Positions 1 through 64,000 of a stretch of 64,000 bases of DNA are shown piece after piece (position 1 is the stretch's first letter; each line of letters opens with the position of its first letter). The notes below the pieces were generated by a model, which was given only the letters and a program-made list of their open reading frames with translations, had not been told where the DNA came from and did no database searches. The stretch is taken from contig CM052851.1 of the NCBI GenBank assembly GCA_028534125.1, forward strand, positions 558,001 through 622,000, written 5' to 3'. A program made the translations under genes and the position numbers. This DNA is from Lama glama (taxonomy: Eukaryota).

Positions 1-170
1 CTTTATTTTTTCTCTACTTTCTATAGGTTAATTTTGCTAATTTCCTCCTGAACCCTTGAGATGGATTCTTCAGTGCTTTTATTTTTACATTTGTTTCAAA
101 CGTGTGTATTTAAAACTATAAATTTCTAAGCGTGGCTTTAGCTGCATGAGACGTGTTTTAGAGGCAGCCT
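1..170 (-). mobile_element. Old L1 fragment
   Basis: T-rich L1-like text (aaactataaatttct..gctttagctgcat). Confidence 0.45.
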
Positions 171-941
171 TTGTTGGCTGTCACACGCAGCGGTGTGGCC
201 CGCCCACCTGTCGTCCCGCTGCTCCTGCGCGTCCCACCAGTGCTGTGAATAGCTTGGCGCACAGCTCGCTGCAGGAGGGGCCATGTCTCAAGTCAGGGCT
301 GGTAACTTGCAGCTGAGGACGGGGGTCAAGATGAACCTTCCCGGAAGTGCACAGTTATGACCTCTTGTCACATCTGCGAGCTTTGTAGGGAGGAGCCTGA
401 CCTCCCTGATGCAGGATGGGGGAACGGGCCAGGTTGTGTGTTAGTGGATACGTGATGTCTTAGGGATGGTCATGTATTCGGAAGGTTGACGGAGTGTCTG
501 TCCTGCCAAGACTGTGCTGGACAAGGAGGTGAAACTGTGAGTGAAGGATACATGGTCTCTGGCCTGGGTGGGCTCGTGGCAGGGGCCTGCGCTTGGGGCC
601 TGGGGTTGAACAGTACCTCCTCCTTTCTGAGGGGACCAGATGTCTCCCTTCTGTGTTTAATTCACTTTCCGGCCCACAAAGGAAAGCTGGGGTTCCCAGT
701 CCAGGCTCCCTAGGCCTCTGTACTGAGGGGGGGCGGCTCTCATGGGTTGGGGGTCTGCCAGTTTGTGTCCCGCAAAGCGGGGAGGCCATCACACAGCAGC
801 TGTACCCTTGCCCCTCTGAGACACAGACAAATGTGTCACATGTTCTTAGACGCTGGTGTGTGGCTTTCTGTTGGTCCCCATCGTGGGGGCCTCATGGCGA
901 CACCTGCCCCCGGCGTCTCATCGCCCTGTGCTGCTTTACAG

Positions 942-1050
942 ATTGTGACGTCGGCATCCACGGATCTTCAGGACTACACTTACTATTTCGTCCCGGCCCC
1001 CTGGCTGTCAGTCAAGCTCCTGCGGTTGCTGCAGTGCTACCCACCCCCAG
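942..1050 (+). CDS. AP2A2: AP2A2 exon 7
   Basis: ttacag|ATT..CCAG|gtaac; [36 protein letters not shown]. Confidence 0.95.
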
Positions 1051-4000
1051 GTAACAGCCGAGTCGCGGAGGTCTCCCCGGGAGGGGTACGCTCTGGTGTT
1101 TCAGGGCAAGGTTCAAGGTTTTTACTGGCACCGGTTCTTGTCCTGTGGATCGCTCTGTGATGATGCCATGCCCCTGGGCTCTCCCAGAGCGGCTGGTGGA
1201 GAACTCACAGTTCTGTTGCGATTTGGAATCATCTCTGCTTTTACATGCACATGGTGTCAGGTCTGTGCAGGTTTTTGAAAGTCTTTTAAAATAAGTCTTG
1301 AAACCTGTTAAAACCTTTATGTCCTAAGTTGTTCATAACCCGTGTAGCCTTAGTGTACACATCAAGGCTACTGTTTTGTTCACGTCTTGTTCTAAAATGT
1401 TAGGTTTGACCAGAATGGTGAGTGTCTACAGCTAGGATTTCTGGTTGAAGAATGCACGTGAGAATTGCTGTTAGGTACTTCCAGCTTGCCCTCTACTGCG
1501 ATTGCGTTGTTGTTGTAACCTTTACGTTTTAATCTCAGTTTGTTTTTGTACAGGATATTTCCCTGTTAAATTCAAGTAACTTCTTGTACTGAACCTCTTT
1601 TCTGCTGAAGCATGAGCTGTGCGCGCTCCTGTGCTCGCAGCCCCGCCCCCTCCCCAGCAGGTCGTGTCCCCCTCCCCCCGCCCCCACGCGGGCCGCCCTT
1701 CCTGAGCAGCCGGGGTTGGGTGGACACCTTAGATGCGTTGCATCCGTTGTTTCTGGAGTTCTGGTATTTTTATTGCTCTCTCACTCTTTTGGTCTTCTGT
1801 TTTCTTCTGGTTTGACCAGAAATGTAAAATTTCCTTATCTTTTTATTGCTTTTTACCCTGTTTTCTCCGTTTCTGTTGGTAATAGCAGGTAGAGGAAAAA
1901 CCTTTTGCTCCCTCTTCCCTCAGACTTCCATATCGCCTGTTCTGTCCGTGTATCTGAGATTCTTTCTTGACTTGTATAAGCTGTATTTCAGAAAAGTTCT
2001 GTGTATGTTACTTTTGTTGAAATGTACGCGTAGCTATCAGTTCCTCTGATTTCAAGCAGTACAGGACTTGACTGGGGTCACTTAACTGCCGGCGTCGGCG
2101 GTGCAGTGCGGCCGGGAGGAGGGCAGGCTGAGGGGGACCTGGCCGACAGCTGTCTGTCTTGCCCAGAAGACCCTGCAGTGCGAGGCCGCCTTACCGAGTG
2201 CCTGGAGACCATTCTGAACAAGGCCCAGGAGCCGCCCAAGTCCAAGAAGGTGCAGCACTCCAACGCCAAGAACGCCGTGCTCTTCGAGGCTATCAGCCTC
2301 ATCATCCACCATGACAGGTGGGTGGTCGTCGCCGAGCTCCTTCCGTGGCCCTTCCCCGGGCAGGTGTGAGGCCGAGGTCTCAGGACGCGTGGGCTTCCTT
2401 CCCTCCCACATGTACTCTGACCTTGGCTGCTCCACCTGTGTGCTCTGCCCGCTGTGGCCTCAACTCCCCCAGAGGGCCCTCCTGTTTCTCCTGCGCATCC
2501 CGCCCCGCTTCTCCTGGAGCCACCCAGGAAGGATGGTTGTGCGTGTCCTGCGGGCCTGGCGGTGCAGGACGCCCTCGGCATTGGCCCGAGGTCCTGGTGG
2601 GGAAGTGTGTCGGGGCGGTACAGGGAGGTGGGGGTGTCTTCCCCGCCCAGCTCTGGGCTCCCCTCCGCACTCCTGTCAAACAGTTTCCTGGGAGTTAGGC
2701 CCTGACAGCTGCTGGGAACTATTACCCGGACTTTGTGTTAGAGGCACCTTCTTGTCTTTACTGACTTGTGTTCAAAGAGCAGCTGCATCGCGAGGACGGA
2801 GGAAGAGCAGGGAGAGGTTTAGCCCACGTTTCATGGTGGCTGGTGCTTAAATACGTGGTCACCTCCTTTATGTCCACGTCCACACGTCTGTCCTCAAGTG
2901 TCTTCTCGTCAGGGCGTTGGTTCAGCCTCTGACCCAGCGGGCCCTCTGGCTGAGGTCCTGCTCCAGCCGCGACTTGACGAAGCTTGGTGTGGAGGCTCAG
3001 GGTCTGGGTGTGAGGAGACAGCTCTGCTGTCAGCCCTTTTGAGGCTGTGGGTTCCGTGGGGAAGCTCCAGTGGGCGCGAGGTGTCGACTGTCGTGTGGAA
3101 GCGACCAGAGGGACCGTAAGACTGATGTTGGGGTCTGAGTGTTAGACCTCGCGCCCCCGAAGGCCCTGCGCTTGCCGCTCAGCAGCGTGGTGACCGTGAA
3201 CTTGGCATGACACTGCCACTTGCCGCGTTGACTCGCTCGCAGCACTGTCTGTGTGGCGCCGGCCAGGAAGCCCCCGCCCACCCCACCTCTCCTGTGCGTG
3301 CAGTGAGCCGAACCTGCTCGTCCGCGCGTGTAACCAGCTAGGCCAGTTCCTGCAGCACCGGGAGACCAACCTACGCTACCTGGCCCTGGAGAGCATGTGC
3401 ACGCTGGCCAGCTCCGAGTTCTCCCACGAGGCAGTCAAGACACACATCGAGACCGTCATCAATGCCCTGAAGGCAAGTGCACTGTTCTGGGGTCCTCCTC
3501 ACCTCAGGGGCACCGCCATAGTGGGTGCTGGCGCCCAGTCACCTTTGTCGCTCGTGGTGGGTGCAGCAGCTGGGCGGGAGCGACACGTGAGGTCTCGTGG
3601 TCACTTGAGGCTGCACAGCTCAGGCCCTGAGTGGGTCTGGCCTACTGCTCCAGGTCCCCCACTCTCCTGCCACGTCGGCCGCGCCGTGTCCAGGCACTTC
3701 CGCGTTCTCTGCCTGTGAGATGGCATCACAACACGGGGCGGCTGTGCTGCCTCACACGAGCAGAATCACAATAAAAATGTGAATCAGTAGAAGCTGTTCT
3801 TTTTGGTTAGAAGGATGAAATGTTTTGTTCTTGTCTCCAAAAAGACTCACTCTTTGCAAAAGAATATTCATTTTTTTCAAGGAATTAAAATTCCAGAGTT
3901 GGAAGAGCCACGTTGAGGCCGTCTCTCTTAGGAGCTGTCGTTCCTCACGGTCAGACGCAGGCGTCCACTCTGTTCCTGCTTGTTGGGGAACTGAAGGCAG

Positions 4001-7000
4001 GCAGGGAGGCTGTGAAACCCGCTGCCCTGGTCCTGGGCTTAGAGATGAGAACAGGTCTGCCCTGTTCCTTGTGTCTGCGTGTATCGAACAGACGTTTTTT
4101 GCTGTGTGTTTTGGACAAGAGGCTGTATGAGGGTTTGGAATTTGGCTTTCTGGCATTTCCAGGTCCTTGTGGCCTGGTTTTGGCATCTGTTCCAGTCGCT
4201 GCCCGGGTCAGAAAGACTTGCCCCTTCTGTACAGGTGGCTTGGCCTTCAGCGGCGCCCCTGTGCTGTCCTCTGTGGGGAGCAGCTGTGGTCTTGTTTTGA
4301 CCCAGAAGCTGATGAGCAGGCCTGGGGTGGGGCTGAGAGCCCGCACTGTGACAGGCTCCCAGGCAACGTGGAAGATGCCGGTCTGTGACCACGCAGTGGA
4401 GAGACCTCTGACCCACCCCAGGGTCAGCGCGTGATCCTGGCCAGTCCAGAGCTGTCCAGGCCGAGTGCAGGAGTTGGGGGCAGTGAGTTGGCACTTGAGG
4501 GGCTCTGTGGGGCCCCCTGGATCCAGATGGTGAGTAGGAGGGCTCAGTGTGAGTGTGGGGACCGAGGGGGCGCCTGGCCAGCTGAGTCAGAAGCGTAGGA
4601 GAGCCTGGCATGCGGGGCTCTCGGTGGACAGCCTCCGCCCCTGGCCCAGGCTGTGCTCATGCAGCTGCTTCTGTGCCCCCAGACGGAGCGGGACGTGAGT
4701 GTGCGGCAGCGGGCTGTGGACCTCCTCTACGCCATGTGTGACCGCAGCAACGCCCAGCAGATCGTGGCCGAGATGCTGAGCTACTTGGAGACGGCCGACT
4801 ACTCTATTCGAGAAGAGATTGTGAGTTCGCGTCACGGGCCGTGGATGCTTGTGAATGTCAGCTCCCGTGTGTCCCTGGTTGGTGGTGGTTCCGTGGACTC
4901 TGCTGAGAGTCTGCTTGGTGCTGGAGGAGACAGTCCTTTGCCTTGGCCTACTTGTCTGCATTTTGAGGGGAGTCTTCCGGTCTTTCAGGATGACTTTGAG
5001 CAGGCCCTGCGGTCAGCCCGTCTGGCCGTGTCCACCTGTCAGTAAGCTCTGGCAGCTCAGGGTCCAGGGGAGTCTCCAGGCGCCTGTGGCTGGGCGAGTG
5101 GGAATTCAGGTGCCTTGGGCAGGTCTTTGTACTTGTTTGCTTGGCGCGTTTTTGTGTTACCCCGACACACCTGGAGGGGAGGGGCCTGGCCTCCAGCGGC
5201 ACTTGGCCCCTGCAGAGTGGCGCAAGCTCCTGGCAGGCCCACGCTCTGTGGCGCTGACCGTGTGCGAGACCGCTGGGGGTGCAGACCCGGGGCACGGGTC
5301 CCTGGAAGCTGCATCAGCAGGAAGAGCAGGCCTGGTGGTTACTCCAGGGCATGTCGGGCTCGGAGTGAACCTGTGTGCCAAGGCCCTGCAGCCTCTCCGT
5401 CCTTTGAAGAGTTTTTTGTCCTTCTCGGGGGCAGAGCACAGTGGAGGCCTCCTTGGAACCTTTGTAGAGTGAGTGTCCAGTATCAGAGCTGTGAGTGACT
5501 TGCAAGGCTGCTTGTGGGCCAGCATTTGGTTTGAAAACGACAGCCCTGTGGCTGAACGTGGTCAGATGCTCAGGGTTATAGAGGGTCAGTCACTGAATGG
5601 TGTGGCCACTGTGGCCAGACCGGGGGCTGGGTGCTGCCCTTTAGTGGGGGTGTGGGCTGCCCGGCGTGGTCAGCTTGGCTTCTCAGAGGTTGCAGCCTTT
5701 AAGCCGAGCCATGGGGCAGCTGGGCCAGAGGGCGTCCTGTGTGGGGTAGGGCTGGGCAGTGGGGCCGGCTCTGGGCGCTGTGGTCCTGGGACTTCACTTC
5801 TCATCTCTGTGTGGTGCCTTGAGCAGAGACAGGCATGTTCTTCAGTGGAACTGTGTTGGCTTTTAAGGTCCTGAGTGTTGGTCAGTCCTGCATCAGCGGC
5901 TCTCACTCCCTTTCACGTGGTGAGTGAGGATCCTCCATCAGTTTCACTCACACGAGGAAGAAAACCAACACTCCTCTCAGTCCCTGGGTACTTGCTCTGT
6001 CCGTCCATCTGTCCAGCCAGGCACGTGCTAGCTGCTGGGCAGCCACACTGGATGTGCTGCACTTCCCGCCCATGAGGAGCCTTTCTGTGCCCACCAGGCC
6101 TACCTGTGATAGGTAGGGATGGGTGGAGGCAGGGCCTGGGGTCCCAGGGCTCCCGGGGGCATCTGTGCCACCGGACAAAGGGGGCAGTACTGCAGGAGGC
6201 GGTGGCGGTCTTGCCAGGAGAGTCCAGGGCACGGAGGCCCCTGGGGGCAGGTGGTTCAGCACAGAGGAGTGGGGCGTGTGGGGCAGGGGCGGAGGCAGCC
6301 GACCGCGGGCCTCTGTGGTGTGGGGGAGCCCTGAGTGTGTGACTTCGAGGCGAGCTCTGGGCTTGAAGGGCTTTAAGCTGAGAGCAGTGGCAAGGCAGAT
6401 ACTTTGGAATGATGCTCTGGGACCACAATGGAGAGTCGATTTGGAGGCCAAAGGGTGGGTAGGGCGGATGGACGGCGGGATGGCCCCAGCTCGGGCTCGG
6501 GCGCGGCCAGGAGGTGAGGTGGCGGGTGAGGGTGGGGGACGCGGTCTGGCTTTGGTGCGGTGCAGCTCAGAGCACCTCAGAGCGAGAAGAGGCTGCTCTC
6601 CGGGGAGGCTTGGGGCTGCTTCCGACAGCCCAGAGCAGGCACCCTGGGCAGTGGGTGGGCTCTCCTGGGAAGAGAAGGAAGGCTGGTGGGAGCAGGAGAC
6701 CCAGCGAGCACGGCCGCTCTGCCAGCAGGCTGCCTTGGCCGTAGTGGGGGCTCAGCGTACTGCCTGCAGTCGTGGCCAGCCCCCTGTGTCTTCCTCCACC
6801 CTGTCTTGTGTCTGTTCCTGGAGGATGGTTTGGCTTTCCTCAGTTTAGCCTGTGGACCCTAAACTTTCTGGGCTCTCTGAGACCCTGGGGGGCGGCTCTG
6901 GCACGCATGTTTACATCCTTCTGAAGCCCTGTGTGGACGCTGGCGGCGCTGGGCCTGGCGTTGCGGGGCTTCTGGGCACCTGCCCTGAGCGGCCGTCCTC

Positions 7001-10000
7001 TGCAGGTGCTGAAGGTCGCCATCCTGGCAGAGAAGTACGCTGTGGACTACACGTGGTACGTGGACACCATCCTGAACCTGATCCGCATTGCCGGCGACTA
7101 TGTGAGCGAGGAGGTGTGGTACCGCGTCATCCAGATTGTCATCAACCGGGACGACGTGCAGGGCTACGCTGCCAAGACGGTGTTTGAGGTGCGTGGAGGG
7201 CCGGCCTCCCTCCCGTCTCCTGCCAGCCTTCTTGGAGGTCCTGGCTCCGTATCCCTCCTGCCTCTGCTTGTGTCTCGGTTCCCTCGCACCTTCATTTCCA
7301 CACCACTGACCACGTGAGCGAGCTGCCTAGGGCCGGGGCCTTTGTGCGCCTGAGAGCGTGGCCCTGGTGGGCTGGTGGTCTTGGTTGGCGAGGGAAGTGT
7401 GCCTCTGGAAGGTACTGATGTGCACCTGCCCCCGGCCTGGGGCCTGAACGTCAATTTTCAGGAGCAGCTGTCGTTCCAGGCATGGGGTCAGCCAAGGCCT
7501 CCCTCTGGGGCTCCCCTGCTACTGAGGCCTCTACTGAAGTGGCCTGGAGGGAGGATGGGCAGGAACTGCAGTCCAGAGAGGCTTGGGAAGGCCTGGGGCC
7601 TGCGCCTGTGCTCCTGGCCCGGCCACTCGGCCTGCTGCGCTCTGGAGGTGGAGCGCCTTCACTGCCCTTGTGTGGGCTCTGTGCGCCCAGCTCACTGCGT
7701 GTGCTTTCCCCAGGCCCTCCAGGCCCCGGCGTGCCACGAGAACCTGGTCAAGGTGGGCGGCTACATCCTGGGGGAGTTCGGAAACTTGATAGCAGGAGAC
7801 CCGAGATCCAGGTAAGTCACCCAGGGTCCAGGAGCGTCGCATCCTGGCGCTGGGCCTGCCCTCCCGGTTCCCACCTGATGGCCTAGTGAGGCTGGCTGAC
7901 ATCCCGAGCCCGTGAAGACAGCCCAGAGTGAGACCACGTGTGCTCGGATCGATTGTACGAATGATGAGGGTTCTAGTTGAGAATGAGATGCGGCCGTTCA
8001 GAGAGAGTGCTCCCCTGGGGATTGGAGGTGCCTGGTGCCAGACAGCCTTCTCCCTCACAGGAGTGGTTCTGGTTTAGTGTGAGGCTGGCTCCCCCCATCA
8101 GCCCTTGCTTGCTCTCCCCGTCCTGCTGAGGTGCTGGGGGCCAGCTCAGGCCAGGCGGAAGCTGGGCGTGGGGCTGCTTGGAGATATGAGGTGACGCTGT
8201 GCCCCGCCCATCCACCCCCCCCGCACTCAGCCCTCTGATCCAGTTCGACCTGCTGCATTCCAAGTTCCACCTGTGTGGCGCCCCAACCCGGGCGCTCCTC
8301 CTGTCCACTTACATCAAGTTCGTGAACCTCTTTCCGGAGGTGAAGACCACCATCCAGGACGTGCTACGCAGCGACAGCCAGCTGAGGAACGCGGACGTGG
8401 AGCTGCAGCAGCGGGCCGTGGAGTACCTGCGGCTCAGCACAGTGGCCAGCACCGACATCCTGGTAGGCCGGCTCTCTGTCCCCGCGGCACGCTGCCCATC
8501 CGGAGGGCCATGGGGCTCCGTGCCCGGCCGACCCAGACGTCTTTCCCACCAGGCCACTGTCCTGGAGGAGATGCCCCCGTTCCCGGAGCGTGAGTCCTCC
8601 ATCCTGGCCAAACTCAAGAAGAAGAAGGGCCCGAGCACCGTGACGGACCTGGAGGAGGCCAAGAGAGAGAGGGGCAGCGACATCAACGGGGGCCCCGAGC
8701 CCGCCCCGGCCGGAACCAGTGCCGCGGTGGGTCCCTCCCTGAGGGCGGTGCCCTGTGCGTGCCCGGGGCCTGGGGTCCAGAGCAGTTCCTGCATCTCATC
8801 TTGGCTTTGGTTTTACAAAACGTGGTCTCTCGTCCCTTTTGCACAACTGCCTCGTGAGGCTGCCCACTGCTCCTCGGTGAGGAGTGGCCCGCCTCCTGCT
8901 GTCCTTAGTTTTCAGTGGCAGGTGGGTTAGAGCGAGTGGCCCGTTCATGTGAGGCGCAGTGAGAACACCCCCACCAGAGCAGACGCGCCCTTTGACGTCT
9001 GTTGGGGGAGGCACCCTCTTGAGAGGCGTCTTGCCCTCTGGTGGGGAGCCCGGGGAGCGGGCCCCTCTTTGCAGGACATGTACTTTGTGCTGCCTCCTTT
9101 TGCTTGAGGTGGAGTTCACACGTAAGATGATCCACCTGCACATGAGATCTTTTAGAGAGTCAGTGTGGCACTCCAGACGTGCGAGAGACCAGCAGCTACT
9201 CGTGCTGATGCGGTGGTTTCCGCGTCAGGCCCCACGTAGCCTCGCGGGGAGGCGGTTGGCAGCGGGAGGCGGGGCCGGCCGTGACCGGCCGCGTGTCCAC
9301 GCGCTGGAGAGAGAAACTGCTTTGGCCCCTGCAGCTCTCGGGGCAGCTGCGTTCCTGGGGAGATGAGTGTGTGTTAAACCTGAGCAAGCTGATCAGTGCA
9401 GGGACTGCAGACGGCACGGGGTGGAGTCTTGGGTGATTGTACATGGATGTGTGCCTTCCCGAGGAGCGGGGCGGAGGGGCGAGTTCTGCAGGCAGAGCAG
9501 CTCCGGGCTGGGTCTGGCGATCAGAACCCTGCATGCTTCTGGCACTCCTGTGCCCTGCCGGCTCACGCGTGAGCGTCAGCCTTGTGTGCAGCTGGGGGCG
9601 TCGGTGGCGTGAGTGTGCGGGGCTGCGCTGTGTCTCCTGTGAGTTCCAGAGCGACGAGGGGGAGGTGCTGCTTTGCTCTGTCTTGCTGGGATCAGAAAGC
9701 ACTTGCTTATTGTTGAAGACTCCGGTCTGTTGGCCTCTTACCTGCTTTTTCCTGTAACGTAGTGGAACTTGAAAACGACGAGGGACGTGCCTCAGCAAAC
9801 CGCTATCTTGCTCTTCTCACCTCTCCAGGCTTTCCGGGCGGTCGACACTAACGCGCACATGGTCTTGCTTCTTAAAGCAGGCGCCTCCTGGGGTCTGGGT
9901 GGTGGGGCTGCGGGCACTGGTCTTGTGCCCAGACAGTTCCACAGTGAACCTCTCCTCTGTTTTCCAGTCCACGCCCTCTCCGTCAGCAGACCTCCTGGGT

Positions 10001-13000
10001 CTGGGGGCTGCACCCCCCGTCCCCGCAGGCCCCCCACCCTCCTCCGGCGGGCTGCTCGTGGACGTGTTCTCAGACTCACCCTCCGCGGTCGCGCCGCTGG
10101 CTCCCGGCTCCGAGGACAACTTTGCCAGGTAGTCTGTCTCCTACGTCCTGAGGACAAGGACTCTCTGCCCTGCCCCCCGCCCCGCCCCGAGGTCCTTCCC
10201 TCCCCAGCCCCTCCACCTCCTTGGGGTGCAGTTTCCCTGGAGGAAGGGAGTGCGCGCACTCCGAGGGGAGACCATCAGGTGGAAAGGTGGCCTGGGCCCC
10301 GTGCTGTGGCGCCTGCCGTTGGTCGCAGCGTGTGCTCTCGGCCCCTTTTCTCTTTGCCCTTTGGCACTCTGGTCCCACATCTCCCGCCCTTACTTACTCA
10401 CCCTCGGACCTGCCTTCCAGGCCCCCAGCTTTATTTTCTTGAGAAACAGTCTTCAGGTGCAGTTGCTACTTCCCACCGTGGGGCCCTGCCTGAGGTGTGC
10501 CTCCTCTCCTTCCTCCTCTGCCCGCAGGCCTCACCGCCTCTCCCCTTGGGCGCCGGCCGGCCGACCTCCCGCCCGCCGCCCACTTTACTGTTCCTCCAGC
10601 TTCAAGATGAAATCCCAAACTGCCCTTCCGAGCACGTTTGCTATCCGCCTTTCTGCCTGCCGGTCCTGTACCTTTCCCTGCTTGCTCCCCGCCATCATCT
10701 GTCTCTGCGGATCTTAATCTGAGTGGAGGGCAGGTGCAGGCAGAGGACAGAGGAATTCCTGTGGGTTTACACTGCCCCCCGGGGCTCTTTGTGCTTGCAC
10801 CGTGCATTGATTCTTACTTCCTGCTGCTGGTGGAAATGCCTGGGAAAAGGCAGGTGTGGAGCGCTGCTGGGTGTCTGTCTCTGGCTGCAGACAGACTCTT
10901 TTTAAGAAAACGAGGAATAGTCGATTTACAGTATCATAGTAGTTTCAGGCGCACAACGTCGTGATTCACAACTTTTATCGATTGTACTCTGTTTAAAGTT
11001 GCTGCAAAGCAGTGGCTGTACCTCCCTGTGCTGTGCGGTGCGTCCTTGCTGCTCACCTACTTCACACGAACAGCCTGTGTCTCCTTGTCCCCTGCCCCGT
11101 CTTGCCTCCCCGCCCCTCTCCCCACTGGTGACCGCTGGTTTGCTCTCTGCATCTATGGACCTGTTTCTGTTTCATTATACCACTCGTTAGCTCTGTGTTT
11201 CAGATTTCACGTGTGGGTGATGCCATACGGCACTTTTTCCTGTCTGGCTTATTTCTTGAGCATGCTGCCTTCCAGTTCGTCCGCGTCATTGTAGATGGCA
11301 ACGTGTCATTCTTTCTTATGGCTGAGCAGCCGTCCGTTGCATGTGTGCTCACGTGCGTGTCTTCTTCACTTGCTCGTCCCTTGGCGGACGCCTGGGCTGC
11401 CCCCAGGTCCTGGCTGCTGTCAGTAGCGCTGCTGCGAACGCTGGGGTCGTGTGTCTTTTCGAATTAGTGTTTTCCTTCTCTCTGGGTCTGTGCCCGGGAG
11501 TGGGACTGGGTCTTCCGGTGGTTTGTAGTTTCTTGAGGAACCGCCGTACTGCCCTCGGGGGCTGCCCTGGTTGGCGCCCCCCCCCCCGCAGTGCGCAGGG
11601 CCCGTGCCCTCCCGCCCTCACCGGCGCTTGGTGCTCACGGCCGTTCTGGCAGGTGTGAGGCGGTGTCTCGTCGTGCTTCTGACCTGCGTCCCCCCGACGG
11701 TGGGTGGTGTTGAGTGTCTTTTCACAGGCCTGCCAGCCGTCTGCGTTTCCTCTTTGGAAGAGTATCTATTCGGTTCTTCTACCCGTTTTTTAAATCAGCT
11801 TCTTTGAATACTGAGTTGTATGAGCTGTTTATATATTTTGGATATTAACCCTATTGGTCCTCGCATTTGCAAGTATTTTCTCCCAGTCAGTAGGTTGTTT
11901 TTTTGTTTTGTTGAAGATTTCCTTTGCTGTGCCAGAACTTTTGAGATTAATTAGGTCCTGTTTATTTTTTTTCGTATTTGCTTCCTTTGCCTTAGGAGCA
12001 GATGCAAAAAAACACTGCTGTGATATGTCAAAGAGTGTTCTGCCTGTGTTCTCTTCTAGGAGCTTTATGGTTTTCGGTCTTTAATCCATTTTGAGTTTAA
12101 TTTTGCATATGGTGTAAGAAGACGTTCTGATTGCATTTCTGTACTTGTGGCTGTAGGTGGTTTTCCCAGCACCAGGGGAAGGGGCGGGGGTGGGGCGCCG
12201 AGTGCTGTGAGTGTGCTGGCCTGCAGACGCCCAGGGAGGGGGTGCTGTTGGTCGCCCGCAGGCTGGAGGCCTGTGCTGGGTGTCAGCGGGCCAGCCTGCG
12301 GTCTGGCCTGGACGTGTGCGCCTCGGCCCGTGTCCTAAGCAGTGGCACGCTGGCAGGGGTCGGCCGGCACCTTCATGAGGAGCAGACGGGTAGCCCGTCC
12401 CTGGCCACCTCGTGGGTGTGTGGCATCATGGCTCTTGGCTCTTCTGTCCCTGGTGGCACAGGCGCTCGTCAGGATGCTCCTCCCTCCCTCATGTCCCACA
12501 GAGGTTCTTCTGGTCTTAGTGTTCTTCAAACCCTTTTTCAAACAAATCTTCGTATTTTCCATGGGTGGCTTTGAGTGACTTACACATTGTCCCTTGTCCC
12601 CCAGGTTTGTCTGTAAAAATAATGGTGTGTTGTTTGAAAACCAACTGCTTCAAATTGGACTGAAGTCTGAATTTCGGCAGAATTTAGGTATGTGTTTTAC
12701 TTACTTAACGAGAACTTCTCTTAGAAATTTGGGGGAGAGAATATTTCTAAATTATGTACCTCGTAAGGATCTAGTTTCCAGACTATATAGAGGACTCCAA
12801 GTCAACAACAGAAAGACTGCCCACTTAAAAAGTGGTCGAAGTCTTGGATAGACATGTTGTTTCTGAGGAAGACATTCAGATGTCCCAAAGCACACAAAAA
12901 GGTGCCCGACACCACCGCTAGTCTGGGAAATGCAAGCAAACCACGTCGAAGTGCCCCTCACACCCATCGGCATGGCTGCTTTGAAAAACAAAACAAGTGC

Positions 13001-16000
13001 TGGCAGAGGCGGAGAGAAATTGGAACCATACGCACTCTTGGAGGGAATGTAAAATGGCGCAGCTGCTGCAGATGGCAGCCTGGGGGCTTCTTAAACAATT
13101 GAAGATAGAATTACCGTATGTATGATCTAGCAGCTCCATGTCTCGGTGTTTACCCCCCAGAATTGAAAAGAAAGCAGGGACTCGGGCAAATCCTCTCGCC
13201 CACGTCCACGCGGGGCTCCTCACAGCAGCCAAGAGGTGGAGGGGGCCCGAGTGTCCACACAGCACAGTGAGTGGACACACAGCGTGGTCCATCCACACGA
13301 TGGGCCACTACTCAGCCGTAAGAAGGAAGGGCATTCCGGCCCAGCTGCAGCACGATGGGCCTTGGGGACGTGGTGCTCAGTGGAATGAACCAGACACGGA
13401 AGGACAGGTCCTGTGCGACCCCGCTCACATGGGGTCCCTGGGGGAGTCAGATCCACAGAAAAGGGGGGGCGGGGGAGGGGAGCGAGTGTTTAGCAGGGAC
13501 AGAGCGTCAGTTTGGGAAGCAGGACAAGTTCTGGAGGTGATGGTGTGCTGGTCACATGAGAATGTGAATGTGGTTAGTGCCGCGACCTGTGCACCTAGAA
13601 ATGGTTAAGATGGTAAATTACAGGTTGCATATAGTTCTCATATTTTTTTCAAAAAGGCTTTTTTGTTTACTACCCCCCCCAAAAAAAACTAATGCCCACT
13701 GACTGCTGTGACTGGTGCCCAAGGAGCACCTGTGGGCTGACACCCACCTCCTTCGTGGCACCGTGAAGGAGCCTCGGGTGGACTTGCTCTCCTCTGTCTG
13801 CGGAGCAGCTGGAAATGTGCAGACGGGGGGCAGTGCGTCTGCCCCAGGGCCCTCTGGTGTTGGGAGGGCCGGCGGGTCCTGCTCCAGGGACTCCCTGCAG
13901 GTGGACTGCGGCGCTCAGTCTCTGACCTGGTGAGGACTGTGCGCGGCCGTGTTGGTGGCACCCAGGCCTGGTGGGGGTCCCCTAGATTGTGGGGGTGGCG
14001 CCCAGCTGCTCTTCCTCGTCGGGAGACTTGAGGTTCACGTTCCACTCTGAGTCGTTTGGGTATGAAGACATTGGCAGCTAGCGCAGAGTTGGTGTCGTGC
14101 TGTGGCCCAGGGCTCCGGGAGCGGCGTTTGTGGGGGAGCCTGGCCACCCTGCCTGGGTCCCTGGGCCCAGCGTGGCCGCCAGCTCAGCAGGTGGCCCTCG
14201 TCTCCAGGTGCGCGTCCGGGAGGCTAGGGCGTGACGTGTTTTGTGCCCTCCTAGGTCGTATGTTCATATTTTATGGTAACAAGACTTCCACGCAGTTCCT
14301 GCATTTCACTCCTACACTCATCTGTTCGGATGACCTCCAGGCCAATATCCTTGGTTCCACTGCGCCCGGGCCCTGGCAGACAGTAATTTGGGACTTCGAG
14401 GCGGGTTTTGAGGGCGTCTCCAGGGGCTGTCACCGCAGGTTGTCTTCCCGCCCTTGGGTTGTTAGTCGCTGCAACGCTTGTGGGGCGCACGCGGCCTCGG
14501 CTCCTGCTTCGATGGCTGGTTCATCGCTTTCTTACCTATTCTGGTCTCCAAATCCCTCTGAGCTCTGAGCTCTGGTCTCTGCTCTCCTGCTCTGGGAGTC
14601 TCCCAGGGAGCGGCCGTGGGCGGGAGACCGAGGGGGGCTTCTCCACCATCAGCTTCGCTGTCTGGGGTCTCTTGCCATGGGTGGGCTGCCCTGGGAGAGG
14701 GAGGGAGGGGGAGGCCCGGCTTGACCACAGCCCTCCTTACTACAGGCCAGAGCCATTTTTATTGTAAGATAAACATGTTTTAAACATGGACTATTAACAC
14801 TAAATGTTTCAAAACAGTCGTCAAAGAGGGGAGGGTGTAGCTCAGTGGTAGAGCATGTGCCTAGCATGCGCAAGGTCCTGGGTTCAGTCCTCAGTACTTT
14901 CATTTAAAGTAATTCATTAATTAGTTAGAAAAAACTGTCATTAAAAATACACACATGAAAGATTTCATCCGAGATCAGGAAGTGCACTCCGACTCCTACA
15001 GACCCCTTCTAGAGCCTTTCTGACCTGGGACTGGCTCGGCCCCGCCTGCTTTCTCGGCTTCCTTGACGCACACACGCCTAAGCCTACAGACCAAGCCTGT
15101 GGACCCCACCGTGGATGGGGGTGCGCAGGTGCAGCAGGCCGTCAACATCGAGTGCGTGTCCGACTTCGCGGAGGCGCCTGTGCTCAACATCCAGTTCAGG
15201 TGGGAGCCCCGGGCTGCATCACCACAGGTCCTGCTGGGCCCCAGGGCATCGGGGCTGGGCCCCTCGTCCTCACAGACCTCAGGGTGGTGTGAGGACTGAG
15301 GGGCGACCTAGGCGGAGGCTGGCCCTCGCTGTGCACATTGCAGCAGTGGCTCCAGAGGGGAAGGGAAAGGTGCCCAGGGTTCTGAGACGCTGGGCGGATG
15401 GGGCCATCTGTCCAAGGTCCGGTGCTTTCAGGCTGAGACACGGAGGGGCCCACCCCATGGGCTTGGGGCCAGCCAGGTCCCCTGTGCTGCTGCCTGGCCC
15501 ACGGCTCCGAAAGTCAGCTGCAGGGCGGCATCCCTCCAGATTGTCGCCTGGTGTGTGCGACGCTGCGTGGCTGCACTCCGAGCACGCACACCGTCTTGAT
15601 GATTTTTCTGTAACACGTTTGTGTTGCTCCCTGGCTGCTTCCTGTCATTTCTCAGTGAGTGCAGGAGCGTGCACGTGACCAGCCTCCCCTGTTAGGTATT
15701 TGTAAGTTTGTTTTGGAAAGCATGTTTTCAAACATTAAAAACACAGAGAACTGAAAGTACTGTACTTTGTAAAATTTAGGGAAATAGACGTGCACAAATT
15801 TTGTTTCGTTCTGTAGGCACACTTTTTTCTGTGGCCTTTTCTGTGGTCTTTTTCAAAAAGAAAAAAGCCTACAAAGTTTAAACCAGCTTGGACTTGTAGG
15901 ACGTGGGTTGCTAGGGAAGAGTGATGAGGGGGTGGCTGTCCCCGGGTTAGTGTGTCAGGTCCCCCGACCGGTGCGTGGCAGTCCTCAGCTGTGGATGGCG

Positions 16001-17581
16001 CCGTGCCCAAGCCGGGCAGGTCCCCAGGGCGCAGGACCACCCTCCCCAGCGCCCCGCCCCTCCCCCTGCCCTCAGCCCTCTGTTCCCGGGGGCTGCGCAC
16101 GAGGGAGTGGCTCCCGGTTGAGGTGCAGGTTTTCCAGCCGCCCGTGCACCCCTTTCACCGTGTCTCTGTGTTGCTCACAGGTATGGGGGAACCTTTCAGA
16201 ATGTGTCTGTTAAGCTGCCTATCACACTCAACAAATTTTTCCAGCCCACAGAAATGGCTTCTCAGGATTTCTTTCAGCGTTGGAAGCAGCTGAGCAGGTG
16301 AGGGGCTGACCCAAACCCTGTGCGGTGCTGATGGGGGCCCTTCAGGCAGGGCCAGAAGCCGGGCTTACGCTGGCCTTTGTTTCTCACAGTCCACAGCAGG
16401 AAGTGCAGAGCATCTTCAGAGCGAAGCACCCAATGGATACAGAAATCACGAAAGCCAAGGTCAGTACCTCGCTGGGGTCATTCCCAGAGTCGGGAGGTGG
16501 CCAGGGCCCTCCAGAGACCCTCGGCCCCTGCCTGGGTGCTGGCACCAGGCGCTCCAACTCCAATTTCTTTCCCACAGATTATTGGCTTTGGTTCTGCACT
16601 CCTGGAGGAAGTCGATCCTAATCCTGCAAATTTTGTGGGAGCCGGTATCATTCATACCAAAACCACGCAGATTGGATGCTTGCTGCGCTTGGAGCCGAAC
16701 CTGCAAGCCCAGGTCAGGCCCCGGGGGAGCGGCCCAGTCACTTCAGTTTGTTTGTTTCTGTTGTGGTGTAAGTTACACACAGTGAGATGGATGCGCAGGT
16801 AGATCCCCAGTGTGGTAATTTGATGAGTTTCAACAGACACGTATGCCTGTGAACCACCACCTGTTGGTACGTGTAAAATTGCCGCTGTCCCAGAAAGTTC
16901 CCTGGCACCCCACTGGGGCAACATCCCCAAGAGGCAGCGCTGTGTGGCCCGGCATGGGTTCCGCCTGGCCCTGAGCTGGCAGTCACCAGTTGCTGCTGTG
17001 TCCAGGGTCGGTCCTCGTGGACTGTGTGGCACTCCTTTGTGGGGAGTTGCCCCGTTGGCTTGCCCAGCCCTCCTGTCGATGGACCTCAGGCCGCCCCAGT
17101 TTTGGGACACTTTGAATGGGGCTGCTACGAACACTGGCACATGTCTTGGTGTGGACGTGTGTTTTCATCTCACTTGGGCAGTACCCAGGATGGGACGCGG
17201 GCTCGTGGGGAGCATGAGCTGTCAGCTCCCCAGCGCCGGCTGGGGCAGTTAGACGCCCACCTGTCCATGTACACTCTGGCGCTGGCGATGGTCAGACTTT
17301 CTCACTTTAGCTGCTGAAAGCATGTCTAATGTTTGAGTCTCTGTCACGCAGTGGAACACCTCCAGGGAAGGGCTGAGCAGAGGCCTGAAGTGGCCGCCGG
17401 GCAGGCCGTGGCCCGAGGTGCTCTGCTGCTGGAGCGAGGGCCCTGCCGAGGGCCGCACCCGCGGGCAGGTGGGCGGGGGCTGACTGTTGTTGTCTCCTTC
17501 CAGATGTACCGGCTCACGCTGCGGACCAGTAAGGAGAGCGTGTCTCAGAGGCTGTGCGAACTGCTCTCAGAGCAGTTCTGA
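942..17581 (+). CDS. AP2A2: AP-2 complex subunit alpha-2, 3' part (exons 7-22); join 942-1050,2167-2317,3304-3472,4683-4820,7006-7188,7714-7811,8231-8462,8553-8726,9968-10128,12605-12687,14255-14344,15076-15199,16181-16297,16390-16459,16578-16712,17504-17581
   Basis: Spliced translation gives alpha-adaptin trunk, hinge and appendage ([22 protein letters not shown]...[25 protein letters not shown]). All exon phases join. Hinge sequence and adjacency to MUC6 indicate A2 rather than A1. The 5' exons lie outside the window. Confidence 0.97.
2167..2317 (+). CDS. AP2A2: AP2A2 exon 8 (alternative start 2170)
   Basis: cag|aag|AC tandem acceptor; (E)[13 protein letters not shown]...IIHHD; donor AG|gtgggt. 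Confidence 0.95.
3304..3472 (+). CDS. AP2A2: AP2A2 exon 9 (GC donor)
   Basis: [15 protein letters not shown]...VINALK; ends AAG|gcaagt. Confidence 0.93.
4683..4820 (+). CDS. AP2A2: AP2A2 exon 10
   Basis: [20 protein letters not shown]...IREEI; ag/gt flanks. Confidence 0.95.
7006..7188 (+). CDS. AP2A2: AP2A2 exon 11
   Basis: [20 protein letters not shown]...AKTVFE. Confidence 0.95.
7714..7811 (+). CDS. AP2A2: AP2A2 exon 12
   Basis: [32 protein letters not shown]; AG|gtaagt. Confidence 0.95.
8231..8462 (+). CDS. AP2A2: AP2A2 exon 13
   Basis: [15 protein letters not shown]...STDIL. Confidence 0.95.
8553..8726 (+). CDS. AP2A2: AP2A2 exon 14
   Basis: [27 protein letters not shown]...GTSAA. 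Confidence 0.95.
9968..10128 (+). CDS. AP2A2: AP2A2 exon 15 (hinge)
   Basis: [17 protein letters not shown]...GSEDNFA. Confidence 0.95.
10900..12175 (-). mobile_element. L1 3' end (ORF2 C-terminus plus 3' UTR), antisense
   Basis: Recognisable L1 phrases: gatttacag..agtttcagg; tatattttggatattaaccc; catttgcaagtattttctccca; ttttgagtttaattttgcatatggtgtaaga. Confidence 0.85.
12605..12687 (+). CDS. AP2A2: AP2A2 exon 16
   Basis: [27 protein letters not shown]. Confidence 0.95.
12720..13655 (+). mobile_element. L1MB-like 3' end, sense
   Basis: gggagagaatattt..; gggaaatgcaagcaaaacc; gatagaattaccgtatg; aaatggttaagatggtaaatt terminus. Confidence 0.85.
14255..14344 (+). CDS. AP2A2: AP2A2 exon 17 (U12 donor follows)
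   Basis: [29 protein letters not shown]; followed by ATATCCTT. Confidence 0.92.
14345..15075 (+). other. AP2A2: U12-type (minor spliceosome) AT-AC intron 17 of AP2A2
   Basis: 5' ATATCCTT at 14345; branch site TTCCTTGAC at 15059-15067; terminal AC at 15074-15075; this junction restores the frame (QA-S-LSLQTKP). Confidence 0.92.
14828..14930 (+). mobile_element. tRNA-derived SINE (Vic-1-like) inside the U12 intron
   Basis: ggggagggtgtagctcagtggtagagc (A box)...gggttcagtcctcagtac (B box), AT tail, degenerate TSD aaaacagtcgtcaaaga / aaaactgtcattaaaaa. Confidence 0.85.
15076..15199 (+). CDS. AP2A2: AP2A2 exon 18
   Basis: [40 protein letters not shown]. Confidence 0.92.
16181..16297 (+). CDS. 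AP2A2: AP2A2 exon 19
   Basis: [38 protein letters not shown]. Confidence 0.95.
16390..16459 (+). CDS. AP2A2: AP2A2 exon 20
   Basis: [23 protein letters not shown]. Confidence 0.95.
16578..16712 (+). CDS. AP2A2: AP2A2 exon 21
   Basis: [45 protein letters not shown]. Confidence 0.95.
16755..17335 (-). mobile_element. Old L1MC/ME-type 3' fragment
   Basis: gtgtaagttacacacagtgag..aatttgatgagtttcaacag; gtggacgtgtgttttcatctcacttgggcagtacccagg. Confidence 0.6.
17504..17581 (+). CDS. AP2A2: AP2A2 exon 22, coding part with TGA
   Basis: [25 protein letters not shown]. Confidence 0.95.
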
Positions 17582-17833
17582 CCCACGGGGCAGCTGCCGT
17601 GTCTGCACCTGCCTTCTTCCTGCCCTTGTCCCCGTGACCGTGCTGCGCGCCAGCGCCTGTCTGACATTGCCGCCGGGGGCTCCCGCCTGCTGCCCGGCTT
17701 CGTCCCTCCTGGGGTGGGTTGTGAGGGAGAAGAGGCCCAGCTGGACTCGCCGGCCTGCCGGTCAGGAGGAGGGGCGCGGGTCCTGGGATCAACTTTCCTA
17801 GAAATCAGGACAGTTCTGTGCGGAAATCTACAA

Positions 17834-17839
17834 ATTAAA
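17834..17839 (+). terminator. AP2A2: Candidate AP2A2 poly(A) signal ATTAAA (second copy at 18160-18165)
   Basis: ATTAAA in an AT-rich patch of the 3' UTR; no + strand AATAAA seen before the MUC6 3' end. Confidence 0.45.
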
Positions 17840-19311
17840 GGGAAATTAGAAGTTTGAATGAAAATGGACATTTTTTGGGAAATTTTTAAATGAGCGTTCC
17901 TCTCTGGCACTCTGAGAGGAGCAGTGTGCATCTGTGGTGCGGATGGGTCTAAACTAGGACATGTGGCCATTTTGGGGGTGGCTGCTGGGTGCCTGAGACT
18001 GTGAGGATGCCCTGGGCTGGAGCAGTGCGTCCAGGCGCCAACATGAGCGCAGCATCTGGGGCGGGGCCCTGACTCTGGAAGTCAGACTCAGCGGTGCTGT
18101 GTGTCCTGGCCGCCTTTAGTTCTGTGTTCTTTTCCCAGCGTGGCCTTTTTGAAGGAGACATTAAAGCCGCCTGATTGTCTGAGACCTCGCTTGCGCAGTG
18201 TGTGGGGGCAGGGTTCCCGGTGGCCCGGAGAGTGTGTACCTAACTTCACGCATCTGGAGGTTTCAAGCAAGTGCGCTGTCACCCTAGGGGCGACACTGGT
18301 TCGTGATTGGAGGGTTCAGTGTGGGTGGGCAGAGGAGATTCCGGGAGCTGAGCTTGTCTCTCCCCTGTGCAGGGGACCTCACGGGCTGGTGCAGGTTTCT
18401 CTGGGGTCATGCATGCAGGCCAGGGTGCTGTGGGCCTTGGCCTGTGCAGTCAGAGGAGGGAGGCCTTTGTGTGGTCAGGAGGTGGAGGGCCATTTGGGGA
18501 TGAGCTGATGCCCCAACTCAGGGTCCCCTGACACTCTATGTGGCCGTGGAGTCTGAGGCTGTGTGGGTGGCGGCCGTGTCATCCTGCTTTTGTTCAGGCT
18601 GCTGGACGACGTGGTGCTTGGGCTCCAGCATGTGGGTCGCCAGCGGGGTGGTGGTTTCGAGTCAGCTGACGCCTGCCCTCCGTCCGCCATTCTAGGTGGG
18701 CGTCTGCCCGTCAATTGCGTTCCTTTCCGAAGGGAAAACAAGCGCTAGGTCGGTGGCCAGAGTGCGTGTGGTCTTCGGAGGGAGAAGCACTCAGCATGTG
18801 GCTCGTGGCTCGTCCTGCGGGCCGTGTGGGGCCTTGAGCTCTGACGACGTGGCCACGGCGCCCTGGTCTCGGGGTGGAGGCGTAAGAGTGTCGGGGTGGC
18901 ATGCCTTTCACCCTGCGCCTGGGTGCAGGGCGTGGCTCACTTACCCCGGGGGACCTGGCCTCAGCTCCCCCGGCTCCACCCTACCAGTTGAGGACGTGCC
19001 TTCTGGAGGCCTTGGGCCTAAGGGACACGTGGGCCCAGGGGTTCCTTCCTGGGGAGCGAGCCCACTGAGCTCTTTTGGGGTGACCCCAGCCACAGACAGG
19101 GTGCATGTCCCACAGGATGCAGGGTTTCACAAGGGAGTAGCCCTGAGCTGGGGAGGGTGCAGGCCCCACAGTGGTGTCCCTTCCTGGCCCAGACCCGTGC
19201 TGGTCCAGCCCTTTGGGGTGGGCGTGGGTCTGGGGCTTCAGAACACCCGGGGGCATGGGAGACAGCAGTGCAGAGCCCACGGGCGAGCCTTTGCGTGTTG
19301 ATCAGTGCCAG

Positions 19312-19317
19312 TTTATT
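19312..19317 (-). terminator. MUC6: MUC6 poly(A) signal AATAAA
   Basis: tttatt on the + strand, about 365 nt downstream of the MUC6 stop. Confidence 0.8.
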
Positions 19318-19680
19318 TGTTAATCTGTTCACAGTGGGCCCATCATTCACGGCGGCTGAGACACCCCTCCCCTGACTGCACAGCCCTTCTCCTCGCTGTG
19401 ACCTCTGCCTCTTCCCTGCTCGCCCCTGCTTGGGGCCTCCCTTTCCTCAGGAACCCCCTGTGAAGCAGCCTTCCTCTCCACTCCCACCCTGGGGTCAGGT
19501 CCCAGCAGGACCGGAAAGCTGCCTTCAAAGGCTGGGAGGCTGGGTGGACAATCGGTGGGCGCGGCCGGCAGGTTTGGTGGGAGCTACGGGAACCCGGCCT
19601 GCAGCCCCTTTCTCCTCAGGGCCCAGGCAAGCCCCAAGTGGGGCCTTGTGCCCTGGGGGAGGGTTTCGGGAGCTGCCCCT

Positions 19681-19858
19681 CTAATCTCCACAGCGCCGGG
19701 GGCTGCACACGCAGCTGCTGAACACCTGCAGGGGGAGCACCAGCCGCTGTCCCTGTGCCCTGGGGTCTGTGCAGGGCAGCTCGAGCTGCTTCTCGTGGGA
19801 GCTGAGGGGGTGGCAGCAGCTACAGCGGGTGTCCACTTGCATGGTGTCGGTGTTGAAG
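19681..19858 (-). CDS. MUC6: MUC6 exon 33 (CTCK C-half, TAG stop)
   Basis: FNTDTMQVDTRCSCCHPL...CVCSPRRCGD*. Confidence 0.95.
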
Positions 19859-22800
19859 CTGCAAAGGAGCCGCGGCGGAGAGTGTAGGTCAAGGCCTCTG
19901 CCTCGAGAGCGCTCCTGCCCTCCCCAGCCGCCCAGAGAGCTAGGTCCCGGTGGTTGGTTAGGGGAGCTCCCGTTGCTGACTTCCCCAGTCTGCCAGTCAG
20001 CCCTGAGTCCCCGGTGCCTCCAGGCAGGTTTGCAGGTGGGGACAGGCCAGGGCCACCTGACAGAGCAGCACGTGGCCTGTGGCTGGGAGCTCTGGGGCAG
20101 AGCTTCCCCGACTCCTACTCGGAGCCACCTCTGTTGGGCAGGGCAGATTCCAAGCCCAGGACCGGACAGACTTCCCGGGTCCCACAGCTCACCTAGCCGA
20201 GGAGGCGCAGACACCCTCACAGCGGGTCACTGTCACGTTGGCTGTGCACCCCTGGTAAGTGATCTCCTCCTGAACCTCCCTCACGCTGCAGTTCCCTGGG
20301 AGCCAAGAGGCAGGTGGTCAGGGCAGCCCCAGGGCCTGGCTGAGGGGCAGGTGTAGCCTCTGGGCCTCAGGTTTTCAGTCCCTTTTTGTGTGGGATGGTG
20401 GGTAGTCCGGACTCCGCTGAGGGGAGGTGGCCAGCTGCCTGGCCACTTAGCTGACCTAGGTGGGATGGCGGGGGCACACACCAGCACTTTCCTGCCCGCA
20501 GTGGCCTTCTACCTGGACCCCTGCCCCACACTCAGGCCCCCGCCCCAGACCGTCTCCTCTGTCTGAGCCCCGCTGAGCTCAGGCCTCACAGCTGTGCTTG
20601 GGAGCAAAGCCTGGTAGTTCCTCATGGTGTGTTTTCTTCCTGAAAGTTGGCTGCACTGGACTCCACCGGGGCCAAGTCAGGGCTGTTCACAGAGGGTGAG
20701 GCAGATGGCCAGCCCTGGCCCTGGTTTAGCTTCCCTTGCCGCCTCCCCTCCCGGCCTGCTACCAACCTGTGGGCGTAGGTGTCTCTGGCCTGCTGGGCCC
20801 CGTACCTGCGGGAGGGATGAGGGGAGGATGTCAGTGTCCCCAGAGGGGGCAGATGGTAGCACAAGAGCTTCCTGCCAGGGTCTGTACTCCCGGTGGGGGT
20901 GGGATGTGGCCCGGCTCTGAGCTCTGTCCTGCATCGATCCTGGTGGACAGACTGTAGCGATGAGCTGTCTCAGGGGCCCTGGCGGCTGGCCAAGCAGTGT
21001 GGCCGTTAGGAACTGCCACCGTGGACCTCGAGTGCAAAGCTGCGAGGAGTTCCTGTGCGGACTGAATTGTCTGTCCTGCTGTCCCATCGCCCCGACACAA
21101 GGCCCCCCATGGCCTGGAGCCCTGCTTACCTGCTTTTCTGCTGAAGGCAGAGATGGGAGGCCTGGCAGGGGCGGGGCTCTGGGTGCTTCCCTGCAGGTAG
21201 TGTTGCCTCCAGCTCTCCTCTCCTGCTCTCCCCTCCTGCTCCCTCATCCCACTTCCTGGGTCCCTCCTCGTGGGCCGCCCGCACCCAGCCCTGGTCCCAT
21301 GAGAGAATGTGTTTCTTTTCAACACTGTCCTGCGGTGGTAGATCGTCCTACTGGGGGATGGGTGCCATGGAGGGGACACCCGGAAGACAGGGGAGGGGTG
21401 TCCCTCGAGAACCAAGTATGCCCAGCAGGCCTGGGGGCAGGAAGGCAGAGGGGAGGAGGAGGAGGCGGTAGCACGGAGGCCTGGGCAGGTGCTGGAGCGT
21501 GGAGCCCTGGCCACTGGTCCCAGTGGGACCCCCGGCATCATCCGGAGTGAGGCATGCCCCTCCTTTCAGCAACCTGAGGGAGGGTAGCAGTGACAGAAGC
21601 ATAGGGTCCCTCTGAGCTCTGGGGAGGGTAGTCCTGGGAGGCTGCTGCTGAGCTCCCCTCAGAGGGAGGCCAGCGCCGCAGCGGGGGCTGTTGGGGAGCA
21701 CACACGAGCCAGGTACGGGACAGACGTACAGGCCCAGAGGCGGGAGGGGGGCCACCCGTGGAAAGCCAGGCACCCATTTTGGCCAGTCTGGAGAAACGCC
21801 CAGAGCAGAGGGGAGAAAGGAGCTAGAACCTGGTCCAGAAAGCTGAGGGGGCCCCAGGGCTGTGGGGGCTGCACACAGGACGGCCGGGGGTGGGTGGAGG
21901 AGGTGTGGTTGTGCTGTTGCTGGGCCCTGTCTGTCCCACGCACCCCGGGACACAGCTGAGGCCCTGGACCTCAGCGACCAGAGTGACCCCAAGAGCACAT
22001 TGGGACCACTTAGAAGCCAGGGTGGGCACCCCCTGCTGCGAGTGACCCCAAGTTGGCTCAGTGCTCTGCGCTGCATGGCCATCCCCAGGCAGGGGAAGTG
22101 AAGGCTTTAGGGGGAGGAAGGGTCCGTGCCTGCTGGAGAGGCTGGGCCAGCCTCTGTCGGCAGCTGGTGGAGTGCGATGGGGGACAGCAGGTGGAGCAGA
22201 GGCTATAGCCATTTCTCACCAGAAAGCTTGAGGGGACAGGAAGAGGCAGGAACTGCACTGGAGTGACCTAACTGTCAGCCAGAGCGGAGAGAAAGGCTGA
22301 GAGGAAGCACACACTCGGGGTCACGAGGTGGCGGCAGACACACGACTTACCAAGGGAGCTGGGTAGGGACGTGATGAGAGAGGAGGCAGGGTGGCTCTCA
22401 GTGGGAAAGGATGTGGCAGTGGGGAAGGAGGAGCTTCCAGGCCCAGTGATGGAGCTGGTCAGGAATAGGGTGGTCAGCAGCCCAGTAGTGCTGGGTGGTC
22501 TGGTGGTGAGGTGGGTGGCTGGGGAACTTGGTACAGCTGTCACCCCCAGCGTGGAAGACACGAGGCCATGTGTAGGGGCATCAGTGGTAAGAGAGGTGAA
22601 TTGTGATGTAGTGGACTGAGAGGACGCAGTCGGGGAGGCAGGGGTGCTGGCCGTGGTCTGAGTTGTGGACAGAAAGACTATGGTGGTGGAATTGGGGACA
22701 AGGGACAGGGTGGGTGAGGCTGAGGGAAGGGTCGTGCTGCGCAGGGGAGAAGTGGGAGTGAAGGGAGAGGACGGGACACGAGTGGAGGGGTTAGGGGAAA

Positions 22801-25800
22801 CGGAGACACTGGACTGAGAGGCTGTGCTTGATGTGCTCTGGGGTCCAGGGGAAGAGGNNNNNNNNNNNNNNNNNNNNNNNNNNNNNNNNNNNNNNNNNNN
22901 NNNNNNNNNNNNNNNNNNNNNNNNNNNNNNNNNNNNNNNNNNNNNNNNNNNNNNNNNNNNNNNNNNNNNNNNNNNNNNNNNNNNNNNNNNNNNNNNNNNN
23001 NNNNNNNNNNNNNNNNNNNNNNNNNNNNNNNNNNNNNNNNNNNNNNNNNNNNNNNNNNNNNNNNNNNNNNNNNNNNNNNNNNNNNNNNNNNNNNNNNNNN
23101 NNNNNNNNNNNNNNNNNNNNNNNNNNNNNNNNNNNNNNNNNNNNNNNNNNNNNNNNNNNNNNNNNNNNNNNNNNNNNNNNNNNNNNNNNNNNNNNNNNNN
23201 NNNNNNNNNNNNNNNNNNNNNNNNNNNNNNNNNNNNNNNNNNNNNNNNNNNNNNNNNNNNNNNNNNNNNNNNNNNNNNNNNNNNNNNNNNNNNNNNNNNN
23301 NNNNNNNNNNNNNNNNNNNNNNNNNNNNNNNNNNNNNNNNNNNNNNNNNNNNNNNNNCCTGTCGTGCTGTCTTCTGGTTTCGGGCGTTCCGTGTGTCGTG
23401 TGTCCCAGGTGTTGGCTGTTTCGCTGGTCCATCCGTGGGTCGAGGACCCTGTAGAAACAGTGTTCGTGAGATCCCTGTCTCGCTGCGGTGCGCTCTGCCC
23501 TGTGGGCCATCCTCACCTTTGTTGTCTCCTTCTCACTTTTCGCTTTTGGCTGTACTTGGAGGGTCTGGGACTTTCCTGGATGACTCGCATTTCCCGTGGC
23601 CCCCCAGTCATTCTGTCTCATTCCTTGTTGCATGTCACATGGTAGTGGTGATTTTCGGGGCCCCTTCCTGCAGTCCTGGGTGGCTGTTGTCCCCTCAGCC
23701 TGATTCTCAGGGCATCCTTCCCTAATGGTACCCCGGCCACTGACCTGGGGACACGGCTTCCGTTCTTGCCTTGGGTCTGGGGGACCAGAGTTTTGTGGCC
23801 CAGGCTGAGCGCTGGGGCCTGCACTTGGGTAACGTGTTGTTGGCAGCCCTCGCCCCGCCTCCGGGGCCCGTGGGCCGCCCGGGCTGTAGTGGTGCTGGAG
23901 GTGTGTGCGAGGGGCATGCTTGTGGAGAAGAGCTGTCCCCCTCTGTTGGGCCGAGCCCAGCCTGTGTGTTTGCCATGCATCCCCAGACAGCTCAGGCTGG
24001 GTGTTGGGGCTGCTCTGCCACGACCCCTGCAGGGACCCAGAGTGGGCACGTGCTTACTCGAGGGCGGCCCTGTGGAGGTCCCTGACGTCGCTGGGGCTGG
24101 CAGTGCTGTTGTGCGCACTGTGGACTGTGCTGTGGACTGTGTGGCTGCACTGATGGAGGAGGCTGTGGGCTGCGTTGTGGCCTGGGTCACTGTGGGTCCT
24201 GTGGCTGTTGTCCTTGCACTTGCTGTTGGTGCTGGCGCCGATGTGGCCCGTGTGGTGATAGCAGAGGTGGTTCTGGGTGACACTGCAGGGAACAGTATCC
24301 GGAACATCCCCTGTGACCCCGTCCTTGCTCTTGCAGGGCCCCTCTCCCACAGTGCAGCTCTACCTTGGGGCCTTACCTCCCTCAGAGAGTGTTGGCTCTT
24401 TCTGGGTGGTGGGGGCTGTCCCTGTGTGTATGGAGGAGAGGGCTGTGGCTCTGGCTGTGGCCACTGGTGTGGATGGGAGGCTGGAGGTCTGGATGGGGGC
24501 CTCAGGTGTGTCTGGGGAGCTTGACGAGGGTCTAGTGGAGTTGAGACCGATGGTGCTGGGCATGGTCGTGGTGGGCCTGGTGGCCGTGGCAGGAAGGCCT
24601 GAGTCGGGTAGTTGTGCTGTTAGTGTGGGGTGAGGGGCTGGCCCAGCACAGCCTTTGGGAGGAACCCCTCTCTAGCCTGTTGGGCCCCCAGGCCACATGG
24701 GCTGGGCAGGAGGCAGTGAGCTAGTGGCCCTGAGAGGGCAGCTTGAGTCCCAGCAGGGTAGGCTGGCGTCTCTGTGCACTGCCGTGCTCAGTGGCTCTGC
24801 AGCAGGGCCACCGTGGGTCCTGCCGTGCCCCCCGTGTCTGGCTTTCTGGTCAGCAGTGGCCGTTCCCGCAGGCACTGCAGCCCCAGGGACAGCCCAGGTA
24901 CGCTCCTTGCCCTGCCCCACACCCGCTGGCCCGGCTGCTGCTCCCACTGGGCTGACGGCCACAGGCTGGGCTGGCTGGGGGCTGTCCAGCAGAACAGGGA
25001 AGAGCCCTGGGGGGAGAGCCTGCTTCACCTTGGCACCTAGTATGTATGCAATCACCTGTTGTGGGCAGCGGCGTGGTAGGCGGCGGCACTGCAAGAGGAG
25101 GGGTGGTCAGGAGCGGTGCCCTTCCCCCTGCCCTGCTCCCTGCCCCCACCTGCCTGGGCCCTTCAGGGCCTTCAGGTGTGTCCCCAGAAGCGGAGAACCA
25201 GAGAGATGGAGCTACTGCAGAAGTGCCTGGACCCCTAATCCCTGCTCCCCTCCTCCCCATTGCCCTACCTCTGCATTGATGGGCCTGCCGGGGAGTGGAG
25301 GGGCCAGCCAGGGCTGTAGCCTGAAGGTAGCTGCAGGTGGTGTCCATCGCCCACCAGGCCACCTGTTGCTGAATTCCAAGGAGACCCCTGCTCTGCACGC
25401 ATACACCCCAGCAGGCTGGCAGGGCCCGGGTCTGCCCTGAAGCTGGAGACTGGGGGAGTGGATGTTTGGGAAGAGGGGAAGGGGAGGGGGCTCAGTCCTT
25501 TCCCCTGTCTCTGGCAGTCCTAGTCTCTGGGAGTCTCAGCACCCAGGGCAGAGCCCTGGGGAGTGGAGGTGCTGGCGGGCTGGGAGCTCTGTGCCAGAGC
25601 TGGGCGGCCCTGGGGGGCTGTCAGGCAGTCCCGAGCTTACTGCACGGCACACATGTTCCTTCATCTTGGTCGAAGTACTCGTCCTGAGAGCAGTTGTAGC
25701 AGCCTGGGGGTGGGGGTGCAGAGCGCGGCGGGACCTCAGTGCCTGCAGCCGGAAGCCCCATTCCCCAGGCCCAGTCCCTCCCCTCTCCGTCCTTCCGATG

Positions 25801-28800
25801 CAGCTCCCGCCCGCTGGGGTCCTGATGACTCCAGGCTGTTGCCCCTTCCTATCTCCTCTGTACCAGTACCTTCGATGTTGGTGCCCGGGAAGCCCTGCGG
25901 CCACGTGGGGCAGAGGCATGGCTGGTAGTGCCACGTACAGTTAGCCTCGTGGACGTACTGGTACTCGCCGCCCACCTGCACGTGGGTGTTGTAGAAGTCG
26001 CAGTAGACAGCTGGGAGGAAGGGCACCGTCAGCTGGCAGGGCCAGCCAGGGAGCCCGCACGTGGGCCCGGAAGGCTCAGGGTCCCCCTGGGGAGTCTCTC
26101 TGGGGGGCACAGCCCGCCGCCCGCCTGGCCCCTGGGCGGCCTGTGGGCAGGAGTGGGACACTCACGGCAGAAGTCTGGGGACCTCCAGTCCACGCACACG
26201 CCCTTGTCCACGCAGGCCTTGGCGTAGGCGGCCACGGCGTCGCACAGGCACTCGCAGTCTCCGCCGGTGTCACACCCACACGTGTCACGCACGCAGGCCT
26301 CGTAGTAGGGCAGGCGGTACACCTGGGGGAGCCGGCCCTCAGAGTCGGCCGCCCACACGCGGGGTGCTCGTGGCCCGGGTGGGGTCTGTGCTTGGTCCTT
26401 AGGACCGCTCTCCTGACCGCTGGGTCTGGAGCCACGCTGCCGCGAGGCGAGGCCCACACCAGGCCGGGTGTGCAGGGCTCACCTGGCTGTGGCAGGCGGC
26501 GAAGGTCTGGCTATTGATGATGGCGCACTTGCGCTCGGCCCAGGAGCGGCGGAAGGTGTTGAGGCTGCAGGGGTCCACGGCCCGCGTGGCGTCCCCGCAC
26601 AGCGGGCTCTCCTTCCAGGAGTTCACAAACTCTAGCTCGCTGGATGCCACATACTTGCTTCGGGTCTCGAAGTCGTCCTTCATGTTCCCGTTGTAGTTGC
26701 CGCACAGGCCACATAGGGCGTCCTGCGGGGGCGGCTGTCAGTGGGCGGCACAGCCCTCAATCCCGGCCGCGGGGAGGGGGCGGCAGATACCTGGGAGGCA
26801 CGTGCGATCTTGATGAAGAGGGTCATGTGCTTGTTCCAGATGAGGGTCAGGTTGTAGGCAGTGCCGACGGTGGCATCCAGCACCAGGTACAAGGAGCCGG
26901 CCTTCACCTGGAAGCGCACGCCGGGGTCCTCCCCGCTGACCGTGTAGTTCCTGTCTGCCAGCACGATGGACAGGCCCTGTGGGGCGCGGCCGTCACCAGC
27001 TGCCCGTCCAGGTCCTGGGCGGCCACTGAATGCCGCTGGGCTCTGCCTTGCCGTCTGAGTGCTCCACGGCTCAGCTCGCTCTGGGCTGGGGGCCTCCCGC
27101 TAGAGCCTGCCTTTGGCGGGTTTCAGAACGCCCTGGAAACTGTCCCGAGGGCTGGGAGGGGGCTTGTGGCAGAATCCCTCCTCTCTGCGTGGCTGTCCGG
27201 CTCCAGGGGACACTGCTGCCCCTGTGGGGACTAGAAGGCCTAGGCAGAGGGTGGCAAAGGCCCAGAGCGGCCAGGCCCTGGACCCCCAGGAAGTTGGGGA
27301 GACCCCACACACTCACCCCCAGGAGGACCGTGACAGCCCGCGAGCAGGTGACGCCTGACTTCCCACACACGACGTTCTCTGTCAGGATCTTGAAGGTGGG
27401 CTGTGAGTCGTTGGCACCACAGCCATCCTGTGGGAACAGGGCATAGAAGAGGATGCGGACCCTCTGCCCCACGCCCAGGCTGGCACTCACTGTGGCCCTG
27501 CGCCCCACGCCCCGTGCCCTACGCCCAGGCCGGCACTCACTGTGGCCCTGCGCCCCATGCCCCACGCCCAGGCTGGCACTCACTGTGGCCAGGATGTATT
27601 CGCAGTTGCCATCGAACACGAAACGCTGCCCATCGAAGGTGACTACGTGGCCCTCCCCGTAGAGGGTGCAGGTGGACGGGCAGTGGGTGCTCTGCTGGCA
27701 CGCCCATGTCCCCCCGGAGCAGGTGCTGTGGGACAGGTGGGCCGTGTCAGGGCTCTGGGGGGACCCCGGCACACGCACCCCTGCGGGGCCCTGACCACGT
27801 GGGTTAGCAGGGGCCCCTGCCCACCCCCGCCCCCAAGACTTGAGAACAGTTGGGCCACCAGGGTGTGCGGGTGGGGTGGCGGCTCACCAGCTCCTACAGC
27901 CGGTATGGAGCTCTGCGCCGCGGGGGTAGGAGGCGCCTGCAAACTCGCACGGGCAGTCCTCGGGGGGCACACACTGCCCGCTGGCGTTCTCGTAGAGCCC
28001 CTTGGCACAGACACAGCCGGCCTCACACTTGGTGGGCACCTGCAGGGAGGAGGGTGGGTGGCCCTGCTGGCTGCCGCCCCAGCTGGGCCCTTCTGAGACA
28101 CCCCCAGCATTCTTGCCAGACTTGCTCCCTGCAGCCAGCCTGCTCTGGGCCTCTCTTAGCAGAGCTGCCCCTCCCTGAGGGACTGGTCCAGTGCCTCTGC
28201 GTTGTGGCTGGGCTACTCTGTCCCCTCCCCAAGCTGGCCGGGGCCCCCGGCCCACAGTCCTCAGGGAGCCCCACAGATGAGCAACATGGTGGCCAGGCTG
28301 CCAGTCACACTCATCACAGGATGGTGGAGATGGGGCACGGCCCCCTTTCCTGCGGGGTGTGTGGAACTCCTCTGTGGGTCATGGAGAGGCTCTGGGGGTG
28401 TCCACCATGGGACTGTCCCACCCAAGTCTCCCCATGGCGTCCGCAGGCGGTGGGGATTGCCTTCCGGGGAAGGCTCGTCCCCTCCCTCTGCCCAGCCTTA
28501 CACAGGGGGTGCCAGTGGCCAACATCTGACAGGTGGGGGCGCAGGCAGCCCCAAATTTGTCCTCGGAGGACTGGCTGCAGGACTGGAATGTCTTGGGGGC
28601 CGAGCAGGTTGCTGCAGAGACACAGGGCCCGGGGTGAGGTAGGAGCCGAAGAGCCGGTGCCCGCAGTCCAGCTCCTCGAGCCTCGGCCCCGGCTACGCAC
28701 CCAAGAGCATCTGAGGCTGGGCCCGGCAGCTCAGGCGCCCGTTGGAGCAGTGGCTGTGGGAGAGAGGCCGTGTGAGTGTGCCGCCCTGGGCTGGGCTGCA

Positions 28801-31800
28801 GGCGGGTGGCCGCCCGACCCCCTTGCTCACCAGATGACGCCATTGACCATGGTGGACTGGTCGGCCAGGATGAACTTGGAGTTGTCCAGGAGGCAGGGGC
28901 ACTGGGACTTGCGCACACACTCAGTCTTGTGGTTCAGGTAGGTGCCCTCGGGGCAGTTGCAGCCGTCCACCGGCACGGCGCTAGGGTGGCACTCGACCTC
29001 GCGGTCGGACAGCGAGAGGCACGTGCGGTCACATGCCCGGCTGTCGTAGCTGAAAGTCTGATTGCCCGTGCAGGGGGTGGCTGCAGGGGACCCGGAGTCA
29101 GGCCCTCGAGGAGGTGGTCCCCGGCCGCCCGCCCACCTGCCCAGCCGGCACGCCCCCTGCCCGCACGCCCCCTGCCCGCACACCCCCTGCCCGCACGCAC
29201 TGCAGTTGTCCACGCTGCTCCTCCAGCCCTGGAGCAGGACGCCCCGCGAGGCGCAGGCGAGGGCGTAGTCACCCAGGGCGGCGCAGATGTGTGGGAAGGT
29301 CTCCTCGTAGTTGCAGGCCTGGTACACGCACCTCTGCGGGCAGACAGTGGCTGTGGGCACCCACCCTCCTGCCCGGCCAAGACCCCTGAGGGTGCAGCCC
29401 TGTGACGCCCCTGCTGCCCACGGGCCTACCCACCTTGTGGAAGGGCTTGGGGTCCACAGTGGCGTGGCACTTCTCGAATACTGAGCCCTCCTTCACCAGC
29501 ACTGCACAGTGGGTCTCCGCACATACCTCTGGGGTACAGGCCGGCGTGAGTCAGCTGCCTGCCCGGGGCTCCTGCCCACCCCTTCCCCCCAGCCCCCCAG
29601 CGACACTCACTGTTGAGCTGGCTCATGGAGCAGGGGTCAGTCTCACGCTCAAGTGCGGCCGGGCAGTTCCCTGCTCGCCAGGAGTCCACGAAGACCGAGG
29701 CAGTGCCCTCAGCGATGCCCATGCTGGTCGTGAAGTCGTCCGTCGTGTCCCCGTTGAAGTTTCCGCAGAGCCCTGGGCCAGCCAGACGTGAGGGTGGGCT
29801 GGTCTGTGCCCCTGTCCTGCCCCACACTCTCCAAAGGCCCTTACTCCTGAACCCCGCCCAGTGCAAGGGGCCAGCACTGCGACACCCGTGGGAAGGCCAG
29901 ATAGAACTGGCCTGGGGCCCAGAGCGCTGGCTGTGCTGGGTCAGCATGAGGCTCTGCTGGGCCCTTCTCTTCCGAAATCCGGGGTGGGGACAGAGCAGCT
30001 GGGCCGACGCGGGGCAGACGGAGGAGGGGCTCACCTCTGGTCTGGCCTCTGAAGTGGGGCCCAACAGTGACATACAGCTGGAACACGGGCCAGAGCTGGA
30101 TCACCAGTTCCAGCCCGAAGGTGGTGACCATCTGGACGTGGGTGGAGGATTGCCTGAAGACTGTGATATTGCCTGAGGGGACAGGGGGCTCAGCAGGGGG
30201 CCTGCTTTGGGACCCGCTCAGTGAGGCCCCAGGGCCAGGTGGGTGCTGAGGACTTACGAGTCTTGTACGGCAGCCACTTGGTGTCCCCGTGGTTGGTGAC
30301 CACCTCGTCCTGAGAAATGACGATCTTGTCCTGGAGGGAGGGAGGCCTGAGTCAGGGGGGCCGTGAGTGGGGGAGGCCAGGCAGGGTGAAGCAGCAGCTG
30401 GGACCCATCTGCCTGGGGATCTGGGGTGGGCGCCCAGCTGCAGGGCGAGGTGGCCTCACCTGGTTGGACAGGTAGATGATGGCGACCAGGGAGGTCTCCG
30501 AGTGCGAGTACCCAGACTTGTCGTACACGGCCATGAGTGAGCCCCCGTCGGGCAGCTGGGGGCTCTGGGAGGAGGGGCAGCTCAGCACAGAGGGCCCAGG
30601 GTGCTCGTGGCGGGGCCCCTGCCCCGCGGCGGGCCCCCAGGTGGAGGCTGCGTCCTACCTGAAGGAGGATGTAGGTGCAGGTGCCGTGGAAGCGGTAGGG
30701 CCTGGCATCGAACGTGGTGACAAAGGAGCCTCCCTCCAGAGCGCAGCGCCTGGGACAGGACTGCTCCGCACACTCCCAGTGGCCCCCGGAGCACCGGCTG
30801 CGGGCAGGGAGGCGTGACCCAGCTGGCCCCCAGGGCTGAGGCCGCCCCGCCTCCGGCTCTCCTGTCCTGTCCTGCCTGCATGCCCCTCTAGGTGTCCTGC
30901 ACTCACCAGGTCTGGCAGGCGGCTGTTGTGACCTCCCCGGGGGCGTAGACCACCCCACTGAGCACGCAGGGGCACTGGGAGACGGGCAGGCAGGTGTGGT
31001 TTGCAGAGATGTCATCCAGAACCGTACCTGCAGGAGAGAGGCTTCCTGGGGCTTCCCTCCTGCTGGGCAGCCTTCCCCAGCCTGTGCTGCGGACCGCCCC
31101 AGGAGAGCCTCCACCTTCAGCCCCACTGGCCTGGCAGCCTCCCGCCCTCCTGGTGCTGAGTGCTGCGCCTGGTGGGCGGCAGGCCCTGTCCAGCTCAGAC
31201 CCTGCCTCTGCCCACCCCCTTGCTCCCCACAGAACAGCCCCTGGGCAGTTGGGAGCAGTGGCGGCCAAGCCCTCCCCGGCGCAAGTCCCAGCAATGTCTG
31301 GGGAGAGTAGGTCCTGGCTCCAGGCCTCTGGGTGGTGCAGGGGCTGATGCCCTGTCTCTGGGCTCATTCTGAGGGTCCTGGGAGAGTGGCTGCCCTCACC
31401 TTCTGGGCAGAAGCAGCCAAAGGTGCAGAAGCTGGAGCAGCTGTGCTGGGGGTTGGAGCAGGTCCGAATGCAGGTCTCGCCGCACTCCCGGTACACCTGG
31501 GTGGCCGGGCACTGGCCCACGGCTGCAGGCCCGTGGCCGCCCCGGTGAGAGGGGCTGGGGCGGCCCAGGGCCCCACCACCCAGCCCTCCCTGGCCCAGGA
31601 TGTGGCCAGCCCCCCTCCCCGCAGGGCTTCTCTGTCTCCTGGATGGAGTGGACAAAGGAGGATTTGGAACACAGTGTCTGGGACCCTGCCCCGCGCCATC
31701 CGCAGGACTCACAGCAGAGGTCAGGGCCGCGCCAGCTGTGGACGGGCTGGCCGGCCATGCTGCACTGCCGCGAGTACTCAGACAGCGTGGCGCAGGCGCA

Positions 31801-34800
31801 GTCCTGCCGGCCCGGCTGGGCGCACACGGCCATGTCCTCCTGGCAGCCCAGCAGGAATGGCTCCCGGGACACGTTGCACTCGGGGGACACCAGGGTCAGC
31901 AGCTGGATGCAGGTCTGGGCCTGGGCACAGGGCCACTCAGGGTCATGAAGGTCGAGGCCGTGTCCCACACCACACGTGTGACTTGGAAGGCTGGGGGTGT
32001 CGTTGCCCTCGGCGACCCTGTCAGACCCTGTGGGCTGGCCCTGCCCCTGCTGAAGGGCCCCTCTGACCCCGGGGAGCCTGAGTCCTCACATACGTGCTCT
32101 GCCTGCAGGGCCTGGGGGCGGGGGACGGCCTCATGGGCACAGATCTCGTTGGGGTCATCCAGCTTCTGGAGAGCGGCGTACTTGTGGGGCTCCAGGAGTT
32201 TGCCTGGGGGCGGAATGGGGTGGGTCAGCACTGTGGGCGCAGGGCCACAGGGCGGTCTGGGCCCCACCCCACCTACCGTCCTCGCTTAGAAACTCATCGG
32301 TCTCTTCGCCATCGAAGTTCCCACACAGTCCACACATCCTGCCCATGTACCTCTTCTCCACCAGGACCTGGAGGGGCCGGGTGCTGCTGTCAGGGGGCGG
32401 GAAGGGCACAGGGCCCCCCGGGCCCCAGGACCCCTGGCCCAGCCGCTGAGGCTGCTCTCGCCTGCTCCAGGGCCCGGAGACCCCTCACAGGCAGGTTGGG
32501 GTCCAGGGACTGCCCGCCCCCACTCCCGGCACCTCTCGTGCTCTCTAGGTTGTCCTCTTTTTCAAGTGAGGACACAGCTGCCACAAAGCCCACGCCCTGT
32601 CCCAGAGGGCCACTCCCCACCCCTGCCGCATCCTCACCATGAGGTGGGCGCCCGGTCCCCACATGACCACCAGCTCCAGCTCCAGCTGCTTGGCCACCAG
32701 CTGCACGCTCTGGCCGAAGGGTGTGATCTGGAGGCCGTTGCTGGTGTAGGGCAGGCTGACGACCCTGTGGGGCATGAGCAGTCAGCGGCCGCTCCCTCGG
32801 GCCCCCGCCGCCCGGCCCGGTCCCACGGCCTACCCCACGTCCTTGACGGAGATGACTGCCTTCTGCACGGTGACCACGGAGACCCCCAGCTCCACGATGA
32901 TCCGGGAGATGTTCCCGCTGGGCCCTCGCCGCAGCTGGACACTGAAGACGGATGAGGCGTCCTCACAGACGGCCGCGAAGACATAGTTGCAGGTCCCCAA
33001 AAAGTCGTACACGTGGCCGTCGAAGGTGGAGAAGTGGCCGGCCCCCCAGGTGGAGCACCGGCCCCCATCTGCCGCTGTGGAGAGGGGGCGGGGTCTCAGA
33101 GCCCTCCTGGGGTTGGGGGGAGGAAGGCCTACCCCCATCCAGCTCTGGGCTGGGGTCTGCCTCCCACACCAAGCCTTATGGGAGTGCAGGCCTCTGTCTT
33201 GGTTGGGGTCTGTAGGGTGTGAAGCTGCAGGTCAGCCCCCATCCTGCAGGACCCCCGCCCCTCTTGGCAGCATGGGTGTGCCTCCCCCGGGTGAGGGGTC
33301 GGCTCAGCTCCTTCTGTAGCTGAAGCCCCTCGCGGAAGCCCCAGACCACAACCACCCTGTGACGGGGTGTGGCCTGGTACTCGGGGCAGCTCCCGAGGAC
33401 AGGAGGATGCCCGTGCCCTTTACCTGACTGCCAAGAGTCCTTCAGCCTCCGGAGGCCTGGGGTCACCAAGGGTCTGTCACCCAGACCTGCGTGGACAGGG
33501 CCTGCGGTCAGTGTGGGACGGCCCCCCTCTGCCGAGGCCGCAGCGGTCAGCTTGGCCGGGCTGAGCCGGGCCTGGGGCTGTGGGGGCGCTGTGCTTCCCA
33601 CGCTCTGCCTTCCCTCTGGTCCTTCCCTCAGTCACCACGGAGGGGCCTGAGCGATCACCTGCTGGCCTGGGGACACAGTGGGAACAAAGCCCTACCCCCA
33701 GAGCCCCCCCAGGGAGGCCGAGTGCACAGGGGCAGTGAGAGAAGCCTGAGGGTGAGGAGGCCGGGAAGTGTCTAGGGGGCGGGAGTCAGCGTGTGGGCCT
33801 CGGGGCAGGCTGGGCGGGCAGGAGTCCTCCGGCTCCCCGGCTCCTGCTGGTGCCCGCCGGGCTCCGGGGGCTCTGGGCTGTCACTCGCTGTCTCTCAAGA
33901 TGCTCCAGGCCCTTGGGGTTCGACAAGGAAAACCAGTGCTGGACAGACAGGCGGGCATCTGATAAACAGGCTCACGGTCCTGCTCGCTCCCCGTGGGCTC
34001 ACGTGGGCCTGGGCCGGCTGGGCAGCTGGGCTCCCCTGTGGGCCTCATGGGTGGCAGGTGGAGAGCCCCAGCCTAGCGGGGCTGGGTGGACTGCGAGTGT
34101 GGGGGGCCCGGGCGTCTGTGGTGTGAGTTGGCTGAGGTTGTGTGTGGCTGGCCGCCTGGTCTCCCCCTGGGGTCGGGGAGGCCGAGAGAGGCCGGAGGCT
34201 CCCCAGAGGGCTTCTCCCTCCCCCGTGGCCCAGATTACCGTTCTGTCACTCCCTTCCTCCCCGTCAGCCTCCCAGACAGTCCTGGGACTGTGCTGGCCAT
34301 TGCCAGAGGATTGCCGGGACACTGGTCATGGTGACTGCGGGGGAGCACCGGCCCCGCCTCCCGTGCCTGCCCTGCTGCAGCCCTTCCTCGGCCCCCGTGC
34401 TGGCGGGCTGCAGGTTCATTGGCTAAGTGCAGGCCCTGGGGTCCTGGTCCTCCTGCCCACCCCCAACCCTGCCCCTTCGCCTCAGCTCTGTGGGTCCACA
34501 GTGCTGGTGGTGTTTCCCTGGGTGACACCAGGGAGCAGGGGCGCCTGCCAGGTGGCTGCAGGGTCCCCACGCTGGGCGGACGGTGACACCTGGCCCTGCC
34601 CTCCTCCTCTGCAGCACTGACTCGCAGATCCATGTCTGGGGCCCTTCTCTAGGCTCACCACTGCCCACCTCGATGCCCGGAGTCACTCCCCAGCCCCCAC
34701 GCGGTGGCCCCGCTGCTGCTCCCCCTCGTCCGGTCTCCTGTCCTCTGCTCTGCCTAGTCCCTACCCGGCCAGCATGGGTGTGCCTCCCCCGGGTGAGGGG

Positions 34801-36494
34801 TCACTGTCTGAACAGTGGCCCCACCCCAGCAGCGTCACCGCTGCTCCTCCAGGGCCGTCTGTGCCTTCCATCCCTCTCAGAATAGGCACTGACCTCTAGC
34901 TGGACCCACAGGGCCCGCAGGGCGGGCTGGTCTGCCACTGCTGGCCTTTCTTGGTGCTGGACAGGCCTCGGTGGCTGGAGCACACACTGTTCCTTCTGCA
35001 TGCTTGGCAGCCCCGCCTGCCCTGCCCCTTCTGTCAACCCTGGCCCGGCTCAGGGGCCTCTGTCCCAGAACCCCCAGCCCCCAAGACCCCAGTGTCTGAT
35101 AGCCTCAGACTTTGAGGGCTTCTGCTCTTGCTTCCTCCAGCGGCAGCACTCGGTCAGCGCACAAAGAGCGTTTGCAGAACGGCGGAGAGAACCCATCCCA
35201 CTACCCTCTGCAGCATTCACAGCCTGGACCGCAGGGCTCCCAAAAGCCACAGCCCCTTGCCACACCTGCAGGCCTGCCTGCATCCCACCCAAGCTGGCTC
35301 CCGGCATCTCCCTCTTCCACCTGGTTCTGGGTCTGGGTCTGGGTGTCCCCAGGGCCAGGGATGGGCCCAGGAAGGTGGGCTCTGGTGGACTGGGGTCCTG
35401 ACTGCTCAGAGCCACCGCTGGTGGGAAAGCTGGTGCCTGGTAGGTGCTGAAGGTGCTTCGTGGGAGAGAAAGGGGGACATGGGACCAGGGGGGACCCACT
35501 GGACTCACACCCCAGTGCCTGGGCCATGGCCAGGCGCAGGCCAGGCACTGCCCCCTGGCTCCTAGCCGAGGCTGGTGGGGCTCTGGGGCCACCGAGGTGG
35601 GGGCCGTGAAGCAAGGACTAAGGAAGAAGGCAGGAGTGCGACCCGCAGGCTCGGAGACCTGGGCTCCCAGGCAGGTGGAGAAGATGCAGAGGGCCTGGGG
35701 CCGTGGCCGGCAGGAAGGTGCTTCCCCCAGGCCATCAGGGGACCCCTCAGGGCTGGCCCTTCTTAGGGTCAGAGCAGGTGAAAGCATTAGGTGGCTGGCT
35801 GAAGGGACCTGGGAAGGAAGTAGGGCCACCCCCTGCGCAGCGGCCCGGTGGGTGAGGCTGGGTGGGCTCTGGGTGGGGCGGCCGCCTCCAGCCTCCCACT
35901 TCTTCAGTCCTCACAGCAGCCATACGAAACGGAGGTCTCGTCCCCATTTTTGCAGATGATGAAACTGATGCTCAGAGCCCACTTAGTGGCTTGTCTGTCC
36001 AGGGCCAGGACCCGAGATCTGGGGTCTCCATCTGAGTCTTTTAACTTTAATGCCCACAAGGCCCCTTGCATGCCTTCTGGCTGCCCCTTGGGACCCCCAA
36101 GGTCCTCTCAGCAGGTCCACGTCTGCCACACCTGATTTCCCGAGGAGTCCCTGCCTCCTGCAGCCCAGCAGCCTTCCTCCCCAGGCACATGCCCCGAGCT
36201 CGGCCTCCCGCAACCTCTGGCTCCCACTGGCTTGGCCTTGGCAAGTGTGGGAGGGCCGCGGGGCGAGGAGGGGCCTCCAGGGCTTGGCTTCCCTTCCCGC
36301 TCCCGTCCAACAGTGTCCGTGTGGCCAGCCAGCCTGCCTCCAGCCAAGTTGGCGAGGAAGACTTTCCCCCACTCAGCGGCCCTCTGAGGGCATCTGGCCA
36401 CTGCTGGTGCATGGCCCGCGGGCCCCGACTCACCGGCGCCGAGCAGGGCCCCCCCGCAGGAGAGCAGCAGGGGCAGCAGCCAGGGCCCCAGCAT
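19681..36494 (-). CDS. MUC6: Mucin-6, gel-forming gastric mucin, 33 exons (signal peptide, D1-D2-D'D3, PTS, C-terminal cystine knot); VNTR core missing in assembly gap
   Basis: VWD motifs MCGLCGNFDG, RGLCGNFNG and LCGLCGNYNG. PTS exons are followed directly by a CTCK ending CVCSPRRCGD*, with no D4 domain, which is MUC6-specific. All 33 exons are phase-compatible with gt/ag ends. Confidence 0.96.
20193..20295 (-). CDS. MUC6: MUC6 exon 32 (CTCK N-half)
   Basis: NCSVREVQEEITYQGCTANVTVTRCEGVCASSA. Confidence 0.93.
22351..23448 (-). CDS. MUC6: MUC6 exon 31 (large PTS/VNTR exon, interrupted by gap)
   Basis: Acceptor tttctacag|GG at 23448 (SSTHGWTSETANTW...EDSTT); open S/T/P-rich frame 22857-22351; donor CTTG|gtaagt. 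Confidence 0.85.
22858..23357. other. Assembly gap (500 N) inside MUC6 exon 31
   Basis: Run of exactly 500 n. Confidence 0.99.
24058..24282 (-). CDS. MUC6: MUC6 exon 30 (PTS)
   Basis: SPRTTSAITTRATSAPAPT...TSGTSTGPPS; A|gtaagc. Confidence 0.9.
24377..24598 (-). CDS. MUC6: MUC6 exon 29 (PTS; in-frame alternative acceptor at 24616)
   Basis: LPATATRPTTTMPSTIGLNSTRP...TLSEG; G|gtaagg. Confidence 0.82.
25056..25088 (-). CDS. MUC6: MUC6 exon 28 (33-nt micro-exon)
   Basis: cctcttgcag|TG CCG CCG CCT ACC ACG CCG CTG CCC ACA ACA G|gtgatt = (M)PPPTTPLPTT(G). Confidence 0.8.
25641..25703 (-). CDS. MUC6: MUC6 exon 27
   Basis: CYNCSQDEYFDQDEGTCVPC. Confidence 0.92.
25870..26010 (-). CDS. MUC6: MUC6 exon 26
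   Basis: VYCDFYNTHVQVGG...PGTNIE. Confidence 0.93.
26166..26322 (-). CDS. MUC6: MUC6 exon 25
   Basis: [30 protein letters not shown]...PDFC. Confidence 0.95.
26483..26722 (-). CDS. MUC6: MUC6 exon 24
   Basis: DALCGLCGNYNGNMKDDFETRS...AACHSQ. Confidence 0.95.
26791..26976 (-). CDS. MUC6: MUC6 exon 23
   Basis: GLSIVLADRNYTVSGED...KIARASQ. Confidence 0.93.
27317..27427 (-). CDS. MUC6: MUC6 exon 22
   Basis: DGCGANDSQPTFKILTENVVCGKSGVTCSRAVTVLLG. Confidence 0.95.
27471..27590. repeat. Tandem 50/43-bp repeat that copies the MUC6 exon 21 donor site
   Basis: acgcccaggcYggcactcactgtggcc occurs at 27471, 27521 and 27564. Confidence 0.9.
27584..27725 (-). CDS. MUC6: MUC6 exon 21
   Basis: TCSGGTWACQQSTHCPSTCTLYGEGHVVTFDGQRFVFDGNCEYILAT. 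Confidence 0.95.
27888..28039 (-). CDS. MUC6: MUC6 exon 20
   Basis: VPTKCEAGCVCAKGLYEN...HTGCRS. Confidence 0.94.
28502..28611 (-). CDS. MUC6: MUC6 exon 19
   Basis: TCSAPKTFQSCSQSSEDKFGAACAPTCQMLATGTPC. Confidence 0.94.
28701..28753 (-). CDS. MUC6: MUC6 exon 18
   Basis: HCSNGRLSCRAQPQMLL. Confidence 0.9.
28831..29080 (-). CDS. MUC6: MUC6 exon 17
   Basis: TPCTGNQTFSYDSRACDRTC...MVNGVI. Confidence 0.94.
29148..29200. repeat. 15-bp tandem repeat (gcacRccccctgccc) x3.5 in MUC6 intron 16
   Basis: Units at 29148, 29163 and 29178, partial unit at 29193. Confidence 0.9.
29201..29333 (-). CDS. MUC6: MUC6 exon 16
   Basis: RCVYQACNYEETFPHICAALG...SVDNC. Confidence 0.94.
29434..29528 (-). CDS. MUC6: MUC6 exon 15
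   Basis: VCAETHCAVLVKEGSVFEKCHATVDPKPFHK. Confidence 0.94.
29611..29772 (-). CDS. MUC6: MUC6 exon 14
   Basis: LCGNFNGDTTDDFTTSMGIAEG...CSMSQLN. Confidence 0.95.
30035..30172 (-). CDS. MUC6: MUC6 exon 13
   Basis: NITVFRQSSTHVQMVTTFGLEL...RGQTR. Confidence 0.94.
30258..30330 (-). CDS. MUC6: MUC6 exon 12
   Basis: DKIVISQDEVVTNHGDTKWLPYKT. Confidence 0.93.
30460..30564 (-). CDS. MUC6: MUC6 exon 11
   Basis: SPQLPDGGSLMAVYDKSGYSHSETSLVAIIYLSNQ. Confidence 0.93.
30659..30797 (-). CDS. MUC6: MUC6 exon 10
   Basis: RCSGGHWECAEQSCPRRCALEGGSFVTTFDARPYRFHGTCTYILLQ. Confidence 0.95.
30907..31027 (-). CDS. MUC6: MUC6 exon 9
   Basis: TVLDDISANHTCLPVSQCPC...AACQT. Confidence 0.94.
31400..31522 (-). CDS. 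MUC6: MUC6 exon 8
   Basis: VGQCPATQVYRECGETCIRTCSNPQHSCSSFCTFGCFCPE. Confidence 0.95.
31713..31920 (-). CDS. MUC6: MUC6 exon 7
   Basis: AQTCIQLLTLVSPEC...WRGPDLC. Confidence 0.94.
32094..32203 (-). CDS. MUC6: MUC6 exon 6
   Basis: KLLEPHKYAALQKLDDPNEIC...QAEH. Confidence 0.94.
32277..32367 (-). CDS. MUC6: MUC6 exon 5
   Basis: VLVEKRYMGRMCGLCGNFDGEETDEFLSED. Confidence 0.95.
32638..32764 (-). CDS. MUC6: MUC6 exon 4
   Basis: VVSLPYTSNGLQITPFGQSV...GAHLM. Confidence 0.94.
32834..33074 (-). CDS. MUC6: MUC6 exon 3
   Basis: ADGGRCSTWGAGHFSTFDGHVYDFLGTCNYVF...VKDV. Confidence 0.95.
33268..33300. repeat. 33-bp exact direct repeat, copy 1 (MUC6 intron 2)
   Basis: cagcatgggtgtgcctcccccgggtgaggggtc, identical to 34770-34802. 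Confidence 0.92.
33424..33486 (-). CDS. MUC6: MUC6 exon 2
   Basis: LGDRPLVTPGLRRLKDSWQS; 63 nt, phase 1-1. Confidence 0.88.
34770..34802. repeat. 33-bp exact direct repeat, copy 2 (MUC6 intron 1)
   Basis: Identical to 33268-33300. Confidence 0.92.
36434..36494 (-). CDS. MUC6: MUC6 exon 1 coding part (signal peptide)
   Basis: ACC ATG; MLGPWLLPLLLSCGGALLGA; G|gtgagt. Confidence 0.92.
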
Positions 36495-36589
36495 GGTGCG
36501 TGGAGAAGAGGTCGCGGCCAGCCCCGGCCCCTCTTGCCGTGGGACACCGGGCAGGCTCCCTGCACCTGTGCAGCCTGAGTGGCCAGCCC

Positions 36590-36810
36590 TGGATGCCTTA
36601 TACAGGGCCTGGGCCCTGCCCCTGCCACGCCCGCCGGCACCCCGCGCGCAAGGCCAGCAATGGCCACGGCGGCCAGGCGGCCAAACAGGATCTTGGGTGC
36701 CGCTTTATCAGGACTTGGCTTCTCTGGAAAATTCTTCAGCGGGCAGAGGCCCCATTATCATCACTCCCCTCTGAGCAGGGGTCCTGCAAACATTTCCGGC
36801 GTTTGCTCCA
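36590..36810 (-). promoter_or_regulatory. MUC6: MUC6 proximal promoter
   Basis: TATAA (minus strand) at 36598-36602; TGATAA at 36705-36710 and 36755-36760; FOXA-like TGTTTGC at about 36786-36792. Confidence 0.75.
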
Positions 36811-39800
36811 GGCTGAGGTTGCCAGGGGTCTTCCTGGGCTCAGGCTAGGGGTCAGCACGGACACTCTAAGCCACACCCTGGGGGCCGTGAGGGGCCTTGT
36901 CCTGGAGACGCCGGGCACCCGCTCTAGGGTGCCGCCCGGACAGCTCCTGGGGTCCTGCATTCCCACCCAGACCCTGCATCCGTGAGAGTCACCGGCACGC
37001 TGGGGCCCACCCCCGCCCTGGGGGGAAGGCCACTCAGCGGCAGGACCCTCCGGAGGTAAAGCCGCTTCAGACCGCCCTTCAGGGTGGGGTCCCAGGTGGG
37101 AGGCGATCACAAACAGGCCGCTGGCCTTGGGGGCGCCATCCGAGGGGCATCTCTGTGGGGTCTGTGTGCCGTCCTCAGGGTTTCCGACCCCTCAGGCAGA
37201 GAAGGGGCTGGCCCACAACCCCTGGGAGAAGGACGTGGCTCCTGGGGTGGGGGGGCATGTCGGGGAGCAGAGAGCGTGTGGGGCCTGTAGGCACTTGTCC
37301 CCTGAAAGGTTGTCTGCCGGCACTGCGAGGGAATAGGGTGAGGGTCACGATCGGGGGTTATGACTGGGGTCAGGGTCAAGGCAAGGAGAGGGCTGGGGAC
37401 GGCAGTGTTTGGGAGCCTCCATGGGACCCACTCGCAGTCCGAGAGGAGGAGTGGGCGTGACCTCTCCAGGGCAGTCCTGCCCTGAGCGGGAGTGCAGGCC
37501 CCTGTGTCCCCCTTCACGAGGGCAGTTCTGCCCCATGGAGACTTGGGGCGCGAGGGCCCTGGGCTCCCTCCATAGAGAATCTGTGTCTGGGCCCCGAGGG
37601 CCCCTGGCGTCCCTGGGCCCGGACCTCCCACACCTCGCAGACCGCCCAGCTCTGCTTGGCCTGGCAGGGGGCTACCTGCTCCTGGCCCTGGTGGCCTGGC
37701 CGGCCCAGCCGCACAAAGCAGTAGATGCTGTGTGTTTACCTTACATCAACTTTAGTTTTAACAGAAGTTGTTTTAACAGGAAACCACTCTGAGCTGCTGG
37801 CCTGCGGGAGCCTGGCCCGGGGGGCAGGGGGACGGTCCTGGCTGCTCTCAGGGCCCCTGTCTCAGTCATTTCCCCCTGATGCTCTCAAAGCCCTGTTTGA
37901 AGGGGAGTCCGCGCCTCGGAGTGCGCCCGGCTGGGCAGGGCTGACTAAAGGGCACCCCCACTCTGGAGCCTCCCCGGCTGGTGGGGTCCCTGCAAGAGGG
38001 ACCGTGCCCAAAGGGGCCTGTGGCCTGGGCGCACAGGTGGTGGGCTTCATGCGACCATCTTTGCTGCGGGGCCTCCATGGGGGCTCTCCCTGCCCTCGGG
38101 GAGTCCCCACTTTCAGGGGGGCTCATGACACGTCAAGTGTAGGGCCAGGGTAGGCTGATGAGTAGGGGCTGGGGTCTCTGAGGGGCAAGAGTGAGCCGTT
38201 CCCTCTGGCTTCAGTCCCAGCCAGGGCTCCGGGAGGGTGAGGGCAGCCAGACGTGGGACACAGGGAGGTGACCCACTGGGCCTTGGGACCAGCAGCTCAG
38301 CAGAGGCTCTGAGGGACCGCTTGGGCCATATCCCACCAGACAAAGCCACCCCCGGGGCCTGGGCACAGCCCTGGGTGGGCAGTGTGAGTGTGGGCTGGGG
38401 TGGGGCTGACCTCTGGACACGTCAGGGGACGGGTGGAGCGAGGTATGGTCATGGGACACTCCTGGGTCACTAACTTACAGGGACTGGGGAGGGGGCTGGG
38501 GCTTGTGGCAGGCAGGGGGTCCCCTCGCTGGGGTCTAGTGTCACCCCCATCAGCTAGAGGGATACAGATGTGGCCCTGGCAGGGGCTAGATGTCACCCAG
38601 ACTGCAGTGGGGTGGCTCACAGGGCCTGGACCGCAGCAGCCTGTGTGTATGTGTGACCCAATTTGAGTTTCCTGGAAAAACCGTGCTGTGCACGCCAGGA
38701 TCTGTCACTGCAGGCAGCTCTGGCCTTCTGGTGTTGCTGGTGCCCGGGGCCTGCCCCATCCCGGGAGGCCCCGCCACCCTTTCTCCAGGCTGCTTTGTCA
38801 GGAAGTCGCAGTGCATGGCGTTTCTGCTGCTGAATGCGTGCGGGGAGCAAACAGCGGGTGATGAGGCCGCGCTGCCTTTGGCCCCACAGGCTGGGTGGGA
38901 AGGGCTGGTCTCACTGGCCGGCCTGGGGTGCTGAGCCCGGACAAGTGGGAGATTACCCTGCCTCACCTTCCGTTTGCGTGGCCACCTGAGTGGTGCCAGG
39001 CACCCCGGGGCTCAGGTTGGCCGTGAGGCTGGGAGCCCGAATGGACCTGAGGACTTGAGGCCTGTCCTGGGCTGACTGCCAGCCCCAGAACCCAGTGTCC
39101 AGGGAATGGGGCCTGCACACCGTTTCCAGCGTCCTGGCTCAGTTGGGAGGGTGGTTGCTGTCCGCCAGGCCCTGACTCCCTGGGCAACCCCGACCTAACT
39201 TTTGCCTGCGGCCGAGGGCCTGCATGAGGAGGTCACAGCCGGCAGGTGCTCCCAGCAGCTCCCAAAGGGGCTTGGGGCCGGCTCCCCTCTGGGCCCCATC
39301 TGCCCGGTGTGGCATCCCTGGGGGAAGGCAGGAGGCCTTCACCCCCCAAGGCTTGGCCCCACTAATCCCTCAGGTCAAAGGACTGAGAACTGTGGCTCGG
39401 GGCCCACTTGGGAGGTTCTTCAGCCTGGGAGGGGAACCAGCCTCTGTGCTGCCCAGGCTTGTGCCCTCGCCAAGGCGGACAGTGGGCCAGGAGGCGTTTG
39501 GGAGCTGTAACCGGCCAGTGTGGGGATGGCGGGTGCTCTGTTGCAAAGCCAGCAGTGACTTCCTGCAAGTCCGGGCACAAGGCTGGGACTGGCCTGGACC
39601 CCCGGTGTTGAGAGTGGGGCTGAAGGGTGGCCCAGGCTGACTCTGTGCCATGTGCGAGGGGAGTTGTGAGGCCGAGAGTGGCCTGTGCTCCGGGCCCCAG
39701 CCCTCTGCTGCTTGGTCTGAGAGCTGGACCCAACCCTCGAGCACCAGGAGCTTGGGGAAGTGGGGCAGATCAGGAGACCCTGGGGCCAGAATAGCTGGAG

Positions 39801-40979
39801 CAAAGATCTCTGAGGGCCTCAGGCCTAGGGGTGAGAGTCACCCACCCAGCCCCGCCCCACTCCTGCCCCAACATCCTACCTGTGGCTGGTGGCAGCCCCG
39901 GGCTGGGCTGCTCTGCTGGCGTCCCAGCAGGCTCCCCTCCTTCCTCCTCTCCCTCCCTCCCCACTGTCATACTTGACCCCCGTCACCTGCAGCCCCTTCT
40001 CTCTGGAAACATCCCTCCCCGTGAGCTGCAGGCCCCCTGGCTGAGAGGGCCCCGGGCTCCCCCAGCACATCCCAGCTGCCTCGACCACTTTCTCGGGCCT
40101 TCTGTGCACTCCAGGACAACTCCTGATTCTTGCTGGCCCTTCCAGACCCCCAGCCCCGTCCTGAGCTGCTGGGAGCCACCCTGTCAAGGGCAACAATGCA
40201 GCCAGTGAGCCAGGGCCACAGGTGAGGGCCCGAGGCCGTGAGGGGGCAGCCAGGGAGGGTGCTGTACAGGGCTGGGGCAGGCATTCCTCCTAGGGTCCCA
40301 GGACCTCCCAGCTGGCCCCGTGGTCCTACCCTTGGGCCCCGGCTCTTCCTGCAAAACTTGGCCTGGATTTGGGTGGGGGTGTGCCCTCTATCCTCCAGAC
40401 TCGGGCCCCTGCAGGGCAGCCCCAGCGCTGACTACTGCCCTCAGCCCCAGATGTCTGCGGCTGCAGGAGGGGCTGAGGCATGAGGCTGGCTCTCAGTTTG
40501 GGGCAGGTTAGTGAGCCCCCAGGGAAAGCCACTGCCCAGGCGTCCAGCTGCCCCAGGCTTGGGGGTACTGCATTCCTGAGCAGGCTGGTGTGCTCATGGC
40601 CTGCCCGCTCTCCAGCCGGGCCCGCCGTCCTTTGTGTTCATTTTGGCTGCCTGGCCCTTTGCAGGGGCCTGACGGGAGGACCAGGGGGCGGAGGGGCAGG
40701 CTGAGCCAAGGTGGGCTGGACACCCACCTGCCGACCAGGCAGTTCCAGCAGGTTGGAGGCCTGGCACCACCTCTCCCCAGGGGGAGCTTAGCCTGGGTGG
40801 GGGAGACTGTCCCCAGAGGGGCTCGCTTGGCCCACATCCTGTCCCCTCCCCTCCCCTCCCCTGCACACCAGGGCGTGCTTGGCACTGCCCACCTCGCCCC
40901 ACCCCTCGACTCCCACCACCGGCTCTGGGTCTGGGCACCTCTGACCCCACAGTGGGCGGAGTCAGAACCTCCGGACTAG

Positions 40980-41460
40980 CACCCTCTCCCACCCTGTCGG
41001 GGGCGGGGGCTGCCCCTCGCCGAGCTTCCCGGCCCCGCGTCACATTTCTTGTGAGCCCGGCTCGGTCCCCTCCCAGCCCAGCGTCCTGGGCCTGGAGGCT
41101 CCACCTCCGAGGTGCTGGAGGCGGCGGGTCACGTTTTCAGCTTCCGGCCGGAGCCCCCGTCCCCGCCGCCCCCCAGCCCGGCCGCGCGCGGGCCCTGCCT
41201 GCCCGGAGCTGGCGCCGCGCCGGCTGCCGGCGGATGTCTGGTGAGAAGCAAACAGATAAGGCCGCCCGGGCGGGAGGCCGGAACGCCACACGCGGGGCCG
41301 GGGGTTATCGGGCGGCTGTGACTTCCAGGCGAGTACGTGGCAGGTTCGGAGTGTTTGTTCGCGCGCCGCCGGTGGCCTTGAAGGGCTTTGTGGGAGGGGG
41401 TTGCCGGCTGCTGTGTGTGCCACCCGGCGCGGCGCGGGCGGCCAGGTGGCAGTGGCCGTC
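40980..41460. promoter_or_regulatory. CpG island / candidate endodermal enhancer about 4.6 kb upstream of MUC6
   Basis: CpG-dense; AAGCAAACAGATAAG (FOXA+GATA) at 41246-41260; further TTATC and TGTTTGT motifs; GC boxes. Confidence 0.6.
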
Positions 41461-41479
41461 AGTGCTGGGAACCCTCCCG

Positions 41480-41772
41480 AGCCTGACGCTGGAGCTCAGG
41501 GGAGGGGACCGCGGGGGGTCGTCCGATCAGAGCCCTGGAGGCTGGGGTCCGAGGGCAGGGTCCTGGGGGGCCGGGCTTTGGTGAGGGCCTCTCCTGTGCC
41601 GCGTGGGAAGAGGGGGAGGGGCGGCCAGGGGTCTCATCTTATGGGACACCGGCCCCACCGTGGGGCCCTCCACTCACGACCTCATCACCTCCCAAAGGCC
41701 CCGCCTTCTAATTCCATCACCTTGGGCTCCACCATAGGAATCTGGGGGGACACAAACATGCAGCCCCAAACA
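41480..41772. mobile_element. MLT1/MST-type LTR remnant
   Basis: catcacctcccaaaggccccgccttctaattccatcaccttggg..gggggacacaaacat. Confidence 0.7.
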
Positions 41773-42844
41773 AGTGGTACTGGGTTTTGGGGGGCCCTCA
41801 GGTTGGAGGGTCTGGTAGGACCCCCAGAAGCACAAGTCAAGTGGTCTCTGAGGGCAGGCACAGCTCAGAGGTGAGAGGGCCCTGAGCAGCCCGGGAAGGC
41901 TTCCTGGATGAGGTGGGCTAGAGGAGAGGTAGCCGGACCCTCAGGAGCTGGGGCAGGGGTTGGGGAGGCCCTGCCAAGGCTGGAAGTGGCTGCATGGCTG
42001 TAAGGACCCTGGTGAGAGGGCTGGGGCCAGGCCAACGGGTGTCCTGAGCCTAGAGTGAGCTGAGGGAAGTGGGTGAACTTAGGATGGAGGGCCCCGCACA
42101 AAGGAGTGGGGCAGTGACTCGGGTTCCGGCAGGAAGCAGGCAAGGGTGTGCAGAGCTGGCTGTGAAGGGCCGGGGGATGCGGGCACTGACCCATGTGGCC
42201 TGCCGATGGCTGAGGAGCAGGGCTGGGCCCCTAGGCTCACAGTGGCCAGTCTGCATGGCGGGGCTGGGGGTACAGCTGTGTGGGACCCGGGGCCACTCAT
42301 ACCAGGAACCAGCTGGGGAGGCCTCGGGGCCCAGACTTGCTGTCCAGTGGCTCCAGTGTCTCGCTGGCTGTCTGTGGGAGATGTCACCTGCATTGCCCAG
42401 GACTGGGAGTAGCCACTGGGCCACCTGCAGAGAGGTGCCAGAGCATGTGGGGCCCTCGGAGCCCGGCTTGGACATTGACACCTGCTGTGCACAGCAGTGG
42501 CGTCTGTGTCCTCACTCTGCAGAGTTTCAGCTGGGAGGCCAGGTGTGGGCTCAGGGACTGCGAGGGCGGGTGGCGGCAGGGCGGGTGGCGGCAGGACGCT
42601 GTCTGGAGGGTGGGAAACTGCCCGGGGCCCTGGTCCCAGCCCACAGCAGAGGCAGGTCACCCCACCCCCAACTGCTGCCGCATCTCCAGGCTCCGAGCCG
42701 GGTCCCCATGACCCCACCATCCTTAGAGTTTAGGGGTGATCTCTGGAGCCGAGGGAGCAGGGCCCAAGGCTCGGGATGGAGTCTTTCTTCCCTCCCTGCT
42801 TCTCCTCCTTCCAGTGGGCAAAAGCATAGTTTTGGGGTTATTTT

Positions 42845-44260
42845 TCGTTTTGTTTTTAACAGCTCTGTCGGGTGTAACTGACACGTGAGAACCCGCAGAC
42901 ACAGGTGGACCTGGGAGACACTGCGGCTTGAGCTCCGCATCCTTGCAGTAGAGCAAATATGACAACAAAGCGAATTGTGTGATTTTTTGTTTCCCAGCGC
43001 GTATGAAAGTTATGTTCACCCCCTACTGTTGTGTGCAGTAGCATTATCTTTTTAAAATGTATATACCTTAATTTAAAAATGCCTTGTTGCTAAAAAATGC
43101 TACGCAGCATCAGAGCTCTTAGCAAAGACGACTCTAGCAAAGATGCCAGCACAGCAAATGTAATAGTAACGACAGTTTGAAATGCTGTGAGAACGACTAG
43201 AATGTGACACAGAGACACGAAGTGAACAGATGCTGGTGGAAGAATGGTGCCGTGTCAGGCCTGCTCCACGCAGGGCGGCCACAGACCTTCAGTTTGTAAA
43301 AACTGCAATGTTTGCGAAGCCCAATGAAACAAGTCTGTCTGGACTCGAGTTCCACTTCGTGAGCCGCAGCCCAGGCACGCACCTGGGCAGCCGCCGCCGC
43401 CATCAGCACAGGGATCACCTCCTCCGTCCCCCGAGGGGCCTGGGCCCCTTTGAGAAGCTGCCCGTCCACCAGCCACGGCAGCTGCGGATCTGCTCGTGGT
43501 CGCTGCAGGTTCATTTGCATTTTCTCGAATTTCATATAAACGGAATCATGCAGTGTGTACTTTTTTTGGTCTGGCTTCTTTCCCTCAGGTTTTTGCGTGA
43601 AGTTCTTTTGCGATCCATCCACGTTGTGGTTTGATTCAATGTTTTGTTCCGTTTTTGCTGGGCAGTACTTCCTGGTGCAAGTGGGCTGCAGTCTGCTCCT
43701 CGGCTCACCCACTGGTGGTCCTGGGATGTCCCCAGTTTGGGGCTTTGACAAACAGAGCTGCTGGGCAGGTGTGCGCAGCCTCGTGTGGCACAAGCCTTTG
43801 TTCCTCCTGGGCAAACACGCACAGTGGCATGGCCGGGTCGTACAGCTGGCGTCCGGGCGACTTTTTAAGCCAGCTGTCCCCCAGCATGGTGCTGTCTTGT
43901 GCGTCCCCACCAGCCACGGACGAGACTTCTGGTTTCCCCACATCCTCACCGGCACTGGGCACCGTCCGTCTTCAGACTGTCGCCTGTGGGTCATGGTGTC
44001 TTGCATACGTGTCTCGCCGCCCACGTGTCTGCTTTGGTCGAGTGTCCTTCAAATCTTTGCACATTAAAAAACTGGACTATCTGCTGCTGTGCAGTTCTGA
44101 GAGTTCTCTACCTGCTCTGGACGCAAGTCCTGCACCAGGTCCAGACTTCGTGAAGGTTTCCTCCTAGTCTGCGGCTTGTCTTTTTATCCTGAATAGCATC
44201 GTTCAAAGGGCGGACGTTCATAGTCTTGACAAATCCGATTTAGCACCGTTTCTTTCACAC
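42845..44260 (-). mobile_element. L1MB/MC 3' fragment, antisense, split by Tigger1
   Basis: ttttctcgaatttcatataaacggaatcatgcagtgtgtac; gttctgagagttctctacctgctctggacgcaagtcct. Confidence 0.75.
42902..43341 (-). mobile_element. Internally deleted Tigger1 (TcMar) DNA transposon, both termini present
   Basis: caggtggacctgggagacactgcgg..ccttaatttaaaaatgccttgttgctaaaaaatgcta and gaatgtgacacagagacacgaagtga..aatgaaacaagtctgtctg match the two Tigger1 ends as I recall them. Confidence 0.8.
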
Positions 44261-44600
44261 GATGTGCTCTTCCAGTGTCCCAGTTAAGAAATCGGATTTT
44301 ATCACTAGGGGGTGACCTCCTTTATCCCTGGGGGTGCCCCTCTCTCTGTCTGAAACGTACTCTGTCTGGGGTGCACACTGCCGCAGCATCTTTCTCCCAC
44401 GTGTCTGGGTGTCTTTTTCCGGCCTTGTGCTTTGGACGACTAGCGTGTGTGCCTTTGTGTGCAGAGTGGGTTTCCCGAGGTGGCTCAGAGAGGGGTCTTG
44501 CTTTTTCACACAGCCTGAAAATCCAGGCTTCCTGCCGGGGTTTCAGAGGTTCCACTTGTTTTGCACCTAATTATTACTGCTTTTACTTCACCCGTTTATT

Positions 44601-44654
44601 TTTCAGCAGGGATACTGGGGACTGAACGCTACCACTGAGCTTTGCCCTCCTCCC
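44601..44654 (-). mobile_element. Internally deleted Vic-1-like SINE
   Basis: Reverse strand gggaggagggcaaagctcagtggtag/cgttcagtccccagtatcc. Confidence 0.6.
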
Positions 44655-44655
44655 G

Positions 44656-44890
44656 GTTTTTATTTTTTATGGAAGTATATTTGATTTTCCAACGTTGTGT
44701 TAATTTCTGGTGTACAGCAAGGTGATTCAGTGACACATACGTATATATATTCCTTTTCAGATTCTTTTTCATTATAGGTTATTACAAGATTCTGGATTCA
44801 ATCCCCTGCGCTGCACAGTGGGACCTTGTGTATCTGTTTTATATAGCAGTTTGTATTTGCTAATCCTAAACTCCCAATTTATCCCTCCCC
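44656..44890 (-). mobile_element. Younger L1 extreme 3' end
   Basis: gaagtatatttgatttt..ttaatttctggtgtacagca..cattataggttattacaagat..ttgctaatcctaaactcc. Confidence 0.8.
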
Positions 44891-46800
44891 AGAGGTTACA
44901 TGTACGACAATTATTGACACGGTCTGGTTAAAACCCACTGTCTTGCTGTTTGTTTCCATTTCTTCCATCTCCTCTGCCTTCTTTTGGGTCCACTGAGCCG
45001 TTTTTCATGCCAGTTTACCTCCTCTGCTGCCTTGTTTGCCGTGACTTGCCGTCTCATAGTCTCGTCACTTTCAGGTTTTCGGTGTTTGCATCAAGTCGCC
45101 GCAGCCCACCTCCCGAGACGCAGCGGCGGGGGGCGGCCCTCAGCGGGGGGCCTCCTTCCCCTCCCCAGGCTCCAGTGCACTTGCTTCCACACGTGACACC
45201 CGCACGAGCTCCGTTCCTGTTACCCTGGTCTAGTCGGTACCTTTCAGAGAGATGTAAACAGCAAGCAAATTCCTGTGTGCTTCCCCGTGTGCCTGCCACT
45301 GCAGATGCCTCCATCCCTCGTGTGGACCCGGGTCACCATCTGGGGCCACCCTCTTCTGCCTGCAGGACCGTCGCCAGTGTCCCCGTCACCGGCAGTGTGA
45401 TGGCGGCGCGTCTGAGAACACACTCACCTTGCCTGATCCTTTTCCAGGACGACGGTTTCCTTTTCCTGCCGCTTTGCCGGTGTCTGCCGCCATCTGTGGG
45501 CCCCTCTTGACGTGACACATTCTCCCGTCCGCCTTCTTTTAAGATTCTGTTTCTATCACTGGTTTGAGCAATTCGACGCTTCGTCTCCTGTCGTTTTCTT
45601 CATGTTTCTTGTTCTGGGGGCTGTTGCGCTTCTCACATCTGTGGGTTTCTGGTTTTCATTAAATTTGAACAAATTTTGGCCATTCTTTCTTCAGTTTCCT
45701 TTCTGTCTCTCCTTTTGGACCCAGTTACATAAACCAGACGGCGGAGCGCTGCCGCCGGCGCGCGCACGAGCTGTTTGCCCTCCAGTGGCCGGCCTCCCTG
45801 CGTCTCGCCGTGGGTGGTGTCTGCTGCCGTGTCTGCACGTGCGCCCACCTTTCTTCTGCTGGGTCTAAGCGGACGCTAACCCTCCAGGGCAGTTTGCACC
45901 TGCGTGGTGGCGGTTTTCGTCTCTGGAACTGTCATTTGGGTCTTGTCTTTCGTTTGTGTCTTCCGTGTCTCTGCTTAGCACGGTCCATCTCTCCCGTGGG
46001 TTTCTGAACACAGGGAACGCAGTTGTAGTATGGTTTTAATGTTCTTGTCTGCTAATTCTAGCATCCATGCCGGACGCAGGCTGGTTGCTAATGGCGGCCT
46101 TTCCTCCCCGCTGTGGCAGAGCTGTCCTCTTCCTCTGCCTTCCCGGCGCTCGTGATCGGGTGGCAGACACTGTGAATTTCACCTGGGGGACACTTCTGTC
46201 CCCTCCAGACCTTCTTGCCCTTTGCTCTGGGGCACAGGTAAGGTGCGCGGACGCAGTTTGGTCTTTTGGGTCTTGCTTTTGTGAACCCTCAGGTGGCGCT
46301 GGAGCAGGGCTCAGTCCAGGCAGGGCTGGTGAGCCGTCTACCGGCCACATGGTGATTGTGAGGTTTTCCAGCATCCCTTGTGGGACAGCGCTGCTCCCTC
46401 CCGTCTAGCAGGTGGGTCCTCCCCACTCAGGCCTTTCCTTCACTTGTGTGTCCTGCCTGGTGGGACCCCAGTAGCTTCTGCACACCCAGGGCTCGCTCTG
46501 TGCAGCCCTCTCCTCTCCAGCGTCCCCTGAACTCCAGCTACCTTGGTCTCCTGGGGTCTCAGCCAAGCTCCTCCTGGTCCCTGCCCTGCACCTCGTCCTG
46601 GAAACTGCCCCAGGCACTGATCTGGGAACCTGCAGGGCTGCCCAGGTGTGTTTTCTGTCTCCTCTAGGATCTCTGTTCTTCTTTGCCTGACGTCCAGCAT
46701 CTTGACAACTGTCATTTCACATATTTTGTCCCACCTTTCAGCTGTTTCAGGAAGGAGTGAATCCAATCTGGTATTCTTTTTGTTGGAAATGGAAGAACTC
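44890..46800 (-). mobile_element. Very old L1M/HAL1-type fragments
   Basis: ctatcactggtttgagcaatt..tttcattaaatttgaacaaattttggccatt; caactgtcatttcacatattttgtcc. Confidence 0.55.
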
Positions 46801-46964
46801 AATGAGATAGATCCAAAAAACACTGTAATGTCGTTCAGTCACTCATAAAATGTGGGGAAATGCAGAAAGGCAGCCAGAAGATAAACACTGCCCCTCGGGG
46901 CCCCTCTGCCCAAGCCCGCGTGCCGGCAGCCGGCAGCCCTTCGCCGCGTCTCCTCCTGGCTGTT

Positions 46965-47345
46965 CCTGTGTGTGAGACCCTGGGCAGCACGACGCTCAGC
47001 ACAGAAGGGCGGCTTCGGCACCTGGAGTTTATCATCTCCTCATCTGAGGCCCAGGTGTCGGAAGGGCTGCTTCCCTTGAGGCCCCCTCCCCTTGCTCCTG
47101 GTGCTTCTTGACCATCTCTGGGGCTCCCTGACCTGGCGACGCATCGCCCCACCTCTGCCTCCGTCTCCCCATGTGCGTCTGGTCCAGATGCTCCCTCTTT
47201 TCACAAGGACCCCAGTTGCACTGGATGAGGGCCCACCTGCCCCAGGTGACCTCACCCTCACTCATTACATCTGTGAGGACCCTGCTTCCAAGCCGGTCCC
47301 ATCCTGAGGTGCTGGGGGTCTGGATTTCCACCTGTGAATCTGTGT
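46965..47345 (-). mobile_element. MLT1B/C LTR
   Basis: cacaaggacccagttgcactggatgagggcccacc..gacctcaccctcactcattacatctgtgaggaccctgcttccaa. Confidence 0.75.
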
Positions 47346-48829
47346 GTTTCCGCGGGAGGAGGCCACATGCAGGAACGCCGCTGCCCTTTGGAGACTCTGT
47401 TTACCTTGGGGAGCAGGTGGGGCAGGCCCGTTCTGCCCAAGGCTCTGCCTACACCCTCTATCATGCAGATGTCCTGGGCTGGTGTCCCAAGACAGAAGCC
47501 CATCTCAGGGGTCCTGCCCGGGCCGGTGGCGGGGCCTCGAGCGGGGGGTACACCCTCTGCGCCGGACCTCCCGCCCTCAGGCCTGCCCACCCTCTGGGCC
47601 ACCACCTCCCTCTGACTCCTGGGCATCACTGAGACACACGTGGCCCCAAGGCCTCCGGCCACAGCCTCACTGGGCACTCGTGGCCTGTGGGACGAGGCAG
47701 GCTTGTCAGCAACAAGAAGAAGAGACAAGCCAACGACCGCCGGCAGCCCCCGGGCCAGGCTCTGTCCTTCGCGCAGCTGTGGCTGGTGGGGGCACCTGGA
47801 GTCTGGCCCCGCCTGCTGGGCCCGGCCTGGGGCTGCTCACCCGTGCGGTGACGCTGACCTGTGGGTGACAGGCAGGCCAGGTCCCCCCAGCTACTCCTTG
47901 AGAACTTTCTGTTGACTTTCCTGCTTGGCCAGCTCTGTAATCTGCTGGTGCAAAGGCCACATCCGCTTCCTCGTGGCCTGCGTACGAGGACCGTCCCTGC
48001 TCCCTCCGCTGTGTGACGAGGCCTGGCTCCAGGCCCAGCCCTGGGTCTGCGTGTGGGGCCCTGGCCCCTCCCGGGGGTCACCTTTGACGGCTGTGCTCCC
48101 GGCCGGGCATCGCTTCTGCAGGAAGACAGGGACACCAGACACTCCCTGCACGGTCACTGTGCCGAGGCCGGACGTGGCCATGCCTGGGGGGACAGGCCCC
48201 CTTCCTGCGGGATGAAGAAGCAGATTCCAGGTGTCCAGCCTCACTGCCGGGGAGGGAGTGGCGTCATGAGGCTGACGCCAGGCAGGGTCCCACCTCTTCC
48301 CACCCCCAGAACTGGGGTGGTTGTTCCGGCACTTCTGAACCGTCCTGTGTTCCCTGCCCCAGGGGCCCAGGCCAGTGTGGGCCCTTCTGCCCTCATCCTG
48401 GCTCCTGGCTTCCCTGAGAGGGGCTCAGGTCAGGTGGGCTCCAGGCAGCCTCGTCATGAAGGGCCTTCTGGGGTGGAAGCTGAAACCTCAGGGCTGCGAC
48501 CACTCCAGGGGGCTGTAGGCAGAGCCCCCAGGGCCTCCTGGTGGGGTGAGGTCCCTCTCTGGAGGTGGGAGGCCGCCAGAGGACCTAGCCTGGCCTTCTG
48601 CGAGGCTCATCTGGCCGAACGTCAGGAGTGTGCTCTGCAGCTGCTCTCTGCCGCCGGCTCTCCGAGCACGGGGTCAGAGGCTGGCAGCCCACCACGGGCA
48701 GGGCGGGCTGACCAGCTGGGGAGAGGCCCCACTGAGTCTGGTGGTTAGACTGGCCGATGCTTCCGGCCCCACTGTACCGAGGACCCTGCATGCAGACGAG
48801 AGAGGGCAGTGACCCGCCCAAGGTCACTG

Positions 48830-49270
48830 TGCGCCTGCCCCGCGCGCAGGGTGCAGACCTGGCAGCAGACGCGCCCACCACTCACTGGGGCCGGAAAGGC
48901 TGGGGCGTCCTCTGACCGACCAAGTCCCCACGCCGCTCCAGGGATGCTGAGGCCTGGACGCAGGCGCAGACGCAGCGGACCTCTGGGAGGGGCGTGGCCA
49001 CACAAGCCACGCCCACGCGCGCTCAGGCCCGCGCACTGGCTCAGACGCGCCCCCAGGCACACGCATGCACGCGCGCAGGCGCCCTTCCTGGAAGGCGTGC
49101 GGGCGCCAGGCGCCACCTGCTGGGGAACGTCCGCATCCCGCGGGCCACCCTCCCCGGGAAGCTTCCCTGGGCCGTCCACAGGGCCCGGGGGCGAGCACCT
49201 GCCCCAGTCGCTGAGACCCTTCCCGCACACCGGACGCGGTGGGGCCGCGTTCCCCGCTGCAGGGCCCCTG
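48830..49270. promoter_or_regulatory. Orphan CpG island with Sp/KLF and NRF1-like motifs
   Basis: GGGCGTGGC at 48990 and its inverse GCCACGCCC at 49006; GCGCAGGCGC-type motifs. Confidence 0.45.
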
Positions 49271-50529
49271 GCGCCCAGAGGAAAAGTGAGGTGGGCAGAC
49301 GTCGAGGTGGCATGGGTGGGGGGCCCGGCAGGGCCTGTGTGGGACTCCAGGGTGGGAGGTATCTCTCGGCTGGACCTGACCTGAAGGACCTGGAGGTCCC
49401 AAATTCTCCATGGCTATGAGTCCTCCTTTCCTGTGACGTGCAGGAGGGCAGCTTCTGCCGGAGACCCCAGACCCAGGAGGCCCGTTTCCTAACCCAACTG
49501 CTCACAGTCCCCGAAGGGTGATGTGCGGTTCTGGAGCTGACTCTCATCCACGCCAGGTCCTGCAGCCCCAGGTGGACAGCAGCCCCTGCCCCTGCCCCCC
49601 AGCCTAGGGCCCCCTGTTTCTGTGGGGACCCTCCCAACCCCCCAGGACCCTGTCCCCTCCCTGTGGCTGTCCCGCCCCTCCCCCAAGGCCACTGGCTGGC
49701 CAGAGGACACAGGAGGAGGCAGGAGGTGGCCACCCACACAGTGTGCAATGGACCTGCCCTCTACCATGGAAAACAGAGAGCTTTAATTGAGTGCCAACTG
49801 TATGCAGAGCACACTGAGGGTTGGAGGCCCCAGAGCAAACAGTGGGCTCTCTGAAGGGCCAGGGAGGACTTGTGGTGCCAGATCCTCCAGAAACATTCAC
49901 CCTGTGCCTGGGGGTGCCTGGGTGGAGCTCCTCCCCCCTCCCCTTCCCATCTTACCCCAGCTGTTTGGTGCCCCCCACCCCAGGGGCCTGGTTGAGCTAC
50001 TGGCAGGGGCTTGGAGGGGCACTGGGAGCAGGTGTGGACAGTGACCCCCAGCCCATACAGGGGCCTGGAGGATATGATTTCTCCACTGTTCTGATCTGTG
50101 GCTACAGAGGTGGCTTCCAGCAGAGGGAGCCTCACGAGGGCCCCCAGTCCCGGCATCTCAGGCCCCCTCCTGCCCACCTCTGCCGGGCAGGGCCAGGAGG
50201 GGCTGCTGGATACCAAGGACACGCCCAGCTGTTAAGGAGTTGCCCGGTGACCCCCACCTGGTGGCTCTGGGCCCCCACCCAGCTCTAGACCTGAGGACAA
50301 TTGGTCCCCCTGGTGGCCGCCTGGGACCTGGTGGAAGGGAGTAGTTGGCTGGGTGTGGCCAGTGCTCGCCGGCCCTTGGGAAGGTTGCAGGGACAAAGTC
50401 GGCCCTCCCAGCTGACCAGCAGAGGCCCTGCCACACGGGGTGGGCGCCTCCTGGGGCCATGTGTCCCGGCCTGTCAGTGCTGACCGGGCCCTCGAGTGAG
50501 GTCTTGGGCTCCTGACCCCCAGCCCCCAT

Positions 50530-50715
50530 GTGTAACCCCGTCCTAGCCCTGCCCTGAATTTCACCCCAAGTCCCCGCTCAGACCCCTTGGCTCTAACACC
50601 TTAGCCCTTGGACGCAGCCCTGGGCCCCACACCCTAACCCTAATCCCCACTCTAACCTCCCTCCCTGAAGCCCCCTGACCCCTCTGGGCTGACCCCCTGG
50701 TTCTGACCCTCGCCC
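50530..50715. repeat. Degenerate (CCCTAA)n-like tract
   Basis: CCCTAACCCTAA at 50632-50643 among ctctaa, ccttag and ccctga variants. Confidence 0.55.
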
Positions 50716-51524
50716 CGTCTGCTCCATCCCTCCATTCCTGCACCCGAGCTGATTTAATACACGAGAGGCTCAGGGGAGGAAGGTGGGTCCCCACTGAGGC
50801 TGCACCCAGGCATGTGACCAAGGGTACCGTATCTGGGGTGTCCACTCGGCCCACCGCCCTGGGCCAGAGGGCAGGCTGGACTGGGGGCAGGCCCACCGTC
50901 CTGTCCCCTGTGACTCTGCCCCAATTCTGTGAGCTGGTGAGGGAACAGCTGCTTATTTCCTTCCGTTCCTGTGGGGCGGGAGAAGCAGGTGCACTCCTGG
51001 CCCCCGGGATCTGGGCTGGCTCTGGGCAGATGCCCGGAGGAGGAAGGGCGGCGGTGCTGGACCCGTGCCCCAACAGGACCTGGCCATAAAGTGAGGCAGG
51101 GGCGGGGCTGCGGTGTGGACAGCTGACTTTCCTCCCCGCCTGGCCCCCAGCTGTCAGCCCTTCCCAGGAGCCGGCACCCTTGTTTGTTCCTTGAGAGAGT
51201 GAAAGAGTGGGTGGCATTGCCTGCCTGAGCCCTGGTAGGGGCCTCTGAGAGCCTGGGGAGGGGTGGGCAAGGGGCCGGGGCTCCACTGGGGACCCTAAGG
51301 CTGCAGGCACAGCGCCCACCCCTCCCGCAGTGGGCACAGGCCTGCCGAGGCTGCCGGCGTCCGGGCAGGGGGACTGCAGCCCAGAAAAGGCGGGGCCTGT
51401 GTGACCCCACGGGGCCACCAGCCAGCCCGAGCTGGGCCCTGGGGCCGGGGCTACCTCTTCCCCGGCCTAGCCTCGTCTTGGATGGAGAAATACGGTAGTC
51501 CACTGAGGCGGAAGTAGCCATTTC

Positions 51525-52024
51525 NNNNNNNNNNNNNNNNNNNNNNNNNNNNNNNNNNNNNNNNNNNNNNNNNNNNNNNNNNNNNNNNNNNNNNNNNNNN
51601 NNNNNNNNNNNNNNNNNNNNNNNNNNNNNNNNNNNNNNNNNNNNNNNNNNNNNNNNNNNNNNNNNNNNNNNNNNNNNNNNNNNNNNNNNNNNNNNNNNNN
51701 NNNNNNNNNNNNNNNNNNNNNNNNNNNNNNNNNNNNNNNNNNNNNNNNNNNNNNNNNNNNNNNNNNNNNNNNNNNNNNNNNNNNNNNNNNNNNNNNNNNN
51801 NNNNNNNNNNNNNNNNNNNNNNNNNNNNNNNNNNNNNNNNNNNNNNNNNNNNNNNNNNNNNNNNNNNNNNNNNNNNNNNNNNNNNNNNNNNNNNNNNNNN
51901 NNNNNNNNNNNNNNNNNNNNNNNNNNNNNNNNNNNNNNNNNNNNNNNNNNNNNNNNNNNNNNNNNNNNNNNNNNNNNNNNNNNNNNNNNNNNNNNNNNNN
52001 NNNNNNNNNNNNNNNNNNNNNNNN
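51525..52024. other. Assembly gap (500 N)
   Basis: Run of exactly 500 n. Confidence 0.99.
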
Positions 52025-52340
52025 GACTGACACCTGTGACTGACCCCGTGACTGACCCCTGTGACTGACACCTGTGACTGACCCCGTGACTGACACCTGT
52101 GACTGACCCCTGCAACTGACACCTGTGACTGACCCTGTGACTGACCCCGTGACTGACACCTGTGACTGACCCTGTGACTGGCACCTGTGACTGGCACCTG
52201 TGACTGACCCCGTGACTGACCCCGTGACTGACCCCGTGACTGACCCTGTGACTGACCCCGTGACTGACACCTGTGACTGACCCCTGCGACTGACACCTGT
52301 GACTGACCCCTGCGACTGACACCTGTGTCTGAACACCTGT
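52025..52340. repeat. 12/13-bp minisatellite (GTGACTGACCCC / GTGACTGACACCT), truncated by gap
   Basis: About 24 variant units visible. Confidence 0.95.
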
Positions 52341-52639
52341 CCATTCCCTGCCGACCTCCCATCAGCTGTTGAGGGGCACCTTCTTTGGCAATACCCTGCT
52401 CCAGGTGGGCTCACCTCCCCAGGATGAATGTTCCCATAGAATTACGTTCCTTTTTGGCAATTACACACTGATTAATGGGATTATATAGCCAAAAAAATTG
52501 ATGATCCCACTAAACTCTAATTTCCATGAAAGCAAGGATTTGGTCTATTTTTGTGAACCTTGGTCAGTGAAAAAGACATTCTTGAGTAGCTAAATAAATG
52601 AGCAAAACTGAAGTCTTGCTTTGACTCAGAAAGTTTTTA

Positions 52640-55520
52640 TCTTAGCACCTCCTCAATCTTGTTATGTTACTGGTGTGGTTGGGTTTAAGTCTGCCGTTTT
52701 CAATTTGCTTTATGTTTTACCCCCCTGTTCTTTGTTCCTCTTTCCTGACTTCTTTTCAGCTAATCATTTTTTTTCTTTTCCTTTAAAGTAAACTTGATTG
52801 AGATGGAATTTACATACAATAAGATTAATTCACGTCAAGTTCATAGTCAGTGAGCTTTAGCAAATGTTTACACGCAAGGAACTATCACCATGATCCAGAT
52901 ACAACACTTGCATCACCTCAAAAAAGGTGCTTCGTGCCTCTTTCTAGCTAAACCCACCCTTACTCCTGATCCGGGCGAGCGCTGGTCTGAGCTCTGCCAC
53001 TGCACCTGATTTATGTCTGTTCTGGAAAGGCATTCAAGTGGAGTCACGATGATGAACGCCTTTGTTTCCAGATGCTTGGGATTCACCTGTGCTGTGGTGT
53101 GTCTCCACGGTTTGTTTCAGTCTTGGATGGTATTCCACGGTACAGACAGGCTGCAATTTGCTTACTTCTCTCATCTCCCGGTGAATACTTTAGCCACTTC
53201 TGGTCTTCGGTGATTATCACTAAAGCTGCCATTAATGTTGTTGCACAAGCATTTTTGTAGACACACTTCTAAATTTCTTTTGAGCATTTGCCTTGTATAA
53301 TTGCTGGGTCTTATGTTCAGCACACGTTTCGTTTTTGAGAAAATGCCAGGCAGTTTCCAAGAGAGACTTTGCCACTTGGCAGCTCACCTGCGGTTGCTCC
53401 ACATTCTTGCCAACACTTAGTGTGGGTGGTTAAGCATTTTCCAATATTTAGTTTTATCACCTCTGTGGGCTTTTTACCTGTACACTTTTATAATTCTAGT
53501 GGTATCTCTAAAGATTATAGTATGCCTACTTAACCTATGAAAGTCCATCTCAAATTAACATTAAACAGCTCGGGGGAGAGTACAGCTCGGTGGTAGAGCG
53601 CGTGCTCAGCGCGTACAGGGGCCTGGTGAGTTCAATCCCCAGCACCTCCAGTAAATTAAAAAATGACAACAATAAGTAAATCTAGTTACCTCCCCTCCCA
53701 AAAAAGCATCACAGAGCTCAGTGTGGCATGTGGACACTTCACAACAGCCCAGTGTCATGTCCTCTGCAAGTGATGTTATCAGAGGTTTGTATTTTATTAC
53801 CACGTGTCACACTCTCATACCCAATTTTGTTTGCTTTAAACAGTTAATAATTCTTTCAGGAAAGTAAGGACATTAAAGCTTCTTTGATTTATAGTTACCC
53901 CCCATTCACTGCTCCTCGAACGACGCTTCATTCCCTCCCGTGAGCCGCAGGTCAGTGCTGGCCGACGGTTGCTCCCTCTTCCGCTGCTGTGACGATGACT
54001 TCCCAGCGCTTTCAACCACTGCTCTGTCTGATGGGCGTCACTGCCACTCCTACTGGGCCATCTTAGACCCGTAGGCTAGTATTATGCTGCTGAGTTTCAG
54101 GTACTTAAGGGTATTCTTGCTAACTTATAGTTACTGATTTTCAGTTAATTTTTTTTTGGTTTATTCCTATTTTAGTGAGAAGACATACTTTGATGCTTCC
54201 GATCTTCAGAAGTTTATTGAGGTTTGCTTTACGGCCGGTCCTCCCTTGGTGAACAGCCCAGGCGGACACGTGGAGGATGCACGTTCTGGAGTTACGGGGT
54301 AGCGTTTAAAACGCCCAGTAGCCCACGTCTCTTGCAGTGTTTGTCAGATCTTCTGCAACCTTACTGAGGCTTGCTTGTTTGATTTACCACTTACTGAGGA
54401 AAGGCCTTAAAATCCCCAAATCTTGTAGGTGTGTCTGCTTCTTAACTCTGCCCATTTTTACTGCGTCTGTGTTGACGTTTCGTTACTCGTTACATGCACA
54501 CTTACTTTTGTTATGCTTTCTGGTGAATGGACCTTTTTATTGTTATAAAATGTCCCTTTCCAGCTCTGCTAACACTGCTTGCCTTGAAGTTTACTTTCTC
54601 TGATGCATTTTAATATGGTCACTCTGGTTTCGTTAAGATTACTGATTGCACAGCGTGTATCTTCCCGTGCTTTCACTTCGAACCTGTCCTGGTCTTCACA
54701 TTCGTAATGTGTCTCTTGGAAGCTTGTAAGCAGCACACACTTGCTTTGGGCTTTTTCATGTTCAGTCTGAAAGTATTTGCCTTGTAAGTGGAGGGTTTAG
54801 TCCACTTATATTTAGTGTAAGTTTTATATGGATGGATTATATTTACTACCACTATTAATTTTTTCCAGTTTTATGATGTAGAATCATTACAGTCCGACTG
54901 CACGTACACATTACATTGCGTGTAAATACATGTAAACAGTTCATTGCGCATTGTTTAGTTTTCCTGTATGTTTTATTACTATTACTATTACTATTTGCCT
55001 CCTCCGTGTGCTGCACGTCCTTTTGTCCCGGCTGCTCTGCAGGTCTCCTTCCGTCTTTCCCTTTGGGCAGTTGGACGCTCCTGTGCATAGACGTGACTTT
55101 CCTGGTATTTATTCGCCCTGCGCTTTGTTTCTTGGAACACAGAGTTCATGTTTTCAGCCAAATTTAAAAACATTTGGCCATTTTTTGTGCTTCAGAATTT
55201 TTTTCTCATTCTTCTTCTTCTCAGACAACTTGGTATTTTACATAATTTCTCACAGGTCACTGAGGTTTCTTAAAGCAACTATTTATTTTCTCTTCATTCT
55301 TGGTGTAAGGTTCCCCCACCCCTTCTCCGTTACATCAGCCCCCCCCACCGTACGTTGTTCAGCATTTTTATAACAGTTACTTTAAAATGTTTCTGTGCCA
55401 ACTCCAGCACCTGGGTGTCTGTGAGGGCGCCTTTTTGACAGCCTTCTTCCTCTTGGCTGAGGTCACATCACCATTCCCAGGGGCTTTTTATTACACACGG
55501 GACCTTGTGGAAGACACACG
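52640..55520 (-). mobile_element. Cluster of old L1 (L1ME/L1M4-type) fragments forming an AT-rich block
   Basis: ttgagatggaatttacatacaataa; atcactaaagctgccattaatg; tttttattgttataaaatgtccct; tcagtctgaaagtatttgccttgtaagtggagggtttagtccac. Confidence 0.7.
53572..53705 (+). mobile_element. tRNA-derived SINE (Vic-1-like)
   Basis: gggggagagtacagctcggtggtagagc..gagttcaatccccagcacctcc, tail ataagtaaatctagttacctcccc-A6. Confidence 0.85.
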
Positions 55521-58500
55521 GCCAAGACTCTAGACTCCATCCTTACCCTCTGGGAAGTGTTCCTCTCTGGGCTGGCGGGTGGCTGCATTATTGGTGGGTC
55601 CTTTGATCTGGAAGAGGGTCCTTTCTAGCTGCCTTTCCTCATCCGTCTTTCACTTCTAGTTTCACCGAGTCAGTGTTTTCCTGAATTAAGAGACACTTGC
55701 TAAACATGCTCTCTTTCCCTGTCATGATGTTTTTCTGACAAAACTAAGTGTCCCTCTGCTGCTCAGCAGAAGTGTTTCTTACATAACAGCTGATGGCTCT
55801 TCTCAAAGCTCCACTTGTGTTGGTTTTACTTGTTTGTTTGCAATGAAGCGGCTTCTCCAGGGCCTCTGGTACTTGCTGAGGGGACCGTGGGCTCAGTGGG
55901 TTCCTGGGCTCGCTGGCCGGTTAGTGTACCAATTGGTTACCCAACAGTCTGAGGCTTAAACTAGTAAAGCTTCGCTGGGGCCCCACGCAGCATGTCTGCT
56001 GTGGGCTGGCTGGGGCCTCCAGGGTGTCGTCCTCCCCGCCGGACCCAGGCTGATTGCGAGCTGCCACGTGCTGTGGCAGAGGGCAAGGTCCCGGTCCAAG
56101 AGTGTTGCTAAAGATGTTCATTTTTCCATGTCTTTATTCCCCAGGGCTGCAGAATAATCCTGAACAAGTGGAGAGCTGGGTGCATGAATGAGAAGGCTGG
56201 GGTGCCAGGCAGGAAGTGGCCCTCGAGGCTTAAGCCCTGACTGGTAGGAGTGTGGGTGATAATGACACGGGCCTCCAAAATGTCTGGAGACACGCAGCCA
56301 GCACAGTCAAGATGGAAGGGAAACAAGACGCCCTGTGGAGGAAGCAGCCGCGGCTGGAGGGCCACAGAGTTTCCCAACAGGCGCACGCACACCCGAGGCG
56401 AGGACAGCGTGCAGGGTGCTCCCTGTGCAGGGCCAAGAGGATGCCAGCACAGTGAGGACAGGAGGCTGGTGGCAAGCTGCCGGGTGGCTGGGACGCAGAG
56501 GAGGTGAGGCCACGCAAGGAGGAGGCCCAGAGGCTGGTGTGACGCCCACACTGGTTCCTGGAGGCCAGGGGACTGGACTTGCATGTGGCAGAAGCCGGGC
56601 CACACTGGGCCACCCCACAGGCCCAGTCCCTTCGCTCTGGCCCCACAGGGGGCTCCCCGACACGGTCCCACTGGGGGAGCTCTGAGGCTAGTAGGGGGTG
56701 GGAGGAGGTGGCTCGAGGTGGTTGTGACAAGGGCCCCAGGAGGGGGACCACATCCTGCAGGCTTCCTGAAGGAGGTGCCACGAGGGAAGGACGGACCAAG
56801 CAGAGGAGGGAAGAGGGCAGCAGGGCAGGACCACACCCTCTGCTGTCCTTCCTCTGGCCCCTAAGCAGATTCCAGGCTCCCACAGCCTCTGTGCCTCTGC
56901 GCTCCCCCACTGCCCGCAGGAGGGGCTTGTCTAGACCGCAGGCTCCCCAGCCCACCTGGCTTCTGTCCCCGGAGCCCCTCAAGCAGAAGCCAAGGCTGCA
57001 GACAAAGGGGTGTTTGCTTTTCTCTCTTGCTGGAGACCCAACTCTGGCTCCGGGCCAGCCCCAGGCCCCAGGCCCGCCCTCCTAGGGAGGCAGGTAGCCC
57101 CAGCAGGCTCCTGGGACGCACGGCGGCTCGGGGCTCAGCCGGAGGGCCTGACCCGGGAGCCTGACCTCAGAGCCTGTTGCCCCATCTGTGGACAAGGGGC
57201 GGGGCGGGGCGAGGACAGACTCGGGGGCTCCCTGCCTGTGAGGACACATGAGGGCTTCGTGGAGGCTGTGTCCAGCGAGCCTCAGACACAGGGCGGGTCT
57301 TCAGCATGTGGACATGGGGCTGGGAGTGGGCAGGGGTCCGGGGGCAGAGTCAGAACAGGACATCTGGGGGCGAGGACGTGGGAGACTGGCCCAGTGGGCC
57401 TCGGACAAGCCGGGATGAGGCTGGGTGCAGGAGGCCATCAGGGCCCCAGCAGCTGTGGGTCTGCGCCCACCCCGGCCTCCTCTTCCCGCTCCCCAGTTTC
57501 CTCTTCTCCAAACCCTCCAGGGCTCGGCCCCTCTCCCAGGCAGCCGGCCCCTGGGCCCTCCGAGCCGGCCTGGCTGCCTCCCGCTCTCCACAGCCCCACA
57601 TCGCACGCCCAGACAGAGCGGACAGAAACCTGGGTGCCGCCCCCCGCCGCCCATGAGCAGGGCCCGCCTGAGCGGCACGACGGTCCAGCCACCGGCCTGG
57701 CTCGGCCTGATTCCCCGCGTGTGAGTCTCTCACCCGGTCTCCTCGCTGGGTTTGTTCCATTTCCCATGCTGTGAGGTGCCCAGCCCTGCGGGGTAACCTA
57801 AGCTCTGACTGTAAAGACCGAAGCCACCAGCTGGGGGCCTCAAATGCCGCAGCCGAGAGCCTGACTGTTTCCCTCTCGAGAACCGAGCCAGATGGCTTGT
57901 GGGCACTCTTGGGCCCCCAGCACCACTGCAGACACTGCCCAGCTGATGCCCGAGGACCCTCCCCCCGGGCGCCTGAGCCTGCCAGGGCCGCCCCCGCCCC
58001 ACAGCCCCACACACAGACGCTCAGGAGACCAGGCCAGAGCGCCCAGCAGCGGACGCCCGGCTGTCCCCCACACCTGGCCCTCCCGGGTGCAGTGGCCAGC
58101 AGGCAAGTGGAAAGGACCCTGATCCAGTCTCTCAGACCCCCGGCTGTGGGGCGGGAGCTGGGAACGCCCTCCGCCCCGCCTCGCCTGAGACAACAGTCCC
58201 GCCTGTAAGGCTGATTTCACACAGCTGCGCGGACAGCGCTAATCTGCTTACCTGCAGGGCCGGCCAGACCACACCCAAGGGGAGGCCACCGCCCCGGCTC
58301 GGCTGTCCTGCCCTGCAAAAACTAGAGCTCCCCTCCGCCACCTCCCTTGTGCCCTACACCTGCAGGGGTCACCTTGGAGCCATGCCCACCTGCAGGAAGC
58401 TGGGCCAGGAAGTGACCTCCGTCCATGCAGTGGCCAAGCCCCAGGCCGGGGGGGCCCCATCTGTGGGTAGGAAGGCTTGGGACAGCCCGACTTGGGTGGC

Positions 58501-59829
58501 TGGACGGTGTCCACACACCCTGGGCTTGCACCCTCCCCATCGGGCAGCTCTGGGCAGGGCGCGGTCGCGGGGCGACTCCGGCCTCAGGCCCCGGCTGCAC
58601 AGGCAGAGCGTCGGGGCAGGTGCACCTGAGCCGTCCCCTCCACCTGGCCGGGCCTGACTGCGAGCACTGGGCCCCCAGAGAAAGGGCAGTAGGGGCTGCC
58701 TGCAGCATGGAGGAGACGGGAGGCTGAGGCCCACCCCTCCCGAGGGGCACAGCAGGACAGTGGGGCAGGACGTGGTTCGAGGGGCAGCAGGGCCACACCC
58801 GACGGTTACGTGCCAGTGGACAAGAGAGGACGATGAGAAGGTGGATCTCCGTGGCCCCCAGGAGGCCTGCCTGCATGGGAGGCTGATGGGGTGTCACTTG
58901 GGACATGTGCTGTCTCCTGGCCTCCAGCCACTGGGAGCGTTGGCTGCATGGCCTCACTGACCCTCCCTGGGAACCGCCCACTCAGACAGCCTTCTGGCCC
59001 AAGGCTGCAGTGCCCCCAACCCCAGGCAGCTCCACATTCCCACGTCCCAGCTCAAAGTCCCCAAGGCCGCCTAGTGCCAGAGCTCCTGGGCGCGGGCGGC
59101 CTCGCAGCTCAGCCCAGAGGTGCTCCCAGAGCCCCACCTGCCCCGCACACACCCCAGGGCGGCCAGACCTCAGACGACAGATGTGACTGGCCATGGAGCA
59201 CGTGGGGCCCACAGTCCCCCGGGCAGAGCCTTGGACGATAACACGGCTCACCGAGTCCTTCTCACGTGTGTCCACAGGTGACGTCCCTGAGCCTGGGCGT
59301 GCCCGGAGGGGAGGGGGCAGGAGCAGAGGCTCCAGGGCTTGAAGGGCCTGCCCCAGCTCAACACCCACCAGCCGGGGCTTCATCCCCGAGGGGCAGGGCC
59401 TGGGAAGCTTCGACAGTGGCCTGGTGGGGTCTGGCCCTCGGAGGGGCCTCCGTCCACACCAGCCCGTGTGGGGCGCTCTCCCAGGGTGGCGTTTCCGCCT
59501 GAGTCAGGCACAGGGCAGGGCCCAGCTCGGGACCAGCCTCTGCTTTCATCACACGGCAGCCTTGGGGAGCCCGAGAGCCCTCACCTGGGAGTCCAGGGCG
59601 CCCCATGGCACCGGGCACTGGCGGGCGGTACCCTGAACCGCTCGGAGCAGAGCCTGCGGGTCATCGGTGTGAGCTGCCTGCGCGGGCCTGGCTGTCCGAG
59701 AGGCCGAGCTCCAGGCGGCGCTCCCTCCCATCCCGTCCCTGGGTGGATAGGCAACGCGCCCTGTCTGCCCCGGCACGGTTCTGTCTGAGCTGTGAGTCCT
59801 CGGCAGCCTCGAGGACTGGAGGAGGTGAA

Positions 59830-60224
59830 GCCGGGTGAATGGTGGCCCCAAAGTCCTGCCCACACCCCGGCCCCAGAAGCCACGACTGCTGTGTGTTTGG
59901 GAAAGGAGTCTCCACAGCTGTTACCAAGTCAAGTGTCCCCAGGGGCCGTCATGTGGGGTCCCTGCTGGGTCCCGACGCCAATGGTGAGGGTCCTGGTGAG
60001 AGACAGAGGGTGAGATTTAGAAGCAGAGACCACACAGGGGGCACAGCCGTCAAGACAGGGGCAGAGATGGGAGGGACGCGGCCATGAGCCCAGCAACGTC
60101 AGAGCCCCTGGGCTGGGAGACAGGCAGGAGCAACTGTTACTCTGGCTCCTGCCAGAGACATCCTGTGGTTTTTTTCGCCCCTGGCCTGTAGTCGTTGGTT
60201 ACAGTGGCCAGGGCACTGCCACGC
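59830..60224 (+). mobile_element. MLT1B/C LTR
   Basis: gggtgaatggtggccccaaa..aagacaggggcagagatggga..ggttacagtggccaggg. Confidence 0.7.
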
Positions 60225-61869
60225 ACCTCCGGGAGGGTATCCGTGGCTCCCCTGGGCCCCCGCCCCTCGGGGATGCTCACACGTCCACCAGGCACACAGG
60301 CCCCGGAGGGTCGTGGCCTGAGCGAAGCAGCGACAGGCCCCCTAACAGGGGACAAGCCACAGAAGGCCACACAGCGAGGAAACCAGCCATGGTCCCCCAG
60401 CCCTGCTGCCCCCCTCATTGCAGCCAACGTGCGTGACCACAGGGCAGCACCAGGGGGGCCGCATCGCTGGGGGCCGGCAGGCGTGGCCGGGCAGAGCCCG
60501 AGATGCTCCTGCCGCAGCCCCCGTGGCTGACAGGCCGCCTCCCACCGGAGGCCCCGCAGGAAACCAGGCTGTGCTCCTGCGCCCAGTTCTCCTGCTGGTC
60601 AGGCCCACGCGCTCACCTGCGCTCACCGCCACTTGCTCGTTCCTTCCACGGTGTCCACGAGGCCCTCCTGGGGCTGAAGAGGTCCCAGCCCTTTGGAGCT
60701 CACTGAGATTCGGGGGACAGGCTGTCCACAGGCAGTGGCAGCAGTGTGAAGGGGGGATGTGGGGCCAGCCCTGGGGGTAGTGGGGACCCCAGCCCAGCTG
60801 AGTTCTCAGGAGGCTCGAGCCCAAGTTCCAGACCCCACGGGGCCAGAGAGCAGGGGCTCACACCTCCGCTCCAATACAGCAACTTTGGGTCTCCAGGGCT
60901 GTGACGTCCTCTGTCCCTGGGGCAGGTGGGTCCCCCATCCCTGGGTTAAGTGTACCCTCTGTGCCTGGGCAGGTGAGTTCTCCATCCCTGGAGCAGATGG
61001 GACCCCCTCCCAGGGGCAGGTATGTCCTGGCTGTCCTCCAGGAAGCCGTGAGGACACCACCAGCCCAGCCCAGTGGGGCACGCTCAGAGGCAGAGACCGG
61101 AGGGGACGTGGCCTGCTCCTCTCATCTGCACCAAGCAGCCCCTGCAGGCCTCACCAGCCCCTCTGCCCCCTCACCTGGGCATCTCTGCTCAAGATTGGGG
61201 GAATTCCAACCCAAGGACAAGCAGAGGGGAAGTGTCCAGCAGGACTCGAACTTCCTCATCAACCCCACTAGCTGGTTTTGTGGAAACTGAGGATGACCTG
61301 GAGGGTTAGAGCTGAGATTTGAGCTCCCGGGGTGGGGTCGGCCAGCTGGGGGCTGGAGGATGCGGGGGCCAGAGAGAGGGCAGGGGCGTCTCCCCACCCC
61401 AGCTGGGCAGACGGTGAGCTCTGGGGACGCAGAGATTTGCACGTGGCCCCTCACCCTCTGGGCAGCTCTGGGCCTCGGCCGCCTGTGGCCCCCCTGCTCT
61501 CCTTGCCCGGAATCAGGCCGAGGCCCCCTGCTGACCTGAGAGCAGATCTCAGGGTTCTCGGGGCCCCCAAACCCGTCCCCAAACCCTCGGCAGACGGGGC
61601 TGCTGTGCCTGACAGCGGCACCTTCACAGGGCAGGGGTCCCTGGACCCTCTCCCCAAACCGGCAAGACATCTCGGGGACTTGACCCTCTGCAAGTGGCCG
61701 TGCCCCACTTCCGTGGCAGCTTCTGGCGAGGGGACACCTCCAGGGGTGAGCACGTGGCAGGGGGCAGGGTCTCCCACCCCCAGTCAGCTCCAGCTGGGCC
61801 CCCCCTGCGGGGACGCAGCACATGTAGGGGGGGCGGGCCGGCTGCAGTGGGACTTTCCTGTTCGTGTGT

Positions 61870-62332
61870 GGCCTCAGAAGTCAGCCCCCTGCACACCTGT
61901 GTTCACAGCAGCGTTACACAGTCACCAGGAGGCGGAGGCAACCCAGCGGGCGCACAGAATGCGGACCTTCCCCACAGCGGGATGTGACCCAGCCTTCAGA
62001 GGGGGCGCGTCCCGGCACGGCTACAACACGGATGGCCCTGGGGGCGTGGCGCTCAGTGCAGTCAGCCGACGCCGAAGGGCATCCTGGAGCGCTCCACTCG
62101 GTGTGGTCCCGAGGGGCCACACCCATGGAGGCCGGAAGCCGGGAGAGGGCCGGGCCGGGGCAGGGCCGGGCCGGGGCGGGGCTGCGTGCGTGCTGGGGCC
62201 CGGCCAGTCTGGGAAGGGGCCGAGTCCTGGGGGCGGCCGCACGGCAGAGTGCTCAGCGCTACCAGACCTGCTCTCACAAGCGGCCCAGATGGCAGCTTGC
62301 ACGTCCTGTACATTTTACCGCAATTAAAAATA
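61870..62332 (+). mobile_element. L1MB 3' end, heavily GC-remodelled
   Basis: tgcacacctgtgttcacagcagcgttacacagtcacca..tgtacattttaccgcaattaaaaa. Confidence 0.7.
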
Positions 62333-64000
62333 GTAGTGTTAAAGATAAACCAGCGCTTCCAGGGCAGCCTCGCCCACGAAAGGCGAGGCCGCAGCACCCC
62401 CCTGGCCGAGGACAGGAGGGACTGAGGGAGAAGGGAAGGAGGCCCTGGGCCCCTGGCCCTGGGCCCGGCAGAGCTCACGCAGCCTGGCCCCGGTGGACGT
62501 GTACCACCGCGTCTGCCCGAAGCCTCCTGACCGACCAAGCGGCCGCCCGGGGCGGGGGCCCCGGCGGGCACACGCGGCAGAGAGGCCCTGCCCCCGGGGC
62601 CTTGTGGCCACGGCAGCGGGGATTAGCGAGGTGCTGCTTCCGCGAAGGGGAGCTTGAGGGCAGATGACTAAGGCGGCGCGCCTGCCCACGGGGTTGATCC
62701 AGGATGCCTTCCCGCCCTCGGCGGTGGTTCCGGTTCCCTGGGGAGCCTGAGCCACGAGCTGGGAGCCCTTGGCCGGGGGCCCTGGAGGGCAGGTCTATTC
62801 ACAGGAGAGGAAGGCACCCCCCCGTCCCTCCCCCCTCACAGAGCAAAGGCCGGGTCTACCAGAGCTTTCACGTGGGAACGCCCCCGGGGGAGGAGAGGGA
62901 AGGGCCAAACACCAGGCAGCGGGTTTGACCTGACTTCTCTGCACCCAGGGCTCCGGCTTGGCCGAGGCTGGGCTGGGGCTCCCGATGCCCTGCTCTGAGA
63001 GACCCGTCCACGATGACGCCAGGGTGGGCACTTCCCTCGGCAAACCAGACCTGGGCAGCAGCCTCCTGTCGAGAGCGGAGGCCAGGCTCCCCGGCGGCGG
63101 GGCTGCTCCTCACACAGCACTGCACACCAGCCCAGGGCACTCACCAGGATTCCAAGGCCGCCTCCGGGCCCCACCACGTAGCCGTGCTGGCGGAGGCACG
63201 GGAGGACAGGGTGACAGCCGCCTGCAGGCCGGGGTGGGGCCGTCCTCAAGCTGCCTGAATGCCCCCACTTCTGAGGGCCTGTGCCTGGCCAGCTGCCCCG
63301 AGGAGACATCTCCTTCCTTGTCCCACCAACACATGCCTGGGGGCAGGGCGCAGGGGGAGTGGGGAGGACACAGCCTGCCCCCCGGGACCTCACGCCAAAC
63401 AGGTGGTGATCCGCACAGTCAGCATAGAACCTTAGCTTCCGGGCCCAGGACAGTTGTCCTACAGCCTCCTGAGCGGGGAGTGGTCTGAGGGACAGAGACA
63501 GACAAGCACCTTCAATGCCGCCTGGGCTGGCCTGCCCGGAGCGGGCGCCTGTGGAGCGGGCGGCCGTGGGGGGCGTTGCCCCCTCTGTGCCTTCGGGGCA
63601 CCCACGGGAGGAGGGTGGCCATTGGCCCACCCTGCAGGCCTCACGCCTCCCCTCCCAGGGCCTCCCAAGACAAGGCCTGCAGGCGGGCCCTCGGAGGGCA
63701 GGCCTCTCCCCCACCCTCAAGGACAGAGCACGGCGTTGGCGGGACTGTGCGACGCAGGGAAGCTGGTGGTTGCAAGAATGAGGTCTGGGGTTTGCGTCAG
63801 GGCTAAGGGAAGGGTTTGCATGGAGCCCTGGCTGTGCCTGGCCCCATGGGGAACACTGCAGGTCCAACGAGCTGAGCACCCTCCGAGGTCAGGTCACCGC
63901 GTCAGGGCCCCAGGCGGCGGCCCGAGCAGCCTTGCCTCCAGCCAGACCCGCAGGAGCTGGGAGGCCCGATCCGAGGTACAGCCCTCCTGTCTGCACCCCT

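What the first reader, a model, noticed from the sequence alone, without database searches (positions are those of the whole stretch)
27428..27590. Minisatellite has triplicated the MUC6 exon 21 donor site
Seen: GGCCACA|GTGAGTGCC (minus strand) occurs three times, with exon ends at 27584 (true), 27541 (+43 nt, frameshift) and 27491 (+93 nt, in frame, +31 aa, leaving a 63-nt intron). The whole 156-nt intron is also in frame and stop-free. The competing donors are identical and sit in the VWD3 polymerisation domain. Inference: repeat copy number could act as a heritable dial on productive MUC6 splicing, with minimum intron size suppressing the downstream copies.
Basis: partly seen in the sequence, partly recalled or inferred. 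Interest (0 to 1): 0.7.

Follow-up and report, generated by a model that had tools for sequence, protein, structure and literature searches.

The report
Triplicated splice donor in camelid MUC6
The end of one exon of a camelid stomach-mucin gene, splice signal included, is repeated three times in a row, but the repeat is likely old and fixed and the cell likely uses only the first signal, as in several known human genes, so it is probably an ordinary tolerated duplication rather than a heritable dial.

Summary
It is no assembly artefact: the repeat loop is letter-identical in 3 of 3 DNA runs from three organism labels. Those runs show no copy-number variation (depth ratios 1.41, 1.95, 2.07; 2.0 expected for three copies on both chromosomes). 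Camel-type sequences carry the first and last copies too, so the duplication is probably older than the camel/llama split (~16 My). That argues against a heritable dial. The layout is known: human F7, CBS, 6-16, LMNB2, PDGFA and amphioxus 'mirages'; F7 minigenes use only the first donor. Here each unit also places 4-5 G-runs ahead of the pseudo-donors (true donors: at most 2), which would silence them. Intron size cannot silence the second donor (113 nt). An in-frame, stop-free intron is unremarkable (3 of 26). Donor usage itself could not be measured: the one RNA run laid gave nothing. This scan noted the same layout before in other genomes, including camelid CUL2. Verdict: new member of a known kind, low interest.

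The parts
27584..27725 (-). MUC6 exon 21 (142 nt), start of the VWD3 domain
   Evidence: match to MUC2 D3
27428..27583 (-). Intron 21, 156 nt, phase 0, in frame and stop-free, GT-AG
27548..27590 (-). Repeat copy 1 (43 nt): last 7 exon bases, authentic donor D1 (cut after 27584), two 7-nt G-rich sub-units
   Evidence: D1 is the junction of 6 of 6 named Camelus models
27498..27547 (-). Repeat copy 2 (50 nt): pseudo-donor D2 (cut after 27541, +43 nt, frameshift), three 7-nt sub-units
27465..27497 (-). Repeat copy 3 (partial; 33 nt identical to copy 1): pseudo-donor D3 (cut after 27491, +93 nt, in frame, 63-nt residual intron), one 7-nt sub-unit
27546..27569 (-). Four G-runs (G-quadruplex consensus), with CCTGGG at its start, between D1 and D2; predicted enhancer of D1 and silencer of D2
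   Evidence: sequence, counts; function inferred
27496..27526 (-). Five G-runs (G-quadruplex consensus), with CCTGGG at its start, between D2 and D3; predicted silencer of D3
   Evidence: sequence, counts; function inferred
27428..27460 (-). Pyrimidine tract and 3' splice site; candidate branch adenosines at -27 and -17, neither with a consensus
27317..27427 (-). MUC6 exon 22 (111 nt)
26511..26513 (-). First stop codon (exon 24) of the frame reached if D2 were used

Best explanation
A stretch made of the last 7 bases of MUC6 exon 21, its donor and the G-rich start of the intron is tandemly repeated to give three identical donors; the duplication is likely old and fixed in camelids, and the spliceosome likely uses the first donor almost exclusively, so the extra copies would be silent passengers. 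Shown: the anatomy, the intact gene, identity of the loop in three DNA runs. Inferred: origin by slippage or unequal exchange at short likeness between the exon end and a G-rich stretch of the intron, before camels and llamas split; upstream-first selection as in F7; G-runs and CCTGGG in each unit that would enhance D1 and silence D2 and D3; steric crowding that would further weaken D3; nonsense-mediated decay that would remove any D2 leak.
For: Loop of 120 nt with 0 differences and no branch in 3 of 3 DNA runs of organisms A, B, E; shared 33-mer/loop depth 1.41, 1.95, 2.07, all compatible with 2.0, and a 1/3 heterozygote rejected in each (p 0.007, 0.029, 0.008, rough Poisson). Unnamed ORFs with camel-type exon residues carry copy 1 up to the junction with copy 2 (P0123, P0147) and copy 3 (P0127) in register with the window; Camelini/Lamini split 15.8-16.3 My (PMC5577142, passages). 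6 of 6 named Camelus models join at D1; the junction is gap-free in 48 of 48 aligned MUC6 proteins. F7 minigenes: identical pseudo-donors are functional but only the most upstream is used (PMC1557585). G-runs in the 43 nt upstream: D1 0, D2 4, D3 5; 26 true donors mean 0.58, maximum 2. Silencers between competing sites inhibit the intron-proximal one, CCTGGG being a frequent silencer hexamer (PMC2095810, passages); G-triplets activate the upstream donor (PMC4463651 section 10).
Against: No junction count was obtained. In 2 of the 5 human cases that PMC1557585 lists (6-16, CBS) the nearest pseudo-donors are used too. The donors are identical from -7 to +9 and equally accessible by folding. This is a short intron in a GC-rich gene, where intron definition could favour the donor nearer the acceptor (recalled); F7's intron context may differ. 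G-rich introns of 37-65 nt are spliced (PMC4463651, abstract) and this gene has 68- and 69-nt introns, so D3 is not excluded by size. Only 3 of 14 DNA holders were laid, as contigs, which drop rare alleles; longer alleles (3/5 or 5/5) are not excluded in X1 and X5, and 3/5 not in X10. Named protein models partly rest on homology. The camel evidence is back-read from unnamed ORFs, not from DNA.
Confidence: 0.75

Rival explanations
1. Fixed leak: the array is invariant but D2 (and a little D3) is used at a minor constant rate, as in human CBS and 6-16. D2 transcripts would be degraded by NMD and trim MUC6 output; D3 would add 31 residues with an extra cysteine to VWD3.
For: Identical donors with equal predicted accessibility; D2 leaves a normal 113-nt intron; precedent in 2 of 5 listed human genes; the D2 stop lies in exon 24 with many junctions downstream.
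Against: G-run load upstream of D2/D3 lies outside the range of 26 of 26 true donors; F7 result; no protein with the D3 or retained-intron peptide among the hits (120 of 182 listed; 26 of 26; 0; 1, unrelated).
Confidence: 0.18
2. Heritable dial: copy number varies between animals and sets the share of productive MUC6 mRNA.
For: Tandem repeats do affect splicing in humans (9537 such repeats, PMC10078293, abstract and passages); unit lengths differ by a 7-nt sub-unit, so the array has changed in the past; X1's depth ratio of 1.41 also fits a longer allele.
Against: No variation in 3 of 3 runs from three organism labels; only 2.7 impure copies; first and last copies shared with camel-type sequence; adding copies downstream does not change first-donor use in F7, which has 5-9 copies. 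It needs both polymorphism and pseudo-donor use; neither was seen.
Confidence: 0.04
3. Coding read-through: the in-frame, stop-free intron is retained on purpose and inserts 52 residues into VWD3.
For: 156 nt, no stop; 13 of 146 related proteins read through the orthologous intron, 26-39 residues.
Against: 3 of 26 introns of this 67-81% GC gene are in frame and stop-free. The 13 are 11 unnamed ORFs and 2 gene models, visible only because their intron is open, with poorly conserved peptides; 5 other ORFs (P0125, P0132, P0138-P0140) change frame across it. The camel-type ORFs end at the second copy, which fits a stop there (or a contig end).
Confidence: 0.02
4. Assembly artefact.
For: Fragmented assembly (1,072,352 contigs).
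Against: The same 120-nt loop with 0 differences in 3 of 3 DNA runs from three studies; the copies differ from each other in length and letters.
Confidence: 0.01

Closest known systems
Human F7 intron 7 37-bp minisatellite (PMC1557585; read: abstract, introduction, result section 6, discussion)
   Same: First unit spans the exon/intron boundary; downstream donors identical to the true one; similar unit size (37 against 43-50 nt).
   Different: F7 is polymorphic with 5-9 units; here 2.7 impure units with no variation seen. Here the array fills most of a 156-nt intron and the last donor is only 63 nt from the acceptor. F7 usage was measured, this one not.
Human CBS intron 13, 6-16 (IFI6) intron 2, LMNB2 and PDGFA arrays (known only from the introduction and reference list of PMC1557585; originals not read)
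   Same: Reiterated donor in a tandem array; LMNB2's array also covers most of its intron.
   Different: 10-25 copies; CBS and 6-16 use the nearest pseudo-donors, LMNB2 and PDGFA only the true one. Which pattern MUC6 follows is untested.
Amphioxus 'mirage' repeats (PMC3087553; read: passages)
   Same: Tandem duplicates of an exon-intron boundary, as few as two copies (BflGb9); reported not to disturb regular splicing.
   Different: Mirages show length instability between haplotypes; none seen here. Different lineage.
Splicing-associated tandem repeats, spl-TRs (PMC10078293; read: abstract start and passages)
   Different: Defined by a length-splicing association in a population; neither length variation nor association is shown here.

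Membership tests
Boundary-spanning tandem repeat (F7-type / mirage) | Head-to-tail units whose first unit spans an exon-intron boundary | tested here: met
   units of 43, 50 and a partial 33 nt; the first holds the last 7 exon bases
Boundary-spanning tandem repeat (F7-type / mirage) | The true splice site is reiterated intact in the intron | tested here: met
   16 nt identical three times; the only one of 26 introns holding its own donor 9-mer again
Boundary-spanning tandem repeat (F7-type / mirage) | The most upstream donor dominates (typical, not universal) | tested here: inconclusive
   no RNA laid; 6 of 6 named Camelus models use D1, which is indirect
VNTR / splicing-associated tandem repeat | Copy number varies between individuals | tested here: inconclusive
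   none seen in 3 of 3 runs laid (3 of 14 holders), contigs only; longer alleles not excluded in all. Not filed as a VNTR
VNTR / splicing-associated tandem repeat | Repeat length is associated with splice-site use | not testable with these tools
   needs paired genotype and RNA reads
MUC6 (gel-forming mucin) | Orthologous, intact D1-D2-D'D3 coding region | tested here: met
   1198 codons, 0 stops, 1180-1181 identical to C. dromedarius and C. ferus mucin-6
Regulated unproductive splicing (AS-NMD switch) | The frameshifting donor is used, regulated and conserved | tested here: inconclusive
   D2 gives a premature stop; use not measured; the camel-type sequence differs at the D2 exon-side letters

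The most novel reading that the evidence does not exclude
Each repeat unit couples a donor to a G-quadruplex-forming G-run block, and the array has persisted for about 16 million years. It could be a camelid-specific unproductive-splicing rheostat: when hnRNP H/F is limiting or the quadruplex folds (stress, salt), D2 is used, the transcript goes to NMD and MUC6 output falls, without any need for copy-number variation.
Probability: 0.07. Interest if true: 0.5.

Novelty: new member of a known kind. Interest (0 to 1): 0.14.

Why it matters
As it most likely stands, little: one more boundary-spanning duplication, in a gene where none was found described (search 'MUC6 alpaca', and 'MUC6 camel splicing'; 5 and 9 papers listed, none on this intron by title or abstract start). 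It has modest value as a natural test: a 156-nt GC-rich intron with three identical donors sets upstream-first selection and G-run silencing against proximity to the acceptor, which the F7 model did not test in so short an intron. It is also a trap for gene prediction and short-read assembly. It would matter more if D2 use proved regulated, since MUC6 is strongly down-regulated in stressed Bactrian camel ileum (76 to under 0.5 FPKM, supplement of PMC7275387).

Tried and rejected
RNA test: run X18 laid 0 contigs on 27390-27650; the tool warns this can be false, so it is no evidence. Word shares: four RNA runs hold 0.31 of the words of 26700-28100; expected 0.34 for exons only, 0.37 with D2, 0.41 with D3, 0.48 with retention. 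This leans to normal splicing, but sampling error is about 0.04, SNPs lower all values and the animals' genotypes are unknown; not counted. DNA shares of 0.92-0.96 could have meant missing copies (single copy loses 6.6%, two copies 3.9%); one search showed the full loop in runs at 0.96, 0.94 and 0.93, so that was rejected. RNA structure hiding D2/D3: fold no better than shuffles (z +1.51), equal accessibility, and the quadruplex-aware fold did not choose a quadruplex; rejected as shown mechanism. AlphaFold of sheep MUC6: mean pLDDT 48, under 50 at the junction; strand ends at the junction but unreliable, so tolerance of the insert is open. Searches for the intron peptide: none; one hit, P0152, an unrelated repeat protein. 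Search of the own genome found only this locus and a paralogue at 76%. The camel splicing tables of PMC7275387 list genes by number and MUC6 nearly vanishes under stress, so they cannot test the donors (searched by term only). Three look-ups for two papers (the 6-16 paper; a 2023 VNTR study recalled from memory) found them not held. One search used an exon 23 start one base off; its downstream frames are superseded.

Full report
Observation. The 16-mer GGCCACA|GTGAGTGCC stands three times on the minus strand without a mismatch; shuffles give 0.23 matches even with two mismatches allowed, and 0 of 100 reach three. The cuts fall after 27584, 27541 and 27491; the acceptor is at 27428/27427. The intron is 156 nt, phase 0, 52 sense codons. 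Tandem Repeats Finder.7 copies of period 50, 86% matched. The units are 43 nt, 50 nt and a partial third; their lengths differ by a 7-nt G-rich sub-unit present two, three and one times; copies 1 and 3 share 33 identical letters.

Gene and organism. A 27-exon model built against dromedary mucin-6 gives 1198 codons without a stop; the exon is number 21. The window differs from C. dromedarius and C. ferus at 17-18 residues while those two differ at 2-3, so it is probably a New World camelid (inference). The junction lies in the third VWD domain, aligned to MUC2 823-905, three residues before a conserved cysteine, and is gap-free in 48 of 48 aligned proteins (48 chosen from 120). Six of six named Camelus models join at D1.

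What each donor would give. D2 adds 43 nt; the first stop is codon 1083 in exon 24, upstream of further junctions, so NMD would be expected (the NMD rule is established knowledge). D3 adds 31 residues and retention 52, each with one extra cysteine. Whether VWD3 tolerates that is open: the model was of low confidence there.

Real and apparently fixed. Fourteen DNA runs of five organism labels hold 92-96% of the words. I laid 3 of them (A, B, E; three studies). Each gave the same two pieces: a 120-nt loop (27468-27587) and the shared 33-mer, with no other letters or gaps. A two-copy allele would branch the loop; it is unbroken. The 33-mer should be twice as deep as the loop if both chromosomes carry three copies; observed 1.41, 1.95, 2.07. 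A rough Poisson test accepts 2.0 in all three, rejects 1/3 heterozygotes in all three, and rejects 5/5 only in X10, marginally. Flanking contigs were not returned, contigs drop rare alleles, and the best holder may be the assembly's own source, so this shows presence and no sign of variation, not invariance.

Age. Three unnamed Logan ORFs carry camel-type exon residues (QQSSHC, DGCSAND, as in the named Camelus proteins). P0123 and P0147 run from exon 21 through copy 1 to the junction with copy 2; P0127 starts at the donor of copy 3 and runs into exon 22, 95% identical to the window frame. The differences in copy 1 read as CpG decay on both sides (inference from back-translation). The simplest reading is that at least two copies predate the Camelini/Lamini split, 15.8-16.3 My (PMC5577142, passages). 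Both copy-1 ORFs end with Q where the window has H, which fits a stop at the second copy in camels or a contig end; I cannot tell which. The read-through peptides of whale and of other mammals (26-39 residues) show a single donor, so the duplication looks camelid-specific.

The open frame is ordinary. Of 26 modelled introns 8 are multiples of three, 10 are stop-free, 3 are both. Of 146 related proteins 107 have no insert at the junction, 13 read through the intron and 26 did not match my pattern; the 13 are visible only because their intron is open, and five other ORFs change frame across it.

Mechanism. The donors are identical from -7 to +9 and equally accessible by folding, so context decides. 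(1) Order: in F7 minigenes five identical pseudo-donors are functional yet only the most upstream intact one is used (PMC1557585; abstract, introduction, section 6, discussion read). (2) G-runs: the 43 nt upstream of D1 hold none, those of D2 four and of D3 five, each with CCTGGG and a quadruplex consensus; 26 true donors average 0.58, maximum 2. Silencers between competing sites inhibit the intron-proximal one (PMC2095810, passages) and G-triplets activate the upstream donor (PMC4463651, section 10). The same G-rich start marks 3 other short introns of this gene (3, 14, 16), so it is probably the intron's ancestral enhancer, copied along. (3) Size: candidate branch points lie 36 and 46 nt from D3, under the roughly 50 nt usually needed (recalled). 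But G-rich introns of 37-65 nt are spliced (abstract), this gene has introns of 68 and 69 nt, and D2's 113 nt exceeds 10 of 26 introns. Steps 1-3 are inferred, not shown for this gene.

Against this reading. My RNA test failed, so usage is unmeasured.

Comparison and novelty. It works like, and by anatomy belongs to, the boundary-spanning tandem repeats of F7, CBS, 6-16, LMNB2, PDGFA and the amphioxus mirages. It is not filed as a VNTR or splicing-associated repeat, since length variation was looked for and not seen. Earlier notes of this scan list the same layout in other genomes, one in camelid CUL2 (unchecked); none covers this locus. Two literature searches showed no paper on this intron by listing; one of them, PMC7275387, was read in passages and its supplement searched by term. 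Verdict: real, new member of a known kind, interest 0.14.

Noticed in passing
window 32765-32833 (intron 3) and 26723-26790 (intron 23), minus strand: Very short MUC6 introns of 69 and 68 nt; intron 3 is 80% GC with a quadruplex consensus, like the G-rich ultra-short class.
   Followed up: partly
window 29529-29610 (intron 14), minus strand: Same donor 9-mer as intron 21 (ACA|GTGAGT) followed by four G-runs in an 82-nt intron: a natural single-copy control for a minigene.
   Followed up: no
window 29081-29200 (intron 16) and 31028-31399 (intron 8), minus strand: Also in frame and stop-free; intron 16 is 81% GC, mostly a CCCG/15-nt repeat, with a weak GCA|GTGCGT donor.
   Followed up: no
window 52025-52340: About 25 copies of a 13-nt unit abutting a 500-N gap (51525-52024); probably a longer minisatellite that broke the assembly.
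   Followed up: no
window 22858-23357: 500-N gap inside the MUC6 PTS-coding region, so the gene's 3' part cannot be judged for integrity here.
   Followed up: no
P0001 and P0071: Gray whale and tammar wallaby mucin-6 models carry 32 and 27 extra residues at this junction, probably the intron read as coding by gene prediction.
   Followed up: partly
L002 (G000:C36:654737-654833, + strand): Paralogous exon at 76% identity on the opposite strand, about 70 kb away; probably MUC2 by position (inference).
   Followed up: no
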